Shown here in pieces: positions 1 to 64,000 of a DNA stretch of 64,000 bases. Within the stretch, counting starts at the first letter, position 1. Each line of letters starts with the position of its first letter. Under the pieces are notes generated by a model. That model was not told the DNA's origin and did not search any database. It worked only from the letters and a program-made list of their open reading frames with translations. The position numbers and the translations under genes are program-made. Source of the DNA: Tubulanus polymorphus (taxonomy: Eukaryota > Animalia > Nemertea). The DNA lies in the NCBI RefSeq assembly GCF_964204645.1, contig NC_134025.1, positions 11,656,001-11,720,000 on the forward strand, in the 5' to 3' direction.

Positions 1-442
1 GAATAGATCAAAACCTAATTAGTTCGTTCTAAAAAAGTACACCTCTGGTCTCATGTAAGAAGAAGGTTCCACTGTATACACATCAATGCTTTCTTTTTGG
101 ATATTTTAAAGTGATGGTATCAGCCTTCATAGTTTAGATATTAGCAATGAGTGATGCAAAGTTCTGAGCTCATGATAAAAACTTATCCCTAGATTTATAT
201 AATTTTTCGCAATTTGTCATTGTACCGTCTTGGTAACGAATGACACTTTGTACTATTAGAAATAAAAAATGAAGATTCATGCGTGTTTTTCGCATGACAG
301 CAACAGCTTGCGTATAATCGAAAATCCATTCATTGTTTATCAATATAAAAAATACATTTATTTTTTATCAATGTTGATCTTTTTGCTGTAATAAATGCAG
401 TTTTTGTACATGTGCCATCTACATTAATCTATATATTTTCAG

Positions 443-605
443 GCCATTTCCGATGTTTGATTTAAGTCTCATCGCTGAAAATGACACGCCTCTCACGAAG
501 AAACTCAGTCAAGTGGATATTATTCATCACTACGTAAAAAGATATTGTGCTCTATTCGAGGAACATTTCTATAAAGCCAAATGGGGGCAAGGAACTTCAC
601 AATAG
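443..605 (+). CDS. Probable terminal coding exon of an unidentified upstream gene, convergent with SF3B2
   Basis: Acceptor tattttcag| at 442, then a stop-free frame (PFPMFDLSLIAENDTPLTKKLSQVDIIHHYVKRYCALFEEHFYKAKWGQGTSQ*) ending TAG at 603-605; AATAAA near 714 and 879. Family not recognised. Confidence 0.5.
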
Positions 606-1260
606 ATGATTGTAGCGTACATTTTGCCTTTCTCCGTAGCATCGAGACTGTAAATAATTCAGAGTTGACTAGGCCTACATGCCAAGTTGAGAATGAGGGG
701 TGTAGTTTATCCAAATAAAGTTTTTGGAAAATGCACCAACTTGGACAGTTTACCAAAAAGGCTTGTGAAGTTTACTGAATTGTCGAGACCGATACATTTG
801 TTACACCGTATTATGACGTTTATTAGCAACTTTTTTGTTAATTCTATACACATAGTTTATGTACATATCAGAATTATAAATAAACTTTATTTTCCATGAA
901 TTCGAGTTGCATTGTCGATTGTTTGACGGGATCATTCATAAGTTACATCCATTTCCAAGAGAAGCCGATGACCCCTAAGCTTAGTTGGAATGCACACTGG
1001 GTTGTTCAAGGAACGCAGTGGAATTTGAAAATTAGCAATGAAGGTCTGGCATATTGTTCTGATTAACAAATCTTTATGATCATTTGAGGATTTTTACTTA
1101 TTTCGAACTCATTAAAAAGTAATGATGGAATTAATGGATGATAGATTTCAAGGATGAAGATGCCTTAGAGGATATAAGGATATGCATATGAATAGGATTA
1201 TTTATATGGCGTCTCATTCAAAACAGAAAATCCTTTGGAAGTTGCTTGAAACTCCATCTT

Positions 1261-1400
1261 GGGGTCATTCATTTATCACGTACGCAATAGGGGAGGGGTC
1301 AGTGCGTGCAATTGCGTACTGTAGTGCTTAATGTATACGAAAAAATGGCAAATTTTGCATACAGAGGGGGGTTGAAAAACCAAGCTCTTCATACATGACC
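1261..1400. mobile_element. PIF/Harbinger-like MITE, degenerate copy of the 12978-13134 family
   Basis: Starts ggggtcattcatttatcacgtacgca; internal sequence matches 12978-13134; right end decayed. Confidence 0.65.
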
Positions 1401-1807
1401 TTTACACATGCCTTCGTAGTTCTGCCACATCGATTAAAAAGAAACAAGCAAAGATTTTCTCGCCAAGAAGATTTATTACCATGTTGAATATTCACAAATT
1501 TTCTTTATCATTTTAATGGCATAAATATTACTCATCAATCTTGTCCATGATAACATATAGCAATTATGAATTACCCAGTAGTATCCATATATGTACAGTT
1601 GTATACGAGTAAAAACTTTAGCATAATTTATTTACACAATGTATTTCAAAGGGAGTGGTTCGAACACAAATGAAACGAACCCTCATATAAATGAACACGT
1701 GTAAGGTATCTAAGTAATGTCCACTTTTCAATATTTGATTCGTTCACCTTTGACCACACATCTACATGTGAAATGTCTTAATCCACAAAAATATCCAGTA
1801 ACGACAA

Positions 1808-4800
1808 CTAGAATTTGAATTCTTTGTATTTTTTTGCAGCTTTGCCAGATTCTTGTTGCTGTTTCTTCCGTTTCTATAAACAAACAAAGAGTTGGACATA
1901 CATTAATGACAAAGTACCTGGTAGTTATAGATTAGAGTGGTGGTAAAATCTGAAAATGTTCATTTTACCCCAAAGCAAACAGTTAGCTTATTTTAATATA
2001 GAAGATTCACACACTTCAATATTTCAAAACGATATCTATAGACATATTGTATTGCTGAAGATGACTAAATAGGATTTAGGATAAAGTCGAAACGTTGAAA
2101 TAAACCATTCACTCAAGGAAACCTTACGGACTCTTTCTTCGTGAGGAATTTAGATACTAGCGTTACAACATTGATAGTGTTTTTTCATCAACGGATAATT
2201 TTGTTGAATTAATAAGCGCCAAATAGTGTAAGCATACCTTCGTTTGTTTGGCCTGATGTTCGGCCACCATATCGCTTAGATCTTCTTTTTCGAGTTGTGA
2301 CTGTTGTTCTTTCAACGTTTCTTCGTATTTTGCTTGCATCGCGGCCGTGTCTAAATCTAACTCTTCAGGGTTAAGGGCCACCTCAACTCCTTCAGAAGCC
2401 AGTCGATCCTTTTTAGCGGCAACCTGTGAACATAACGTGATTTTAGAGAATATTTACATACGAATATACAAAAAATCTTACGCACTGAGGAGATTAATAA
2501 GAGTGTTCATGAAGTACGCATGCGAGCAGCAGCTAGAATGACAAAACTGCTTACATAGCTTGGTAGCTATTTACATTACGCGTCTGAACTCTATGATTGA
2601 TATATTATCTCTAATGATGTTGCCGAATGTAAATGCATAAAAAAGTTATGTAAATGGTCTTGTTTATTGTTGCATTTTTGGGTTGTTAGTCTATTTCATA
2701 ATAGAGTAGATCTCGACGGACATATGACTTTCAAGTCATGGTAATATATGTGTTCACGAGGAAGGAGGTCATCATCCTTACAGTACATTATGTATACATA
2801 AGCTAGGAAATTCAAAATCTGTTCCTTTTTTTTATGCACGTACATAATATCTGCATGTATCATAATTTTGTAATGATAACATCCTGACGATGACTATGAG
2901 AATATAGTTGAAATGCTGAAAATATATTGAATATATGAATATACACGGACAGCGTTACATCGATGGTACATAATGAACACTCCCTGACAATACAGATGAC
3001 AACCTCGCCTCCCAGAGTTGCTTGTTCTAACCAAGTCTCGACACACTGCCAACATGTTTGAACAGCCATGTACTTACAGCCGTAACATCGTAGACATGCG
3101 CGGAACCCATCATCGCGGCGCCGACTGTCGTTTTCTTCTCGGGTAACACTTGGTAAAGTTGCGGCGTCTCGCCACCTTCCATTAGATCCTCAATCTTCTT
3201 CTTACGCAACTCGATCATGTCCGGCGTTTCCATTCCGGCAGGTATCGAACTCAAACCGCTCGGTGTTATGCCGCTGTAAATAAACGAGATATACAATATC
3301 AACCACTACACTTTATAGCTTTGATTTTCTGACTTGCCTGCAGTACAGTAAACTTCACTTATAAACACATCATTGGATTATAAGTCATCACATTCAGTCA
3401 ACCTAACTTAAGTCATCCATCTCTATTTTGAGTCCCAATTAGTATTTCCATTTCAATTCACTAAGTATTAGTCATGATTTGGATAAGTAAAGATCATGAT
3501 CTATTGCAACGTCTACTGCACATACAATAGCACTTCGTTGCAGTAATGTATTTCTTAAACACGTCTGCCCATAATTTGCAAAATATACATGTATACGAAA
3601 GATACATCAAGTTGTAATATGTATTTATGGCATCATGCTTAAAAGGAGAATTAAGCCATATGAACACCCTTGTAATGTCTGGTATTATCCTTGTGTAGGT
3701 TCTTGTTTTTATAAGCAATGTTGGTTTGGGTACGTATTTCCTACATCATCGCAGGAATATGGAGTGGCAGCAGGGGATAAACAAGCTGGCACAACTGCGT
3801 GGTTTCGTGAGACAGGGCAAGATATCTGTGGTGCAGATTTCAATTGCTTAAGTTGAATATTTTCGTGAGAACACGACAGATATGACAATTTAAGAATTCG
3901 TACCCATCAGCTGGAGTAATGAGACCAGTTTTGTCCGGTTCTTCCTCTTCCTCCTCTTCTTCTTCTTCACTCTCTTCTTCCGACTCGGATTCAGATTCCA
4001 TCTCGCCCCATAATGTCTTATCAACCTCTTCCTCTTGAACTGGAACCTAGAACGACGGTCGCAAACACTATATTGTTATGAATAATGCACTTTTTCAGAG
4101 TTAGTACCATAGTGCTTAAGTTATTCTTTCAACAAAATCAGATTGTCATACATTAAATGCAGAAATTTTGAGGGCTTCAAGTAAATTTCTATTTTCATAT
4201 TTGCGTACAGAGAAGGGAGAAAAATCAAAGAAATTTTGCCCATGATCCAAAAAATAAATAGGCTTAGATGATCCTTAACCATTTCATAAGATGATTTCAT
4301 AAGAAACGAAATAAACATCTTAAGATTTTGTTATTTAAAGCTAAAAGTATGAGTCGGTTCAGAAAAGGACTCAGGTAATAGAGAAGCATTTTTTATACGT
4401 TAGAAGTACAAAATATCCAAAATGAGGTAAGCCTGGCTCCTGGTTCAAAAACAGAAGGGCTTTCTGATTTGATCGGGTTCAGTTAAGACAAATGCATATT
4501 TTGATAATTAGAATGCGTCCAGATATACGAAAGAATACTGGCAGTTATTTAGGCTACATACTTGTAATTCTTGAGTAGTCGTTCCGAACACATCTCCATA
4601 CAATGGTTTACCAGTCTCGTCGACGGGTGGTTTACCCCATCCACCAGCGTGATAACCAAATGAACAAGACTGGAAATATCATAAATCACCATAAATATCA
4701 TTGATCTGGATAATAAGGATATACACTTTTACCTGGGACTGTCAGATTATATACAAGAAACAAGAGTGTCTTAGTCACGCCAAAACCAAATCCACTGAGA

Positions 4801-7800
4801 GGAACAACACTTTGGCTGGCCGAGTCAACCAACCCTGCCATTCAATCAGTCATCTCAATCAATATGGCAACACTCAGGATCAGTCTTCGAGGTACTATAC
4901 CACTCAAACATTTTCATCAGCTGCGGGGGACGCCATCAAATTCACAAAATTTACTGAGTCACAGAGCTGATTCATTCAGTCACGTCTGAGCTAACAGAGG
5001 TTCAATAAAACAGCAGATTTTGGTCCAACCGATTCTAACTATCTCTGTCTGAAGAATATTCTCATGCAAGAACAGACCGTCAAAGTCACTACTGTTAAAA
5101 TCTCTTTATTGTGACTAAATGTGATCGAAAAATAACAGATACCAAATACAAAGACATAGACCTTTTACAAAATGACGATATTCTTAAAACTTCAATATAC
5201 TTACATCGGGAATAGGCGCATTGAGGCCAGGAATTTTCAGGTTGGGATATGATGGCGGAGGCCCGTATCTTTGCATGGCTATCAACCATGGAGGGGGAAT
5301 CTTATCCGCACTCTAAAAAGAAGAAACTTTGTTCATCAGATGACATAGACTAGAACTACACTGTAAGTAACTCAACAATCGTATAACAGCGAAGTAGGTA
5401 CACACAGGCAAACAGATTGATGATCATCAGCAATTAGAAAATGAAACGTGGTTTGTGAAATGTGCTTTTTAATTCTAGTTTTCCATACATATTTTCACAG
5501 TACATGTACAATACATGTATAGTGAGGGAGCCATGATAGTTATTTATCATTATATGGATAGATTGAAATAAAACTTCCTTGATATTAACACAGCTTGCGC
5601 AAATATGACCTTGTACGCAAGAGGTTAACGAACAATTATCTTGAATTTTTACATTTCATCATCATATTTATTCAGATTTTCACTTTGATGAGACCCCTGC
5701 TATTGCTACAAAATATCCCGATCCCCTGGAATTACTCTGGAATGGGTGTAAACTTACAGATCCGATGGGCATGCCTAGAGCTGTTCGCAGATCGTCCGAA
5801 AGATTACCAGGCTTTTTCTCTTTCAACCGAGTTTCGAATTCTTTCCCCTGAAAATAATAAGATCACGCTTTAAGAAAATGACATCAGACTTAAACATTTT
5901 GTGAACTGGTTACCGAGGGGAAAAGCTTTTTAATAACTGCGGTTATGAAGCGAAGAAAAACCTTCCTAATTACCAGCAAAACGTAGTAAAATAATAACAT
6001 AGGTATTTCTGAATCACTTGTATTACAAGATAGATTTTTGTCTAGAACGAAAGCGAGTATGATTTCAATTACTGGTAATGAACCTTTGAACTATATTAAA
6101 ACAAATAACAATGGAACGGGATGCTGCCTTTCCATGTTTTACCCGCAACTAAAATTTCGGCAGTCCACTAATACTTCAGTAGCATACCTCATAATAGAGA
6201 TCGCCGTGAATCGTCATTTTCGGTTTCGTCAACCACCTAAAGAACGCGTCGTGTAATTTCTGATAATCGATGTCGATTTTACCCATTTTCGGTCGGACTT
6301 TCTCTCTCATCTTCTGCTTCATCGATTTCTGATCTTCCTGTAAAAGTACATATAAACATGAGTATTAGAAAACGATAATAAATACCAACGCGGGTATGGA
6401 GACATCTGTAATCCAACATTGATAACAACTGAATCGACTAAAACATTTTGCGAATGGCTTCATCATCTATTATGCTCCAAATATTCAATCATTATACAGT
6501 GGAACCCCGAGTAGAATGATACATTGATGGTTTTCAAAAACCTAGAATTTTGTACCAAAATAGGAAGATTTTTTAACTTGATATTAAAAACCATCGGTTA
6601 CAAGAAAACAATTTTATGGTTCCTTTAGAATTCCGTTAGCCTAGTTTGTTGTAATGGGGTTTCACTGTACTGGTACCAATCTCCAGAGAAACCACCTGGG
6701 CCCGGTTTCACAGACTGGTATCAAAGTTATCCCCAAATCTGGGTAATAACCACCATAATAACAATGAGAAACCATGGCTATAACCGATAAATTTCAAAAT
6801 GTTCCCAGGGACTATTTTGCTTCGGCATCTATGAAACCCAGTCCTAGATTCTAACCTGATGATTGACTGACATTTCATTCAACATGGTTTGTGTACAGTA
6901 CTCCTAAAATTCATTACCTTTTCTTGTAACGCCTCTCTCATTTCCATGATACCAGTAGCTTTGATGTATGCAGGCAGTTCGAAAGGTGGCTTTTCGATAC
7001 CACGTTTGCCTTGCAGATATTTTCGTTTGAAACACCAATGTCGCGGTACGGGAACCGTATTACGAGTAGCCTACGGTAGGTCAAACAAATTCAATTAAGT
7101 TAACAGTAGAATATCGAAAAAAATATTGAACTTATGTCTCAACTTATTAAAAGAATTAATTGGTTTAGAAGATACTCGAATGAGAAACAGTCTTCTTCAA
7201 CCTAAAATATCGCCCCTCTAAAAACGTACCTTCAATGCGACAAGAAGTTTTGGATCTTGAGCAGTTACATCATGCATCTCCACAACATCTGGTCTACTAA
7301 CAAGCTAGAAATAAAATACAACAGCAATTACTCACTCAACTCACATTAGTTTCTTCATATAAGCTTCCGTTAAGAAAATGCTTAATAATAATAATTACAC
7401 TAAACGACCTATCAAATAAGGAAACCAGAAAAAAAGCTTCCATATTCAATGCCATAGTCGACGTGAGGTCACCCTTTGATGTCTGTGAATGGCATGATTT
7501 GAGCATTCCTAGAGCCAGCCCCACTGGATACATGCATAAAAATTGCAGATGCTTTGACGCATTTCCAAAGTTCTCGGCAAAGTTCAGTTTCAATGTGTCT
7601 AAGAATCTTAACCGTGAACTATGGAACCATGTTCCAACTACTAGAATTAGTTTCAAGCCAGTAATTCGAGATGATTTTGCGTACCTGTTTCAATTCTGCA
7701 ACGCTCAGTCGATTCATTTTCTTTAACTTTTTCTTCGACATTTTCGGTTTGCCATCATCCACCTGCGATGCAACAAAATATTTTGCTATGAATACATTTC

Positions 7801-8487
7801 TCGATATAAACACATTGGATCCCTTCAGCGTTAGCATAAGTAAATAGTATTTACTTAAAATCTCAATAACTAGTGAATTAACGATTTAAAAGGCAGCACG
7901 ACTAGCTACAAAAAGAACCATCGTCCCATTCTTCCATGACGGGATCAGAACATCGTGGCATCATAATTCTGCCATTCTAGGAACCCATACACCAGGAGAA
8001 TGGCCATACAAATAGCTGCATACCCAGTTTACTAGGAAAGTCTTGATGTCATCGAGTACAAATACCCTTCATGCAGGATACCATTTACTAAGAATTCAGC
8101 TACGGAATCAAGGACTACAACTGTAAATCACCATATACAGTTACCGAAAAGCCATTGACAAATAATCCAGCCCGGAGAATCCGCTGAAAGATTTATTATT
8201 CTATAAGCCATACCTCTTCCTCTTCTTCTAAAACATCAACCATGTCCATAAGATGTTTACCCTTGGTTATTTCCTCTTTTTTCGTCTCTTCCTTTTTTCC
8301 GTCCTCAGATTTATTCGCTAGTTTTGAATTGTCCGTATCAGTTATCTACAGAATTAAGAAGAGAACTTGATTGCACCATTCATAAAAGACGCATTCAAAT
8401 ACGCTTAACCCTTATGCCGGCATAATCCACTGACCCTATACTGTGTTTAGCCCACAGTGGGGAGTATCAGTGTTATTTTTGAAAGGT

Positions 8488-8548
<61 letters not shown>

Positions 8549-11500
8549 CCTGTCAAACATAGTGTATGATTTTAGTACACAACTGATACACCACACTACT
8601 AGGTAGACACAACAGAGTGGGACAACAAGTGAAATTTTCAAAAAAGATTTGATTTTCTCGAGCAGCTCAAGTGGAAAACTGTCAGCACCGAATAGATTAA
8701 CCTTCTGCTGTCTAGATTCCCCCGCCCTATTCTCATTTAACCAGCGCATTCTGCTGCCCTTTTCATCTCTATCTTTTATACTAGTACATAGATTCAATTG
8801 GGACATGAACCAACTAAACACAATAGGACATCGTTGATAAATGATCAAAAGTACACTCCCTAAGAATTACATGTAGTTGAAGCAGTACTATAAATTTCCT
8901 ACGTGCTATTCGGTTTAAGGCTAAAGTTTAAAATTCATATTATTTTGAACAAAATACAATAGATATGCACCTTGCTCAATATGAACACCGAAGTTTATGT
9001 CCAAATAGCGTATTCTTAGTCGAGCAAGTTTTATTGTACATAAACTGTGAAAATATTTCAAATGACTGTACCTTAAAATTTTCAAGAATGCGTGCAAACT
9101 GGTAATACATAGGATCAGTATAAGCGAAGTCCAGGCTCTCTGGAATATACCTAAAGAATATGAGATTTAAATTAATTCTCTATCATGCAACTATAGAATC
9201 GACCATTGAATTGAAAGAAAAATGAAGAATTGCATGGACAAAAGATGAAATTCAAGTTTTTAAGCAACATTCTTTAATTATCAATAAACATTGTGGAGAA
9301 TGCTGGAGCCATGAAGAAAGTGGGTGAACAGGCTTTAGGCCATCTGTCCCCTTCTTTGCAAAATGGTCTTCCAAGAAATATAATGGACTGTCCAAATGTT
9401 TCTACTTATAAGCCAGTCACGCCTAAAAACGTAAATGTTTCAATCTGTTCTTAATTAGTTTAATCATCTTTTCTACTATGACTTCCGGTCCAAATACTCA
9501 GCCTGAACAATATTCTGACGAAATAAACAAACTGACAAATCTATGACAATCTAAGACGAATAAAACACGATTGGATTATATGAAACAGATGCCTCTGTCG
9601 ATCTACATACAGGCAGATGAATGGCCGCTAAAAACTCACTCGATTTCAACTTCGTCTTCCGGATTTTCTTTGTCCTTCTCTTTTTCCATTTCGATTTCGT
9701 CTTCATCGATGGTTTCAAAAATGACCGGCTGTTTTTTCAGTTCCTCCAACTTTCTTTCCTTCGCCCGTTTTTTCTTCTTCTTTTTGCGTTGATTCTTTGA
9801 CTGAAAAGAAAAAAACCAACCATTTAAGGCCGCGAGCAAATAAATGACAAAATTTTCCCTGTTTACTGCAGCTGTACGCAACTTGTTAGACAATCAGGTT
9901 GAATCTACCTAAAACAGCATCACAGCTTGTGTACTTAGTATATAAATGAATTTTTTATACTCTACCTCCAGAAATCAAGAAATCAAACTAAAATACCAGA
10001 AATCAAACTACTTTAGACCTATTCTAAACTAGAAAACTATATAACAGGGTTCCTGCACTTGGCTATAAACAAAATTCCAGGTTTTTCCAGGAGCGAGTTT
10101 TCCAGGATAAATCCTCCATTTTCCAGGATATTTCTAGACTTTTTGAGAATCATTAACAATAGATCGACACGCAAAAACCGTAAAGTTTCCCAAGTCTCTG
10201 TTTATAACGCATTCACATTAGTAAGTGTTGGGTAAATCCTCTAAGTCCAGAAATTAGATGCCTGCGCATGTGTCGCTACATGTGTATTTTTTTCTAAACT
10301 GGGTCATGTCAGCACGCTGAAACATAGAACTATATATAGTTCACGCAGGTTCATTCCGTTATATAACGGAATGAACCTGCTTAGAACTTTTCCGGAGCGG
10401 GAAGGCACAGTTTGTTTGGTCACTTAAGAGGATCATTTGTATATTTGGGGATGACAGGTGTTCAAGAGGTCTTGCTGTAAGCTATATATCGGTATATTAA
10501 AAAGAACGAATGTATTTCTCTGTTACGCATTCCGGATTCAAACCTTATAGCACATACAAGTAAACCCTGGGTCTATCAAAGTTCATTATTTCATATTCGG
10601 GATGCTGTAACTTTTTTACTCGGCAAACAAAAACCAGCGACCCTTAGATCATCAAAGGTCATGTCGCAATGCTTGCAATACGATCAGTAATTTTCGGAAT
10701 TCGAACCTGATACTAGCGTTGGAAACTACAGCCACTTGTAGTCATTGAAGTTCACATGCTGTTCACATGTAGTGCCGCATGCGCAATGTGCCGATTTCTC
10801 GACTTAGAGCATTTCCCAGCACTGACTAATGCGCATGCGTTAGCTAGAAACGGAGACTTGGGAAACTTTACAGTTTTTTGACGGCGCACGCCATTCTCAC
10901 TTCCGGGTTGAAATTCTTTCACGTGGATATACACTTATGGCAAAATCCGGACATGCAGACCCGATACCGGACAGCCCTGACATGAAAGATCGCAAAACAT
11001 CGTAGATCCACAGCTTCAAAATTTATTTTTGATCACAAACTGCCACATTCCCAGGAGTTTCCTGGATCTGACTCTAAATTGTCAAAATTTAAGGATTTTC
11101 CAGTCCTGGAAAAACATTTTCTCAATTTCCAGGATTTTCCAGGAATTCAAGGACCCGCAGGAACCCTGTATAATTTCCAAATTTTTCTTTAAATGACACA
11201 AAATTACTGATTGACGTTTTGCTTCTCACCGCATTAGGATTCAGAGACCAAATGCCACAGTAATGGAAGGAATGTTCTGATGATAACTTCATTGAGGATG
11301 AACTTCTCTTTTGGCCGATATATAATGCTGTATTTCCTTAGTTTGAATACTTTATGAAATTTAAGTCTTCTTTTGTAGAGATGGTAACAATAAAATATGT
11401 GGTTAAGTATTATATTTAGTTTACTCTTAGAATTGAATTGGTCTGTTACTCTTATGCTAGTAGTAGAGCCACCTATACGGGAACCTCATATTATAAAGAT

Positions 11501-14500
11501 CTCAGATAGGCCTATTACGATTTATTGGTTACTACAAACCTAGAATTTCATCCTGAGTAGGTGAAATCTAATTATGTCATGCTGGATAATCATAACAAAC
11601 TATTGGTTATAATGTTCAAACACATTTTTTGATATCCTGAAATTCGTTGAAACGAGGTTCCACTTAGTTAGAATTATACGAGCTTTGTACTTGTTATTCA
11701 TTTTTCTCATATCGTGACCATTTTCTGTTAGTATCGCTTCTCCGTAAATTCATTGCATGTATTTTTGTTATAAACCATGGAGCGATAAAAATTCAAGTTC
11801 AAGTTTGTATAATTATGAACAACGCGCAAATAAAAATGAGCAGGTATATTTCGACTACATTTACCTCTTTCGTTTTTTTCGTGGGTTTTTCTACGACCAC
11901 TTCTTCCTCTTCTTCATCGTCGTCGATATCATACCCGGTATCAGGAATTTCGGGTTCTTCGTCGGCTCCGGCGGCTGAAACGTGAATACCACGCGATAAA
12001 GCGATGTGAAAATCTTTTCCCAGTCTCCCGAGCAAACTCGGGGTCCATGGACACCATGCCTATGATTTATGAGTAATTAGTTTGATGTATTTAGTTAAGT
12101 GCAAGTCATTGAGTTATGATTTTGTGACTATCTGCTCGACTCAGTTGAAAATTAACGTATGTCTCTAACAATCACATAGATAGGGCCTTTTTTAATAGCT
12201 TGGCTAATGGGGAATACCTATCCAAAAATCATTTCGGCGAAATAAATTTTTCTTTAATACTTCCCTTAGCGAGATAAAATCATTATGCAAAGGAGGAGAG
12301 AACTGTCGATAGTGCGATCCATAAGTGCAAACAAAAGATTCTTGGAACGTCGAAACCGTGCCCAATGCGATCAAAAAGAACCTTGTGTTTATAAATTTTT
12401 CAGCTGGGAATAATTTGGCGGTACAAAAAAACGAAAAAGTTTTTTTCGCTCATTGTTTTAACGAATTTGTTACCACGGATGGTAATAAATGGAAAAATAA
12501 AATCTATTTTCAATTGAAATTACGGCGAAGGTCAAGTTGAATCAATCAATAATAACAGCTTACTTCTAGGAATGTGATGAATATCATCTGGATTGACACC
12601 GATCTGTTGAGCACGTTCATATTTAAACGCCAGAACTTTATCCAATGCTGTAGGTAACTTAATGATATCTTCATCTTCATCGCCTTCTTCCTCGTGCAGC
12701 TGAAATGGCAAAAAATACCACCGTTAAACCTTTTAAATGTGAACATGTTTGGTCACGGACATTAAAAATGTACATATTACAGAGGAGTTCATATCATTGA
12801 GGTTTTCGAACAGATGTCTCCAAGTAAGAACTAAAATGCAAATACCAGGGTAAACTCTTGTCAAACTTCTATTTTGACCTTAATTTTTTATGGAGTTACC
12901 TGAATACTGACTAAGAGATCAGGGAATTTAGGATTTTTGTCTTTAATAAAGATCATCAAACATTAAATATACACTTAGGGGTCATTCATTTATTACGTAC
13001 GCATTAGGGGAGGGGGGAGGGGTCAGTGCAATTGCGTACTGTAATGCTTAATGTATATGAAAAATGGCCGATTTTGCGTACAGAGGGGGTTGGAAAATTC
13101 AAATCTTATGCGTACGTAATAAATGAATGATCCCTTATGACAATTTTCATGACATTTGATTATTTTCATGGTGGTGCCACAAGCTTTTTCTTTTTACTTT
13201 CGCTAGCCTTCAGAGTCTTATTTTATAGCGTGTCTTTTAAAGAGTTTACATTCGAAAAGAAAACATGTAGCCTAACTTTATTGTGGATTGATCGTCAAAT
13301 TACATCGGATCACAGGGAAAGCAGAGATTTATCCTCATATATACTCATAGAGTAGTACCTATCTCTATCGGCACAAGGTGGGCTTCAAATTTACCGTGTT
13401 AGCCGGAGCAGCAGATGGATTTTATCATAGAATCCACCGAGTAAGGCGGTTTACTGAGTAGAGCAGTACTGAGTAGGGCAAAGTTAAGCATAGGAATCGG
13501 AAAAATTTTACGGAATTTCATCGACGCGGCCGGTTTACTGAGTCAACCAGTACCAAGTACGGCGGAGTGGAGTCTACAATAGATACCAACCTAATAATTA
13601 CTGATTAGTGTGCATCTAAAGCTTACTTTGGGTGTTATTCATGACTTGCGTAGGGGAGTTTCAATATGTATGAAACCTTATGATATTGCTGGATAGCGTT
13701 TTTACCCAGCTCTTGGTATCTGAACGGGCGTTAGAAGTTATGACGCAAGAAGTACAGGTAATTGCTTTGTAATTTCGCCACAAATACCGGTATGCTCAAG
13801 ATATGAAGGGAAACCTAGCTGGACCGGAAAGCATGATCATATCTAACCAAAAAAACTTCAAGCATATCTTGCTATTTGCATTCCATTCATAAATGGTTTA
13901 GGTTCATATAAGTTATTTTCTTTTCACACGAACAAATATAATCTACATATTTTTCACCTCACTTTAAGGTATTTAGGTACTTACAGGCATTTGCGGTGGT
14001 CTGGTCTCGATTGACATCAGTGGCACTGGTTTGATTTCTTCCGACTTTGAAGCCATTCCTTGTTGGCCCATGCTATTTGGAATGTCATTCATCTGTATAG
14101 CCTGAGATCCCATAGCCGAATTTGGTGGTGGACCAGACATCTGCCCATAATCACCCATAGGACCACCCATCATGGCCATCGAGCCCATACCACCTATCTG
14201 TCCTGGAGGACCTTGCATTTGGTGGCTTGGAGGGCCTGACGCCATTCCCATGTTCATGCCCATGGGCTGAGAAGTTGGGGGTGCAAACTGTTCCATCTGA
14301 TTGGGCATTGATGTCGGTGCCTGACCCATGTGGGACATTCCTGGTGGTGGCGGCATTCCTGGTGGACCGGGCATCGCAGGTGGTGGTGGCACAGACATTG
14401 TAGATTGCGAGGGACCAGGCATCCCAGGTGGCGGACCTGACATTCCTGGAGGACCAGGCATAGATGGTGGTGGTGGCACTGACATAGCTGACTGTGGCGG

Positions 14501-17500
14501 ACCAGATATACCTGGTTGACCAGGCATTACAGGAGGCGGTGGTACTGATGACATTACAGATTGTTGCCCAGACATGCTAGGATGTGGTTGACCTGACATA
14601 GTGGTTTGTGGCAAGCCAGGCATTCCTGGAGGTGGACCTGACATTCCTGTAGGTGGTGGACCTGACATCCCTGGTGGAGGACCTGACATTCCTGGTGGTG
14701 GACCCGACATTCCTGGTGGTGGACCAGACATTCCTGTTGGGGGTGGACCTGACATTCCTGGTGGAGGACCCGACATTCCTGTTGGTGGAGGACCTGACAT
14801 TCCTGATGGCGGGGGACCTGACATTCCTGGTGGAGGACCTGACATTCCTGGCGGTGGACCCGACATTCCTGGTGGTGGTGGACCAGACATTCCTGGTGGT
14901 GGTGGACCCGACATTCCTGGTGGTGGTGGACCAGACATTCCTGGTGGTGGTGGACCTGACATTCCTGGTGGTGGTGGACCAGACATTCCAGGTGGTGGTG
15001 GACCTGACATTCCTGGCGGTGGTCCTGACATCTGTTGAGGAGGGCCTGAAAGAAGAAAGTAGAAGCAAAGGCTGAAAAAATAATCATTTAATCATCCAAA
15101 GCTGTCTTCAAAAATGTTTATTACTTATTGCTATTACAGAAAAGTCCAATGGTCAATCACTAACAGATCAGACAGCAATCCAGCACTAGCATACTGAGGC
15201 CCATCAAACTACTAGTATCAAAAACAAGCCATACCTTGCATCATAACAATTCCACCTTGATTTGAACCGGAATTCTGATCTGGACCAGTTTGAAACGAAG
15301 ACTGGTGAGGTACTGCTTGCGACGATTGCGCCTGTTGCATACTGAACGGTGGCATCTGTGGTGGCGGCTGCTGAATCATCTGAAACATTTAACCGTTAAC
15401 CTTCATAAATAACCATCATCAGAGGTAAATTAACCACATTTTGAGGATCATCTCATTGAGCTCTACTCGATGTATTGTGCATTATGGTATGTTGGGCTTC
15501 TTCTACAATCGCGATAAGATGTCCCTTAATCAAACATAGGTCCTGCCAGTTTCTACTAAGGCCTTTTTTGTTTAATAGCTTGGTTTACGGGGTAGACCTA
15601 TTCATATTGAAATATCATTTTGGAGGAAATTAAAATTAAAAAAATTCCCTCAGTGAGATAAAATCACTTTTTGAAGGAAGTCCAAACAATTAATTGTTGG
15701 AAAGTTCGAATTCTCCACACTGCGATCTAAAAAGAACCTTGAGTTTTTGTTCATCATTCAAGCCAGGATTCTAGTATGGTGCAGATGAAAATTTTTTTCT
15801 TTTTGCTCATTTTTTCGCCCAATTCGTTCCACAGACGGGAATTTAAAAAGAAATAATTATTGACTTTCTTCAAATTTCGGAGGCGGTTCCCGTAAACCAC
15901 GCAATTAAAAAAAGCCTAAGCTCTGGAAGAGTGAAGGTTCATATAAGAGCTTCATTCTTTGGCGATATTTCATCATCCATTGTTGGTGCACGTCTCCCAA
16001 ACAGCAGTGTCTTACCGTTACTTTTATAGCAATAGTAACATCCAGTGGAGAGTTGGCCCTCAAAGCCCGGCTACCTATAGCTTTAATGACCAGTGCGCGT
16101 CTGCTAAAAATTTCTGAGCTGTTTTTACCTTGCTTATAGAATTTCACAAGCAGGTAAGTGATGCATCTGTTTTCAAATAACTAACAATTCCCAGTTCAGC
16201 TCAAGCTTCAAGTTAACCATTCATCGAGTCCCTTCGTGTATTAAACCATGTATTCGTCTAACAATACCACGGATAATGTCATTTCCAGTGATTTCACATT
16301 GATAATATGACAAACTTTACACTGCAGACACAGCATAACACCTGACATGTAATACCTCAAATCACTATTCGAGGCAGCACACCGAGTTATAACTGGGCAC
16401 AGCTTGACATAATAAAGATAGGTAACATTGGGATGAAAGTAACCTACATAATTGACATGAAAATTCAAGGTAAATCTCAATATACACGATTTAGATTTGA
16501 TTTTCACTATCATTCTAATTCAATATTACATACAAATCTATTCACATGTGTATTTATTTAAGGCATATACATTTGGGCATATTCTTTCACTGATGATATT
16601 CAATAACTTTGTTTCGGGTTCATTTTGTATCATCATTCCAGTCAGTGTAGGATTAAACTGCCATATTTCAATGCAGGCACATTAAAATAGGCCTACAGCC
16701 ACTATGTATTAATTACAGTTCAACTGAAAGTGTTCAGGGATCCCTAACTAGCCCTAATACTTAAAGTACTACTTATAGTATAAAGTTGGCTCTGAACCCT
16801 GTCAGTGCGTCTACACCGCAGTGCAGTGTATGAATCGGTGATGGATTTTGCTAGTACACTGCATTGCAGTATATTGATGTAATTAGTAATTAGTTTTTAT
16901 CCTTATTAAAAGATGGCAGCACCAGTCAAACATTGTGAAATATTAATAACTAATGATACACTGCGCCACGGCCACGGTGTTGACGCACATTAGTGGTATT
17001 ACCGTTATTCAACACACCAGGGCCAAATTTTTCAAATTATCTCCAGCACTATAGGATATTGATTAGTCAGCACTGAACGGGTTAAAAGATCCACATAATA
17101 ATACTGGTTATAATATTCTAGGCTTATATGGCAGTCCAGACATGCTGCTCAGAACATTTCTCAGCGCTATAACCATGTATCAGTTGAGAGAAGAACAGAG
17201 AAATGACATTCGAACAACTCTACTCATAACCCAAAGAGTCATCTATCGGACTAGGTGCAGTATCCATTTACTCTTCGGTGGGGAGAGACAATAATGATTA
17301 GCACAGGGTAGCCACTTTTATTTGACTTCCATTTTGCCTGACTATTCCATGACGTGCACGTTGTTTTCCCTGACGAGATCTGCTAAGAATCCAATCAATA
17401 AACACAGTCTTAGACGTAAGACATAGACGGAAACTGTCTTATAACATTATGCGCGATACAGTAATCTCAACATATTTCCCTTAGGCCACATCCCTTATTT

Positions 17501-19471
17501 TTTGGTTTGGTTTGGGTTTTTTTTTGTACTAAATTCCATGACTTTCAAATACTTCCCTGATTACCTTAGTATGTTGCTTAGGGACACAATGGGTATGTAC
17601 TGGCTTCGGACCATGACTCGTCACCCAAGAGTCGAATGCTTTTTAACCACTCGTCCACGCCACTGGGACTAGATACATTCTACATCAACCAAGAAATACG
17701 CACCTGTTGCATCTGATGACGTTTTTCCTCTTCGAGCAGCTGCTGTTGATGCATTGCCTTCTCCATCATGTCGGCCTCGTGTTTGGCTTGTTCAAGCATG
17801 GCCGCCTGTTGCATGCCCATCGCTTCTTTCTGTTGATCCAGCATTTCTTGCTCCTGAATATCCTGAAATAGACGTGCATAATTTTGGATATATTCCCAAT
17901 AGGCCCCCGTGGCATTATATTCTTTCCAACTTTCTTTCCATATTTTGCATATGACGCAATGTAATTGGTTACTGATGTTGCACGTGCGCATTAAGGTGTT
18001 TATTTGGGATTGAATCGTGCGATTAACGTCTCGAAACATTGAACGAGAAGGAAAAAGCGTACCTACATACCTGATAATAGCCCCATAATCTTGCAATCAG
18101 ATCTGCTTTTCGTCCTGAATTTTTTCCGAAAATAAACAAACAAAATAAGGTCTTACAAATTAAGTTAAATTTTTGTGACATTCCTTTGGGTCTTAGTTCA
18201 AAGGGCGAGATCCACATCATTATACGCATTTCATAATACCAGAAGGCTATTCATAAACTAGAATGGTTAAACAATCCATGCTTCGGCTCGATCGACCTAT
18301 TAGCCGAGTCAGAGCACCAACAATTACGTGCTTCCAGTTTCAACTGGGACAGGGTTAAACGAAATGGGGGATAGCAACGCTATATCGTGCCGGATTGAAC
18401 CATGTGCGCTCAGTCTTACGTTGTCAAAAGATGCTCCTATTATCGATCAAATTTTGCTAGTCTACTCAGTGAATGGTATTGTTTCCATTCAAAATTCATT
18501 CATTTAGGAAGTGGATAATCTTGGCACCTGTCAGTCATTTTTGTAGTAAATGCACTATTGCTATTTCGACAATGGAATATACATGGCCGCTCACGTCATT
18601 TTGAATAGACAAAGATCTGCCCAAAATATCAAAATATTAGTAACGTTAAGTTTTTTGGTGTCTTATCGCGTTCACCATCAGGTAGGCTAGAAGGCCGATA
18701 GCGTCACTAAATTATATCAATAACGTCAGGTAAAGGGTCAATATTCATTGTTTTTCGATTCAACAGGCCTCTTTCGAAAGAAATAAACATGTTGGGAAGG
18801 GGTCATTCATACGTACGCTTTAGGGGAGGGGTCAGTGCAATTGCGTGCTGTATTAAGCTTAATGTATATGAAAAAATGACCGATTTTGCGTACAGAGGGG
18901 GAGATGAAAAATTCAAATTTTATCGTACATAATAAATGAATGATCCCGAGGGGTTTGTTTCAGTGGCCCCGGAGCGGAATTCAATCTTTATTAAATCCGT
19001 AAAGTGTACACTTTATAGAATAAGACAAATTTTAATTAATAAAGAAACAATACAATACAATACAGTACAAGGCAAGGCAATTTACAGTAGGCCTACAATA
19101 AAAATTAAAAAACATTAAAGAGACATGAAAACACAAACAAAAGTAGCCCATTATTACTACATGGATGGAAGATACAATACGTAGGCCCGTCCTCGCTTGC
19201 CAGGGATACTAACAAGGACGGTGGGTATGCAAGTTTGGTTTGGTCAGAATTCTAGATAAGCGAAATTTAGCATATCGATAGCTAGTAAGGGATTCGAGTT
19301 CAAACTCCACCAGGTACTCAGACTCAACAAGAGAAAAGGGTAAGAGCCAAATAAGAACGTACCGCCAAGTGGCAATCCGAGTTCTGAAAGACGTTCTTTC
19401 AGATCAACAACACGCAACTTTTCAAGTTGTTCGTGAGTCGGTGCTGACGAAGAGGACGCACCCGAGTCCAT
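1808..19471 (-). CDS. SF3B2: Splicing factor 3B subunit 2 (SAP145), 21 coding exons, ~1162 aa
   Basis: Exons chained with GT-AG sites and consistent phase: 19363-19471, 18071-18114, 17704-17862, 15235-15379, 13985-15045, 12564-12699, 11865-11974, 9640-9800, 9072-9150, 8214-8345, 7685-7762, 7230-7304, 6918-7070, 6188-6337, 5758-5847, 5205-5312, 4562-4669, 3904-4046, 3078-3273, 2238-2423, 1808-1873 (3489 bp). N-terminal SAP motif (LRVVDLKERLSELGLPLGGRKADLIARL); DUF382 region (RPDVVEMHDVTAQDP, VPVPRHWCFKRKYLQGKRGIEKPPF, KVRPKMGKIDIDYQKLHDAFF); PSP domain (PPPWLIAMQRYGPPPSYPNLKIPG, GYHAGGWGKPPVDE); ends KKYKEFKF*. Confidence 0.96.
2055..2104 (+). ncRNA. Minimal hammerhead-ribozyme-like motif (Penelope pLTR type), probably decayed
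   Basis: CTGAAGA-T-GACT...AGTC-GAAA-CGTT followed by AATAAA: catalytic core, stem II and palindromic stem III; stem I imperfect. In the last SF3B2 intron, antisense. Confidence 0.55.
2884..2925 (+). ncRNA. Second, more degenerate hammerhead-like motif
   Basis: CTGACGA-T-GACTAT(gagaat)ATAGTT-GAAA-TGCT; same layout as 2055, differences partly consistent with CpG decay. Confidence 0.35.
6497..6667. mobile_element. Tc1/pogo-like MITE
   Basis: TA|CAGTGGAACCCC ... GGGGTTTCACTG|TA; related ends near 64-78, 11480-11663 and 44932-45216. Confidence 0.7.
6698..6844. mobile_element. Short Harbinger-like MITE
   Basis: Imperfect terminal IRs gggcccggtttcacaga / tctatgaaacccagtcc. Confidence 0.45.
8488..8547. 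repeat. (AGC)20 microsatellite, i.e. (CUG)20 in SF3B2 pre-mRNA
   Basis: Perfect 60-bp trinucleotide run within intron 8346-9071. Confidence 0.97.
10045..11168. mobile_element. Non-autonomous hAT-like DNA transposon with nested inverted repeat
   Basis: TIRs CAGGGTTCCTGC / GCAGGAACCCTG, flanked by TATAA on both sides; subterminal TTTCCAGG repeats; internal ~105-bp IR (about 10178-10285 vs 10764-10873). Confidence 0.8.
12183..12540. mobile_element. Truncated relative of the 15560-15916 MITE
   Basis: Shares ggccttttt(g)tttaatagcttgg start and internal blocks (gagataaaatca, tgcgatc.aaaaagaacctt). Confidence 0.6.
12978..13134. mobile_element. PIF/Harbinger (Tourist-like) MITE, complete
   Basis: 26-bp TIRs ggggtcattcatttattacgtacgca / tgcgtacgtaataaatgaatgatccc; TTA target duplication; three copies in window. 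Confidence 0.85.
13428..13576. mobile_element. Small MITE-like element with internal direct repeats
   Basis: Ends tagaatccac / gtggagtcta; internal repeated cggtttactgagt. Confidence 0.4.
14624..15031 (-). repeat. Coding minisatellite: 18 units of 21/24 bp encoding MSGPPP(P/T/S)G
   Basis: Within SF3B2 exon 13985-15045; 8 seven-residue and 10 eight-residue units. Confidence 0.95.
15560..15916. mobile_element. PIF/Harbinger-like MITE
   Basis: TAA|ggccttttttgtttaatagcttggtttacggg ... cccgtaaaccacgcaattaaaaaaagcc|TAA. Confidence 0.75.
16797..17082. mobile_element. piggyBac-like MITE
   Basis: tgaa|CCCTGTCAGTGC ... GCACTGAACGGG|ttaa; same right end (ctccagcactatagg...gggttaa) recurs at about 45008-45052. 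Confidence 0.5.
17560..17667 (-). mobile_element. tRNA-derived SINE 5' part
   Basis: Minus strand A-box-like TGGACGAGTGG, B-box-like GGTCCGAAGCC, then gtgtccctaagcaa resembling CORE-type central domains. Confidence 0.5.
18798..18947. mobile_element. PIF/Harbinger-like MITE, third copy of the 12978 family
   Basis: ggggtcattcat ... aataaatgaatgatccc with the same internal sequence. Confidence 0.75.
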
Positions 19472-20231
19472 CTTACTCTCAGTCTCACCACGGGATGGAT
19501 GATCAACCGACTTATTATACTAATTTCGAACAGATTAACACCAAAAACAAATCGAACAACGAAAACACAACGTGAGATGCAGCCTTCTGCAGATAATGAA
19601 GATAGATACGAGTTCTGACAAATTTAAATTCAAATATTTTATTGATCCTTGTACTAAAGTTTACGGTTTGCCAGCAAGGCCTACAGTTAGATTTCACATT
19701 TTAACTTGCCATTACAAATTTCCCAATTTTTCTATGTCCATTTTCTTTTCCTTGTTTCTTTTTTAGGGTGCTAGGCTAGCGTATTTAGGGCGCTGCAGCT
19801 AAAGTTTATTGTCTATTGAATTGTGTTCTGTCCTATTGTAGTGTCCTATTCTAATAAAATACGAAATGACATGATAGTAGATACGCAGCACTACATAAAG
19901 TGCTGTCATATTATTTTGTATTCGAAACGAGCGGGAGTTAGTGATTTCGGCAAATTGTTTCTATTCTCGTTTAGTTCTCGTACTTATGCGGCGGCGAGTC
20001 TTATCGCGGGCGTGTCGCTGTTATAGACGGCAGCACTGTCTGGTCTAGAAATTCCGCATCCGCATCGACCGATATCCAAGTAATTGCAGCGGTGTGAACA
20101 TTTTATTTGAAAGTCCCTCGAAGTGTCATCTTAGGTTTGTTGATTTGTTTTAATCACGTTGTATAAAGCTTGCTAGTGGTGCTAGTATTTAATTCTGACT
20201 GTCGTTTTTCGTGAACTAATTCAGCCCACAG

Positions 20232-22015
20232 GCACAGGGCAGGGACCTGACAAAAAAAAATTTTGACCCCAGTATCCTAGGTAGCTATATCCATAAAAAA
20301 TAGCTCCAATCTTACTGAAAGAAAGCTTGTTGGTATGGGGAGGGCTCAAATAACAAAATGTTTTTTAAATTTTTGAATTATCTTCAGTAGTTTTCGAGAT
20401 ATCACAAATTGGAGTTTGAAAATTTGAGCGAAAAGTGTCTTCATGTAAATGTTTCAATACGCAAAAACTCTGATCTCAGAAGGCAATATTTCATGTAAAC
20501 AAACTTCAATATCTCTTAAACTAAAAGAGATAGACTAGAAATTTAAAGATCAATACACTCATAGCACTTTCAGGTGACGGTTGAAAGACCCAAAATTTTT
20601 ATCTGCTCCAAAATGCCTATGGTGTCCATGGAAACCAGCCGAAAAATGGTAAAATAATGAAAATATCGATGTTAGATCAAAAGTTATGATGTATAAAGGG
20701 GATAGAATATCTAGTTATCAATAATATGTTTGCCCTAAGTTTATCTAGGAATGTATATTATTATATATATTATTTGGTTTCCATGGTAACGGCAAGAAAA
20801 ATTGTGAAATATTGAGAAATGTTGATATGATTTCAGATGAAATTATTTTTTTTCAGTAGATAATTTTTTAAATGAATCAGACATGATTGTCAAGGCCTGT
20901 CAGTCAGGTCTATAGGCTCCTATTGCAAATTGATTTAAATATACCAATTATATAGGCCTATATTATTTGCTAAATGAATTTTAGTAAAGAATAGCAGAAA
21001 ATCAGGCTTGGCTCAAAACGCTGAAATTTGAAATATATTCATGATGTCATAATAATAGCAATCAGTTTAGAAACATAAACCAAGCAATAGTAATAATACT
21101 ACTAATAATAACTAAATAATAATCCATTTGTTTTGTTTTGAGCTAAATTTCAACAATATTTTATATATATTTCAATTTTGCTGCATTTGCAAAATCCCCT
21201 CAGGAGCCTCACTGTCCCATCACGCGCCTCCATTTTTGCCCACCACAAGCCTCAATTCATCCCATTAGACGCCTCCCTCTTTCAACAGCTGCTTTACTGA
21301 CGAGAGAGTAGTGGCGGTCCGCAAAAAAATGTTTTTACCGACCATTTCGCTAAATCTGTCCTAATATTCAGAAATATAGTGATGAATAATTATGAATCGG
21401 AAAATTAATAACAATAATTCACCGCTAGACCGATGAATAATTGTGAAATATTGATCTCATCACGAGCAGCGCGGCGCGTCGTCATTCAATAACAAGTACT
21501 GGCTGCCATTTTGTGTCGCTCGCTTCAACGCAAAACTTAGACATCGACTTTTCCGGCAGCAATCGCTCAGCCCCGACACGAAATAAAATCATGCGGTCTT
21601 CAGTATTTGAATTTTAAGATCCTAAACCTTCCGATTCCTGATGATTCGTCGCTTATTCCGGGTCCTAAGCTGACGAATTTTGCTCTTGAAAAAGGGTATT
21701 TTTCGATTTCTATTTGACTAAAATGCGGATTTATACACTAAACCAACCCCCAAGTGATAAAGATCGATTTTATTGGTTGATTCCAAAAGATTTTAGCTCA
21801 TTTGCATTGATAGACAGGTTTTATGAATGATTTTACTACGCGATGTCAAAACGCGTAGTAAAAACGCGCATCACACTTTTCCAAACCAACAATGGTCGTC
21901 ACAAACGATAGTGGCGCCCCACGCGGACATGAACATATCTATCCTAGGTACTTATATATAAAAAGACAAGGGAGCCAACTCTCCGTCAGATCGGTCGATA
22001 GGTATGTCACTGCAA
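20232..22015. mobile_element. Probable non-autonomous DNA transposon absent from copy B
   Basis: Begins CACAGGGCAGGGAC where copies A and B diverge; subterminal inverted motif gtatcctaggtagctatat / atatctatcctaggtac. Class and right end uncertain. Confidence 0.3.
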
Positions 22016-22262
22016 CAGTTCGTGACTTCGTTAATGATAATCCAATCCGCTTCAAGTAAAATCAATCTTAAAGATAACGAATTGCTGCGTTAGACTGGGT
22101 GGTTTGAGAAAGATTTGAGTGCCTTTGAGATTGTTAAATCGTTCGATTAGGCCTAATCCGAAAAAATCGGCAAAATCCGTCTGTACCGCACCAGCCTGGA
22201 AGTAAATATTTTATCATTTAGTTTATGAATATACAATCTACTCAATTTAATACTTAAACAGT

Positions 22263-22541
22263 TTAACAATCTAACACTGAATATAAATTTATAAAATAAA
22301 ATAAAATAATTATTTGAAATATTATAGAGTTTAGAATATGTATAAGTGTATTAACTTTTTTATGATTATTTTTATTATTATTTCCATTTAACTTCTTTAA
22401 TTTCTTGCTCAATTTCATATTTTCATTCATCAAATCTTTACTGATATTTTCATAGTAAAAGTAAAGTGCAGCTAATATTAAACCTCCAGCAACTAAATAA
22501 TGTTTCAAATCACTACTTCCGGTTGGAATGAAACCATCCAT
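22263..22541 (-). CDS. AT-rich virus-like small ORF with N-terminal hydrophobic segment
   Basis: Intronless 92-aa ORF, taaataaATG start context, extremely AT-rich; near-identical copy at 56288-56566 (+). Confidence 0.45.
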   Translation of the reverse strand: MDGFIPTGSSDLKHYLVAGGLILAALYFYYENISKDLMNENMKLSKKLKKLNGNNNKNNHKKVNTLIHILNSIIFQIIILFYFINLYSVLDC

Positions 22542-22655
22542 TTATTTAAGAAAAAATTAATAAATTGATAAATATTTGATATTTTAGAAATATTAAACTT
22601 TTGTATGTTTCAAATCAAATAACAATTAAAATTACTACCCAACAGTTATTCATTA

Positions 22656-23248
22656 GGCTAAATAAAAAGAATTAGTTGTTTATCGTCCCCGCCCGACCCT
22701 ACGAAAATACCCGACCCAATTTGGTTCCAATCGAAAATATTTGCCAAAGCTACCGTTTCATGTCGATTGTAGGACAGTATAGCAGCAAACAAAACGATTT
22801 ATCGATCGACGAAGTGCGTTCACTGAATAACAAATTGAAGTCAATATTCGGTTATGGAGTGTACACAGTGTGGATTTCCGGTTGTGGAGCGTATTTAGAT
22901 CGATTTTAAAATCTAAGTTAATAAAGTTCTATGAATTGAATTGTATTTGTATTGCTTGTGGCGCCACACTTCCAGTCGCGTGCCTGTTGTGCAAATTGAA
23001 CAATGCCGCTTGTAATAGCTTCGATCGCTCGTGACGGGTCTTCGAGTCTTCTAAGAGAATGGTTCGCTTGCAACGTAGAGGCCGATGTAAGCATTGCAGA
23101 CTTTTATGCGTATGAAGAGTTGAAATAAAGAATGTTTCGATGGAAAACCTGCTTTATTTATCAATCGTATATCATTTACAAAAAAACCTCCCGCCCTACC
23201 CAAGCTTTTTGAAAAAAAGGACAAACAACTAATTTATTTTATTTGGCC
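22656..23248. mobile_element. PIF/Harbinger-like MITE inserted in the virus-like segment
   Basis: TIRs ggctaaataaaaagaattagttgttt / aaacaactaatttattttatttggcc, TTA duplication; empty site visible in the paralogous sequence near 56172. Confidence 0.85.
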
Positions 23249-23303
23249 TTAACTAATTTCTCAATGCTTAAACTACTATATATTTGAAACATACGGCTTA
23301 ATC

Positions 23304-23756
23304 TTATTTCAATTTATATTTATTATTCTTTTCATATTCGATATGTTTAACTGTTTGATAATGTTTTGATTTATGTGATCTTAAATATTTACCTCCACAA
23401 TCACAATACACTTTTTCATTAGGATTGAATTTTCTAAATTCATCATCTAAATTACATTGAACTGCAACATCTTTATATGAATTATCATTAACTGATTCAC
23501 ATTGAATTCCAATATTTGATGAATTTTCATTATAGATAATTTGTTTATTATCAAAATTGAAATAATATAATTGTCTTTTTTCAATTCTTAAGTTAATCAA
23601 ATCATTGTAACCTTTCGAAAGTATTAAATCACTATCTCTTTCATTAAAAGGGGTTTGAAGAATATTTATTATGTTTTCATCCAAAGTTCCTTTATGATTT
23701 AAAATTGTATTGAATATTTTAGGATTTTTAGCACCATTATCAAAAGTATCAATTAG
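23304..23756 (-). CDS. 5'-truncated AT-rich ORF with C-terminal CxC...H...H zinc-finger-like motif (Polinton/large DNA virus style)
   Basis: ...EKVYCDCGGKYLRSHKSKHYQTVKHIEY...; frame stays open up to the HINE boundary; partial copy at ~55500-56120 is interrupted by a P-like element. Confidence 0.5.
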   Translation of the reverse strand, partial: LIDTFDNGAKNPKIFNTILNHKGTLDENIINILQTPFNERDSDLILSKGYNDLINLRIEKRQLYYFNFDNKQIIYNENSSNIGIQCESVNDNSYKDVAVQCNLDDEFRKFNPNEKVYCDCGGKYLRSHKSKHYQTVKHIEYEKNNKYKLK

Positions 23757-25002
23757 TTTTTTAGCCCACTTGGGACTTTAGTCCCAGTGGGCTATTGCGT
23801 TCACTTTTCGTCCGTAGACGGAATCCAGTTATTTTGGGAAGTTTTGAAGACGCTTCAAAACTTCTATTTGGGTTACACATGTATCTACCCTAGACACATC
23901 TTCAGCCCAAAAACTGGCCCTGTCAGAATCAAGATGGCCGACTGGCAGCCTTTGTTGTTCGCCAAAATAGCACTTTTTATACATTTTTGAACTTTTTGAG
24001 GGAAATTTTGAAGACGCTTTGATCAATTACCTTGATCTTTCGGATATATGTGAATCCCCCCAGGGCCCATCAACATAACAAAAATTGGGTCGGTCGGACT
24101 CAAGATGGCCGTCCTATGACCTTTTTAGTGCCCAAAAATGTTAATTTTGGCCCGAATTCTGAGTCCTGTAGCTTCCTACTGGTTTGCCATTTCTCATTAC
24201 AATTTGTGATGGGTGTTCTTTGGAAAGGGATGTTTTATACCTGAGACAGGTATTTTTCATCAGCCAATTATGACGCAATTGGCGACCATCTTGGTGTCAC
24301 CAGTACTCATTCGTAAGTGGGAAAAAGTTTTTCCACATTATATTGATACATAAGCGTATTTTGATACCACAATCAATTAGAAAGTTGTAGCTCATAACGT
24401 ATTCTATGATTGTGGTGAGTTTCAAGGTAATTGGATTTCGTATATGGCCACCAGGGGGCGTTGAATAATACAATATCTTAGCATTTCTTTATTATATTCG
24501 TACCTATGAATATTTTGTAACCACAATCAATTGGAAAGTTGTAGCTCATGACATCATCTATGATTGTTGCGAGTTTTAAGGACATAAGTTTTTCTATATG
24601 ATCACCAGGGGAATAGTAGAATAGTAGAATAACTTAGTATTTCCTTATTTTATTGGTACCTAGGCATATTTTGTTACCATGATCAATTGCAAAGTTGTAG
24701 TTCATGACATGTTCTATGATTGTGGTGAGTTTCGAGGTCATTGGGTTTTGAATATGGTCACCAGGGGGCGTTGAATAGTAGAATGACTTAGTATTTCCAT
24801 ATTAAATTGGTAACGAGGCATATTTTGTTATCACAATCAATTACAAAATCGTAGCTGCTGACATGTTCTATGATTGTGGTGAGTTTTAAGGTCATTGGTT
24901 TTTGTAAATGGTCACCAGCGGGCATTGAATATTGAAATTGTTAGATTGTTGAGCATTTGAAACCACTTCCCAAGTGGGCATGGTGTCCCTGGACCCCTAG
25001 TT
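23757..25002 (+). mobile_element. Helentron-associated non-autonomous element (HINE/DINE-1-like), copy 1
   Basis: 5' tttttagcccacttgggac...gtcccagtgggcta palindrome; 3' subTIR tcccaagtgggc, short hairpin and ctagtt; T-rich target; four internal ~155-bp tandem units. Confidence 0.8.
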
Positions 25003-26423
25003 TGCATTGTGAGCGGTATTCGCTTTCGTCCAAGCAGATTTTCTTAAATCTGAGAGCCTGTGCGTATGCGTATGTTGTTGCTGCAGTGAGGTGGGTGACA
25101 CTATTCTTTGTGTAGGAGGGAATGTGCGTCCGTTGGTTTTGTGTACCGGGGTATACCCTTGTTGAGAGTTTACCTGAGTTCTCAAAATCTCTCCCTTTGT
25201 AGACTTCAACGTCTAGGAAGGGTACCTTCTCCCTTGATTGTGTCAGTTTGTATTGTATGGTACGGTGTAATTGGTTCATATGTTCGAAAAATCCGAGTAG
25301 TTTATCTTCACCGTGGGTCCAGATTGAGAATATATCATCTATATATCTCCAATATAACATGGGTATAGTATTGTTTGGTGCCGAGCGCAGACATTTAGTC
25401 TCGAGATAATGCATAAATATGATCGCTAGACTTGGGCTGACTGTCGTGCCCATGGTGCAACCCTCTATATTTGAAGGCGGTGTTCGTTTTTCCCGAAAGA
25501 GAATTCATTTCTCTTCAGTATTAGATTCAGGAATTGAACGAAGGGTCTTTTGTCTGGACGGCGAACTGTGTATTGTAGCTGGAAGTCATCTAGACTCCTT
25601 AGGATGCTACTGATGGCTTCTCCGTGGGGGATGTTGGTGTATAGACTTTTGACATCCATTGTCACCAAAATTGCATCTTTGTGGAGGGGAGGGAGTTGAT
25701 TTTGTTGAGAAAGTCATTAGTATCTTGGATGTATGTTGATACTCGACTCGCGATTGGTCTCAGAAAATAGTCCAGATATTTGGATATCTTTTCCGTGGGG
25801 CCATTGTTGCCGCTTAGGATCGGTCTTCCCGGGTTGTTGACCTTGTGAATCTTCGGTAGAAGGTAGAACTCGGGGATTTTGATATCAGATCCCGGTGTTA
25901 ATTATAGCCACATAGCATGGTCTATTTCTTGGTTGTTTCTCATATCGTGTATGATTCTTTTTATTTCACTTGTGACTGAAGTAGTGTCGGGTGGGGCGAT
26001 TGACCGGTAGCTGTTGGTGTCATTTAGCTGTCTCAGAGCTTCTTTTTTGTAAGAGTCTTTGCTCATGATAGCTATGGCTCCCTCCTTTGTCACAGGGTTT
26101 TACAATGAGATCATTATTCCGATTTAGTTCCTTGATCGCTCTCATCTCGTTTTTCGATAAATTGGATTTGAATTTTTGTGTGAGATTGAGTTTTTTTAGC
26201 TCTGTACGCGTTAGTTCAATATAACGTTTGAGCCGGCGATCGCCTGATGTAAGCGGATTGAATTGGCTTTTCCCTTTGAAGGGGTGCAGTGAGTTTTTCT
26301 CACGGTTAAAAAATATATATCTCAACCTGAGGCGGCGGAAGAAGGCTTCGGCGGTTGTAAGAAGTTCGTCCTGCGTCGGTGCATTATTGGGTATGAATTT
26401 CAGACTCTTGCTTAATGCATTAA
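25001..26423 (-). pseudogene. Penelope-like element reverse transcriptase, frameshifted and 3'-truncated
   Basis: LSKSLKFIP, KPCDKGG, LPKIHKVNNPGRPI, VTMDVKSLYTNIPH, MGTTVSPSLAIIFM, WRYIDDIF, PFLDVEV, AQALRFKKIC across several frames; no GIY-YIG remains. Confidence 0.9.
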
Positions 26424-26429
26424 TTCTAG

Positions 26430-26517
26430 CCAATCAGCGCGTAACAGTGATAATTAGCCTGTGAAACAACAAGCTCTCCGATTGGTGCCCTGCGGGAGCA
26501 CCCAGAGAGTATAAATA
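26430..26517 (+). promoter_or_regulatory. Pol II promoter-like arrangement: CCAAT, ATTGG, TATAAATA
   Basis: CCAAT 26430, ATTGG 26481, TATAAATA 26510-26517, ATG at 26579. Confidence 0.5.
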
Positions 26518-26578
26518 GTTACTTATTCGCTAACTAATCACTAACTGCTCTACATTTGACTCGCTCTGTATCAGTGTT

Positions 26579-28600
26579 ATGGCTCTTGACGACATGTTCA
26601 CAGAAACCGAAATTGACGAGATGATGAGAGACCTGGACTCAACCAACGCTACCGCGCCGCCGCCATCAGAACCGCTGCACCCGTCTACAGAAACCAGATC
26701 TACGAGACCTGAACACTAATCGGCTCTGAAAATGTACGAGACGGAGGGTACTACAACACCAACATCACGGCTCGTTACTAAGAATCGGTTTGGTCGCTGG
26801 TGAGGTGCCGAAACACTTCAAAATCCACCTACCCATCAGACTGATGGAAGCAGACAGGAATCCAGATGTCACGAAAGACTGGATTCGCAGACTCCACCAG
26901 ACGAGTCTGGATCTCAAGGGCGGATCTAGGGGGGTGGACCAGTCCACCCCTTGAAAAATCAAAAGTGCCCTCCTGGCTTTCAGAAATTTTCTGTACGGAA
27001 CTGGACACTCGCCACTGGAAAGATTGCTTCGAGTATTCTTAATCTTAGGATGCCTACTCAAAAGCGTATCTGGAAAGAACGGGAGCGTGCTTTGCAGTGT
27101 GAAGCAAAACGCTGCAAGCCGTTAATGAGTTTTTTGTGAGTTTTTCATCCCTCTTCTCACAGTCGTCTGAAATGTTTTTCCTCGATAGTTGAAATTATAG
27201 GCGATTAGGGCTAAAATGCTGCGCTGTTTTATGTTTAGCAAAACCTTTGAAAATGGCATTCATGCTGTGCTGTCATATCTAAGGGCACCTATAATGCCCG
27301 AGAAATTTATAATAAAAAGGGCACATCTTATAAGCGTATATAGACGATGAAAATTGTGAGAAGGGCGTGAATTCTGAAATTGGGGCACCTATCATGCCAG
27401 AGAAATTTATGAAAAGGGCACATCTTATAGCGTATATACAATGAAAACTGTGAAAAAGGCATATTCTGATATATCTTTTCTGGAAGGAATAAGGGCACGT
27501 GCAATGTCAGAAAAGTTGATAAAAAGGGCACATTTTATAGCGTATATATACGATGAAAACTGTGAAAAAGGCATATTCAGTTATATCTTTTCTGGAATAA
27601 GGCACGTGCAATGTCAGAAAAGTTGATAAAAAGGGCACATTTTCTAGCTTATATACGATGAAAACTTTGTGTAGGGCACCTATCCATTTAATTTTTTTAT
27701 GACGTGGCACCTAGGCCTAGTGTCCGTATTGTATTCAGTTTAAACATACCTGTATAAGATGTGTATTCTATGTTGTAAATCAAGTATATAGGCAACGCAA
27801 CCCCATGGGTACGGGCCTGAATAAGAAATAAGCTTGTGAAACTGAAGATTTTCATTGACAATCGTATTCATTGAGGATACATCTTTTCATGAGGTGCTTG
27901 TTAAAAATTTGTACCTACGTAGTTTATGACCTTAAGACTTTATTTTGTAAGAAATGCTGTAGTTTAAAATTTGAATATTTTATCAGAGGGAAGGAAATGC
28001 AATAAAACCTGACAAATTATTGTGCAATTACGAGAGTAGAGTATAAATAAAAAGATGATGTGTATGAAACTCAAATTTTATGTGCTTGTTTTTTCCCTAT
28101 ATGTGGCACCTTCCTGGACCCTAAGGTTACAAATTGCAGTCTAAATATTGACTTCTTTTCTCCTAGAATGGACCCTCTGAAATGCGGGAAAACACATTTA
28201 AGAACACCAAATTTTCATAATTTTCTGGTGGTGGTCCCCCAGATGGGGGTGTGGGCTTCGCGCCTTCGGCGCTCGCAATGTGCCTTCGAAAGGTGTGCCC
28301 TACTTTGTCCTGTCCACCCCCCTACAAAGATCCTGGATCCGCCCTTGGATCTGATGAAAATTTCGGCCTGCCACCACGAAGTGATGGCTGACCAAAACCG
28401 CCTGAAGGTGGAGGAGATTGCAGCTGAGATCTTAAAGAAGCCCAGCTGAAAGAAGCGGAAGCTAGTGCCGTCACACCGAAATCAGCTCCAGCTCAGCCGA
28501 CACCAACCCTACGACGGCACCGAAGAGACACCCGAGTAGGGGACATCACCAATCCGGCGGCCGCTCTAACTACCGGGGCAAGGGACCGAGAAGAGAATAA
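26579..28600 (+). pseudogene. Decayed ORF1-like gene resembling the PLE N-terminal domain, split by a DNA transposon
   Basis: Removing 26915-28347 plus one GATCT restores ...QHHGSLLRIGLVAGEVPKHFKIHLPIRLMEADRNPDVTKDWIRRLHQTSLD|LMKISACHHEVM...; acidic N-terminus and RG-rich tail (SRGHHQSGGRSNYRGKGPRRE*) need frameshifts/stop read-through. Confidence 0.55.
26915..28347. mobile_element. Non-autonomous hAT (Tip100-like termini) with internal tandem repeats
   Basis: TIRs CAAGGGCGGATCTAGG / CCTGGATCCGCCCTTG, flanked by GATCT; roughly 100-115-bp aaagggcacat-containing tandem units at 27280-27710. Confidence 0.8.
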
Positions 28601-28892
28601 ACCATTTTCTCTCTCTCACAACACACACTCTCTCAACAGTTCTTATCAGGACTACCCCTATGTCCTAGACAGACTTAGTCCATCTCAGTCCGACGCAAAT
28701 CTATTAAGTGTTTAGAAATAGATTTCTATCTGAACAGTCGTTCCCTTGAACCAAACTCCGACGTTAACCGTCCGCGTGTCTAGAAACAAGGCTCATATAT
28801 ATGTGTTCACAGTTTATGTGATTTTATTTTTTATTAGGGTTTTCTGTTACATCACAGAAAACCCTATTGAGATTCGCGTGTTTCTTATTATT

Positions 28893-29565
28893 AGGGCTTT
28901 GTCAAATTTGTGTTGACATATCGCGATATATCGCGTCAAGTCGACATATCGTGACGTTTTCACGACAAATTTCGCTTTTTCGCCCATTTTCCACGGGACA
29001 AGCCGTCATTTGAAGATACGCCGAAATGTAAAATGAGGACGCCAGTAATATGTCGACTGAGTTTCAAGTCGTCATGAATATGTCGACTTGTTGCTAGGAA
29101 AATAGTTGAGAAAACGAAATATGTCGTCAAAACGTCACAATATGTCGACATATTCATGTCGACTTGACGCGATATATGGCGATATGTCGACATAAATATG
29201 GCGACTTTGTCGAGTTGGAACGCGACAACTCGAGGCCCTTTATCGCTTCCGTACTTCCGTATATATGGGACCCGTACAAAACCGTTGCGACCTTTTATCA
29301 CGATGAAATCATGTCGAACAAACGTGATATATCGCGATTTATCGACATAATTAAGTCGATATATCGTGTTAATATCACGATATATCGTGTTAATATCACG
29401 ATAAATCGTTATACGGATCACGCCTTTCACCAATGTCGACGTCTGTATCTCAACATAACCGCGTACCGTCGACATAATTATCACTCCTTTAGCTAAAATG
29501 TCGTGATACGTATGACAATTTATTGAGACAATATCGCGAAAAGTCGACATAAAAATCGCGACATT
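28893..29565. repeat. CpG-rich repeat built from GTCGACAT / ATATCG motifs, probably a transposon subterminal region
   Basis: Numerous gtcgacat/atgtcgac and atatcgcg motifs in both orientations; preceded by hairpin tagggttttctg...cagaaaacccta (28835-28866). Confidence 0.55.
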
Positions 29566-29854
29566 TTAAATAAGGTCTTCCTAGTTACATTGATATATTG
29601 AGATAGTTAACCTAATTTCAATAAGGGGACGCATACGTAATGATATTTAATGTTAGATGAATATGAAAGAAGAAATAAAGTTGGCAGAAAAATTAAAATG
29701 ACTTTATCATCACCAGAATCTGGTGGACATATTGAATGTTGGGGTTCAAGTAGAATGACCCCAAATGCTGGGGCACAATAATAGTGTTCGGTACATGGTC
29801 GATGAACTAAATAGGTCATTCGCATCAATACATTGTCATGATTGATTTGCGGCA

Positions 29855-30062
29855 TGCGACAAAACCAAAATATTGAATTGTCGCGTGCGACAAAACCAAA
29901 AAAATGAATTGTCGCGGACAACAAAACAAAAATATTGAATTGTCGCAGGCGACAAAACCAAAATATTGAATTGACGCGGGCGACAAAACAAAAAAAAATG
30001 AATTGTCGTGGGCGACAAAACCAAAATATTGAATTGTCGCGGGCGACAAAACCAAAATAATG
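29855..30062 (-). repeat. ~30-bp minisatellite, inverted relative to 31085-31516
   Basis: About seven units of gcgacaaaaccaaaatattgaattgtcgcgg. Confidence 0.9.
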
Positions 30063-30553
30063 AATAATGAAACTGGTATTTCATTAATTCCTAATGACTT
30101 AAGCTGGGCGTAGGTCGGCCTTGCGACGGCTTGTGACTCACTGCGAGGCCATTTTTTTTTTTTCGTTCAAAAGACCTTTCACTTGAAAATTCTTTCGTCA
30201 GAACAAAATTTATTTCATTCGAACCAATAATATTCTGTTCGATTGAACCAATTTGAAAAAATCGTTAGAAGAAAGTTGAACAAACTTTTTTTCGTCCAAA
30301 CGAAAGGTTTTTCGTTCGAACAATAATTCGATCGAACAGAATTGTTTTAATTTGAACAGTTTTTCGTTTGAACAAGTATATTGTAAAAAGTTTTTTCTCC
30401 GAACCAAGAGTATTAAGTATTTGTGCAATCGAACAGAGTTGTTTTCATTCAAACATTCGTTCGAAAAAAAATTGTTTTCGCTCAACCAAATGTTTTTGCC
30501 GGGACAAAAAGTTTTTCATTTCAACAATAACATAGCTTTTTATTCGAACACAT

Positions 30554-30800
30554 TTTTTTGTCAGAATGAAGAAAAGTTTTGGTTCAAACAAAAAGCGTAT
30601 TGTTCGATCAAACAGAATTGTTTCATTCGAACAAGATTTTCTTGTCGGAATATTAAGTTTTTTGGTCGAACGGCGTGTTAAGGTCGTTTTGGAAATTTAC
30701 TCGGTCTGGTATATTTTGGATTACTGTGTATGTCATTTGTCAGGACATTAAACAGAAGACGACTTAGGATACTACCTTGCGTGACTCCACTAGTTAGACC
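30554..30800 (-). repeat. Partial copy of the dispersed repeat carrying a LINE RT fragment
   Basis: Matches 43913-44157 and, in part, 32622-32780. Confidence 0.8.
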
Positions 30801-30811
30801 CGCGACAATTC

Positions 30812-32508
30812 TTTTTCAGTCCACTTGGGACTTTAGTCCCAGCGGGCTATTGCGTTCACTTTTCGTCCGTCCGTCTGTCCATAGACGGAATCCAGTTATT
30901 TTGGGAAGTTTTGAGGACGCTTCAAGGTAATGTCTTGATATTTGGTTTATACATGTATCTACCCTAGACACATCGTCAGCCCAAAAACTGGCCCTGTCAG
31001 ATTCAAGATGGCCAACTGGCAGCCATTGTTGTTTGCCGCTTTTTAAAGATTTTCGAAGTTTGTTTTGTTGCCCCCACAATTCTTTTTTTGGTTTTGTCGC
31101 CCGCGACAATTCATTAGTTTGGTTTTGTCGCCCGCGACAATTCAATATTTTGGTTTTATCGCCCACGACAATTCATTACTTTGGTTTTATCTCCAGCGAC
31201 AATTCATTATTTTGGTTTTGTCGCCCGCGACAATTCTTCTTTTGGTTTTGACGCCCGTGACAATTCATTATTTTGGTTTTATATTTTGTTTTTGTCGCCC
31301 GCGACAATTTTTTTTTTGGTTTTGTCGCCCGCAACAATTCATTATTTTGGTTTTATCGCCCGCGACAATTCAATATTTTGGTTTTATCGCCCGCGATAAT
31401 TCATTATTTTGGTTTTATTGCCCGCGACAATTTATTATTTTGGTTTTGTCGCACGAGACAATTCATTATTTTGGTTTTATCGCCCGCGACAATTCATTAT
31501 TTTGGTTTTGTCGCCCGAAGAAAATTTTGATCAATTACCTTGATCTTTCGTTTATATTTGAATCTACCAAAGGCCCATCAGCATAAGAAAATTGGGTCGA
31601 TCTGACTCAAGATGGCCGTCCTATGACCTTTTTAGTGCCCAAAAATGTCAATTTTGGCCAGAATTCTAGGTCCTGTAGCTTCCTACTGGTTTGCCATTTC
31701 TCATTGCAATTGCTGATGGGTATTCTTTAAAGAGGGATGTTTTATACCTGGGACAGGTATTTTTGATCAGCCAATTATGACGCAATTGGCAGCCATCTTG
31801 GTGTCATCAGTACACATTCGTAGGTGGGAAAAAGTTTTTCCACATTAAATTGATACCTAAGCATATTGTGTTACTATATTCAATTGGAAAGTTGTAGCCC
31901 ATAACGTGTTCTCTGATTTTGGTGAGTTTCAAGGTCATTGGTTTTTGTATGTGGCCATCAGGGGGCGTTGACTGATACAATAACTTAGTATTGCTATATT
32001 ATATTTGTACCAAGGCATATTTTGTTACCATGCTCCATTGCAAAGTTGTAGTTCATGACATCGTCTATGATTGTGGTGAGTTTTTAAGGATATTAGTTAT
32101 TCCATATAGTCACCAGGGGGCGTTGAATAGTAGAATGGCTTAGTATTTCCTTATTAGATTGGTACCTAGGCATATTTTGTTACTATGATCAATTGCAAAG
32201 TTGTATTTCATGACATGTTCTACAATTGTGGTGAGTTTTAAGGTCATTGGGTTTTGCATATGGTCACCAGGGGGCGTTGAATAGTAGAATAACTTAATAT
32301 TTCCATATTAAATTGGTAACGAGGCATATTTTGTTATCACAATCAATTACAAAATCATAGCTGCTCACATGTTCTATGATTGTGATGGGTTTCAAGTTCA
32401 TTGGTTTTTGTATATGGTCACTAGAGGGCGTTATGTATTGAAATTGTTAGATTGTTGAGCATTTGAAACCACTTCCCAAGTGAGCATGGTGTCCCTGGAC
32501 CCCTAGTT
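30812..32508 (+). mobile_element. HINE/DINE-1-like element, copy 2
   Basis: Same termini as 23757-25002; cgtccgtccgtctgtcc microsatellite; contains the 30-bp minisatellite and four ~155-bp units. Confidence 0.8.
31085..31516 (+). repeat. ~30-bp minisatellite (ttttggttttgtcgcccgcgacaattcattat)
   Basis: About 14 tandem units; further units at 32507-32625. Confidence 0.92.
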
Positions 32509-32621
32509 TGGTTTTGTCGCCCGCGACAATTCATTATTTTTGTTTTGTCGCCCGTGACAATTCAATATTTTGGTTTTGTCACCCGTGACAATTCATAATT
32601 TTGGTTTTGTCGCCCGTGGTT

Positions 32622-33000
32622 TTGTCGGAACATTAAGTTTTTTGGTCGAACAGTGTGTTAAGGTCGTTTTGGAAATTTACTCGGTCTGGTATATTTTGGA
32701 TTACTGTGTATGTCATTTGTCAGGACATTAAACAGAAGACGACTTAGGATACTACCTTGCGTGACTCCACTAGTTAGACCGTCTCATTCCAAGACGAGGC
32801 GTTCCATTGATTTCGGTTACAAGTTTCTGTTCAGAGATAACTGCTGAGCCATTTGGGCGACCTATCATTGATACTGTTTCCTAATAGCCTGTTTAGTAAT
32901 GGCTGATGTTGAGCCTTATCAAATGCTTTGTTGAAATCCACCGTCGAACAGGATTCTAAGACTGTGCAGAAAACCCGTTATCGCTGCTTTGCAGCTATAT
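32622..33000 (-). pseudogene. CR1/L2-type LINE RT fragment within a dispersed repeat
   Basis: Homologous to 43913-44368; minus strand reads VDFNKAFDKAQH and VTQGSILSRLLFNV. Confidence 0.65.
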
Positions 33001-33511
33001 TTTCCATTTTATTTTTTCTTCACAACGAACACACACGAGCCTCCAGCATGCATTATACATTATATGTATACAACACACGCTCACATACAGATAACAGTGT
33101 TGGTCACACAACTAGGTCGATTACCTACCTATCGATTACACTCACAGAGCCACTTACAGCTAAGCCCTTTGTTGTACAGCTGTTATAAACCCGATCTACT
33201 CAGCTAATCCAGCAGTGTATCTAACCATACAACACACGGAACTCTGCTCACAGTATCACGCACACACATTCAGTCTCACTCTCCCTCTTGGGGAGAAACA
33301 ACCAATGGAAAAACCACTCAACTGGGTCACGCATCAGCCGAGGTAAACCCTCCGCTACAACTGCCTCCCAGCACAACAGATTTGTGGTCAACCTATCAGA
33401 TCACGTGGTTAGCAAAACCATCATTAATGCATTAAGCAAGGGTCTGCAATTCATACCCAATAATGCACCGACGCAGAAGGAGGAACTTCTCACGGCCGCC
33501 GAAGCCTTCAT

Positions 33512-35210
33512 GGTCGACCCTAGTTCCAGGACGCATTAACTACCTTTCAATTTTCGGTAACGGATACACTGCAGACTTAGAATTCATTGAGCCAAGGTCG
33601 TTACCGCTACCTGGAAAGGCCATATAAACAAACAACCGTCCGTCTCCTCTTTATCATAAAAATCTTTTACCCTCCTTTTAATGTAAAATCCTTTCTTGAA
33701 ATCCTTTTGCAAATCATTGATAAAATGATGACGAAAAGGCCGGAGCCCAGGTCCTAGGTCCTCATCTCTACAATCCACCAATGCAATGTCCAATAAAAAA
33801 ACAATACAACAATACTCTATTTTACTGCAGTAAAAGATGGAGTAAAAAGAATAACAATATATTGATAAAAGATTTCTCGAAAATGCATAGGCCTCCCAAT
33901 AGATTTGCGGTGTCGAACATCTTTCTTTAAGCCAGTGTTTCCAATCTGAAATTGATTCAAGTATATTATCATACCTATTATTTTTATATAGTAGGCTAGG
34001 CACTAATTTAGCACACACATAATAGACATAGGGCCATGTTGTATGAGTCCAGGGTTCATAGTCTCCATGACCAGTCTCATTCCATGATTTTCAAGCACCT
34101 TTTCAAGCCGAATTCAATGACCCAATGTTACTAATACTGAAACTTCGATAGCATATTTTACACCTGGCTTCTCTTATATCATTACATTTATCGATCCATA
34201 GGCTATAATCATCATGCTTAAGCCAAGAATCCTGAAATCTACATTTTCCAGGCATTCTTACAATCAGTAGATTTTAAGGGCTCTAACAGTGAACTTGTAA
34301 CTGTGACCTGCAGATGGTAACAAATGACTGATCTAGTTTTTGAAAATTTGTCTCAAATGTTTTCAAATGAAAAATCAATTGAAACATCAGTAGAGTCAAA
34401 AGAACAAAAGCAGGCCATGAACAGATCACACTTAACGTTTTGCCTATAGCAAATTACATTCAATTGGAATATAAATTAGACAGTGTGTTGCCATATATTT
34501 GCATTGACCAGACAGAATCATTGTTTTCATTGTAGTTGAGATAAATTAAGACTAGTCAGAACTAGACCTAACAATACAATGATCAGATCTGATAATGTAT
34601 AATGCCTAAGCTATAGATTATCTGTGACTGACCACTTTGAAATCTATGCACGCAGTAAGGTAGATCACTCTCAATGACCATGACCATGAATCAATGACTT
34701 TAGAGGCAATTCCATGACTTTCAAGGCCTTGAATTGACCTATTCCCATTTCATGACTTTCAATGACCGCTATGAACCATGTATGACCCACAGCCCCCGCC
34801 CAAGTTGGCAGTTGAAACATTGACATTGATGGTCCCTGGTCCCTCACAGTAAACTGATAAACTAGCAGCTGCTTATAAGCCTATTCTTGTCCATTATAAA
34901 ATTGGGTGCATTAAATTGTCTTTCTGTTATTGACAAGTCCAGAAGGGAGGCTTTTTTAATGATTAAAAATGACACCTCTCAATCAATTGAAAACATACCT
35001 TCATTTCCGCTTGTCTTTATGCTGACAAACAAATTCAGTGCCAGTTTCGGCTTCGTATTCAGATATGTTTCTGAACACTTCTTCAGCGCGTTTAATATAA
35101 CCGGCATTTTGATAGCAAAAACGACCTTGGAATCTAATTGAACACTAAGAATGTGTATCCATAACCGAAAATTGAAAGGTAGTTAACGCGTCCTGGAACT
35201 AGGGTCGACC
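33512..35210 (-). mobile_element. Mutator-like (or Merlin-like) internally deleted DNA transposon
   Basis: ~57-bp TIRs ggtcgaccctagttccaggacgc.ttaactacctttcaattttcggt; 9-bp TSD agccttc(a/t)t; coding-like remnants on the minus strand (33584-34018, about 35000-35140). Confidence 0.8.
34050..34780. mobile_element. hAT-like MITE nested in the Mutator-like element
   Basis: CAGGGTTCATAG ... CTATGAACCATG; 8-bp flanks tatgagtc / tatgaccc; repeated ttccatgactttc. Confidence 0.6.
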
Positions 35211-35335
35211 AGCCTTCTTAGGAACTAAATCCGAAGAATGATCTCATTGTAAAACCCTGTGACAAAGGGGGGAGCCATAGCTATCATGAGCAAAGACTCT
35301 TACAAAAAAGAAGCTCTGAGACAGCTAAATGACAC

Positions 35336-35367
35336 CAGGGAGGTGGGAGTTCACTCCCACCTCCCTG
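35336..35367. mobile_element. 32-bp palindromic insertion with 7-bp TSD (P-element-like)
   Basis: atgacac|CAGGGAGGTGGGAGttcaCTCCCACCTCCCTG|atgacac; absent from the paralogous PLE copy near 26015. Confidence 0.8.
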
Positions 35368-35719
35368 ATGACACCAACAGCTAACGGTCAATCGCCCCAC
35401 CCGACACCACTTCAGTCACAAGTGAAATAAAAAGAATCATAGACGATATGAGAAACAACCAAGAAATAGACCATGCTATGTGGCTATATCTAACACCGGG
35501 ATCTGATATCAAAATCCCTGAGTTCTACCTTCTACCGAAGATTGACAAGGTCAACAACCCGGGAAGACCGATCCTAAGCGGCAACAATGGCCCCACGCAA
35601 AAAGATATCCAAATATCTGGACTATTTTCTGAGACCAATCGCGAGTTGAGTATCAACATACATCCAAGATACTAATGACTTTCTCAACAAAATCAACTCC
35701 CTGAATCTCCTTCCTGAAT

Positions 35720-36840
35720 TATAATAATAATAAAAATAATCATAAAAAAGTTAATACACTTATACCCATTCTAAATTCTATAATATTTCAAATAATAATT
35801 TTATTCTATTTTATAAATTTATATTCAGTGTTAGATTGTTAAACTGTTTAAGTATTAAATTGAGTAGATTGTATATTCATAAACTAAATGATAAAATAAG
35901 AAATTAGACTGTTAAATTAGCTAAAAATATAAAATATATTAGTTGAAAATATAAAATATATTGGCTGAAATATTAGTTAATTAAAAAGGGGGTTTTAAGT
36001 ATTAAGGTATCTAATACGTATTAAATACGTATCAAATACAAATTATGCTTTATTTCTGAAATATTGAAGTCTCATAAGTAATTTATTCATATATGATATT
36101 AGTAGTATCTTTACGCAGCACTAGACTAATATGAGTGATACTAAGTTAGTTGGTTTATTGTTTTTCTAGTATTATTTTAGTCAAATGTAAAGAAACTTAA
36201 AGTAAACAAGAATTAATAAAAAAACATTAGAATTATAATAACTTTCTTTAACCAATACTATCATATTCAATTCTAATGTTTTTCTAGTTGAATCTATTTA
36301 AAATATTATTTAACCCAGTTAGCAAATAGAAACAATAACTAGTATCATTGTAAAGATAAATAACATATTCTAGTGCTGTGTAAAGAATATGATATTTATC
36401 TGGTAGATTCATAGAATTACTATAAAAATAAATATATATTTGAATATAATTTATGCCTTTCCAGTGTTGAAGTATAAAATATATTGATAGAAAATATAAA
36501 TTATATAAGCTGAAAATATATGATATATTAGTTAAAAAATATGAATATGAAAGAATTTAGAATGTGTATAAATGTACGAGTGTACAAATGGTACGAATGG
36601 TACGAGTTCTTCCAATTCTTCCAATTCGTACACTCATACACTTATAAATATTAAATTGAGTAGATTGTGTATTCATAAATTAAGAATAAGACTGTTAAAT
36701 TGGTTGAAAATATAAAATATATTGGCTGAAATATGTTTAAAATATTAGTTAATTAGAAAAGGGGGTTTTAGGTATTAATGTATTAAATACATATTAATAC
36801 GTATTTAATTTATTTCCTCTGTGAAATTTAAATTATTATA
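35720..36840 (+). other. Extremely AT-rich non-coding continuation of the virus-like segment, with hairpins and direct repeats
   Basis: Contiguous with the small ORF in copy B; IRs aaaaacattagaatt/aattctaatgttttt and tgtacgagtgtac/gtacactcataca; repeated aaattgagtagattgt and aaaagggggtttt blocks. Confidence 0.6.
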
Positions 36841-37045
36841 TTGCTAGACCCTCGTGAAACTGGCTGTGTTACCCAGCCTCTAACTGTCCAGCGGACCCGA
36901 ACATCCAAACATATAACTTATTCAGTTTTATTTCTACTGTGAATATTTAAACTACATACTAATGTATACATATTGCTATACCCTCGTGGAACTGGCTGTG
37001 TTGCCCAGCCTTTAACGGTCCAGCGGACCCAAACACCCAAACAAA
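36841..37045. repeat. Tandem dimer of a ~131-bp unit with two short hairpins
   Basis: ttgcta(g/t)accctcgtg...ggctgtgtt.cccagcc...gtccagcggac occurs twice; also at 57540-57745. Confidence 0.75.
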
Positions 37046-37634
37046 CCAGTGGCGTAATGACTCACCACACCAGTGGTTGTAGTGAACACGTATATTTGCG
37101 ACTTGAATATCTGTCACGCATGGTTAGAGGTCATTTTTGCGACGTTAATTTACGTCACAAGTGGTAATGAAGAGGTTAAAAGCTAATCACCACCTAGTCA
37201 GTAACCTGTCTGTGGCTTAGTTTCACGATTGGATATGTTGGTATAATAAGCCCATCCAATTATAAAAGGCTTACCACCAACGATTAGGTAACTGACTAAC
37301 CACCACCAACATTTAAGTTACTCCAGCAAGTAGTATGCCTGGTGACTAATTGGGCCATAGGCCTAATGGATTTTCTACCTGATTTTCTATTTGAAAACAA
37401 ATTTTCTATTTGTTTTGGCGCTATAAAAAAATGATGCTTTTATTTTGCGAGGTCAAGAAAACAAATATTTAGTGCGAGGAAACAAATTTTGCCTTGGACT
37501 ATTTGTTTTATTGCTATGAAATTGGTTTACTCGCTGTAAGATTTGTTTTGGTTAGGTTGAGAAGAGCGGTGCGATGCAGATTAGAGCAATTCTATATCTG
37601 ACTGCCAATGGAAACGTGTTGTAGTAGCCTTAGC

Positions 37635-37868
37635 CAGGGCTGCCATTCTGTGAAATGTATTAGTACTATCAGTAACAAATCGAATGTTTTTCAGTAACAT
37701 TTCATTGAAATATGAAAGAAAATGTTCAAATTAATGAGTAATCAACAGTAAGACTCTCAGTAACATTTTTCATATTTCTGTATGCATCAAATAAAAAAAA
37801 TCATTATTTCTCATTACAAAATAGTAGGCCCAACAAATACTGAAAATCAGGAACAGTTGGCAGCTCTG
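37635..37868. mobile_element. hAT-like MITE (duplicate at 58284-58517)
   Basis: CAGGGCTGCCA ... TGGCAGCTCTG, flanks ccttagc / ctttagc. Confidence 0.65.
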
Positions 37869-37997
37869 CTTTAGCGTGTTCATTGCATATAAGAATGGCA
37901 GACAGCTTGCATCTCTGTAGATTCACACTTTTGACATCAACATTACATGCATGTATCTACATAGACTAGAATGATGTGGAGAAATGAAATCTGATTA

Positions 37998-38232
37998 GGG
38001 GCAGTCCATAAAAGACTTCCACACAAGATAACAAAAATTTTACCCCATGTCCACAGAATGTTTTCTTTGCACTAACCCTTGTCCATCAAACAAAAAACAA
38101 ACAATTAAGGATATCGGATATCCAGATTAAACAAGGATGTTCATGACAACCTCCCTCCCCTTGCCGACGAAATTCAAAATTTCACAAGCTCCCCTCCCCG
38201 CTCGACCTTGGAAATCTTTTATTGACAGCTCC
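37998..38232. mobile_element. Harbinger/ISL2EU-like MITE (duplicate near 58647-58884)
   Basis: tta|ggggcagtccataaaagacttcca ... tggaaatcttttattgacagctcc|taa; related decayed copy near 38685-38848. Confidence 0.55.
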
Positions 38233-39107
38233 TAAAGATAATACTTCATTAGCCGAATCAAAATTTGTATCCTTTGAACAATAATTCCAGATTATCGTCG
38301 TAGGAACATGAATGCCATAACAATTCCATATGTCTCATTCAATAGATTGATAAATTGATTTTAAGTCAGCTAGGCTGCCATCGCATCACTTATCATCATA
38401 ATGACAAACATGTGTATCATGTCAGTTGGTAGTCAGATGTTCAACAACTGACCTGACCTTGTATCGTAATGACATGCCTGCACTATATTCTCGACCTCAC
38501 CAAATTCAGTCTCGAGAAATCAAATATTCAGAGAGAGAAAACAAACTTGTTTTCTTGCTATCGTACGAAATTTCTTCCACAGTGTTTGCCCTTGAATCAG
38601 TCACAATAGCTAGCGTAATGCGAACTTGAAGTAATCATCATTGCATTAAACTTGAACTTAATAAGTAGAGAACGCAGATAGCCTAGGTTACCCATAAAAG
38701 ATGTCCCTTTGATGATCACCTGCTTGATCACCTGCTTGAAGGAGGATGTCCATAACAACACCCCCTAATTCCCCTTGTCCACTAGTCCAAATTTCACTAA
38801 ACCCCCCCCCCCCCCACTCGACCTTGGATATCTTTTATTGACAGACTATAAGTCTTATAGCGAGAAATCAAATATTCAGAAGAAGAAAACGAAATTGGTT
38901 TCTCGTTGCCGTACAGAATTTGTTTACTCAGTTTTTGCCCTTACACAGCGCGATACACAGTTTTTGCCCTCAAATCAGACACAATAACCAGCACAATATA
39001 TGTTGAACGGATGGATAATGACATTGATTTTTTGGGGCCTAGCTACGGCTTGTTACTAATGAATATGCTCCCTTCATTTTCAGGTCCTAATTACGCAGCT
39101 GAACTGA

Positions 39108-42100
39108 ATGACGTATGGAGAAATGGATATCGATGGTGTATACAGTCACATCGGTGAATTCGGCCCACGACAGAAGAAAATATTTTTTTTCCTACAACTG
39201 ACTCTGCAGCCGTTCCTTTCGTTCCACGTGCTGCATATGATATTCATCGGAGCCGCAACCAATTTCACCTGTTTCGACAAGGGTGGACGCGAATTGCCGG
39301 AGAAAGACCAGTGTTCCGATAAATGTCGTGCCAGCAACGAAGGAACCATTTATCTGTATTCGAGTAAATTCACGTCTATTATGAGTGAGGTAAAAATTAA
39401 TTCTGTTGCATCTTACGCAGTGTTTTCTGTATCAATCTGCAGCCTGGTAAAACCGTCTGCCCTCTTTTCGCCAGCTGAATTCATGTCAATTACTTATTCA
39501 ATATTTGAAAGTATGTTCATAGATAGTTGAATGTGTAGGTTTGTTGTCCGTTTGTTCGTTCATATCCAATTAACCCAGTTGAATTCTGGTCGATCAAAAA
39601 TTGAATGAATGGTGATAAAGTAAAGAAGGTTTTAGTGTACCCAACTTGACAAGAGTGAACACTGACAAAACCTCATAATTGGAAAAGTTATCATTTAACC
39701 TAAGGCATCTCATATTATTTTAATATTGTGCCTGCCTAGAACTCACTATAACAAGCTCACACATTAGCAAAATGCAGTGTCTTAGGATTAAAAGAGGAAC
39801 AATTTCTCTGTTCATGGAATTTTGAACATAGATGAAGGTCCTCAGACCCTGCCGCATACTTCAGCTCTCTCAACTGGTAAAAGAGCTGCCGTTTTTAATG
39901 CTGTTCCAAAATCCTTAGAATCGACGCTTTTATTTTCATAACTAGTGGAATCTGGTCTGCGACAACTCGTACAAAGTCGGACTCGTGCAAAGCGTATTCA
40001 TGTCCGGAGCACTAATCAGTGCGTTTGTATTTGGAATATTGGCCGACAAGTACGGACGCTTGAAGATGTTCTACTACACTCTAATCGGAATGACAATTTT
40101 CTCGACGATGAGCGCATTCGCGCCGAGCTACACGACGTACGTCGCGTTGAGATTTTTCACCGGTTTCCACTGCGGCGGCTGTAATCTGGTGTCGTTTGTT
40201 CTGATGACTGAGATCATCGGAAAGTCATCGCGCGGATTGTGCGGTTTTCTGATGCCGATATTCTTCGCGTGGGGTATTCTCATCTACGTGTTGTTGGCGT
40301 ATTATATTCGCGCGTGGAGACACTTGGCTTTTGTGACATCGGCTGTCGGATTTCTCGGTATGTTTTACTATTGGTAAGTTATGTCTTGTTCATGTGCCTC
40401 CTCAGTGAAGAGGCAACAAAAACCAACTTAAAAAGAATTTAATAAGTAACTGAAAATTTTGTCAACTTGGCATTGTTTAAATAACCAACTGTCATTGCAC
40501 AGGCCAAATACCTTGCTCAAAAGATCTTATGCCCTTTGTACATCCCTTTCTGTGCTGTCAGTCACAAATGCTCTTCGTGCAACGTTTTTGATCCATAGAT
40601 AGATTTTGAATCGCTTCAAAAAAATACAAATAACGAATTTTAATCGTAGATGGACATCGCACCTTTTTTTGTGGCAAAGCCTTTAGCCAAATGCTGGAAT
40701 TATGGTTCCACTGTTGGCAATTAAACTATGATATGACTGTTCATTTTGATTGAATGCAGAAAATTTGAAATAGATGTAAAATGTATTCTAATTTCACTAG
40801 ATTAATTCAATAAGCATTGTACGGTATGATTAGCATTGTTTATTCAAGGTTGTTGCCAGAAAGTCCTCGTTGGTTAATTGCTCAAAACCGAATTGAGGAA
40901 GCGGAAGTCATTCTCAGAGATATCGCTCGGCGTAACGGTTCATCCTATCCGCTTGACCAGATCAAGTTGGCGGCTCCGAAGAAAGGCAATGGGCAGCAGA
41001 AAAAATATTCGATGAATGATATTTGGCATTATCCCTACATAAGGAATTTGACTTTAGTACAAATTTTCTCCTGGTAAGTCACTTATATCGTTGATTAAGT
41101 GGTTTTAATCTGACTAATCCTTCTTCACAGTTACAGTGTATGCAGTACTGATCCTTACACTTGCGCTGCTATGAAATATTCCAGCACAATCCACCTGCTT
41201 GCTTTATATTATAACCTAGCAAAAAGAATTACGGAAAATATTTTGATGAGATTTATCTGTTTATTTTCTTTGTCAATGTCAGGTGTTCGTTTGTGGTGCT
41301 CTATAAATACAATGCCATTCATCGTTAGCAGTGTAAGAATGTTAATTTCGAGTTGTTTTCTTTTTAAAATTAAAGGTTTGTTAACAGTGCTGTGTACTAT
41401 GGTTTGACGATGAGTGCCGGAAACCTTGGAAGTAACATGTATATAAGCGTTGGGCTGTCGGGACTTGTTGAAGTGCCGTCGTACCTATTTTGTATAGGTT
41501 TATTGAACAGGTTTGTATGAAAGTTATTTATGAGTCGCTAACTTATCAAAACCCTGTAATTTTCGTTGAAAAATGTACTGCACAACATGTCAATTTTTTC
41601 AATGTTTTTCTTCCCAGAGTTGGGCGAAAACTGATTATATGTATGTCTATGTTGGTTGGTGGTGTGTCTTGCATGTTGGTTATGCTAATTCCACAAGGTA
41701 ACTCATTATTTCACTTCTGCATTATGCCATTGGTATCAAAAGCAGTGAAAGAATTTTTTTCAAGGAGTTGATAAGCGATGACTAGTCATGAAGGGTATTG
41801 CAAAAAGAAAAAGAGAGGGCAGTAGAGGTGGCAGTCAAAAACACTTTCGTAGTCCCATTTTGAATACTGTGGGTTGATTTTGCTTCATTTTTTCGCATAA
41901 TCCAGCACTTGTGTTCTCACTTTCTATTTCAGCATATTCAACATTTGCAACAGCTTGTGCACTGATTGGCAAACTAGCAATTGCAGCATCATTCGCCATT
42001 ATTTACGTACATTCCGCAGAAATATTTCCAACTGTTATTAGGTACGTGATTGTATTGCCTTCGCATGTGTTAACATCTGCGAACTTGAAGTTGCTTAAAG

Positions 42101-44798
42101 ATAACACCGGTGGAAATAGCAATCATCAATCATGGCGCGCATACTGGTGCGAATCTGAAAGTTTGTGACGTCATTTCATAAATAAATAAAGAAGGAAGGC
42201 TCAGAGAATATCCAAATCACAGGTTACTGTGAATAACTGGGGTTCGACCATTCACAAGTTAAAAATGTACTTCCTTGTTTGTGAAGTAAGTTTATTCAAA
42301 CTTTTATTAAAAGCAGTCCCTTTTAAACATTCTATCATAGTATAGTTTTATTCGTGGATATCAATACTTCGAAAAAATCAACAGCGGTTTATCTATTTAC
42401 CGTACCGGTACGCATTTTCTTACCGGTAATTGAATTGAATTGGTCCAAAAGGCGGGTAGACTGGTCGCCTGTCCATTTCTGCGCCACCTGCATTCGCAGT
42501 CAGAAGAACTGAAGGTAGAGACCGGCAACCAGTCTAAAAGGCGGGTCATACTAGTTAGCGTCAGAAAATGTCAGCGTCGGTGATACCTTGTTATCGTCGA
42601 TATTAAACGGTCTAAAGTCAGTTTATACATTACATACATTACAAATTGGCGGTCCCTTGTACATGTACATCACATCGTGACGCAGCGGCGATGGTTATGT
42701 CATAGAAGAACAAAGTCAGTTGAAAACGTCAATTTCATATGTGAATTGTAGTCCCCATCTGATCGCTTGACTTGTCAGACTGACTTGTCACTCCTCTACT
42801 AATAGTAACACTACAAGGCCTTCCCTCCTGCATAGTTTACCCTATAGGCCAAATTTGTGCTTTGGGCCAAATTCGGTTTTCTTAACTAGTCGACTTTTTT
42901 TGGAACTAATAACAACCGAATATGTGCTTAAACTGTCACTAGGAATTGGTAAAATCACCATAGCTTCGTTCTTCTCGATGTTATTTCCCCCAAAACCTGG
43001 CACATTAGTACTTTGCGCGTAGTAGCACATGTGGGTCAACATATCCATGTTGTGAGTTGACCCCTAGGTGGCACTCATTAAAAAAAATGGAATGTAACGA
43101 ACTGATTTCGGGGATCAGCTGCGAGTTTCTTCTCATCATGAGAATCAAATCGAGTACAAATTAATTTATTACTACCAGTGATTTGGCTGCAGGCTCCAAG
43201 CAGTTAGTTTAACAATACCTATTTTTCTTTACCAAATTAACCGTGTTATTTACTAAGATAAAATCATTAGTGTACCGGGGAGTCGTAGGCCTAAACTAAA
43301 CACGCCGAAGAGATATAGCGGAGAAAAGCTGTTGTGTCGACGAGGTATCAAAATAAAAGAATATATTACTTTATTCGGCCGCGGGCTTCAACCTCTATAT
43401 CAATACCATCAATACTCTATATTTCCTACAGTACATACTGATCATTGTCAAATGCACAAGGTATTTACTAAATACAAGTATATAACACACTCCTATCCGT
43501 ATGCTGGACTCACACTTGACATTCGGAGTAAGCGTTCGCTGTGGGGGAAAGGAGATCGTTCGCTGTCTCGCTTGAAGTATTTATCGAGTTTTACGCGACC
43601 TTAAGGATTTAGGCCTACCGGTACTGAGCTTTACTGTCTCAAACAAACACAGTATAATGGTTGCGTTTATTAACAGACTCATTGGATTGAACTTCAGAAA
43701 AAAATTTACGATATTTAGGTGGGTTGTTATTCAATAGGCCTACGACCAATCTGTCCGGATGTTAGGACTACGCATATACATAGGCCTACATAGGCTAGTA
43801 GCCTCTACTAGGTTAATGCTGAGTTCACTTAAGTAAAGGAGGAATCAGATTTATTAAAATGCATGTTAATTAGTGAATAACTGGTTGTGACTTGCAACGA
43901 TCAATCACATTTTTTGTCAGAATGAAGAAAAGTTTTGGTTCAAACAAAAAATGTATTGTTCGATCAAACTGAATTGTTTTCACTCGAACAAGATTTTCTT
44001 GTCGGAACATTAAGTTTTTTGGTCGAACAGCGTGTTAAGGTCGTTTTGGAAATTTACTCGGTCTGGTATATTTTGGATAACTGTGTATGTCATCTGTCAG
44101 GACATTAAACAGAAGACGACTTAGGATACTACCTTGCGTGACTCTACTAGTTAGACCGACTTATTCCAAGATGAGGCGTTCCGGTGATTTCGGCTACAAG
44201 TTTTCGTTCAGAGATAACTGCTGAGCCATTTGGGCGACCTATCATTGATACTGTTTCTTAATAGCCTGTTTAGTAATGGCTGATGTTGTGCCTTATCAAA
44301 TGCTTTGTCGAAATCCACCATTGAACAGGATTCTAAGACCGTTATCGCTGCTTTGCAGCTATATTTCTGGAATTTTATTTTCATTTTTTCAGGAATATGG
44401 CGCTAGGCATATCAAGTTGCGGTGCTCGATTTGGTGGCATAGTGGCTCCTATGATTGCATCGTTGGTAAGGACATATTGTACATTGAATTTGTACACAAA
44501 ACATATTTTGTATGAAAATGTTACATCATATGTTATCCTTGTATATTTCTAGTCGACAGTCAGTTCAGCACTTCCATTTCTGGTGTTTGGGTGCATGGCA
44601 TTTTCCGCAGGAGTTCTGAATTTCTATTTACCGGAGACGAAAGGCCAGCCTATGCCGGAAACCATCGACGATGTTCTGATGATGGGCCCCAAAAAACGCC
44701 GACAGGAGCAACAACTGAGCAGTTCTAAGAAGCATGTTGTTAAATTACTGGATAGCCCTGCGAACGGCGAAAAGCTCAGTCAGGTTTTAAGCCTATAA
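39108..44798 (+). CDS. SLC22-family organic cation/zwitterion transporter (SLC22A15-like), copy A, 8 coding exons, 525 aa
   Basis: Exons 39108-39389, 39946-40373, 40849-41073, 41376-41510, 41618-41697, 41933-42041, 44393-44465, 44553-44798, all GT-AG and in phase. Motifs IGEFGPRQ, SIMSEWNLVC, LADKYGR, LPESPRWL, AEIFPTVIRN, LPETKG. Confidence 0.93.
42457..42536. mobile_element. 80-bp MITE with TAG termini and 9-bp TSD (AcademH-like)
   Basis: aaaggcggg|TAGACTGGTCGCC ... GGCAACCAGTCTA|aaaggcggg. Confidence 0.7.
43913..44368 (-). pseudogene. Dispersed repeat with CR1/L2-type RT fragment in SLC22 copy A intron
   Basis: MVDFDKAFDKAQHQPLLNRL...KWLSSYL and VTQGSILSRLLFNVLTDD on the minus strand; absent from the copy B intron. 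Confidence 0.65.
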
Positions 44799-46984
44799 AG
44801 AAAATACACTATGTGTATGTAAAATGAATTTTAAATTCATGATGAAGGTATCCTAATAAAGCCACCATGTGGTGTTCATTTTTGAACTGCTGGATATCTG
44901 ATTGATGTACTATAGTGAAACCTCATTATAGTTATATTTTAGTTATTATAGAAAGTTATTTGCTTTTTTTATCACTTGAGTACTGTTGTTCAAAGTTGCA
45001 GCCGGGTCTCCAGCACTATAGGGTATTAAATAGTCAGCAATGAAAGGGTTAACCGTAGAAAAATGTTTAGATGGCGCCACTCGCCATGATTATCAGTATA
45101 TACTAGTATATGTAAGTGATTAGAAGCCTTCAATAGAAGATGCAAAATGTTAGAAAATTGAGGATAGAAACTGAGGAAAATGAAGTAAGTTAGTTCTATA
45201 TAATGAGGTTCCACAGTATTTAGAAAAAAATGAATAGAGAGAGTGGGTAGCATTGAATGATTATTTGTGATGTACTCTTTCGAGCCACAGGGGTTAAATC
45301 GTTGCCAATATCTCACAGCCAATACGGACTAAATTAATAAAATGTGAAAATTCAAAATCTCTCTAAAATTACTCTAAATGTTAATTTTTGTTGATTAAAC
45401 GCATAAATTTTGGTCAATTTTAACCTTAATAATTTGAAACAAGAATAATATCTGCATTGGCATCAATGTCAGTCCAAGTTCAAGTCCGAATCCGTAATTT
45501 ACACTCCCCTCATGCACCACGAAAAGCCGCCATATTTGTTATGTTGCTCACTTCAACTATTTTTTGAGGCGACTAGTCAAAAGGTTTGAGCTACTACGAT
45601 CGTCAAAAGCTACTTAGGATTACAAATTTATGCACAAACAATAGTTTACTTCCGTCTGATTACAGAGCAGTCAGTTTGAGGTACCGTAAGTTGATGGTGT
45701 TTTGCGGGGTAAAATAGACGCTCAAAGCCTCGTCCCTCAAAATGAGGGATGAAAATTAACCTAATATGAGCACTTTCGCCCTAGACGTATGGCTAGGTAC
45801 TAGTCTAACTCAAAGGGTACGTAACTCAATTAGGTTCAAACGTTATGTATAGTCTAAATGCAATTTTGATGGATTATGCAAGATAATCTTGTAAATTTTG
45901 TTATCATTGTTACTAACAGTACTGTTCGGCATCAGAAGTGAACCAAGTTTGATTGAGTTAAGATAGTTTATTTTCAATCATTTATCATTACTGACAGCAC
46001 CCTTGGATTTATGCATATCTATCAGATATTTTTCTGGATCTATTGATTTGAATGTTTACTTGCACATACTCTCTTAATATGTTTGTCAAAACAAACTGAG
46101 ACAAATGCAAGTGATCTAGATAAATAATAGCGGTTTCACATTTGGTGATATTTTGAATGTAAGAATGATAATTGTCATTTATAAAGCACAGGTATCCTGA
46201 CAAGAGCCAGTTCAAATGAGCTCCACATTTGGTATTTCCCCCAACCTATGACTCATTCATTCAATGTATCAGTCATCTCTCCCTGGGGAGAAGTAACATC
46301 TGAGCAGCTGCTAGGCTGAAACGAAAAGGCTTAAACTGTGTTTTCGTCCAATTCGACGATCAGCAGAAAGGTGTGCTCTACTATCGGAAGCGATCCTTTG
46401 TCGAACGTCTCTTAAAATCAGAATCCAGATGAGGAGAATACTAACTAGTATATTTCGATGATCTGACGTGAATATTATTTATTGATGTATGTCAAAGCTC
46501 GCGACTCGCAGGTCGGCCTTTTCGCTATAATATCCGGAGCTCACGACTCGCAGGTCGGCCCTGTTCTGATCTGATCTATCCTGAACTCAACTGAACTGAA
46601 CTGGACTGGACTTCCTGAACTATCTCAAAAATGTTAATTAAATGTTTATTAGTGATGACTAGAGTTGACATAAGCGTAAAACTGACATGTGAGAGAGTGC
46701 CAATCTTACAATAAACTATTCAGAACTATGATGATATTAATTATCTTTCTCCAAAGTTGGTAATTACTAAATCAATAGAGTATCTACTTCAATTGTTATT
46801 TTACTGATAATCATAAGATATACATCTGACATTGAAACTATAGTGTAAAATCCTCATTTCATAACAAGGCGCTCAGGAGTCATCTTTCGGGCCAGTTACC
46901 CCATTTAAGTTGAAAAATGTATTTCACGGTACACAAAATGTACACAATATATTACAACATGTATGTAAGGAAAGGTAGCCTGCT

Positions 46985-47830
46985 TTCATTTCCGCATTGG
47001 CTGGTTGGCACACATACATGTCACATGCAAGACCTCTATCCTGGATGTTTTAGGTGTCCGGACCCCTGCCTTCCAGTCAAGGTTACCCCTTTCATCAAAA
47101 CAGAGATCATTAAAACCTGCAAAATTGATTTCTTGGAAATTTCATCTTTTCGGAAGTATTTCTTCAAAAATATCGAAGACCGAGGGTCCCCGCTTGTGGC
47201 CTTCGGTGTGGCTACTCTGGACCTTCCAATTTTTGCTAGATTCGCCTCTCTATTCATAAAGTAGATGTTACCCGACAGCTCCACTTGCTTCGATCTTTTT
47301 AACGAATCTCTAGTCCTCTAAAATTTTACAAATGCAGCTATTCGAAAAAGAGTTCTGGTCTTTTGCAAAGAATTACGATTAAATCAAATATCATTATATT
47401 AACTTCTACTGGTATGATTGCATTTGGCATAGTTAATGTCTCCATTTAATCTCAACGGTAATTCAGTATGTATAGCTCATTTAGCCAATTCGAATGTAGA
47501 ATATTGATTCAAATGTTATTATGTGAAATCTTAAAGGTAGCGGTAATAGAATTAGTGAAATGAAAACTTTTCACTAAAAATTCTTGGTTCACAAAGTCTT
47601 AATTGTAAATTTACCGGGTATGCCCATGTTATCTTTGGGTCTGGCATCCCATTACTAGTAGGTGGTTTTGTGGGTTGCAAGTTGTTGCCGAATCTCACAA
47701 TTTGACATTTGACTAATGTTACATTAGGTATACCTATGTTACACATAACTTCAATGTTGTTGTGACATTTGAGCTGGCAAAGGATATTTGACTATGTGGA
47801 ATTTGGGAAGTCTGTCAACTTTCGTTCTAT
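46985..47830 (-). pseudogene. Possible decayed multi-exon gene remnant with a BEN-domain-like segment
   Basis: Exon-like blocks near 47760-47825, 47615-47730 and 46990-47315; last reads ...IFLKKYFRKDEISK then, after a frameshift, NFAGF..., loosely BEN-like. Confidence 0.25.
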
Positions 47831-48324
47831 AATTTAATATACCGGTATATAGAAATTAGAGGGTTGATAATGAGCATTCTTTGTGTTTGGTGTTTTATTG
47901 CCATGTTGTTCATATCTATATGTACTATATCTATATATTTATACAGTTTTACCGAAAAGTTTTTAAAAATTATACTCTAAATAAGGAAATGAATAAAGTC
48001 ATTAAATGGTTATTCATTTATATTTGTTGGTTATAACATTCATTATTCTTTTCATTCTGGCTTTTCATTCTATCTAGTGAAAAATTGCAAGATGGCGGCG
48101 CCCATAGACGTCATGTTCTCATCGCTGCACTAAATTTAACTTAAGTTTGGCTGAATAGAATACTTTACCCGGAAAACTAACTTTGCGCAAGTTGCGCAAT
48201 TGTAACTGCATTACAGGGGATCATCTTGATCATCTTGATTACGAAGATATGTGTACTCCTTGCCGTACAAGGTTAGGAGACCAAGAAACGAACGAACTAA
48301 CTATAAAGACGAAGGCAAATCAAA

Positions 48325-50186
48325 ATGGCGGGAAAAAAGAAATTATACGCCGTAGCAAGAGGTCGAAAACTCGGAACCTTCGAAGACTGGGATGCATGCA
48401 AAGAGGTAACCGAAGGTTATTCTAATGTTCTACACTATAGCTTTGCAAACATAATCGATGCCGCAAGATTTTTGGTCAAGAATGGCGTGGCTGATATTTA
48501 TGTCTACCATGCGAATGCTAAGAAACCTGCAATGACTCTTGCGGAATACTGCGATCAAATGGGCATTGACACTCCTGAAGGTGTACCAATCGTTGTCTCA
48601 CCCAATGATTGCGAATCTGACAGTGATCTCAGTGAAAATGAGTATACTGATGCCGACGAATCGGATCCTGCGATGTCCATTGAAATATGTTGACAGTCCA
48701 AAACCAACCTCTCCGTCCATTCATGTGCAAACTGACACCTCGACACTGATAAAACTGTCTAATGCGAGTACGTGTACAGATACACGGAGTAGCAGTGCCG
48801 ACGATGCCCTCGTTTCGGTGCTGCACGAAATGAACAATAAACTGTTAGGGCTATGTAGTTTCCAGGATGCGATCCGAAACGTAGAAAGCAAGCTTATGGG
48901 TCGACTCAAAAAATCAAACAATGATTTGTTCTGTAGTAAACTGGAAACCGTACGGTAGAGACACTAGCTGAAAGTAATGAAAAAATAAACCGATTGATGG
49001 ACGATCTTAAGTCTAAAGATATTCAGCTTGCGGCTCAGGATAGAGACCTGCAATCCCTCCGTGAACCATCTGCTTCTTGTCAAGCTTGTGGAGAACTCAA
49101 GCTGCAATGTTCGAAACAAGAAAGCAAAATACGATCCCTTAACGGCGAGATAAACACTTTACGCAGTGTTAACCGCGATCTCAAAAATGAGATTGAGACA
49201 CTTACCAACGCACATACGGCTTTCGTGAAATCGCTTGAATACACAGAAAGCATGCTCGAAAAAAAGAACGAAGAATTAGAGCGTATCCAATCCAGACTCG
49301 ACGTAGCTCTGGATGAATTGCGACAACTTCAACGGACACAGTCAAGAACGCCGGAAAACACTCGCACCTCAAACCGATTCAGCGTTCTCAATGTAGATGC
49401 TGAGAAAATTTCAAGGACCTCGAAAGGTCCAGCGAATAGTTTAGATAATTCGACGCGAGACGCAACTGCCAACAACACCTTCGATGTGGATTTACTGGTC
49501 ATCGGAAACTCCCATGTAAGCCGACTAGACCCCGCCAAGATGTACCGTAACACAACAACCAGGATCATTCCTCTGAAGGAAAAGACCATCAGAGGCGCAT
49601 CTGATTTCGTGAACACGAACAATCTCTCTCCGCGCGTAGTTGTACTGCACGTTGCAGATACTGATCTCGTGAACGACAACGTTCAAAATTGCGTAGATAA
49701 GACCCGTGATCTTATCACTCAGTGCAAGAACAAGTACACTGATTGTCGTGTGGTTATATCATTACCACTGCCGCGTAAACTTAAAACTCGTCCGCAGACA
49801 GAATCGTACGAAGCGAAACGTTCACAATTTGGCTCACTGATAGCCTCCGCATGTGACCATATATACTGTTATTAATTATTCCATGATAACTATTATACCT
49901 TGGATGGAGTTCATTTGAATCGTTCGGGCACATGAATCTCGTGAAAAACATTAAGCAAATCGTCAACCCGTTGATTGGATTAACACCGTATAGCGAGTAC
50001 AGCGCTGGTACTAAAATGTCTTCAGGAAGACCGAATAGCGTGCACCGTCCCACAAACTCGCGTGATTTCACACAGCCGCGGAAAAGTTTCCACACAAGAA
50101 ACCAACGATCATCGAACCAGTCACGAGTACAGATCAAAGAAAATGTATTATCCATGTTAACAGATCTACTTGTTCCTAAATATTGA
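48325..50186 (+). pseudogene. LINE ORF1: RNase H1 hybrid-binding-like domain, coiled coil, SGNH esterase-like domain; frameshifted
   Basis: KLYAVARGRKLGTFEDWDACKEVTEGYSNVLHYSF; heptad-rich 48994-49335; TSNRFSVL; LLVIGNSH (block I) and LDGVHLNRSGT (block V, ~49905-49932). Confidence 0.8.
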
Positions 50187-50413
50187 TGTATAAGTATAAA
50201 CACATTGTATTCTCTGTTGATATTTTTCCTAATTATAATACTGATTCTGTAGTTAGATAACTGTATGCTGCTGATTGTGGTCCACACTGAACCACACTAT
50301 ATTATATTATTATCTCCGGGTAAGACTCTCTAGAATAGGTACTGTAATACTTAGGGTGTCAACACTATGTCGCCAAACTTTTGTTATGTTTTTTTTTTCG
50401 TTGATAGTTCATT

Positions 50414-53400
50414 ATGCCATCCAATGTTTTTCTAAATAAGTTAGATGTGGGCTATTGGAACATCGATGGAATTTTCAGTGTTGTAGATAAACATCGTGTG
50501 TGTAAATTAGATTTCGATGATGTTCGTAAAACCATAGATAAGTATGACATAATCAGTCTCTCAGAAACCCACTGTAGTGAAAAAGATCAATTAGATTTAC
50601 CAGGGTATAAGATAATTCAACTAACTAGGAAAAGGAGCTCAAATGCTACTAAAAACTATGGGGGTTTAGCTATATGCATAAAACTACCCATTTTCCGTGG
50701 AGTCAAATTATTATCAACTAATTCCTCGGAATATACTTGGCTGAAACTTGAAGTCATTTTTTAACCTTGAAAACGACCTTTACCTAGCAATTGTATATAT
50801 TAGCCCTGAATCATCACCTTTCAGTAAAAAAGGGGATGATATTTTTGAACTACTAGAGACTGATCTAGCACGGTATACCTCCTTGGGCCAGTGCATTGTG
50901 TTCGGGGACTTTAACGCAAGGACCAATGTGGCACCGGATTACTGTCCTAATGACCTATCCCCCAATACCGGCCTCTTATTTGAGAGAGACTGCCCTCTTG
51001 CCAGGAACAACCTAGACAAGAGCCTGACGAATAATCACGGTAAAAAAAATTGTTATCACTGTGCCAGTCCTCCAATATGAGGATTCTGAATGGCCGTACT
51101 CTTGGAGACACACTCGGGCACCATACCTGCTACAGTCATACTGGTAAACCAAGCGTTATTGATTATTGTCTTACTTCTGTAAATATGTTGAAATATAAAT
51201 ACATTTCGTGTTCATGACCCGCTTCCGATGTCAATACACTGTGCTCTAATAACAACTCTAGATACTGGAATGTTTAAACCAGAAATACCTGTAAAACCCC
51301 CCTGTAACAGACACAATCCCTTTGTCTGGTCAGCAGGTGACAATGAGAGATTCTTTGAAGCGCTCAATTCTAGGGATACAACTAAACGCATAAACTCGAT
51401 TATAAACTCTGAACTTAGTGTAGACGAATCAATTGAATCCTTGAATAAACGAAAAAGTCTGCTAACGAAGCAGGAGTTAAGCGCAAATTAAGAACCAAGA
51501 AAAACCTCTCTGTGCGCAGTCAAAAAGAGGAAAGAAACAAAAATTGGTTTGACCTTGACTGCAAAAAGGCTCAGAGGGACCTTAGGAATCTCGGTAGTCT
51601 ACTTCGTAAGAATCCATATAACATTTCTCTACTTATGAAAATAATGAAAAGATCTTCAATGAACTTAACTTTGCTATATCTTTTAAAGAAATTAATACAG
51701 CTATCCTGAGTCTTAAAACTGGCAAAGCAGCTGGCCCTGGTCACATTCTGAATGAAATGATCAAGACAGGTCACTCACTTCTTCTAAATATCCTACACAA
51801 AATTTTTAACAATATCTTATCCACTAGTTTTTTCCCACAGGCTTGGAGACACAACATTATGACCCCCCTGCACAAGAAAGGTGACAGGCATGACTCAAAA
51901 AATTACAGGGGTATAGCAGTTGGCAGCAACTTGTGTAAGCTTTTCTGTCCGGTTCTACGTAATAGACTTGATAAATTTGTATCTGTAAACAATATTGTAC
52001 CTAAATGTCAAATTGGCTACATAGCTGGCCACCGTACTTCAGACCACATTCTTACCCTTAAGTGTGCAATTGACAAATATGTGAACAAGGCTTCAAAACA
52101 ACAACTATACTGTTGTTTTGTAGACTTCAAAGCTGCTTTTGATTCGATTCCTTGCAATGCCCTTATATATAAACTGCTGACAATGAATATTGGTGGAAAC
52201 CTGCTATCGTTACTTCGTAACATGTATACCTAAGTATGGTACTCTGTCAAAAGCAATGGTTGTTGTTCAGAACCTATCATTTCAACTGTTGGGGTTAAAC
52301 AGGGGTGCGTGTTGAGTCCTTTATTATTTAACATTTTTACCAGCGACCTACCGGGTATTTTTAACGATTGTGATCCTGTTAAGATGCACGACATACCACT
52401 GTCGTGTCTAATGTACGTTGATGATCTTGTAATCCTTTCCACCTCATCCTCTGGACTCAAAAAAGCTCTTGACCGACTCCAAAAATATTGTCATTAATGG
52501 GGTCTATCAGTCAACTTGAAGAAAACCATAATCATTATATTTAACAGAGGTGGAAAACTGATTACCAGAAACAAATTTGTCTATAACCATCAAGAAATTA
52601 ATTGTGTCAAATCATATTGCTACCTCGGTATTGTGTTTTCTGCATCTGGAAATTTTAAGGATGCCTGTAGCAGACTTATCACCCAGGCTTATAAAGCGTT
52701 CTTCAACCTCAGAACAATCAACATCAGAGAAAACATTGGACAAGCTTACAAACTTTTCGACTGTCTTGTCCTCCCCATTTTACGCTATTGTTCTGAGGTT
52801 TGGAGCCCTCTAGATATAAACTGTAAAACAGTCTGCAACTTGAATCAATTATGTGATTCAAGTCCAGTCGATAAACTTGAAATTAAGTTTGCTAAATACC
52901 TTTTGAGCGTTGGTAGGAAATCCACTAATTTAACAGTCAGAGGTGAACTTGGACAATTCCCTCTTCTTTTCACTTTTTTAAGCCAATCTGTTAAGTACTG
53001 GCTACATATTTGTAAATTAGACTGTAACTCCATGGTCAAAAAAGCCTATCTGGACAACTTAAAACTAAATGACCAGGTAAACTCATGGCCCAAGTCTATG
53101 AAAACTCGTTTGTATCATGTACATCTTGATCATTTATGGGAAAATCAGGGCACTAAAACACCAGCTCGAGATATTAGAATTCTCATTAGAACTCTCTGTA
53201 ACTGGTACATATGTGAATGGCTATCGAAGATTAATGATTCTGATGCAAACCCTAAGCTACGCACCTTTAAATTATTTAAGACCCACTTCGGAGCTGAAAA
53301 TTATTTACGCTGTTCAAACTCTGCCACCCGTAGGAACTTCTCAAAATTACGCATTAGTGCCCACTCGCTCCGTATTGAAACTGGCCGATATCAATATCCG

Positions 53401-53665
53401 AAACTACCCGCAGAAAAAAAGACACGTCAGATCTGCCAATCTGGCGAAGTAGAGTCGGAATTCCACTTCGTCATGGAATGTGCGGTTTACGGTGATCTAC
53501 GTGCTAAATGTTTTTTCAAAATTATCAAAATTTACTGATTTCCTGGACCTTTCGGAAGATACTCAATTTCAATTTATTATGTCTTACGGTCGTGGTGACA
53601 CAGACATTTTTCCTATAATTAATACATTTATAAATAATATCTTCATTAAACGTGTTAGAAATTAG
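50414..53665 (+). pseudogene. LINE ORF2: AP endonuclease and reverse transcriptase, multiple frameshifts and stops
   Basis: WNIDG, LSETH, GDFNART; NYRGI, FVDFKAAFDSI, GVKQGCVLSPLLFNIF, YVDDLV; C-terminal KLRISAHSLRIETGRY...C...ESEFHFVMEC. Confidence 0.93.
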
Positions 53666-54422
53666 CTTTAATTTATAATTAGATTATTAAAAGATTTTGT
53701 CATATAAGAAATTATTCATTAGCTATGGTTTTTTGTATTTGTTATGATTTGTAATTTCATACTTTCTTTGTGTTTTTTTACACTCTGCAAGTTTTGATAT
53801 GGATTATAGATTTATGCGTAGGCGAATGCCTTGTATCATGCCTTAACGGCTCAGTAACTTTCGGCTTATATAATGTTTGATCAGAAATCTGTGTATTCAG
53901 CGTCAGCTCTACCTACATGTCGCACAGTGAACATGAAATTGTGAGTAGCCTGTCTTTAAATATGAATATATCAATTATTTCAAATGCTATAATTTGTGGT
54001 ACATGATGTAAAAATGAGCGTAATTATTGTTGCTGTAATGTTTGTTTGTTTATTCTTTGTAGCAAACCATATGAAAACATAATAAATAATGTGTTTGAAA
54101 CGTTCGCCGTAGTTGATTTAGATCGTTACCAGTCGCCGGTCAGCCAAGGCACGACAAAACGGGAATCGCTCGAGTCGTGAACGTGTAAAGTTCCATTTTT
54201 TCATTACTTGTAAATCGTATTTTTGTTACATATGTTTTGTTTTTTCTTTTTTTTCTCTCTTTCTTCTCTTTTTCAACTGGTCTCTCTTGTTTGTAACTGT
54301 GATTGTAACATGTTCACTTTATTGTTGTATATCCGATGTTGTAATGTTTCGACAAGGATCAATAAATTATGAATTGAATTGAAATTGAGTGTCCTATTCT
54401 AATAAAATACCAAATGACATGA

Positions 54423-54772
54423 GGCGTTTTTATTTAAGCAACTCGTATAAAATCGCTTTGCTCTGTCGATTACTGCCACGTGGCACAAATCGAATCGCCT
54501 TAAATAAATGACCCTACTCACCACAACTGGAATTTTCTGCGATTGAAAAAGCCGCCATTTTGTTTTTGATCTATCACCGAACGCTCCACACGCACAGTCG
54601 TAGCAAAATCGAATCAAAGCGCTTCGATGAGCGATTTGGTTGCGTTGGGTACTCGCGTTGGCGATTTGGTTAATTAATAAATGGACGTTGTAGGCAAATC
54701 GCTGTAGGCGCGTTGCTTAAATAAATGGGCGATTCGATCCGTGTTGATTCGAGTTGCTTAAATAAAAACGCC
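54423..54772. mobile_element. MITE specific to copy B
   Basis: 23-bp perfect TIRs ggcgtttttatttaagcaactcg / cgagttgcttaaataaaaacgcc; empty site near 19873. Confidence 0.85.
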
Positions 54773-55634
54773 TATAGTAGTAGATACGTAGCACTACATA
54801 AAGTGCTATCATATCATTTTTTATTCGAAACGAGCGGGAGTTAGTCATTTCGGCAAATTGTTTCTATTCTCGTTTAGTTCTCGTACTTATGCGGCGGCGA
54901 GTCTTATCGCGGGCGTGTCGCTGTTATAGACGGCAGCACTGTCTGGTCTAGAAATTCCGCATTGACACATCCGCATCGACCGATATCCAAGTAATTGCAG
55001 CGGTGTGAACATTTATTTGAAAGTCCCTCGAAGTGTCATCTTAGGTTTGTTGATTTGTTTTAATCGCGTTGTATAAAGCTTGCAAGTGGTGCTTGTATTT
55101 CTGACTGTCATGTTTCGTGAACTAGCCCACAGGGAAAGTCACAGGGGCTCGTATCAGTGTTGTAGGTAATGTGAAAACGATAATCTGTTAATCCAATGTA
55201 TATAGTATGTATAAAATAACAAGGGGGCTAACGACGCTCACAAACTACTCAACTTCAGTCGCTTACTATTTCGTTATTTCTCATCCGATTTTGATAATCC
55301 AGGCATGATATAAAAGCTAATAGCTTCCTGCTTCTAACGAAACTAATCCTGTTAACTTCCGATGAATAGTTCGTGAATTATATGTCTTTGAACGCGAAAT
55401 TCAGACCGAAATCGCCTGGACCGAAAATGCTATGACGCCGGTTTTCGTCGATTTCGAAATTTCAAACGTTGAGTTCGACGCGAAATCCTTCACCGATATT
55501 CATATGTTGCAGTTCAATGTAATTTAGATGATGAATTTAGAAAATTCAATCCTAATGAAAAGGTGTATTGTGATTGTGGAGGTAAATATTTAAGATCACA
55601 TAAATCAAAACATTATCAAACAGTTAAACATATC

Positions 55635-56076
55635 CATAGAACTATAACGGAAGGGAAGGCCGACTCCTTATAAATCCGCTAGGCACCGCTAGTAATCTTG
55701 TGTTTATTTGCAGCGCAATCACCGGTGGCGATACGCGTCAACTGCATTCCAGCGCTAGATCTATGTGCTTTGTCTTCGACTATAGCTAATTTGTACTTTA
55801 AAATGCCTAAGGGTGGTCGCAACTGCTGTATTCCTGGATGTTCTAACTATTATGAAAAAACAAAGGGTGAAGGGATCGGATATGTCGCATTTCCGAAGCG
55901 GGGTATTGACGAAGAAACCAACAAGTGGAGAGCTCAGCTGATCGCGGTTGTCAACAGGGCCGATAAAAATTTCAATCCAAATGTTCAGCATATATGCACT
56001 TATCATTTTGAAAAAAAGTGTTTGCTTTTTCACGGTAGGTCTATAAAATAGCGATGTCCTCCGTTATAGTTCTATG
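55635..56076 (+). mobile_element. Internally deleted P element retaining the THAP exon
   Basis: 17-bp TIRs CATAGAACTATAACGGA / TCCGTTATAGTTCTATG; 7-bp TSD acatat(c/t); empty site near 23340-23346 on the minus strand. Confidence 0.88.
55803..56051 (+). CDS. THAP zinc-finger domain (P transposase first exon)
   Basis: MPKGGRNCCIPGC...FPK...R...ICTYHF C2CH pattern; donor G|GTAGGT at 56034, or read-through to the stop at 56051. Confidence 0.8.
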   Translation: MPKGGRNCCIPGCSNYYEKTKGEGIGYVAFPKRGIDEETNKWRAQLIAVVNRADKNFNPNVQHICTYHFEKKCLLFHGRSIK

Positions 56077-56287
56077 ACATATTGAATATGAAAAGAATAA
56101 TAAATATATATTGAAATAAGATCAAGCCGTATGTTTCAAATATATAGTAGTTAAAGCATTGAGAAATTAGTTAATGAATTACTGTTAGGTAGTAATTTTA
56201 ATTGTTATTTGATTTGAAACATATAAAAGTTTAATATTTCTAAAATATTAAATATTTATCAATTTATTAATTTTTTTTCTTAAATAA

Positions 56288-56566
56288 ATGGATGGTTTCA
56301 TTCCAACCGGAAGTAGTGATTTGAAACATTATTTAGTTGCTGGAGGTTTAATATTGGCTGCACTTTACTTTTACTTTGAAAATATCAGTAAAGATTTGAT
56401 GAATGAAAATATGAAATTGAGAAAGAAATTAAAGAAGTTAAATGGAAATAATAATAAAAATAATCATAAAAAAGTTAATACACTTATACCCATTCTAAAT
56501 TCTATAATATTTCAAATAATTATTTTATTTTATTTTATAAATTTATATTCAGTGTTAGATTGTTAA
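56288..56566 (+). CDS. AT-rich virus-like small ORF, second copy
   Basis: Differs from 22263-22541 at three residues. Confidence 0.45.
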   Translation: MDGFIPTGSSDLKHYLVAGGLILAALYFYFENISKDLMNENMKLRKKLKKLNGNNNKNNHKKVNTLIPILNSIIFQIIILFYFINLYSVLDC

Positions 56567-59500
56567 ACTGTTTAAGTATCAAATTGAGTAGATTGTACAT
56601 TCATAAACTAAATGATAGAATAAGAAATTAGACTGTTAAATTAGCTAAAAATGTAAAATACATTAGTTGAAAATATAAAATATATTGGCTGAAATATTAG
56701 TTAATTAAAAAGGGGGTTTTAAGTAATAAGGTATCTAAAACTTATCAAATACGAATCAAATACAAATTATGCTTTATTTCTGAAATATTGAAGTCTCATA
56801 AGTAATTTATTCATATATGATATTAGTAGTATCTTTACGCAGCATTAGAATAATATGAGTGATACTAAGTTAGTTGGTTTATTGTTTTTCTAGTATTATT
56901 TTAGTCAAATGTAAAGAAACTTAAAGTAAACAAGAATTAATAAAAAAAACATTAGAATTATAATAACTTTCTTTAACCAATACTAGCATATTCAATTCTA
57001 ATGTTTTTCTAGTTGAATCTATTTAAAAAATTATTTAACCCAGTTAGCAAATAGAAACAATAACTAGTATCATTGTAAAGATAAATAACATATTCTAGTG
57101 CTTTGTAAAGAATATGATATTTATCTGGCAGATTCATAGAATTACTATAAAAATAAATATATATTTGAATATAATTTATACCTTTCCAGTGTTGAAGTAT
57201 AGAATATATTGATAGAAAATATAAATTATATAAGCTGAAAATATAAAATATATTAGTTAAAAAATATGAATATGAAAGAATTTAGAATGTGTATAAGTGT
57301 ACGAGTGTACGAATGGTACGAGTTCTTCCAATTCTTCCTATTCGTACACTCATACACTTATAAATATTAAATTGAGTAGATTGTGTATTCATAAATTAAG
57401 AATAAGACTGTTAAATTGGTTGAAAATATAAAAATATTAGCTGAAATATGTTTAAAAAAGGGGGTTTTAGGTATAAATGTATTCAATACGTATTAATACA
57501 TATTTAATTTATTTCCTCTGTGAAATTTAAATTATTATATTGCTAGACCCTCGGGAAACTGGCTGTGTTACCCAGCCTCTAACGGTCCAGCGGACCCGAA
57601 CATCCAAACATATAACTTATTCAGTTTTATTTCTACTGTGAATATTAAAACTACATACTAATGTATACATATTGCTATACCCTCATGGAACTGGCTGTGT
57701 TGCCCAGCCTCTAACGGTCCAGCGGACCCTAACACCTAAACAAACCAGTGGCGTAATGACTCACCACACCAGTGGTTGTAGTGAACACATATATTTGCGA
57801 CTTCATTATCTGTCACGCATGGTTAGAGGTCATTTTTGCGACGTTAATTTACGTCACAAGTGGTAATGAAGAGGTTAAAAGCTAATCACCACCTAGTCAG
57901 TAACCTGTCTGTGGTTTAGTTTCACGATTGGATATGTTGGTATAAAAAGCCCATCCGATTATAAAAGGCTTACCACCAACGATTAGGTAACTAACTAACC
58001 ACCACCAACATTTAAGTTACTCCAGCAAGTAGTATGCCTAGTGACTAATTGGGCCATAGGCCTAATGGATTTTCTACCTGATTTTCTATTTGAAAACAAA
58101 TTTTCTATTTGTTTTGGCGCTATAAAAAAATGATGCTTTTATTTTGCGAGTCAAGAAAACAAATATTTAGTGCGAGAAAACAAATTTTGATTTGTTTTGG
58201 TTAGGTTGAGAAGAGCGGTGCGATGCAGATTAGAGCAATTCTATATCCGACTGCCAATGGAAACGTGTTGTAGTAGCCTTAGCCAGGGCTGCCATTCTGT
58301 GAAATGTATTTGTACTATCAGTAACAAATCGAATGTTTTTCAGTAACATTTCATTGAAATATGAAAGAAAATGTTCAAATTAATGAGTAATCAACAGTAA
58401 GACTCTCAGTAACATTTTTCATATTTCTGTATGCATCAAATAAAAAAAATCATTATTTCTCAATACAAAATAGTAGACCCAACAAATACTGAAAATCAGG
58501 AACAGTTGGCAGCTCTGCTTTAGCGTGTTCATTGCATATAAGAATGGCAGACAGCTTGCATCTTTGTAGATTCACACTTTTGACATCAACATTACATGTA
58601 CATATCTACATAGACTAGAATGATGTGGAGAAATGAAATCTGATTAGGGGCAGTCCATAAAATAAAAGACTTCCACACAAGATAACAAAAATTTTACCCC
58701 ATGTCCACAGAATGTTTACTTTGCACTAACCCTTGTCCATCAAACAAAAAAAAACAATTAAGGATATCGGATATCCAGATTTAACAAGGATGTTCATGAC
58801 AACCTCCCTCCCCTTGCCGACGAAATTCAAAATTTCACAAGCTCCCCTCCCCACTCGACCTTGGACATCTTTTATTGACAGCTCCTATAGATAATACTTC
58901 ATTAGCCGAAACAAAATTTGTAAAAAAATAATTGTATCCTTCTCAATAATAATTCCAGACAATCGTCATAAGAACACAAATGCCATAACAATTCCATATG
59001 TCTCATTCAATAGATTGATTTTAAGTCAGCTAGGCTGCCATCGCATCACTTATCATAATGACAAACATGTGTATCATGTCAGTTGGTAGTCAGATGTTCA
59101 ACAACTGACCTGACCTTGTATCGTAATGACATGCCTGCACTATATTCTCGACCTCACCAAATTCAGTCTCGAGAAATCAAATATTCAGAGAGAGAAAACA
59201 AACTTGTTTTCTTGCTATCGTACGGAATTTCTTCCACAGTGTTTGCCCTTGAATCAGTCACAATAGCCAGCGCAATGCGAACTTGAAGTAATCATCATTG
59301 CAACTTAATAAGTGGAGAACGCAGATAGCCTAGGTTACCCATAAAAGATGTCCCGTTGATGATCACCCGCTTGATCACCTGCTTGAAGGAGGATGTCCAT
59401 AACAACACCCCCTAATTCCCCTTGTCCACTAGTCCAAATTTCACTAAACCCCCACTGGATATCTTTTATTGACAGACTATAAGTCTTATAGCGAGAAATC

Positions 59501-59746
59501 ATATATTCAGAAGAAGAAAACGAAATTGGTTTCTCGTTGCCGTACAGAATTTGTTTACTCGGTTTTTGCCCTTGAATCAGCCACAATAGCCAGCTCGATA
59601 CACAGTTTTCGCCCTCAAATCTGCCACAATAACCAGCACAACATATGTTTAACGGATGACATTGATTTTTCGGGGCCTAGCTATGGCTTGTTACTAATGA
59701 ATATGCTCCCTTCATTTTCCAGGTCCGAATTACGCAGCTGAACTGA

Positions 59747-62700
59747 ATGACGTATGGCGAAATGGATATCGATGATGTATACAGTCACATCGGTGAATTC
59801 GGCCCACGACAGAAGAAAATATTCTTTTTCCTACAACTGACTCTGCAGCCGTTCTTTTCGTTCCACATGCTGCATATGATATTCATCGGAGCCGCGACCG
59901 ATTTCACCTGTTTCGACAAGGGTGGACGCGAATTGCCGGAGAAAGACCAGTGTTCCGATAAATGTCGTTCCAGCAATGAAGGAACCGTTTATCTGTATTC
60001 GAGTAAATTCACGTCTATTATGAGTGAGGTAAAAATTAATTCTATTGCATCTTACGCAGTGTTTTCTGTATCAATCTGCAGCCCCGTAAAACCGTCCTCC
60101 CTTAAGTCTTTTCGCCAGTTGAATTCATGACAATTACTTATTCAATATTTGAAAGTATGTTCATAGATAGTTGAATGTGTAGGTTTGTTGTCCGTTTGTT
60201 CGTTCATATCCAATTAACCCTGTTGAATTCTGGTCGATCAAAAATTGAATGAATGGTGATAAAGTAAAGAAGGTTTTAGTGTACACCAAACTTGACAAGA
60301 GTGAACACTGATAAAACCTCATTGGAAAAGTCATCATTAAACCTAAGGCATCTCTGTTTTTGAGTACCAGTTCTTATTTCCAATTTAAGTTTACTGGGTG
60401 TTTAAAGTCGATCACTTTGATGATGGTCTAACAACTACTCAATTAGCAAAGTCATAGGATTAAAGGAGGAACAATTTCTCTGTTCATGGAATTTTGAACA
60501 TAGATGAAGGTCCTCAGACCCTGCCGCATACTTCAGATCTCTCAACTGGTAAAAGAGCTGCCGTTTTTAATTCTGTTTCAAAATCCTTAAAATCATCGCT
60601 TTTATTTTCATAACTAGTGGAATCTGGTCTGCGACAACTCGTACAAAGTGGGACTCGTGCAGAGCGTATTCATGTCTGGAGTGCTAATCAGTGCGTTCGT
60701 ATTTGGAATATTGGCCGACAAATACGGACGCTTGAAGATGTTCTACTACACTCTGATCGGAATGACAATTTTCTCAACGATGAGCGCATTCGCGCCGAGC
60801 TACACGACATACGTCGCGTTGAGATTTTTCACCGGTTTCCACTGCGGCGGCTGTATTCTGGTGTCGTTTGTTCTGACGACTGAGATCATCGGAAAATCGT
60901 GGCGCGGATTGTGTGGTTTGCTGATGCCGATATTCTTCGCGTCGGGTATTCTCATCTACGTGTTGCTGGCATATTATATTCACGCGTGGAGACACTTGGC
61001 TTTTGTGACGTCGGCTGTCGGATTTCTCGGTATGTTTTACTATTGGTAAGTTATGTCTTGTTCATGTGCCTCCTCAGTGAAGAGGCAACAAAAACCAACT
61101 TAAAAAGAATTTAATAAGTAACTGAAAATTTTGTCAACTTGGCATTGTTTAAATAACCAACTGTCATTGCACAGGCCAAATACCTTGCTCAAAAGATCTT
61201 ATGCCCTTTGTACATCCCTTTCTGTACTGTCAGTCACAAATGCTCTTCGTGCGACGTTTTTGATCCATAGATAGATTTTTGAATCGCTTCAAAAAAGTAC
61301 AAATAACGAATTTAAATCGTAGATGGACATCGCAACTTTTTTTGTGGCAAAGCCTTTAGCCAAATGCTGGAATTATGGTTCTCTATCAAAATCCACCGTT
61401 GGCAATTAAGCTATGATATGACTGTTCATTTTGATTGAATGCAGAAATTTGAAATAGATGTAAAATGTATTCTAATTTCACTAGATTAATTCAATAAGCA
61501 TTGTACAGTATGATAAGCAGAGTAGATGTTTGAATTGTTTATTCAAGGTTGTTGCCAGAAAGTCCTCGTTGGTTAATTGCTCAAAACCGAATTGAGGAAG
61601 CGGAAGTCATTCTCAGAGATATCGCTCGGCGTAACGGTTCATCCTATCCGCTCGACCAGATCAAGTTGGCGGCTCCGAAGAAAGGCAATGGGCAGCAGAA
61701 AAAATATTCGATGAATGATATTTGGCATTATCCCTACATAAGGAATTTGACTTTAGTACAAATTTTCTCCTGGTAAGTCACTTAATCCTTCTTCACAGTT
61801 ACAGTGTATGCCGTACTGATCCTTACACTTGTGCTGCTATGAATCATTACAGCACAATCCACCTGCTTGCTTTATATTATTTTTCTAGCAAAAAGAATTA
61901 CGAAAAGTATTTTGATGAGATTCATCTGTTTATTTTCTTCGTCAATGTCAGGTGTTCGTTTGTGGTGCTCTATAAATACAATTTATGTTAATTTCGAGTT
62001 GTTTTCTTTTTAAAATTAAAGGTTTGTTAACAGTGCTGTGTACTATGGTTTGACGATGAGTGCCGGAAACCTTGGAAGTAACATGTATATAAGCGTTGCG
62101 CTGTCGGGACTTGTTGAAGTGCCGTCGTACCTGTTTTGTATAGGTTTATTGAACAGGTTTGTATGAAAGTTATTTATGAGTCGCTAACTTATCAAAACCC
62201 TGTAATTTTCTTTAAAAAGTGTACTAGACAACATGTCAATTTTTTCAATGTTTTTCTTTCCAGAGTTGGGCGAAAACTGATTATATGTATGTTGATGTTA
62301 GTTGGTGGTGTATCTTGCATGTTGGTTATGCTAATTCCACAAGGTAACTCATCATTTCACTTCTGCATTATGCCATCGGTATCAAAAGCAGTGAAGGAAT
62401 ATTTTTCAAGGAGTTGATAAGCGATGACTAGTCATGAAGGGTATTAGCAAAAAGAGAGGACAGTAGAGGTGGCAGTCAAAAACACTTTAGAAGTCGTATT
62501 TTGAATACTGTGGGTTGATTTTGCTTCATTTTTCCAGCACTTGTGTTCTCACTTTCTATTTCAGCATATTCAACATTTGCAACAGCTTGTGCACTGATTG
62601 GCAAACTAGCAATTGCAGCATCATTCGCCATTATTTATGTACATTCCGCTGAAATATTTCCAACTGTTATTAGGTACGTGATTGTATTGCCTTCGCATGT

Positions 62701-63907
62701 GTTAACATATGGACATTATAAACTGGGACCGATTACAAGCTGCTTACAAACTATTTCGATATTCAGCTCTTCAATGAAATTATAAGCCCAAATAGAATAA
62801 TCCATTATCCATTCACTGATTGATTTTCTATTTGCAAACCGCCCTGCTAACAATGAATACTTCGTTAGAGATTTTTTCACCCTGTACTGAGAATGGCTGG
62901 TTCGCGTTATAGGGATACCAATAGCTCAGTGAAGAAATTCTGTTACTGTGATAGAATCTCATCAGGTGCTAATAGGGTCTGTGTCAAACACAGTAACAGA
63001 TAACACAGTTCACACGCATATGTACACGCCATCTACTGCAGCCAACTTCAGAAATCTACCGAGATTTTCAGTGATCTAAATTTAGTGAAATTAGATGTTG
63101 GAGCCAATCAAAATTTGTTTCTTTACTATAAGATACTATTCCTCTGTGTATGTGCCAAGTTTCATGCCAAACAACGAATAGATTTTGCGCAAAGTGGTTA
63201 TGAAAAATGACATTTTCCCCTTTATAGTATCGATTAAATGAAAATGGAATTCAACGAATTGACAAAACCAGTGCAATTTCGACTTACATGATGGAAAACT
63301 GTAAATCCCGAGAAAAATGGCAGTGAAATAGAATTTGGACTGAATGGATGGTTTGAAGCTATGCCCCTGAATGAATTTCATTTATCCAATGCCGGGAACA
63401 ATTATGATATCCAGTTTGTATTGATTCCAGGCAATGAATAGCATTGCCATGGGTTTATTTATAACAGTATCATTCTGGAATTTTATTTTCATTTTTTTCA
63501 GGAATATGGCGCTAGGCATAACAAGTTGCGGTGCTCGATTTGGTGGCATAGTGGCTCCTATGATTGCATCGTTGGTAAGTACATATTGTACATTGGATTT
63601 GTACACAAAACATATTTTGTATGAAAATGTTACATCATATGTTATCCTTGTATATTTGTAGTCGACAGTCAGTTCAGCACTTCCGTTTCTGGTGTTTGGG
63701 TGCATGGCATTTTCCGCAGGAGTTCTGAATTTCTATTTACCGGAGACGAAAGGCCAGCCTATGCCGGAAACCATCGACGATGTTCTGATGATGGGCTACA
63801 AAAAACGCCGACAGGAGCAACAACTGAGCAGTTCTAAGGAGCATGTTGTTAAATTACTGGATAGCCCTGCGAACAGCGAAAAGCTCAGTCAGGTTTTAAG
63901 CCTATAA
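59747..63907 (+). CDS. SLC22-family transporter (SLC22A15-like), copy B, 8 coding exons, 525 aa
   Basis: Exons 59747-60028, 60618-61045, 61548-61772, 62022-62156, 62264-62343, 62565-62673, 63502-63574, 63662-63907; same lengths as copy A and no stops seen. Confidence 0.93.
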
Positions 63908-64000
63908 AGAAAATACACTATGTGTATGTACAATGAATTTGAAATTCATGATGAAGGTATCCTAATAAAGCCACCATGTGGTGTTCATTTTTGAACTGCT

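Follow-up and report, generated by a model that had tools for sequence, protein, structure and literature searches.

Among described Penelope-like elements (PLEs), those closest to the element reported here appear, from sequence comparison, to be the endonuclease-less (EN-less) offshoots of the C-terminal-EN (Neptune/Nematis-type) group, such as MjPLE01, and the two-ORF, EN-less Athena and Coprina elements (PMC8557442, PMC6431247). Shared with EN-less PLEs are an RT carrying DKG, partial tandems with pseudo-LTRs, an inverted 5'-truncated copy at the 5' end, two ORFs, the lack of an endonuclease and a size of 4-6 kb. Unlike the Athena/Coprina type, our element is interstitial rather than telomeric, with no telomeric-repeat stretch or hammerhead core found; unlike those EN-less PLEs, it sets ORF1 off by a stop codon, a histone-type stem-loop and a 490-nt spacer instead of a frameshift, and its promoter is histone-like. 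The clade could already be among the supplementary family lists of PMC8557442. The Naiad PLEs with SECIS offer a precedent for the uptake by a PLE of a host mRNA cis-element otherwise confined to a small gene class (PMC8557442); SECIS recodes UGA, whereas the stem-loop here would set 3'-end formation and timing, and, unlike Naiad and Chlamys, this element has no N-terminal GIY-YIG and carries DKG where they have DKA and a CxC motif.

Histone-type 3' processing is described in PMC5054213 as exclusive to replication-dependent histone mRNAs. Our element resembles the genes for these mRNAs in its intronless ORF1, its CCAAT/TATA promoter in the H2B layout, and a 6-bp stem with a 4-nt loop 40-50 nt past the stop codon, with CAAC/AC flanks and a purine run 11-14 nt downstream (compare RF00032). 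It differs from them in that the product of ORF1 is a transposon protein and not a histone, in that a second gene lies downstream and requires read-through, and in having an A-U rather than a G-C base pair and a weaker HDE. A link between U7, CCAAT/NF-Y promoters and retroelements is also drawn for human LTR12 in PMC11417402, where HDE-like motifs pair with U7; there U7 represses transcription, whereas here a full stem-loop and HDE follow a coding region. No paper in the literature searched (subscription journals lay outside it) describes a PLE or Polinton that carries a histone stem-loop.

The window, a stretch of 64,000 nucleotides of Tubulanus polymorphus DNA, contains a broken full-length + strand copy of the EN-less PLE, preceded by an inverted 5'-truncated copy (Table 1). 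This copy is dead. The earlier note had located its palindrome, CCAAT, ATTGG, TATAAATA, insertion, AATAAA and hairpin correctly; the AATAAA overlaps the ORF1 stop codon TAA (28598-28600). Removal of the insertion does not restore the ORF as supposed: measured against the intact copy C9, deletions of 8, 16, 15 and 3 nt and in-frame stops remain. The palindrome is no more than RT-ORF codons for INALS, which recur at 33424 and in other copies; the window holds 47 perfect 12-bp palindromes in total. The minus-strand RT once taken as the partner of ORF1 is the inverted 5'-truncated copy, and ORF1's own RT runs on the + strand (last three rows of Table 1).

Table 1. Features of the window copy and its surroundings
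Feature	Positions	Strand	Remarks
Inverted 5'-truncated ORF2 (RT) copy, frameshifted	25001..26424	-	94% identity to C9 copy
TTAATGCATTAA palindrome	26412..26423	.	Native ORF2 codons (INALS), adjoining inversion junction at 26424
Promoter and leader	26424..26578	+	CCAAT 26430, ATTGG 26481, GGGAGC 26494, TATAAATA 26510
ORF1 5' part (PLE N-domain homologue)	26579..26914	+	ATG 26579; disrupted by stop and 8-nt deletion
Secondary MITE-like insertion, 1,433 bp	26915..28347	.	16-bp inverted ends, 5-bp GATCT duplication; empty site in C9, C5
ORF1 3' part, basic R/G-rich tail	28348..28600	+	Ends RRE-stop; 16-, 15-, 3-nt deletions
Histone-type stem-loop TCAAC-AGTTCT-TATC-AGGACT-ACCCC	28633..28658	+	Hairpin proper 28638-28653
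Weak HDE-like run CCTAGACAGAC	28664..28674	+	
Start of ORF1-ORF2 spacer	28675..28835	+	Interrupted by further insertion of ~4.2 kb
Remaining spacer and ORF2 N-terminus of + strand copy	33001..33509	+	ORF2 ATG lost
ORF2 (RT) fragment of + strand copy	35222..35702	+	
3' end of + strand copy	36791..37043	+	With duplicated 65-nt motif

The unit of the family is ~4.47 kb long and comprises, all on one strand, a leader, a CCAAT..ATTGG-GGGAGC-TATA promoter, ORF1 (208 aa), the stem-loop ~42 nt past its stop, an HDE-like run, the spacer of ~490 nt, ORF2 (622 aa) and a 3' region of ~900 nt that doubles as an upstream pseudo-LTR. ORF1 is intact in copies C9 and C5. Pseudo-LTR tandems or inverted 5'-truncated copies occur at C9, C5, C2, C4, C1 and C6 as well as in the window and, judged by these and by its RT type, the element is a PLE. 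The earlier note had read ORF1 and RT as divergent, which is how the layout at 26424 appears; it is nonetheless highly improbable that the two diverge natively, or that ORF1 belongs to the host and lies next to a PLE. In all four other ORF1-bearing copies with adjacent RT sequence (C9, C5, C2 and C10) the two are linked in the same order on the same strand, linkage elsewhere having been set as a test, and the window has its own + strand RT fragments. ORF1 is moreover homologous to PLE N-domains, and 46 nt from the 3' region of the element survive in a family C copy. RT is absent near families B and C, and the intact family B ORF1 at C6, with no RT within ~7 kb downstream, would suit a host gene; native divergence is largely refuted, and this single family B copy could be domesticated.

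ORF1 and the hairpin are deleted from many copies. A spliced-intron origin of these ORF1-less copies was rejected, because the junctions are of two kinds (GA..AG, and one lacking splice ends) and the first 1,720 nt contain no GTRAG donor, as was microsatellite or telomere targeting, since the 3' flanks differ (two microsatellite flanks among those examined). The copies are interstitial; the unit lacks TTAGGG/CCCTAA, the only repeat tested, and none of 12 loci shows it doubled. Three loci gave no Rfam ribozyme match in a hammerhead search that minimal variants could escape, and the sole CTGANGA..GAAA match falls within the RT ORF. Since C9 and C5 carry frameshifted RTs, copies with intact ORF1 and copies with intact RT might be thought to complement each other. 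We do not claim this: the collapsed contigs of three runs lack the extra base of C9, so its frameshift may be confined to that copy or reflect an assembly error.

The likeness of the ORF to the PLE N-terminal domain, suspected earlier, is borne out by profile scores, which support ORF1 as a stand-alone homologue of that domain of single-ORF PLEs: against a profile of 39 PLE N-termini it reaches 26.4, 24.9 and 17.1 bits, compared with 13.1 for the best of 900 shuffles. ORF1 is intronless and predicted to form a helical hairpin with a basic tail; the four ORF1s share 34-45% identity and all end RRE-stop. It has no Pfam match, fold searches returned generic helical hairpins only (Foldseek best E 0.67; VIA best Z 9.3), and neither a word search nor viral contig scans gave a match; representative and profile searches yielded the relatives P0123 and P0134, known without DNA context. 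ORF2, found intact at 622 aa, has RVT_1 as its sole Pfam domain, starts MGRRK, has DKG and ends ...DILVRARCV-stop, at the same place as its relatives P0004 and P0005. RT homologues number 1,949, and GIY-YIG (PF01541) occurs in many of the 120 listed; ORF2 itself has this endonuclease neither C-terminally, as in EN+ PLEs (Penelope/Poseidon, Neptune, Nematis, Hydra), nor N-terminally. It groups with other EN-less ORFs (support 100 with 4 rows, 85 with 18 rows) in a quick RT tree that contained no named PLE reference sequences.

The ATTGG-GGGAGC-TATA layout is the same as that of the host clustered H2B promoter. Within 2.85 Mb of redundant DNA the motif, a pattern defined post hoc after the sequences had been inspected, occurs only in PLE copies, host H2B and the metagenome relative L176; in L176, the closest relative, the promoter directly precedes the RT and there is no ORF1. 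The histone-type hairpin is not a chance match: it alone in the window fits a relaxed pattern that 38.4 Mb of shuffled window sequence yields 5 times. Host H2A, H2B and H4 stem-loops (GGTCCT-TATC-AGGACC) are identical to family A at 14/16 nt, and the TATC loop, formerly held against the hairpin, is that of the clustered host genes. The stem's 5' arm is AGTTCT in the window and AGTCCT in C9, C5 and C2. Most of the force of the earlier note's objections is lost. As to the A-T base pair, all 9 host histone stem-loops seen are G-C-closed and none A-T-closed, but A-T-closed stems with near-perfect HDEs exist elsewhere in the genome, where 22/26 matches to the A-T-closed pattern are perfect stems (many being copies of few repeats) and 14/26 are non-PLE sites with an HDE of at least 9 bits. 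The proposed comparison with Rfam gave a weak match to RF00032 for the window hairpin (15.6 bits, E 6.1) and 24.1 bits (E 0.011) for that of C2, both below the gathering cut-off of 34 bits, as are the host's clustered H2B (31.7 bits) and H3 (27.8). A canonical stem-loop upstream of an RT was found in none of 78 metagenome and 15 MAG loci, and the stem-loop was seen in no host besides Tubulanus polymorphus.

Conservation of the stem-loop, likewise set as a test, holds across three ORF1 subfamilies: identities between them are 13/16, 14/16 and 12/16, compared with only 7-9/35 over the preceding 35 nt, and synonymous sites are saturated between families A and B (the two subfamilies tested). Changes fall at positions also variable among host histones, and one is compensatory; covariation is not significant (132/500 shuffles equal the observed). 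Despite synonymous saturation, the positions invariant in histones are kept, as are the 4-nt loop and the CAAC/AC flanks. A generic hairpin needs none of them, which argues against the view that the promoter and hairpin stem from a single capture, out of a histone or Maverick gene, and now serve as a terminator or as an RT-binding or refolding switch, or survive as decaying relics. We consider this account improbable, even though some copies fit it: once 45 nt of downstream RNA are included, a competing structure prevails in the window copy (stem probability 0.1) and in family C (0.0), the hairpin not being outcompeted in C9, C2 and family B. The hairpins of C10 and of the family C copy at C4 are decayed, and the many losses of ORF1 with its hairpin point the same way. 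A shared GACT..AGTC inverted motif lies immediately downstream of the hairpin and would also suit this account.

As to the earlier objection that no clear U7 element is present, the window has an HDE-like run at the right distance, though a weak one. The run reads CCAAGACAGAC in C2 and C10, and CC(A/C)AGAAAG(A/G)G in host histones. HDE scores are 7.9 bits in the window (background fraction 0.001), 6.1 in C2, 3.4 in C9/C5 (0.007), 6.3 and 8.2 in family C and -2.1 in family B (0.06), set against 8-27 bits for host histones in leave-one-out scoring; 3.2 and 3.6 bits were reached by two sites that are probably chance matches. SLBP is encoded by the host; neither an Rfam search nor two pattern searches turned up a convincing host U7 gene. 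The stem-loop is far better conserved than the HDE, which in family B is near background, as would be expected if the hairpin bound SLBP without U7 cleavage and acted in translation, storage, histone locus body localisation or as a decoy in a longer RNA. To this, too, we give little credence: all three subfamilies have their purine runs at one offset (13-14 nt anchor), those of B and C being alike at 10/12 nt, and the intact C9 unit has no AATAAA near ORF1. The presence of AATAAA, another earlier objection, applies to the window copy and family C, where it lies over the ORF1 stop, and not to intact copies such as C9.

We regard as probable that this is a two-gene EN-less PLE whose ORF1, with its histone-like promoter and hairpin, likely yields a non-polyadenylated mRNA through host SLBP and U7; at the level of sequence the bipartite PLE of the earlier note is supported, ORF1 being a separate gene that has a promoter to itself and a histone-type stem-loop that is conserved. 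Because this promoter and hairpin so closely match those of host histone genes, ORF1 likely borrows the histone message-making pathway. Pol II would start ~25-30 nt past the TATA box, SLBP would bind the hairpin and U7 would direct cleavage ~5 nt beyond it, giving an ORF1 mRNA of ~780 nt. Given an A-U stem base and a weak HDE, cleavage is proposed to be leaky; in vitro, according to PMC7026596, a weak HDE reduces and does not abolish SLBP-assisted cleavage. Leaky cleavage would leave read-through RNA and RNA from tandems intact, to serve as message for the RT and as template for transposition, and ORF1, produced in excess of the RT, may serve as an RNA-binding coat or chaperone. In the most speculative step, regulation of the histone type would favour expression in dividing cells, in which an RT without endonuclease could find 3' ends.

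A broader proposal, which we put forward as tentative and on balance doubtful, is that the whole clade is driven by the programme of replication-dependent histones: a promoter of H2B type and an SLBP/U7 end would give abundant S-phase or oocyte ORF1, the HDE, weak by design, would act as a switch between ORF1 mRNA and full-length RT/template RNA, and S-phase timing would replace the endonuclease. The clade might then be one of several unrelated mobile elements in the genome (Maverick-like, Merlin, MULE-like) to do so. Were the favoured reading true, the rule of histone exclusivity would be broken by a retrotransposon gene that combines a conserved stem-loop/HDE with a histone-like promoter, and the ORF1:RT ratio could be set by a new means, besides frameshifting or splicing. 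It would also offer a testable idea for the spread of EN-less PLEs away from telomeres. The element provides the PLE N-terminal domain, otherwise uncharacterised, in the form of a naturally free-standing protein.

Searches of the host genome resolved a family unit of ~4.47 kb that consists of a leader, promoter, ORF1, stem-loop, spacer, ORF2 (the reverse transcriptase, RT) and a 3′ region. The proposed linkage of ORF1 to the RT holds in family A, to which the window copy belongs; in all four other ORF1-bearing copies with an adjoining RT (contigs C9, C5, C2 and C10) the two genes share one strand, and a copy on C7 ends upstream of the stem-loop with no RT nearby. The earlier note had taken the genes to be natively divergent, which these copies and the plus-strand RT fragments of the window contradict. 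Since the family is same-strand and the plus-strand copy continues at 33001-37043, the minus-strand RT is, on sequence comparison, an inverted 5′-truncated copy; such copies are called typical of PLEs in sections of PMC8557442, and comparable inversions with different breakpoints occur on C1 and C4. All motifs lie where they had been placed, but the palindrome consists of ordinary RT codons that recur at 33424, and excising the MITE-like insertion (inverted ends of the CAAGGG type, 5-bp target duplication) does not restore the ORF; deletions of 8, 16, 15 and 3 nt and stops persist relative to the intact C9 copy.

Coordinates of the window copy (plus strand where marked) and loci of Maverick/Polinton-like regions
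Feature	Position	Strand	Remark
Palindrome	26412-26423		RT coding sequence (INALS)
CCAAT	26430	+	
ATTGG	26481	+	
TATAAATA	26510	+	
ORF1 ATG	26579	+	
Insertion, 1,433 bp	26915-28347		GATCT duplicated
ORF1 stop	28598-28600	+	
Histone-type hairpin	28638-28653	+	
Continuation of copy	33001-33509	+	between later insertions
Continuation of copy	35222-35702	+	between later insertions
Continuation of copy	36791-37043	+	between later insertions
Maverick/Polinton-like loci	L290-L292 (G000:C3:21.226-21.256 Mb), L049-L052, L057, L058, L065, L066, L265-L270, L277, L279-L283		

The ORF1 protein (208 aa, intact in C9 and C5) had been likened to the N-terminal domain of PLE proteins, and a profile of 39 long N-termini from 130 RT-search proteins bears this out: three ORF1s score 26.4, 24.9 and 17.1 bits against 13.1 for the best of 900 shuffles. 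Homologues comprise host subfamily B on C6 (intact, 44% identical; third codon positions 35% identical, dS saturated), the decayed subfamily C on C1 and C4, and proteins P0123 and P0134 outside the host. All four aligned proteins terminate in RRE-stop, and ORF1 is therefore, judging by the alignment, a genuine stand-alone protein. Its structure model contains a confident helical hairpin (residues ~44-143) with disordered ends; a search for a specific fold match returned none. The intact family B gene (L158:2300-3140, C6 at 20.334 Mb) retains promoter and hairpin with no RT downstream, and is possibly domesticated or a non-autonomous remnant.

The clustered H2A, H2B and H4 genes of the host end in GGTCCT-TATC-AGGACC, to which the family A hairpin, AGTCCT-TATC-AGGACT, is identical at 14/16 nt; the CAAC and AC flanks are shared as well. 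Five family A copies span it: the stem is perfect in three, contains a G-U pair in the window and is disrupted in C10. Family B (AGCCCT-TGTC-AGGGCT) has one compensatory pair; family C reads AGTCCT-TCTA-AGGACT and is decayed in a second copy. Conservation of the stem-loop is upheld across the three subfamilies, at 12-14/16 identities versus 7-9/35 immediately upstream; covariation alone is not significant (equalled in 132/500 shuffles). A relaxed histone-type pattern finds the hairpin as its one match in the window, whereas shuffles of the window totalling 38.4 Mb gave five. Folding predictions that take in the next 45 nt downstream retain the hairpin in C9, C2 and B and lose it in the window copy and family C.

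Several objections had been raised. That of the TATC loop falls away, the host histone loop being the same. The A-T base pair retains some force, as 9/9 host histone hairpins close with G-C, yet A-T-closed sites with a histone downstream element (HDE) exist elsewhere in the genome: the pattern has 26 matches (24 for the reversed control), many of them copies of few repeats; 22 are perfect stems, six follow a PLE ORF1, 14 others have an HDE of at least 9 bits and six are chance-like. AATAAA is present in the window and both family C copies but absent near ORF1 in C9, C5, C2, C10 and family B. As to the missing U7 element, a purine run does lie at the correct offset but is weak (-2.1 to 8.2 bits vs 8-27 for host genes; two probable chance sites reach 3.2 and 3.6). 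The host encodes SLBP; Rfam and pattern searches for its U7 gene yielded no convincing candidate.

The A-B promoter alignment scores 138.5, whereas the best of 500 shuffles reached 49. Across the retrieved DNA (2.85 Mb, redundant) the pattern ATTGG-N7-12-GGGAGC-N7-13-YATAAATA, chosen after inspecting the sequences, hits only PLE copies, the metagenome relative L176 and the host H2B promoter; L176 has the promoter immediately upstream of its RT and no ORF1, and its whole-region alignment to family A is marginal (matched by 3/500 shuffles). Five host copies without ORF1 and hairpin (three on C4, one each on C6 and C1; L019-L021, L025, L022) similarly place the RT directly under the promoter through two independent deletions starting near the predicted transcription start, and four of the five have open frames of 643-652 codons. 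The element 3′ end (L007:9540-9725; window 36791-37043 and 57508-57742) carries a duplicated 65-nt motif that contains small hairpins and has no Rfam match. Several pseudo-LTRs share a single starting base, near unit position 3676, which suggests that the RNA has a defined 5′ terminus or is cleaved there.

ORF2 (622 aa) stops before the position where relatives have GIY-YIG. In a quick tree (52 of 86 usable rows) it groups with the EN-less P0004, P0005 and P0006 at a support of 100, and these lie within a larger group of 18 EN-less rows supported at 85. By its diagnostic traits the element is a PLE outside the EN+, Naiad and telomeric EN- PLEs: unlike EN+ elements it has no GIY-YIG endonuclease, unlike Naiad its ORF2 has DKG and no endonuclease at the N-terminus, and a search for the telomeric repeat TTAGGG/CCCTAA found none in the unit, whose copies are interstitial. 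A separate ORF1 is not in itself new; two-ORF EN- PLEs are described in parts of PMC6431247, and one is also found in three EN+ elements from metagenomes (L192, L193 and L199), in which hammerhead-like cores were recognised by eye and the histone hairpin is missing. Two-ORF EN+ PLEs also form tandem arrays at host contig ends (L163, L164, L170; C4:1-70 kb and further ends), with an RT-EN of 820-830 aa and an upstream ORF of 510-660 aa. Because a canonical hairpin upstream of the RT was found at none of 78 metagenome and 15 MAG loci, the hairpin has so far been demonstrated in this host only. The PLE RTs at 15 loci in prokaryotic assemblies (L293-L307) are likely eukaryotic contamination.

Histone-type ends occur on further elements of the genome. 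Maverick/Polinton-like regions, which carry DNA_pol_B_2, an IVa2-like ATPase, PC4 and a weak adenain match, contain small RING-like genes with histone stem-loops, often A-T closed, and a near-perfect HDE (CAAGAAAGAG); several outscore the clustered histone genes on RF00032. Stem-loop and HDE likewise terminate a Merlin/IS1595-type transposase gene (PF12762; L054, L055), a remnant identified by eye as a MULE-like transposase (L056, L067) and mutually similar small ORFs without a Pfam match (L264, L276, L077), and lie at two sites without a long ORF (L071, L072).

Sequence comparison thus far establishes anatomy, homology, conservation and resemblance to host histone signals. We propose that SLBP and U7 would end the ORF1 mRNA ~5 nt past the stem, and that leaky cleavage, owing to the weak HDE and A-U base, would spare longer RNAs for RT expression and copying; weak HDEs lower cleavage in vitro according to portions of PMC7026596. 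The ORF1 protein would coat the RNA, and expression would be favoured in dividing cells. The ORF1-ORF2 spacer contains five upstream ATGs, and full copies have no canonical donor upstream of it; RT may be supplied by the ORF1-less copies. Nicks for interstitial insertion of this EN-less element could come from the genome's EN+ PLEs. According to parts of PMC5054213 and PMC13525598, only histone mRNAs have histone-type 3′ ends; our literature search found no report of them on PLEs or Polintons, and the word 'histone' is absent from a 2026 retrozyme preprint. The family is a real and new PLE variant that probably mimics the histone pathway, and Maverick-like, Merlin and MULE-like genes of the same genome also bear histone-type ends.
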